Counted from the stretch's first letter, positions 1-12,684 are shown. The stretch is 12,684 nt of DNA from an uncultured bacterium (GCA_964534375.1 CAZHPN010000172.1:1-12684), one strand, 5' to 3'. Notes: a model not told the origin generated them from the letters alone. Numbers and translations: made by a program.

Positions 1-2
1 AT

Positions 3-377
3 CGGCTGTTCGCCGCGGCCGGCGAGAAATACGAGCGGGCGTTGCGTGTCAAGCCTGACAAGCACGAGGCGCTCTACAATTGGGGCGCCGCCCTCGCCGC
101 TCAGGCCCAGACCAAAACGGGGGCCGAGGCCGATCGGCTGTTTGCCGCCGCAAACGATCGATACATTAAATGCGAAAGCATCCGACCTGGACACGCTGCA
201 TACAACCTGGCTTGTGTAGCGTCGCTATGCGGTCGCGAAGAGGACTGCGAGAAATGGCTGGAGGCTTCGAAAGCCGCGGGGGTTTTGCCGACTCGCGCGC
301 ATATCGAAAAGGACGCGGATCTTGACCCGGTGCGCCAAAGGGATTGGTTCAAGGATTTCGTCTCGAAGCTCGACTAG
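3..377 (+). CDS. TPR-repeat protein, C-terminal part (5' truncated by window edge)
   Basis: The frame is open from position 3 (RLFAAAGEKYERALRVKPDKHEALYNWGAALAAQAQTKTGAEADRLFAAA...). RLFAAA recurs after 132 nt (44 aa). The C-terminus YNLACVASLCG...DADLDPVRQRDWF resembles the common TPR end-of-array cap. Stop TAG at 375-377. Confidence 0.85.
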   Translation, partial: RLFAAAGEKYERALRVKPDKHEALYNWGAALAAQAQTKTGAEADRLFAAANDRYIKCESIRPGHAAYNLACVASLCGREEDCEKWLEASKAAGVLPTRAHIEKDADLDPVRQRDWFKDFVSKLD

Positions 378-426
378 TTCGGACTGCGCGCGGCTGCGCG
401 CCTTGCGGCGCGCTCATCGCGCGCGG

Positions 427-488
427 GCAACACAAAACGACCCGGCTTTCTCTGCTCGAATTCTGCGACCTCTGTGCCTCTGTGTTGC
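427..488. repeat. Short CTCTGTGY-type tandem repeat inside an 8-bp inverted pair
   Basis: ttctgcga/ctctgtgc/ctctgtgt at 461-485. gcaacaca (427-434) is the reverse complement of tgtgttgc (481-488). Lies between convergent genes. Confidence 0.55.
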
Positions 489-654
489 AAATTCAAGAAA
501 TCTTCGCACGGCGCGACGAAATTCGCGCTCCATGATACAGCTCGCGCAGATCGGCCGTGCGGATCGGCGGAGCCCGACGGACGGGGCGGGGCCGCATCGC
601 GCGACGCACTGGCCGGCAAAACCCCGGCTTTTCCGCCGCCGGCCGGCGCTTCCT

Positions 655-2364
655 TTACCCGTCTTGCAGTACAGCGTCGACCTTCGCCGGATGCGCGTCG
701 TCGGCCAGCGGCCGATACGCGCGATCCAAATGGCGTGAAATCAAGAATTCCGCGACGGCCGCGGTTGCCGCGGCGCCGCGCTGACGCTTTTCCCAACTCG
801 CCTGCGCCAGCAGCAACGCCGCCTGAAAGGCCTGCATCAGTTCTTCGACGTGCAGCCGGATCGCCCGGGCGCCGTAGCGCTCGTTCGCCACGCAGCGCGA
901 CAAGCCGCGATAGGTTTCCGCCCACGCGTCGCGGACGACAGCGGCCTGCGGCGCGAACTGCGCGTCCGCCGCGTCCAGCAGCGAGCGCAGGCGCCGATCG
1001 GCCGCCGCGAACAGCTCGTAGCGCGCCGCATCGTGCAGCACCTGCATGCACAGGACGTTGTGGCTGCCTTCCCAGCTTTCCAGCACGAGGCTGTCGCGCC
1101 ACAGCCGCGGCAACACCGAGAAACTTTCGATGGCGCCATTGCCGCCCAGGATTTCGATTCCGCGATGGATGGCGTCGGTGGCGATGATGCTGGCCCAGTA
1201 TTTGTTGGCGTTGACGAGCAGCCGGTGCAGCTTGCGGTCGTCCGCGTCGGCGGTTCCCAGGTCCTGCCGGTCGATCAACTCGGCAAGGTAAAACGTCGCG
1301 GCCAGCGCGCCGGCGTGCTCCGCCTTCATGATCGCCAGCGTCTCGCGCACCAGCGGGTAGGCGCCGATCGGCTGGCCGAACGCTTCGCGCGCCGCGGCGT
1401 AGGCCGTCGCTTCGAGGAAGGCGCGCCGCATCGCGGCCGTCGACCCGACGGCGTTCATGAAGCGCGAGGTGTTGAGCACGATGCCGACGGCGATCTTGAA
1501 GCCCTCGTCGAGCCGGCCGATGGGGTAGGCGACCGCGCCCTGGAAGTCGAGTTCCGCCGTCGCCAGCGTACGCGTGCCGATTTTTTCCTTGAGCCGGCGG
1601 ATGCTGAAGCCGTTGACGCCGCCGCTCGCGTCGTGGCGCGGAACCAAAAAACAACCGAGCCCCGCGGTGCCGGCCGCCGCGCCCACGGGCCGCGCCGTCA
1701 CCAGAAACAGCGCGGCGTCGGCCACCGAGCAAAACCATTTTTCGCCGTCGAGCAGCCACGTGCCCGGCTCGGCCGGATTCGGCCGCGCGGTCATGGCGTT
1801 CGCGCCGACGTCGCCGCCGCCCTGCACCTCGGTCAGGAACTGCGCGGCGTGCAGCCGGCTTTCGTAGACCGGGTCGAGCAGGCCCGGCAGCCAGCGCTTC
1901 TTCATTTCGTCCAAGCCTTTTTGTTGAATCGCCCGCACCAGCCCCGACGTGCACACGACCGGGCACGAATGTCCCATTTCGCCGGCGTGGCCGAGCAGAT
2001 ACGCCAGCGCGGCCTGCGCCCACGTCTGGCCCGGCTCGGCGAGCCGCGCGACCAGCCCCGCCTCGTAAACCCACTTGCCCAATTGATGGTAGAGCGCGTC
2101 GAATTCGATTTCTTCGACGCGGCGGCCGATGCCGTCGAAGCGCGCCAGCCGTGGGTGGCGCGGCCACTCGTCGTTTTTTCGCGCGGCGTCGTCGATCTTC
2201 GTCGCGGCCAGACCGCCGAATTCAACGAACGGCCGTTCGTCGAAGGGCCCGCCGCGCATTCGTTCGAGCAGGCGCTGCAACAAACCGTTGCCCGTATAGA
2301 AATTCGTCGGTTTCGCCGCTTCCCATTGCGCCAGCCGCGCGCGCCCTTCGTCAGTTTCGTTCAT
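655..2364 (-). CDS. Acyl-CoA dehydrogenase, AidB-like subfamily
   Basis: Motifs GHSCPVVCT, AQFLTEVQGGGDVG, LDGEKWFCS, IRRLKEKIGTRTLATAE, REAFGQPI, EILGGNGAIE and SWEGSHNV (putative catalytic Glu). ATG at 2364 is preceded by SD-like GGCAGGA, so it is preferred over the GTG at 2376. Confidence 0.9.
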   Translation of the reverse strand: MNETDEGRARLAQWEAAKPTNFYTGNGLLQRLLERMRGGPFDERPFVEFGGLAATKIDDAARKNDEWPRHPRLARFDGIGRRVEEIEFDALYHQLGKWVYEAGLVARLAEPGQTWAQAALAYLLGHAGEMGHSCPVVCTSGLVRAIQQKGLDEMKKRWLPGLLDPVYESRLHAAQFLTEVQGGGDVGANAMTARPNPAEPGTWLLDGEKWFCSVADAALFLVTARPVGAAAGTAGLGCFLVPRHDASGGVNGFSIRRLKEKIGTRTLATAELDFQGAVAYPIGRLDEGFKIAVGIVLNTSRFMNAVGSTAAMRRAFLEATAYAAAREAFGQPIGAYPLVRETLAIMKAEHAGALAATFYLAELIDRQDLGTADADDRKLHRLLVNANKYWASIIATDAIHRGIEILGGNGAIESFSVLPRLWRDSLVLESWEGSHNVLCMQVLHDAARYELFAAADRRLRSLLDAADAQFAPQAAVVRDAWAETYRGLSRCVANERYGARAIRLHVEELMQAFQAALLLAQASWEKRQRGAAATAAVAEFLISRHLDRAYRPLADDAHPAKVDAVLQDG

Positions 2365-2397
2365 GGTCCTGCCCACCGTTGGTTTTCGCTGCCCTTC

Positions 2398-2425
2398 AAC
2401 TTATCGCCTGATCCGGACAAGTCCA
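2398..2425 (-). promoter_or_regulatory. Possible sigma70-type promoter for the acyl-CoA dehydrogenase
   Basis: Minus strand reads TGGACT-N16-TAAGTT, ending about 33 nt upstream of the ATG. Weak match to consensus. Confidence 0.3.
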
Positions 2426-2503
2426 TTCAGAGCGCGATTTTTTGCCGGGGCGTTGGGCTGGGACATCTGTGACACAGACGCCGGGCGCTGCTCCGCGCGG
2501 GCC

Positions 2504-3418
2504 TCAGAGTTTCTCCGCCGCGAGGTGGCACAGGCCGGCGGCGATTTCTTCGGGCGCGAGGCCGCGAAAACGCGGCGGCAGCGGCAGTCCGCGCACGAAT
2601 GCCACGTCGGCCGGGTCGACCTGCGTCTCCAGAAAAACGGTGCGCAGGCCGGCCGCTTCGGCCAGGCGCCGCATGTCCGGCGCCCGCAGGCGGTTCAGGT
2701 AAAAAAAGCGGTTTTGGCCGAGGCGCCGCCAGGCGCGGTCGTCGAAACGCAGGAAATTCAGCCGCGGCAACGCCGGGTCGCCGTGCGCGAAATGGTCGGA
2801 CAAATCGATGATATGATAAACGAGGCCGCCCGGCGCAAGCAGCCGGGCCGTCTCGCGATGCAGCGCCGGCAAATCCGCCTCCGGAATGTGCTCGAGCACG
2901 CAGGTGGAATAGTACAAATCGAGTTCGCCGTCCGCGAGCGGCACGGCGGACGCCGAGGCCGGGGCGAGGATTTCCAGCCGGCCCGCGGCGAGCAGCCCGG
3001 CGAGGTCGCGGGCGTCGTGCAGGGCCCGCCAGCGCGCGCGCAGGTCGTCGGCGGGCGCGCCGGTCGCCGCGGCGATCTCGGGCAGGCGCGGCTCGGTCTG
3101 CGCCAGCACCTGCCGGAAGCCGGCGTACGTGAGATAGGGCCGGATGTCGAGCAAAATGACGCGTCGGGCGCCCAGCAGCGAGAGCAGCACGCCGTACACC
3201 GGATTCCACCCCGCGCCGATCTCCAACGTGACGCGGCCCGTCGGCGAAAAGCCGCGCATTTCGGCGAGCCGGCGCAGCATCTTCAGCGCCGGCGTCAGGT
3301 GCAGCGAAATGTCGACGGCCAGCGCGGCGGCGCGCGTCCGGCGCCGGCGGTCGAGCGCCTCGCCGAAGGGCGCGGCGGCCAGCAGGCGGAAGAGCGCGGA
3401 TTTGAGTCGCCAATTCAT
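2504..3418 (-). CDS. Class I SAM-dependent methyltransferase
   Basis: Motif I TLEIGAGWNP, acidic ILLDI, post-II DLYYSTCVLEHI and motif III RLLAPGG, followed by HIIDLSDH. Confidence 0.85.
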   Translation of the reverse strand: MNWRLKSALFRLLAAAPFGEALDRRRRTRAAALAVDISLHLTPALKMLRRLAEMRGFSPTGRVTLEIGAGWNPVYGVLLSLLGARRVILLDIRPYLTYAGFRQVLAQTEPRLPEIAAATGAPADDLRARWRALHDARDLAGLLAAGRLEILAPASASAVPLADGELDLYYSTCVLEHIPEADLPALHRETARLLAPGGLVYHIIDLSDHFAHGDPALPRLNFLRFDDRAWRRLGQNRFFYLNRLRAPDMRRLAEAAGLRTVFLETQVDPADVAFVRGLPLPPRFRGLAPEEIAAGLCHLAAEKL

Positions 3419-3425
3419 CGCGCCG

Positions 3426-3848
3426 CTATTCGCCGAGGTACGAGCCGGCCGCCAGGTGGACGCCGGCGACGCGTTCGATGTCGCCCACGCGCACCGTCAG
3501 GCCGTAGCGAATCTTATGAATCGGCGCGCCTTCGTAGTTGTCGAGGGTTTCCAGTTCCTGATCCGTCAGGCCCAGCAGCACGAAGCCAAGGGTCGTCGCG
3601 CCTTCCTGCTCGGCCAGCGTGTAGACCCATTGGCCGCCGGCGCGGTGCGCGCGGCGCGCGTAATTGGGCAGCGCGGCCGGCGCGAACGGCGCATAGCGGC
3701 CGATTTGCTCGCGCACGCGGTCGGGCTCGACCAGTTCGTCCCACACGAAGAGCAGGCGGTGGATGAATAAGTCGTCGAGTTGGACGGCGGCGGCCGGTGG
3801 GCCGAAGATGGTGACGCCTTGAGCGGGAAAGAATCGCGCCGAAAACAT
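3426..3848 (-). CDS. Gamma-glutamylcyclotransferase (GGCT/AIG2-like) fold protein, divergent
   Basis: LLFVWDEL sits where the family has LFVYGTL. GFVLLGLTDQELETLDNYEG matches the LDxxEG motif. SD AAGGA upstream of the ATG. Packed between the GNAT and methyltransferase genes. Confidence 0.7.
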   Translation of the reverse strand: MFSARFFPAQGVTIFGPPAAAVQLDDLFIHRLLFVWDELVEPDRVREQIGRYAPFAPAALPNYARRAHRAGGQWVYTLAEQEGATTLGFVLLGLTDQELETLDNYEGAPIHKIRYGLTVRVGDIERVAGVHLAAGSYLGE

Positions 3849-3876
3849 CGAGGCTTCCTTCGCGAGCGGCCGCCGG

Positions 3877-4353
3877 TCACAGTTCCTTGAACATCGCCAA
3901 GCGCTGCACCTCGAAGCCCATCGCGCGCCAGAAGCGCAGCGAGCCGACGTTCTTCGGGATGACGTTGACGTAGATTTCCATCGCGCCGTGATGCCCGAGC
4001 CAGCCGATCGCTTTGCCGGCCATCTCGCGGCCGATGCCCTGGCGACGATATTCCTCGGCGACCATCAGATTTTCCAGCACCCCGATCACCGATTGCGCAA
4101 ACGTTTTGGCCGGCATCGTCAGGTAGCCGTTCGAGAACGAAATGATGCGCCCGGCCGTTTCGGCGACGATGACGTAGGCATCCGCGCGCCGCACGTATTC
4201 GGTGAAGATCGCGCGCTGCTGATCTTCGGCGTTGACCCGCAGCCGATAACGCGGATTGACCTCGGCCGTCAGGTCCATCAGTTCTTTCCAGAGAGCGACC
4301 ACCGCGTCGAGGTCGTTCCGTTGCGCCAGTCGAATGCGGTATTTCGTTTCCAT
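3877..4353 (-). CDS. GNAT family N-acetyltransferase
   Basis: N-terminal IRLAQRNDLDAVVAL, acetyl-CoA motif A LMVAEEYRRQGIG, and motif B NVGSLRFWRAMGF. 158 aa. Confidence 0.92.
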   Translation of the reverse strand: METKYRIRLAQRNDLDAVVALWKELMDLTAEVNPRYRLRVNAEDQQRAIFTEYVRRADAYVIVAETAGRIISFSNGYLTMPAKTFAQSVIGVLENLMVAEEYRRQGIGREMAGKAIGWLGHHGAMEIYVNVIPKNVGSLRFWRAMGFEVQRLAMFKEL

Positions 4354-4483
4354 CGGCGCTAATTAGCATTTTGCCCGCGTCCGCGGCAAGCCCGGTCGGC
4401 CGGCGGGGCGGCGGAATCAGTTTCCGCGCCAGGCGCGAAGATTTTTCGGCTGGAACCGCAGCGCGGCAAAGGCACGGCCAAAT

Positions 4484-4518
4484 CTCGGATGGCGGAATGC
4501 GGATGGCGGATCGGCGGC
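4484..4518. repeat. Heptamer tandem array, family D (NGCGGAW / TCCGCAW)
   Basis: ctcggat ggcggaa tgcggat ggcggat cggcggc. Reverse-complement relative of the array at 11444-11471. Confidence 0.7.
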
Positions 4519-4520
4519 GT

Positions 4521-4549
4521 GCAAAAAGTCTTTGCGCGGCGCAAAAAAA
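4521..4549 (-). terminator. Possible intrinsic terminator downstream of the hypothetical gene
   Basis: Inverted repeat tttgcgc-g-gcgcaaa (4531-4545). On the minus strand it is followed by gac-TTTTT. The stem is short. Confidence 0.3.
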
Positions 4550-4562
4550 CCTGCGGGGCCGC

Positions 4563-5111
4563 TCAGATTTCGCCGTAGGTGATCAGAAGATTGCGGCAGC
4601 GGGCGAGCATGGCGCGCACATTTTCCTCCAGCGCCTGCAGCGTGGCGGAGTCTTCGGCGCTGTTTTGACCGCCGTTGCCGCCCATGTCCCGCAACATCGA
4701 CCAATTGGCGAACAGCGCCTTGCGCAACGACCGCAATTCCTGCATTTCGATGGTGATCGCCCAAACGTAGGTGTCGAGCACGTAATCGGCGGCGGCGAGC
4801 GTGTAATCGACGCGCGGCGCCAATTCTTCGACGCCGCGCAGCCATTTGCGCAGGCATTGGATATCGCAGCTCGGCGCGTCGTAAAGCTGCGCCAGATAAA
4901 GCGCATGGTCGGTCGCCGTGCGCAGGAGTTGGCGATCGTTGGGCGACGGCGACCCGCGGGCGATGACCGCGTCGATCGCCTCGCGCACCGAATTCATTTC
5001 CGGCTGCGCGGCGGGGGGGCCGGCGGCGCCGAAATCGGCGAGCCAGTCGCGGAAATAGCGGGCCGCCGCCCACAAACCGTTTTCGTGGGCAATGACTTCT
5101 TGAATTTCCAC
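4563..5111 (-). CDS. Hypothetical protein, about 182 aa, probably all-alpha
   Basis: Protein-like composition and GC3-biased codons. GTG at 5111 is preceded by SD GAGGG (5120-5116) and a good promoter, so it is preferred over the track start at 5186. No family recognised. Confidence 0.75.
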   Translation of the reverse strand: MEIQEVIAHENGLWAAARYFRDWLADFGAAGPPAAQPEMNSVREAIDAVIARGSPSPNDRQLLRTATDHALYLAQLYDAPSCDIQCLRKWLRGVEELAPRVDYTLAAADYVLDTYVWAITIEMQELRSLRKALFANWSMLRDMGGNGGQNSAEDSATLQALEENVRAMLARCRNLLITYGEI

Positions 5112-5165
5112 GGGACCCTCGCTGGCGCTGTGTTGCCGATTCGACGTGCGATTTTCGCGCCACGT

Positions 5166-5193
5166 ATTATAAGAGCCAAGTCGCAAAACGCAA
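5166..5193 (-). promoter_or_regulatory. Sigma70-type promoter for the hypothetical gene
   Basis: Minus strand reads TTGCGT (5193-5188)-N16-TATAAT (5171-5166). A perfect -10 box in a GC-rich background. Confidence 0.65.
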
Positions 5194-5261
5194 TCTAACC
5201 AGAGCCGGAATCTCCGGCGAATAGATTTTTGGTTCTTTTGACACGATGGCCGGGGTTTGAC

Positions 5262-5300
5262 GGATTTACAGGATTTGTTTAGCGCTCATCCTGTTCATCC
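5262..5300. repeat. Inverted 9-mer-type repeat (CAGGATWWA family) spanning the rsmE stop; possible hairpin
   Basis: ggatttacaggat (5262-5274) versus atcctgttcatcc (5288-5300): 11 of 13 positions complementary, 13-nt loop. Confidence 0.65.
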
Positions 5301-6043
5301 GGTTCTGAAAGGACAAAACTGCTTGCCTCGAGCGACGCCTGCGCGACAGCCAGGGCGGCCAGCGCGGCGGTTTCGGCGCGCAAGACGCGCGGCCCGAGGT
5401 GGGCGGCGGCCCAGCCGCGCTCGACCAGCCAGGCGAGTTCGGCGTCGGTCAGCCCGCCTTCCGGGCCGCTGAGCAGGCACAACGACTTCCCGGCGTTCGC
5501 CGCCAGAACTTCTGGCAACGACTCGCTGGCCCCGGGATCGAAGGCCACGCGCACTTCATATGCCGCGGCCCGTTCGGCCGCCGCGGCCAGCGTCGGCGCG
5601 AAATGCACCCGCGGGGCGTCGGCCCGGCCGCACTGGGCGCAGGCGCCGGCGATCGTCGCCGTGAGGCGCGCGAGTTTGCGTTCGACCTGTTCCGGGCCCC
5701 AGCGCACGACCGAGCGTTCCGCCGCGAAGACGACGATTTCCGCGGCGCCGAGTTCGCAGGCTTTTTCGGCGATCCATTCGGGCTTGTCGCCCTTGCTGAG
5801 CGCGAAAATCAAGGCGACCGGCGGGCCGGCGCGGCGCCGCACGGCGTAGGGCGCGTCGACGGCGAGCGTCACCGCCCGCCGGTTGACGTCGAGCACGACG
5901 GCGGCGGCCTCGCAGCCCGCGCCGTCGAAAAGGACGAGGCGGTCGCCAGCGCGCATGCGGCGGACGTGCGCCAAGTGGTGCGCGGCCGGCCCGGTCAGCG
6001 CCAGCCGGCCGGCGGCCAGATGCTCGACCAGGCAACGGGTCAC
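5279..6043 (-). CDS. rsmE: 16S rRNA m3U1498 methyltransferase RsmE
   Basis: HHLAHVRRMRAGDRLVLFDG, EKACELG, ACAQCGR, SGPEGGLT and LGPRVLRAETA (SPOUT fold). The GTG start (6043-6041) overlaps the prmA TGA stop (GTGA). Confidence 0.95.
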   Translation of the reverse strand: MTRCLVEHLAAGRLALTGPAAHHLAHVRRMRAGDRLVLFDGAGCEAAAVVLDVNRRAVTLAVDAPYAVRRRAGPPVALIFALSKGDKPEWIAEKACELGAAEIVVFAAERSVVRWGPEQVERKLARLTATIAGACAQCGRADAPRVHFAPTLAAAAERAAAYEVRVAFDPGASESLPEVLAANAGKSLCLLSGPEGGLTDAELAWLVERGWAAAHLGPRVLRAETAALAALAVAQASLEASSFVLSEPDEQDER

Positions 6044-6930
6044 GCGTGTTCGAGTTCCAGCAGAATCCATTCGTCCTGTTCTTCCTCGCGCGCCAGCGAC
6101 ATGCCGCGCTCGTCGTAGGCGGCGATCATTTCGCGGCGCGATTCGGCGAGCACGCCGGTGAGCGCGAGCCGGCCGCCGGGTTTGGTGCGGCGGGTCAGAT
6201 CGCCCGCCATTTCGAGCAACGTCGGCGCGGTAATGTTGGCCGCGACCAGATCGAACTCGCCGCGAATCTGGTGCAGCGGCCGATGGGTGAATTCGGCGGC
6301 GGCCTCCAGGCCGTTGAGCGCGGCGTTTTCCCGCGCGGCGGCGACGGCGGCTGGGTCGATATCCACCCCCACCGCCCGTGCCGCGCCGGACAGCAGCGCG
6401 GCGAGCGCGAGGATGCCGGTGCCCGTGCCGACGTCGAGCACGGCGCCGCCCGGGTGCGCCAAGCACCAGCGTTCGACGCTGCGCGCGGCCAATTGCGTCG
6501 TGGCGTGCGTGCCGAAGCCGAAGGCCATTTTCGGCTCGATGATCAGGCGGCGCATGCCGGCCGGCGGCGGCGCGGGGTCCCACGACGGCTGCACGGCCAG
6601 CCGTTCGGTGAGCGCGGTTTGTTTGAAGTATTTCATCCACGACACGGCCCAGTCGTCGTTCGGGCGCTCGTCGATGCGCACGGTCGCGGCGCGCGCGGCC
6701 GGGTCGATTTTCGCCAGTTCCACGAGGTAATCGCGCGTCGTTTTGGCGTAGCGCTCGATCGCGGGCCGGTCGTCGCCGTAGGTCAGCAGGCGCACGCCGG
6801 TCGCCGACGCATGCTCCTCGAGGCCCTGCAAGCCGACGTCGAACAGCCGGCTGGCGATGGCGTCAGCCAGGTCCGCCGGCGTTTCGATCACCAGCACATA
6901 GAGGGTTTCACGAGGTTTGGCGGTTTTCAT
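6040..6930 (-). CDS. prmA: 50S ribosomal protein L11 methyltransferase PrmA
   Basis: DWAVSWMKYF, IEPKMAFGFGTHATT, VLDVGTGTGILA, GVDIDPAAV, ENAALN, FDLVAANI. The prmA-rsmE adjacency is typical. Confidence 0.95.
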   Translation of the reverse strand: MKTAKPRETLYVLVIETPADLADAIASRLFDVGLQGLEEHASATGVRLLTYGDDRPAIERYAKTTRDYLVELAKIDPAARAATVRIDERPNDDWAVSWMKYFKQTALTERLAVQPSWDPAPPPAGMRRLIIEPKMAFGFGTHATTQLAARSVERWCLAHPGGAVLDVGTGTGILALAALLSGAARAVGVDIDPAAVAAARENAALNGLEAAAEFTHRPLHQIRGEFDLVAANITAPTLLEMAGDLTRRTKPGGRLALTGVLAESRREMIAAYDERGMSLAREEEQDEWILLELEHA

Positions 6931-6944
6931 CAGCTAGCAACCCG

Positions 6945-6972
6945 CGGGATTCGGGGTTCGGGGTTCGGGGCG
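6945..6972. repeat. Heptamer tandem array, family A (CGGGRTT / CCCGAAY)
   Basis: cgggatt cggggtt cggggtt cggggcg, immediately upstream of prmA. Confidence 0.8.
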
Positions 6973-6992
6973 TTGGGGCGGATTCGGAAGTC

Positions 6993-7039
6993 ATAGGACC
7001 CATGGGACCTATAGAACCTATAGGACCTATAAGACCTAT
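6993..7039. repeat. Nonamer tandem array, family B (ATAGGACCT x5)
   Basis: ataggaccc atgggacct atagaacct ataggacct ataagacct at. Confidence 0.9.
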
Positions 7040-7061
7040 TTGCCCTAATTCGCCCATCGTG

Positions 7062-7898
7062 CTAACCCTTGCATGCGGCGGTTCGCTGCCGGACCGTCCG
7101 ACTACTGACTACTGACTGCTGCGTTCCGACTTCTGACTCCTGGTTTCTGCCTTCTATCTCCTGGCCGCCCGCCGCCAGCGGCAAATCATACCCCGGTTTG
7201 CCGACGGGCACGCCGCCCCACCAGGTGTCGCAACGGTCGGCCATTTCGTTCATGCGGTCGCTGACCGCTTGCCGGATACGTTCGCACTCGGCCTCGTCGG
7301 CGTCGGGCGGCACGAACACCGGCTCGCCGTGCAGCAGCACGATTTTCGTGAACGGCAGCGGCAGAAAATAGCGGTCCCATGACTGGAAGACGAGGCGCCG
7401 CTTCGCCCCGTACATCATCGGGATGATCGGCAGGCCGGTTTCGCGGGCGAGTTTCACCGTCCCCATCTTCAGTTGCCGCGCCGGCCCCTTCGGGCCGTCG
7501 GCCATCATGCCTGCCGTGTGGCCCTCGCGCTCCCGCAGCTTGTCGATCAGGTTCCGCAGCGCTTCGCGGCCGCGGCGCGTCCCGCTGCCGCGCACCGAAT
7601 AAAATCCGAGCCGCAACGCCAGGGCGTTGGCGTACTCGCCGTCTTTGCTGGTGCTGATCATCATCGTCACGTGGCGCGAGCCGAAGTCATAAAAAAAATA
7701 AAACATCCGCTGATGCCACGTGGGGTAAATGCAACCGCCGTATTTCTGCAGCGCTTCGCGTTCGCGCTCCTCGTGCTCGCGCGCGACCACGCGGCACGAA
7801 CCGTTCCACAAACGCAGCAGCCACGCCGCGATCGGCGGCGCGATTCGGAGCAGCAGCCTCTCCCAGAAGTTGAAGACATTATTCGCCTGTTCGGACAT
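7062..7898 (-). CDS. DUF374 / lysophospholipid acyltransferase-like protein
   Basis: PTWHQR, MMISTSKDGE, VRGSGTRRGREA, MMADGPKGP, LARETGLPIIP and SWDRYFLPLPF match DUF374-type proteins. The last ~35 aa are an atypical tail. Confidence 0.88.
   Translation of the reverse strand: MSEQANNVFNFWERLLLRIAPPIAAWLLRLWNGSCRVVAREHEEREREALQKYGGCIYPTWHQRMFYFFYDFGSRHVTMMISTSKDGEYANALALRLGFYSVRGSGTRRGREALRNLIDKLREREGHTAGMMADGPKGPARQLKMGTVKLARETGLPIIPMMYGAKRRLVFQSWDRYFLPLPFTKIVLLHGEPVFVPPDADEAECERIRQAVSDRMNEMADRCDTWWGGVPVGKPGYDLPLAAGGQEIEGRNQESEVGTQQSVVSSRTVRQRTAACKG
7098..7160. repeat. Heptamer tandem array, family C (CTGACTN / CAGAAGT), inside the 3' end of the DUF374 CDS
   Basis: ccgacta ctgacta ctgactg ctgcgtt ccgactt ctgactc ctggttt ctgcctt ctatctc (9 degenerate units). 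Confidence 0.8.
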
Positions 7899-7904
7899 GG
7901 CGTC

Positions 7905-7934
7905 AGAATATGGTCACCCGCCGCCTTGCGTCAA
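7905..7934 (-). promoter_or_regulatory. Sigma70-type promoter for the DUF374 gene, likely giving a leaderless mRNA
   Basis: Minus strand reads TTGACG (7934-7929)-N18-TATTCT (7910-7905)-N6-ATG (7898). No SD is visible. Confidence 0.55.
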
Positions 7935-7981
7935 GTTGCCGCGCGACACAAACTATCCGTGAGCATCGACAGGAGGCCGTT

Positions 7982-9682
7982 GTGGGAATTTTGCGGTGGT
8001 TGTGGGAAATGGCCGCGCGGGCGTACGCGGCGGTCTATTGGCGGCTGACCGGGCGCCTCCTGCGGCGCGCGCGGTACGAGGCGATCGAGATCGAAATCGC
8101 CGGCGCATTGCCCGAACACCGGGCGCCGGGCTCGCCGTTCGAATTTCGTCGCCCGGCGCGGCTGACCCATCGGCGGCTGATCGAGCTGCTGGATTTCGCC
8201 GCGGCCGACCCGCGCCTGAAGACGATCATCGTGCGGCTGGGGCCGCTCACCGTCGGGCTGGCGCGGCTGCAGGAGGTCGCGCGCGCGCTCGACCGGGTCA
8301 AGGCCGCCGGCAAGACGCTGGTCGCGCACCTGGATTCCGTCGGCCTGCGCGAATACGTGCTCGCGGCGCGCTGCCAGCGGCGGCTGATGACGCCGACCGC
8401 GGTGCTCGCGCTCACCGGGCTCAACATGGAAATCACCTATCTGCGCGGCCTGCTCGACAAGGCCGACGTCGAGGCCGATTTGCTCGTCGCCGGCAAGTTC
8501 AAGAGCGCCGCCGAAATGTTCACGCGCACCAGCGCCGGCGAGGCGTCGCACGCGATGACCGAGGGGCTGCTCGACGACCTCTACACGCAGCTCGTCGCCG
8601 ACGTCGCGACGGCCCTCGGCAAGAGCCCGGCGCAGGTGGCGAAGTTGATCGACGGCGGACCGTACGCGCCCGAGCGGGCGGTAAAGGCCGGCCTCGTCGA
8701 CAAGCTCGCCTACCGCGACGAGATGCTCGCGGAACTCGGCGTCAAAGACGAACGACGGCTGGTCCCTGGGCTGCGCTATTGGCGGCTCATGGAGCGCCGC
8801 GAACGCGCCCGGGCGCGGATGATCGCCGCGCCGACCCTGGCGCTGGTCCATTTGTCGGGCGCGATCCGCGACGGCCGCGGCGACCCGGCGAGCGGGCGGC
8901 CCGGCGCCGACAGTTACGTCAAGCTGCTGCGCCGCCTGCGCCGCGACAAACGCGTCAAGGCGGTGGTGCTGCGCATTGCCAGTCCCGGCGGCGCGGCCGG
9001 CGGCTCGGATCTGATCCGGCGCGAGGCGGCCAACCTCGCCGCGGAGAAGCCGCTGGTGGTCAGCATGGGCGACGTCGCCGCTTCGGGCGGTTATATGGCG
9101 GCGGTCGCAGGCCGGACGATTCTCGCCGAACCGGCCACGTTGACCGGCTCGATCGGCGTCATCGCGGGCAAGTTCGCGGTCGCCGGGCTGCTCGCCAAAC
9201 TCGGCGTAAACGTCGAGGCGCACCGACGCGGCGCCGCGGCGGGCATCTTTAGCGGCCTCGGGCGGTTTTCCGCGTTGGAACGGAGGCGCATGACCGAAGT
9301 GCTCGGCGCGGCCTACAGTTCATTCAAGGAAGCGGTCGCCGCGGGCCGAAAAATGACGGCCGAACGCGTCGACGAAATCGCCGAGGGCCGCGTCTGGACC
9401 GGCCGCGAAGCGCTCGAACACAAGCTCGTCGACAAGCTCGGCGGCCTCGCCGAAGCGCTCGCCGAGGCGAAAAATCTCGCCGGCTGCGCGGCCGGCGAGC
9501 CGGCGCGCTGGATCGAGTTCCCCCAGCCGCTCAGCCCGTGGCGGCTGTTGCGCAGTTTCGGGGCGGTTGACGCCGTTTTGCCGGCCCTCACGGCCGATTC
9601 GCCGCTGGCCATGCTCGACGAGATGCGCGCTCTGGCCGCGGGTCCGTATGCGGGGCTGCCTTTCCGAATTCGCGTCAAGTGA
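7982..9682 (+). CDS. sppA: Signal peptide peptidase SppA (protease IV, two-domain 67K type, S49)
   Basis: GKFKSAAE (general-base Lys), VLRIASPGG, SMGDVAASGGY (nucleophile Ser), TLTGSIGV, IAEGRVWTGREA, LVDKLGG. GTG at 7982 lies 5 nt after a perfect AGGAGG (7971-7976). Confidence 0.93.
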   Translation: MGILRWLWEMAARAYAAVYWRLTGRLLRRARYEAIEIEIAGALPEHRAPGSPFEFRRPARLTHRRLIELLDFAAADPRLKTIIVRLGPLTVGLARLQEVARALDRVKAAGKTLVAHLDSVGLREYVLAARCQRRLMTPTAVLALTGLNMEITYLRGLLDKADVEADLLVAGKFKSAAEMFTRTSAGEASHAMTEGLLDDLYTQLVADVATALGKSPAQVAKLIDGGPYAPERAVKAGLVDKLAYRDEMLAELGVKDERRLVPGLRYWRLMERRERARARMIAAPTLALVHLSGAIRDGRGDPASGRPGADSYVKLLRRLRRDKRVKAVVLRIASPGGAAGGSDLIRREAANLAAEKPLVVSMGDVAASGGYMAAVAGRTILAEPATLTGSIGVIAGKFAVAGLLAKLGVNVEAHRRGAAAGIFSGLGRFSALERRRMTEVLGAAYSSFKEAVAAGRKMTAERVDEIAEGRVWTGREALEHKLVDKLGGLAEALAEAKNLAGCAAGEPARWIEFPQPLSPWRLLRSFGAVDAVLPALTADSPLAMLDEMRALAAGPYAGLPFRIRVK

Positions 9683-9690
9683 CGCGATTT

Positions 9691-9725
9691 CGGAAGACAG
9701 AAGTCAGAAGTCAGAAGGCAGAAGG
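9691..9725. repeat. Heptamer tandem array, family C (CAGAAGK x5)
   Basis: cggaaga cagaagt cagaagt cagaagg cagaagg, starting 8 nt after the sppA stop. Confidence 0.88.
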
Positions 9726-9762
9726 CCGGCGCCGCACTGCTCGCCTGCGCCGGCTCAGGTGG

Positions 9763-9825
9763 TAGGTGAAATAGGTCATCTAGGTCGTATAGGTCCCATA
9801 AGTCCTATGGGTTCCGTAATTCCCA
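9763..9825. repeat. Nonamer tandem array, family B (TAGGTCCYA, about 7 units)
   Basis: taggtgaaa taggtcatc taggtcgta taggtccca taagtccta tgggttccg taattccca. Reverse complement of the 6993-7039 family. Confidence 0.85.
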
Positions 9826-9841
9826 TGGCAACCCGCGCTCT

Positions 9842-9929
9842 CCCGAATCCCGGGACCCGAAATCCGGCGCCCGGCACCCGGAACCCGGAACCCGAATCCC
9901 GAGTCCCGAGTCCCGAGTCCCGAATCCCG
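9842..9929. repeat. Heptamer tandem array, family A (CCCGRRW, 12.5 units)
   Basis: cccgaat cccggga cccgaaa tccggcg cccggca cccggaa cccggaa cccgaat cccgagt cccgagt cccgagt cccgaat cccg. Confidence 0.92.
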
Positions 9930-9958
9930 TTCACGGGCGCCCGCTCATCTGCTATAAA
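9930..9958 (+). promoter_or_regulatory. Sigma70-type promoter with extended -10 for the FabK-like gene
   Basis: TTCACG (9930-9935)-N17-TATAAA (9953-9958), with TG at 9950-9951. SD GAGG at 9976-9979. Confidence 0.55.
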
Positions 9959-9986
9959 AGCTGCGAACCAAAACCGAGGTTGCGAC

Positions 9987-10943
9987 ATGAATCGTGTGCG
10001 GAAACTTTTCGGCATTCGTTATCCGATCGTCGGGGCCGGCATGGTCTGGTGGTCCAACGCCGATCTTTGCGCCGCCGTGGCCGCGACCGGCTGCTTGGGC
10101 CTGCTCGCCGGCGGCAGCCATACGCCGGAGCAGATGGCCGCGGCGATCGACGAGGTGCGCCGCCGCACCGACGGCGTCTTCGGCATCAATATTCCGCTGC
10201 TCTACTCGACCGCCGACGAGATCATCCGCGTCGGCCTGGACAAGGGCGTCAAGATTTTCTTCACCAGCGCGGGCAGCCCGAAGAAGTACACCGGCCTGAT
10301 CCACGAACGGGGCGGCATCGTCGTGCACGTCGTGCCGGCGGCGAAACTGGCTAAAAAATGCGAGGAGGCCGGCTGCGACGCGGTCGTGGCCGAGGGCGGC
10401 GAAGGCGGCGGGCACATCGCCGCGGAACCGGTCGCCAGCATGGTGTTGTGGCCGGCGGTCGTCGACGCGGTGAAGATTCCGGTAATCGCGGCCGGCGGCG
10501 TCGTCGACGCCCGGCACATGGCCGCGGCGTTCGCGCTCGGCGCCGACGGCATCCAGGTCGGCACGCGGTTCATCGCCTGCGCGGAATCGACCGGCCACCC
10601 CGCGTACGTGCAGCGCGTGCTCGACATGGACGAAACCGGCACCGCCGTCACCGGCCGTTTCATCGAACCGGTGCGCGGCATCCGCAACAAATTGACCGAC
10701 GCGATCGTCGAGATGGAGCGCGAGGGCAAATCGCCGCAGGAAATCCTCGCCTTCATCGGCCCCGGCCGCAGCCGCGCCGCAACGCTCGACGGCGACGTCG
10801 AGTGGGGCTCGATGCAGTGCGGCCAGGTCGCCGGCCTGATCCACGACCGGCCGCCGGCGGCCGAAGTGGTCCGCCGCTTCGTCGACGATTATCGCCGGGT
10901 GGTCGAGCGCACCGCGGCGATGGACCCGGCGATCACGACCTGA
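9987..10943 (+). CDS. FabK-like enoyl-ACP reductase II / nitronate monooxygenase family flavoprotein
   Basis: IRYPIVGAGMVW, FGINIPL, AVVAEGGEGGGH, KIPVIAAGGVVD, LGADGIQVGTRF, GQVAGLI. ATG at 9987 with SD GAGG. The upstream extension in the ORF track is repeat-derived. Confidence 0.9.
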   Translation: MNRVRKLFGIRYPIVGAGMVWWSNADLCAAVAATGCLGLLAGGSHTPEQMAAAIDEVRRRTDGVFGINIPLLYSTADEIIRVGLDKGVKIFFTSAGSPKKYTGLIHERGGIVVHVVPAAKLAKKCEEAGCDAVVAEGGEGGGHIAAEPVASMVLWPAVVDAVKIPVIAAGGVVDARHMAAAFALGADGIQVGTRFIACAESTGHPAYVQRVLDMDETGTAVTGRFIEPVRGIRNKLTDAIVEMEREGKSPQEILAFIGPGRSRAATLDGDVEWGSMQCGQVAGLIHDRPPAAEVVRRFVDDYRRVVERTAAMDPAITT

Positions 10944-10949
10944 GGGACA

Positions 10950-11005
10950 CGGGATTCGGGATTCGGGACTCGGGACTCGGGACTCGGGATTCGGGATTCG
11001 GGACT
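10950..11005. repeat. Heptamer tandem array, family A (CGGGAYT x8)
   Basis: cgggatt cgggatt cgggact cgggact cgggact cgggatt cgggatt cgggact, starting 6 nt after the stop codon. Confidence 0.95.
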
Positions 11006-11101
11006 CCGGTCCTGGGTTTGCGAACAGGGAGGCCAACCACTGTTCACTGGTCCCTGCGGGCCGCGCTCGCCAAAAAAAATCAGGGCGCCGTCGCTTTTCT
11101 G

Positions 11102-11129
11102 TTGACTGTAAAATCGAACCGACTATCTT
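11102..11129 (+). promoter_or_regulatory. Sigma70-type promoter upstream of the ATP-grasp gene
   Basis: TTGACT (11102-11107)-N16-TATCTT (11124-11129), with an A8 tract (11072-11079) upstream that could act as an UP element. Confidence 0.6.
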
Positions 11130-11276
11130 TCTGCACTGAACGAACGTGGCAATCGCGGACACGAATTAAGAAAGCGCCAACCACATGCCAAAGCCAGTCG
11201 CTGGCTCGCCCGCAAAGGACTCGTCGGCCGCCTCGCCGCTTGATCCGGACCCCTTGCCGGCGGAGGCGCGAGCACT

Positions 11277-11318
11277 CAGTAGTCAGAAGTCAGTAGTCAG
11301 AAGTCAGAAGCCAGAAGT
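11277..11318. repeat. Heptamer tandem array, family C (CAGWAGY x6)
   Basis: cagtagt cagaagt cagtagt cagaagt cagaagc cagaagt. Confidence 0.92.
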
Positions 11319-11388
11319 TCGAAGAGCCTCCCGCAAAATTCGACCCTTCGATGGTTCGCCAGCGTCGATCTGCGCCGCCGGCGCGATC

Positions 11389-11423
11389 CCCGGAACCCGG
11401 AACCCGGAACCCGGGACCCGAAT
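11389..11423. repeat. Heptamer tandem array, family A (CCCGGAA-type x5)
   Basis: cccggaa cccggaa cccggaa cccggga cccgaat. Confidence 0.9.
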
Positions 11424-11443
11424 CGGCGAATCTTGCCATCCAT

Positions 11444-11471
11444 TCCGCAATCCGAAATCCGCTATCGGCAA
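11444..11471. repeat. Heptamer tandem array, family D (TCCGCAA-type x4)
   Basis: tccgcaa tccgaaa tccgcta tcggcaa. Confidence 0.8.
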
Positions 11472-11489
11472 TCTCATGGGGCGAACAGT

Positions 11490-12684
11490 ATGAAGATCGC
11501 GTTCACGCACAATTTGCAGGTCCGCCAGAGCGAAGAAGAGGCCGAATTCGACCGGCCGGAAACGGTCCACGCGATCGCCTCCGCGCTCGAACGGCTCGGA
11601 CACGAAGTCGAACTGATCGAGGTCAGCGGCCCGGCGTCGCGGGTCGTCGCGCGGCTCGAAGCCATGAACCCGGCGCTGGCGTTCAACACGGCCGAGGGCC
11701 GCGCCGGGCGGTTCCGCGAGGCGTTTTATCCGGGCCTGTTCGACCAACTGGCGGTGCCGTACACCGGCTCGGACGCCTACGTCTGCTCGATCACGCTCGA
11801 CAAGCAGTTGACGAAGATGCTTGTCGCCGCCCACGGCGTGCCGACCCCGCGCTGGCGGTTCTACGACGACCTGCGCACGTTCACGATGCCCGAGTTGACC
11901 TACCCCGTCATCGTCAAGCCGAATTTCGAAGGCAGTTCCAAGGGCATCACGCAGGATTCGGTCGTCGACCACCCGAGCCGCCTGCTGGAAAAAGTCACGG
12001 AAATGCTGGGCCAGTATCCGTCCGGCATCATCGTCGAGGAATTCATTCCAGGCAAAGACATCACCGTAGCGTTTCTCGAAAAGGCCTCGCCGAAAACCGG
12101 CGGCGTGCTGCCCGCGACCGAATACATTTTCGCGGCGCACGTCATGGCCGGCCGCCGCTACAACATCATGGACTTCGCGCTGAAGCTGACCGAAAACGAT
12201 TGCGTGACGCTCAAGTCGCCCGCGGACATCCCGCCCGAGACAGCCGAGGAATTCTCGCGGCTCTCGCGCAAGATCTACAGCATCCTCGGCGTGCGCGACC
12301 TGGGCTCCGTCGACTTCCGCCTGACGCCGGACGGCCGCATCTACTTCCTCGAACTGAACGCGTTGCCGATCCTCAACCCCGGCGCCGTCACCTATTGCGC
12401 GGCGCAGGCCGTCGGCTTGAAAGACATGGACGGCGTGCTCGAGGCCGTCATCCGCAGCGCCGCCGAGCGCCAGGGCATCGACATGTCCAAGAGCCGGCTG
12501 AAGGCCAAGCGCCGGCAACTGCGCGTCGGCCTGACCTACAACCTCAAACGCAAAGTGCCCAAATCCGCCGACGACGACGACAGCGAAGCCGAGTACGATT
12601 CGTGGACGACGATCGAGTCGATCGGCAAAGGCATCGCCTCGCACGGCCACGAGGTCGTTTACCTCGAAGCGACGCCCGAACTGC
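11490..12684 (+). CDS. D-Ala-D-Ala-ligase-like ATP-grasp protein with tandem duplicated domains (3' truncated; absent from ORF track)
   Basis: Manual translation gives MKIAFTHNL...EAEFDRPETVHAIASALERLGHEV...AFNTAEG...VPYTGSD...TLDKQLTK...YPVIVKPNFEGSSKGI...IVEEFIPGKDITV...VDFR...YFLELNALP. From about 12519 a second N-terminal module follows: LRVGLTYNLKR...EAEYDSWTTIESIGKGIASHGHEVVYLEA. No stop before the window end. Confidence 0.9.
   Translation, partial: MKIAFTHNLQVRQSEEEAEFDRPETVHAIASALERLGHEVELIEVSGPASRVVARLEAMNPALAFNTAEGRAGRFREAFYPGLFDQLAVPYTGSDAYVCSITLDKQLTKMLVAAHGVPTPRWRFYDDLRTFTMPELTYPVIVKPNFEGSSKGITQDSVVDHPSRLLEKVTEMLGQYPSGIIVEEFIPGKDITVAFLEKASPKTGGVLPATEYIFAAHVMAGRRYNIMDFALKLTENDCVTLKSPADIPPETAEEFSRLSRKIYSILGVRDLGSVDFRLTPDGRIYFLELNALPILNPGAVTYCAAQAVGLKDMDGVLEAVIRSAAERQGIDMSKSRLKAKRRQLRVGLTYNLKRKVPKSADDDDSEAEYDSWTTIESIGKGIASHGHEVVYLEATPEL

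Follow-up and report, generated by a model that had tools for sequence, protein, structure and literature searches.

Ordered clusters of tandem heptamer and nonamer repeats in mirror image around a divergent DUF374/sppA gene pair

Introduction

Short tandem repeats between bacterial genes have been described under several names. Cyanobacterial heptamers such as those of Calothrix are named short tandemly repeated repetitive (STRR) sequences, and in E. coli the BIMEs form ordered mosaics of REP units, which are palindromic, 35-40 nt long and accompanied by conserved linker motifs. Long simple sequence repeats are another such kind (Mrazek et al. 2007, as summarised in PMC4679880 and PMC4692102), and two further systems bear directly on what follows: the G-quadruplex-type heptamers of Xanthomonas and Nostoc (Rehm et al. 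2015, PMC4692102) and the TAACTGA heptamers of marine Beggiatoaceae, Cyanobacteria and Bacteroidetes (MacGregor 2015, PMC4679880). In the excerpts of PMC4692102 used here, G-rich heptamer repeats are said to lie "almost exclusively" nearer to the ORF on their 5' side, whatever the orientation of that ORF.

Here we analyse a stretch of 12,684 nucleotides from an uncultured bacterium (GCA_964534375.1 CAZHPN010000172.1:1-12684), referred to throughout as the window. A sequence-only reading had proposed that unrelated repeat families stand in the same order, C-B-A, behind both genes of a divergent DUF374/sppA pair, and that this order reflects a modular element with a "grammar". We find the arrays and their order as proposed, and we arrive at a different view of their origin.

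Results

The window holds ten tandem arrays, eight of heptamers and two of nonamers (Table 1). Family C has the unit CAGAAGT, family B the 9-mer ATAGGTCCY, and family A the units CCCGAAT/CCCGAGT/CCCGGAA. Tandem Repeats Finder (TRF), run over the whole window at a score of at least 40, returns 15 rows, 13 of which have a period of 7, 9, 14 or 21; 200 dinucleotide shuffles give a mean of 1.5 rows (largest 6) and, for these periods, of 0.27 (largest 2). The arrays named in the sequence-only reading are all present, at the positions it gave or a few bases off. With units of 5-11 nt set head to tail in runs longer than chance would give, the window arrays are long simple-sequence repeats, an already known kind. 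A CRISPR array, which has repeats of about 23-50 nt and unique spacers, was ruled out, the units here being 7-9 nt long and contiguous. Nine of the ten arrays lie between Pfam-supported genes, and the exception (7097-7164) falls in a non-conserved ORF tail with non-coding GC3. The Pfam search of the window genes found no transposase, integrase or reverse transcriptase, the window has no Rfam match, and a terminator scan found no canonical terminator in the three spacers.

Table 1. Coordinates of repeat arrays, hairpin and genes in the window
Feature	Coordinates	Strand	Evidence
prmA (ribosomal protein L11 methyltransferase)	6040..6930	-	Pfam PrmA E = 4.6e-55; GC3 0.86
Family A array, CCCCGAA/CCCGAAT (minus, sense)	6944..6972	-	TRF 6945-6970, period 7, 3.7 copies, 94%
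Family B array, 9-mer ATAGGTCCT on minus strand	6993..7042	-	TRF period 9, 5.2 copies, 84%
DUF374 / lysophospholipid acyltransferase-like gene	7062..7898	-	Pfam DUF374 E = 3.3e-20; stop at 7062-7064
C-like array, CAGTAGT/CAGAAGT/CAGGAGT	7097..7164	-	TRF 7100-7155, period 7, 8 copies, only 71% matches
sppA (signal peptide peptidase, S49 family)	7910..9682	+	Pfam Peptidase_S49 E = 1.7e-66; Atlas look-alikes; stop 9680-9682
Family C array, CAGAAGT	9691..9728	+	TRF 9693-9724, period 7, 4.6 copies, 92% matches; begins 8 nt past sppA stop
GC-rich hairpin between C and B after sppA	9724..9755	+	9-bp stem, no U tract; in MFE and centroid spacer folds
Family B array, ATAGGTCMY	9763..9825	+	TRF 9763-9795, period 9, 3.7 copies, 79%; decays toward 3' end
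Family A array, CCCGGAA, CCCGAAT, CCCGAGT	9842..9930	+	TRF 9849-9894 CCCGGAA x6.6; 9891-9929 CCCGAGT x5.6, 93%
NMO/FabK-like FMN oxidoreductase gene	9987..10943	+	Pfam NMO E = 5.8e-58
Family A array, inverted, GGGATTC/GGGACTC on plus (sense)	10944..11009	-	TRF 10944-11006, period 7/14/21, scores 87-98; begins 1 nt past fabK-like stop
Family C array, alternating TCAGTAG and TCAGAAG	11276..11318	+	TRF period 7, 6.1 copies, 86%
Family A array, CCCGGAA	11387..11421	+	TRF 11389-11420, 4.6 copies, 96%
Family D, run of CCGNAAT	11441..11461	+	Period-7 autocorrelation and sequence reading; reads as decayed A-like heptamer
ATP-grasp, D-Ala-D-Ala-ligase-like gene	11490..12683, runs off window	+	Pfam Dala_Dala_lig_C E = 4.3e-24; GC3 0.87

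Read along transcription, the families run C-B-A after sppA and again after DUF374, and C-A-D before the ATP-grasp gene, as had been noted. The description of the third region was incomplete, in that an inverted A array directly 3' of the fabK-like stop, ahead of C, had been overlooked; the region thus reads A'...C-A-D. The chance that the second spacer matches the first in order and strand is nominally 1/6 x 1/8 = 1/48, a post hoc figure that concerns the window alone. Along the sense strand the purine fraction drops from C through B to A, with values of 0.76, 0.49 and 0.46 after sppA and 0.69, 0.46 and 0.38 after DUF374. Family B itself has no purine skew, and purine content alone does not place B ahead of A (0.49 vs 0.46). 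The C array after sppA has little predicted structure.

The C-like array at 7097-7164 had been taken as intergenic. It is actually inside the 3' tail of the DUF374 ORF (7062-7898) and is translated as the C-terminal tail of that protein, where GC3 is 0.66 vs 0.84 in the body of the gene. The DUF374 protein has 293 homologues with E <= 1e-20. Among those of 70-79% identity the repeat-derived tail is missing: most stop 3-12 residues past VGKPG[FY]DLP, and a few have longer unrelated tails. Variants of family C contain a Shine-Dalgarno-like AGGAG.

Every family A array (4/4) has at least four G or C tracts, and GGGNNTC x3 with up to one mismatch matches 12 times in the window vs 0.01 expected. 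On the plus strand, the array next to prmA has a G fraction of 0.59, four G-tracts and a G3 pattern match at 6946-6966; the one before the fabK-like gene is C-rich on the sense strand (C fraction 0.45) and has its G3 pattern on the minus strand at 9887-9928; the inverted array has seven G3 pattern matches. In window order, the four arrays are separated by 13, 56, 0 and 68 nt from the ORF beyond the 5' end of their G-rich strand vs 89, 159, 480 and 443 nt from the ORF beyond its 3' end, so that the nearer ORF is on the 5' side in 4/4. The start codons near these arrays are those of prmA (13 nt), the fabK-like gene (56 nt) and the ATP-grasp gene (68 nt). Two of the arrays bracket the fabK-like gene as complements, with arms at 9870-9929 and 10957-11016 (60 nt, 87% complementary).

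The B array after DUF374 is near-palindromic and self-pairing, with a predicted RNA hairpin of -22.2 kcal/mol (z = -3.1; 0/200 shuffles as good), whereas the B array after sppA folds no better than shuffles (z = -0.24). The strand call for family B hangs on the central base of its near-palindromic unit (TAGGTCCTA vs TAGGACCTA), which is consistent inside each array. Between C and B after sppA lies a separate GC-rich hairpin, which the terminator scan did not pick up.

Family C extends far beyond this genome. The exact (CAGAAGT)x3, 20 nt long, is expected by arithmetic to match about once by chance in 596 Gb; its matches number at least 121 stretches, spread over eight or more phyla. Among the matches listed, grouped by hand from their titles, are Acidobacteriota (30), Cyanobacteriota (27), Bacteroidota (14), Nitrospirota (10), Planctomycetota (10), Verrucomicrobiota (8), Proteobacteria (8), "delta" (7) and others (7). 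Isolate genomes with like arrays include Moorena producens 3L, Okeania hirsuta, Epilithonimonas mollis DSM 18016 and Pedobacter montanisoli. Within the 121 listed loci (1.1 Mb, other genomes) C is accompanied by A-like arrays in 2 and by B-like arrays in 0; at least 119 other stretches thus have C with neither A nor B. No neighbouring array lies within 150 bp of 82/167 C-like arrays in the listed loci. Where C has partners elsewhere they come from dozens of families; the sole recurrent one is its own complement, found as [C][C'] in 21 pairs and in the reverse order in 0.

The position of these arrays relative to genes is uneven. Genes in the listed loci come from a crude caller with unreliable starts, and the Pfam check covers the 27 stop-adjacent ORFs and the window genes; the counts of neighbouring stop and start codons exclude the window, a duplicate locus (L042) and 10 arrays inside ORFs. 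On the purine-rich strand, 27 of the 58 C arrays with a stop codon as 5' neighbour begin within 15 nt of it, and of the 61 followed on the 3' side by a start codon, 0 come to within 30 nt of it. A Pfam domain (E <= 1e-5) is present in 23 of the 27 ORFs upstream of stop-adjacent arrays and in none of the other four. The adjacent stop is TAG in 15/27 cases vs 187/780 other genes (p = 9e-4), and in 10 of these 15 the TAG falls in phase with the repeat and differs from the unit by a single substitution. In codirectional spacers C is sense in 46 cases vs antisense in 28, a moderate bias in which the window's two arrays and two double-counted ones are included. The C array at 11276-11318 goes against a stop-anchoring rule, being 332 nt from the nearest upstream stop and closer to the downstream start.

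Neighbouring arrays follow a general polarity, from purine-rich to pyrimidine-rich. Of 154 adjacent pairs from the listed loci, 86 have the higher purine content in the 5' array and 27 in the 3' array, and in 41 the two are similar (p = 2e-8); counted per locus the figures are 45 vs 8, and without any C-like array 37 vs 17 with 28 similar (p = 0.009). Within codirectional spacers 83/106 purine-rich arrays are nearer the stop and 57/76 pyrimidine-rich arrays nearer the start. Cyanobacteriota do not have this polarity (18 vs 15, 20 similar), and a weak heptamer array of the window (4486-4517) runs against it. Clusters of unrelated arrays are common in such genomes; 216 were counted over 1.1 Mb, and the window accounts for five of these. 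In the literature searched, neither the stop-codon anchoring of (CAGAAGT)n nor its cross-phylum spread nor the purine-to-pyrimidine array order was found described.

Discussion

The claim that the order goes beyond an accident of independent slippage holds up, such arrays having positional polarity, and in this sense there is a "grammar". The order most likely comes from a general rule on where repeats sit at gene ends rather than from a mobile cassette. The cassettes, set in spacers between ordinary housekeeping genes, are probably clusters of separately grown long simple-sequence repeats whose order reflects the anchoring of each family, not a common compound ancestor. By a first rule, the purine-rich C would begin right behind the stop of the same-strand gene; at DUF374 it even forms the tail of the protein. 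By a second, the G-rich strand of A would abut the nearest ORF with its 5' end. On the sense strand A would thus be C-rich ahead of the starts of prmA, the fabK-like gene and the ATP-grasp gene, and G-rich past the fabK-like stop. Family B, self-pairing and unskewed, would occupy the middle of the spacer. With C and A pinned to opposite spacer ends, the order C-B-A along transcription would follow, as would the mirror image around the divergent gene pair. The G-strand rule for the 5'-side ORF is kept by 4/4 A arrays and 2/3 C arrays of the window. We infer that the arrays grow by slipped-strand expansion from short seeds and survive only where transcript and template tolerate them. Tolerated types would be purine-rich runs that follow a stop codon and are themselves free of stops and structure, and C-rich leaders ahead of starts whose complement on the template strand is potentially capable of forming G-quadruplexes. 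Copy number may tune the expression of flanking genes.

A possible, if doubtful, alternative is that the spacers hold a selected RNA-level module, in which the stop is followed by a purine-rich pad free of structure, then by a hairpin formed by the GC stem together with B, and finally by a C-rich leader to the next gene's start. Such a module could act in ribosome holding or release, protein binding, transcript ending or insulation, or base pairing between the complementary A arrays at the 5' and 3' ends of the fabK-like mRNA. Slippage alone gives no account of one identical heptamer recurring beside real stop codons in many phyla, and neutral slippage does not predict it. The C arrays are folded less than shuffles or to the same extent (z = +2.4 for the C-like array in DUF374, 0.0 for that at 11276-11318), the B array after DUF374 folds well, and the whole spacer after sppA has z = -2.2; the lack of canonical terminators and the AGGAG variants of C are also in keeping with a module, and most such repeats in Xanthomonas are transcribed, according to the excerpts of PMC4692102. 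However, the whole spacer after DUF374 (z = -0.08) folds no better than shuffles, and neither does the B array after sppA. The polarity is strand-symmetric and, in the same excerpts, independent of ORF orientation, so a DNA-level cause fits equally; its authors were unable to identify a regulatory role for their repeats, and Rfam offers no match.

We regard as unlikely a bolder extension, namely a cross-phylum positional code in which the 5' end of the purine-rich strand anchors each array to an ORF end. (CAGAAGT)n would then be a stop-anchored 3' element of at least eight phyla that often supplies the TAG, and C-B-A clusters would be "sentences" of stop pad, hairpin and leader. If true, this would imply a universal reader, for example the ribosome at termination or a conserved factor that binds RNA or DNA.

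Quite improbable is a true compound element, a single C-B-A unit of this lineage that recombination, gene conversion or some other insertion mechanism would have spread or homogenised between spacers. The two blocks do share three families, their order and their strand, and B, absent from the 121 listed loci, lies between C and A in both its window copies. Complementary arms also join the blocks, at B (54 nt at 80%, the 9763-9825 array vs 6985-7038) and at C (32 nt at 81%), and ordered pairs recur in other genomes, such as AACATTG then AATGATA twice in locus L072. Yet aligning the non-repeat linkers of one block with those of the other gives scores no better than for shuffles (15 vs 11.8 +/- 2.2, p = 0.10; 9 vs 8.8, p = 0.45), and alignments with the third region give p = 0.17 to 0.34. 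The blocks differ in their A units (CCCGAAC vs CCCGAAT/CCCGAGT/CCCGGAA), in their C units (CAGTAGT-rich vs CAGAAGT) and in array length, and the third region lacks B and has the extra inverted A. No mobility gene of the three kinds named above is present in the window, and neither terminal inverted repeats nor a target-site duplication were seen on reading the flanks by eye, where array ends are fuzzy. The targeted insertion or recombination proposed by the sequence-only reading is therefore unsupported: linkers are dissimilar, C is spread across phyla mostly without A or B, and array clusters are common.

An artefact of mis-assembled low-complexity reads is highly improbable; the window is probably a metagenome-type assembly whose DUF374 protein is known from only 4 contigs (longest 23.9 kb), but the arrays, at 21-89 nt, are below ordinary read length, fall exactly between genes that are intact and match Pfam families over their length, and have counterparts in isolate genomes.

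Comparison with known repeat systems

BIMEs provide a precedent for intergenic multi-motif elements with fixed order and orientation; the window blocks differ from them in having tandem units of 7-9 nt and linkers that are not conserved. With long simple sequence repeats, as summarised in parts of PMC4679880 and PMC4692102, the arrays share tandem units of 5-11 nt and a dominance of heptamers. They also share with these repeats and with the Calothrix heptamers, as cited in excerpts of PMC4692102, an intergenic position in a large, G+C-rich, non-pathogen genome and polymerase slippage as proposed origin.

The TAACTGA heptamers, as portrayed in excerpts of PMC4679880, resemble family C in being common to distant phyla, intergenic, tied to gene ends and free of a mobile-element signature, and the complement of a C variant unit, CTACTGA, is one base off TAACTGA. 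They differ in position and coding content: TAACTGA lies a few nucleotides upstream of starts and carries stops in all frames, whereas C lies directly behind stops and is stop-free in the sense direction. We ruled out that family C is a TAACTGA repeat, since its unit is CAGAAGT/CAGTAGT and 0/61 arrays lie within 30 nt of a 3' start codon.

Closest to family A are the GGGAATC (Xanthomonas) and GGGGAYT (Nostoc) repeats of Rehm et al. (2015). By the account in excerpts of PMC4692102, both have one G3-4 tract per 7-nt unit in intergenic runs of at least four units, and in both the G-rich strand faces the 5'-side ORF, antisense before a start and sense after a stop; inverted copies and flanking genes of general metabolism are further common points. 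The units of family A (GGGATTC, GGGACTC, GGGGTTC, GGGTTCC) fall outside the GGGAATC or GGGGA(C/T)T given there, and its host belongs to a different, probably "deltaproteobacterial", lineage. In those excerpts the repeats constitute one G-quadruplex-type family, whereas the window holds ordered clusters of several families.

Repeat Arrays and Genes of the Window

Many large bacterial genomes are rich in heptamer repeat arrays, and we know of no function that has been accepted for them since their first description. The genes of the window (G+C ~66%) are ordinary and Pfam-supported, two of them by weak matches, and they are accompanied by arrays of four families: A, a CCCGAAT/CCCGAGT/CCCGGAA heptamer with a G-rich complement; B, the 9-mer ATAGGTCCY; C, CAGAAGT/CAGTAGT; and D, CCGNAAT. 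Every array listed in the sequence-only reading was recovered with TRF and by reading the sequence, but the list had omitted a fourth A array. That reading had called the arrays intergenic, which holds for those in the spacers but not for the C-like array of DUF374, which lies inside the ORF, and the strand it gave to B depends on which base stands at the center of a near-palindromic unit. The arrays are far in excess of chance: at a TRF score >= 40 there are 13 rows of period 7, 9, 14, or 21 versus a mean of 0.27 and a maximum of 2 in 200 dinucleotide shuffles, and GGGNNTC x3 matches 12 times versus 0.01 expected.

Genes, repeat arrays, and other sites in the window
Feature	Positions	Strand	Remarks
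AidB-like acyl-CoA dehydrogenase	655-2376	-	Pfam
Methyltransferase	2504-3418	-	Pfam
GGACT-like ORF	3426-3848	-	Pfam, weak match
GNAT acetyltransferase	3877-4353	-	Pfam
Weak array, CGGATGG x4.4	4486-4517		TRF score 41; spacer between ABATE-like ORF and GNAT gene
Stem-loop with A and T runs	about 4518-4550		after CGGATGG array
ABATE-like ORF	4563-5186	-	Pfam, weak
rsmE	5279 to about 6010	-	Pfam
prmA	6040-6930	-	Pfam
A array	6972-6944	-	after DUF374
B array	7042-6993	-	after DUF374
C-like array	7164-7097	-	DUF374 3' end
DUF374	7062-7898	-	Pfam
DUF374 C-terminal tail	7062-7178	-	encoded by C-like array and sequence beyond
A-rich run (ATAAAAAAAATAAAACA)	7689-7705		within DUF374 5' part
Three overlapping promoter-like sites	7878-7934	-	DUF374/sppA divergent junction (11 nt)
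sppA	7910-9682	+	Pfam
C array	9691-9728	+	after sppA
GC-rich hairpin	9724-9755		U tract absent
B array	9763-9825	+	after sppA
A array	9842-9930	+	after sppA
Promoter-like site, TTCACG-17-TATAAA	about 9930-9958		seen by eye
NMO/FabK-like gene	9987-10943	+	Pfam
Fourth A array	10944-11009	opposite orientation	one base past fabK-like stop
Promoter-like site	11102-11129
Small ORF	11185-11493		102 codons, through C, A, and D; ATGA overlap with ATP-grasp gene; probably not coding
C array	11276-11318	+	before ATP-grasp gene
A array	11387-11421	+	before ATP-grasp gene
D array	11441-11461	+	before ATP-grasp gene; reads as decayed A-like heptamer
ATP-grasp ligase gene	from 11490	+	Pfam

GC3 is 0.78-0.90 in the true genes and lower in antisense shadow ORFs. 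The nearest protein clusters hint at a Myxococcota or 'deltaproteobacterial' host. The small ORF that overlaps the ATP-grasp gene was rejected as coding because its GC is flat by codon position (0.62/0.63/0.62), as opposed to the high GC3 (0.82-0.90) of real genes. Heptamer arrays of the A, C, and D types contain no stops when read in sense, and all frames encode the same repeating peptide of 7 residues. Scanning the window for Rfam families and tRNAs gave no match.

Family C Begins at Stop Codons

A GC3-seeded codon model was used to call genes in those listed matches to an exact (CAGAAGT)x3 that were at least 2 kb long (79 loci); for all window genes the caller agrees with Pfam. The neighbors of each C-like array were then tabulated on the CAGAAGT strand, with exclusion of the window, of locus L042 as a duplicate, and of the 10 arrays that lie inside ORFs. 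Among the listed matches, the 5' neighbor is a stop codon for 58 arrays, 27 of which lie within 15 nt of it, and the 3' neighbor is a stop for 38, with 3 within 15 nt. For start codons, which are unreliable in these calls, the corresponding counts among the same matches are 47 on the 5' side (8 within 15 nt) and 61 on the 3' side (0 within 30 nt). The ORFs upstream of the 27 stop-adjacent arrays carry Pfam domains (E <= 1e-5) in 23 cases, often to the last residues, and none in 4.

The stop beside the array is TAG in 15/27 cases compared with 187/780 (24%) of other genes among the listed matches (p = 9e-4), and 10 of these 15 stops keep the register of the array, differing by a single substitution from the CAG or AAG of the unit. 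At junctions such as those of L003, L034, L049, L059, and L073, the stop looks as if a unit's CAG or AAG had mutated. Codirectional spacers of the listed matches and the window hold 46 sense and 28 antisense C arrays; many of the antisense ones belong to an inverted pair, as its second arm.

In the window the rule holds for two of the C arrays: C starts 8 nt past the sppA stop and is fused to the ORF end in DUF374. The exception is the third C array, whose nearest upstream stop is 332 nt away. One heptamer recurs at stop codons in many phyla, a recurrence for which slippage alone does not account, and slippage alone is likewise insufficient for TAG stops drawn from the array. Both points speak for a functional reading of the arrays, which we judge to be unlikely.

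Family A and a General Polarity of Arrays

Rehm et al. (PMC4692102) report that G-rich heptamers almost exclusively sit closer to the ORF at their 5' side, whichever way that ORF is read; they are antisense if they precede a start and sense if they follow a stop, in both cases within 50 bp. The four A arrays of the window are all placed in this way, with 13, 56, 0, and 68 nt between array and ORF. Stated by strand, the rules for C and A are one: the 5' end of the purine-rich strand points toward an ORF.

Pairs of adjacent arrays, a test independent of gene calls, confirm this polarity. Among the listed matches, the 5' array is the purine-richer in 86 of 154 pairs, the 3' array in 27, and the two are similar in 41 (p = 2e-8; 45 vs 8 by locus). 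The same listed matches give 31, 5, and 2 for the 38 complementary pairs; 55, 22, and 24 for the 101 non-complementary pairs of different families; and 37, 17, and 28 for pairs without any C-like array (p = 0.009). By gene calls in codirectional spacers of the listed matches, purine-rich arrays lie nearer the stop in 83/106 cases and pyrimidine-rich arrays nearer the start in 57/76. Among the listed matches, Acidobacteriota (27:3), Bacteroidota (10:1), and the 'delta' lineages (11:2) show a strong polarity, and Cyanobacteriota (18:15 with 20 similar), which make up 27 of the 121 loci, show none. Cyanobacterial loci include L015, L023, L037, and L059; the remaining groups of the listed matches, pooled, give 68 vs 12.

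In the window, purine fraction declines along the sense strand, from 0.76 through 0.49 to 0.46 on the sppA side and from 0.69 through 0.46 to 0.38 on the DUF374 side; B and A are not distinguished by purine content. The weak CGGATGG array is oriented against the general polarity. Elsewhere, arrays of complementary units are nested or paired (L093 192-366; L079 6314-6492; several in L040; L030 5655-5714 and 6212-6285), for example as [CACAGAGAA]n [AGAAGTC]n [CTTCTGA]n [TTCTCTGTG]n. Such sets form long tandem-repeat hairpins in which the purine-rich arm comes first.

Evidence That the Families Are Independent

The sequence-only reading had taken C-B-A for a modular element, either built by targeted insertion or recombination or selected for an RNA-level role. 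Apart from their repeat families, the two C-B-A blocks have nothing in common: alignments of the linkers, C to B and B to A, score no higher than those of shuffles (p = 0.10 and 0.45), and their unit variants and array lengths are unlike. A genome scan with an exact 20-mer of family C, taken with 10-kb flanks, gave at least 121 stretches (1.1 Mb) versus about one expected by chance in 596 Gb. Judged by record title, the sources are Acidobacteriota, Cyanobacteriota, Bacteroidota, Nitrospirota, Planctomycetota, Verrucomicrobiota, Proteobacteria, and 'delta' lineages. When the 121 listed loci were compared with the window by blastn, the repeats alone matched (283 rows), so these loci do not include the genome of the window itself.

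Among these listed loci, A-like arrays occur in 2 and B-like arrays in 0, and 82 of 167 C-like arrays stand alone. The only recurrent partner of C among them is its own complement (21 [C][C'] pairs, 0 in the reverse order). All other partners fall into 15 families 5' of C and 44 families 3' of it, so in these loci C is not bound to A or B. Period 7 accounts for 541 of the 1303 TRF rows in the 1.1 Mb of listed matches, with 65 rows of period 6 and 109 of period 8. Arrays lying within 150 bp of each other form 216 clusters of two or more, five of these in the window; mixed clusters are therefore the rule in genomes rich in heptamer-type repeats.

The open fabK frame through the sppA-fabK spacer was also searched as a peptide. 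A word-index search gave 27 candidates, with 0 at E <= 0.001, and an exhaustive representative search gave 55 matches, all of them ORFs through A-like heptamer arrays (PGTRNPE, PESRVPS, PESRIPN, PGSRLPA, and similar); the C-B-A order appeared in 0/55. A compound C-B-A element specific to the lineage would agree with B having been seen just twice, each time between C and A, and we regard it as improbable. Isolate genomes are present among the listed C-bearing stretches, and it is very hard to credit that the arrays are artefacts of assembly.

Arrays That Lengthen or Bracket Genes

The C-terminal tail of DUF374 extends 38 residues past the conserved VGKPG[FY]DLP, and its GC3 is 0.66 vs 0.84 in the body. 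Most homologues of 70-79% identity end 3-12 residues past this motif, and a few have longer tails that are unrelated. In one homologue (P0066) the tail includes SQKPEAE-like residues, of which a similar array may be the source.

The fabK-like gene is flanked by complementary A arrays (9870-9929 and 10957-11016; 60 nt, 87% complementary, 1,027 nt apart) that include a 36-nt exact inverted repeat with unit variants in like order (AAT, AGT x3, AAT). Common descent of the two arrays from this shared order was set aside because, with two variant types only, the likeness is not beyond chance by our estimate. If on one transcript, the arrays could pair both ends of the mRNA; at the DNA level they could permit inversion. 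Arrays able to lengthen proteins or to bracket genes by long inverted repeats matter for gene calling.

In folding predictions, C arrays are unstructured as RNA (z = +2.4 and 0.0). B of the DUF374-prmA spacer is predicted to form a self-pairing hairpin (-22.2 kcal/mol, z = -3.1), and B of the sppA-fabK spacer does not stand out (z = -0.24). Against shuffles, the whole sppA-fabK spacer folds somewhat better (z = -2.2) and the DUF374-prmA spacer does not (z = -0.08). A scan for canonical terminators found 0 in all three array-bearing spacers. The G-rich strand of A fits the usual sequence definition of a putative G-quadruplex motif.

Origin of the Order and Relation to Known Repeats

With C pinned at the stop and A pinned at the next ORF, B can only lie between them. 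Gene orientation then accounts both for the mirror symmetry about the divergent DUF374/sppA pair and for the complementary A arrays about the fabK-like gene. We consider separate growth by slippage, together with tolerance at gene ends, the most likely source of the order, and we hold this with modest confidence. The arrays would have grown separately by slipped-strand expansion and been retained only where gene ends tolerated their position and orientation; such a retention filter, of whatever kind, would produce the polarity and, through it, the array order. The arrays may also affect expression. If the order does reflect simple anchoring rules, these rules indicate a cause tied to gene ends, and a mobile-element annotation is not appropriate for such clusters.

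In the literature searched, we found no description of stop-codon anchoring of (CAGAAGT)n, of its TAG register, or of the 5'-ORF rule applying to further families or to array order; whole-word searches for the C heptamer, in six of its seven rotations, returned nothing on bacterial repeats. Long simple-sequence repeats, the window arrays included, are a known kind, according to the summaries of Mrazek 2007 in PMC4679880 and PMC4692102. Family C resembles the TAACTGA repeats (PMC4679880) in being spread across phyla but lies at the opposite gene end, and family A behaves like the G-rich heptamers of Xanthomonas and Nostoc (PMC4692102) but has different units. Family A is thus a relative of those heptamers in behavior and not a member by sequence.
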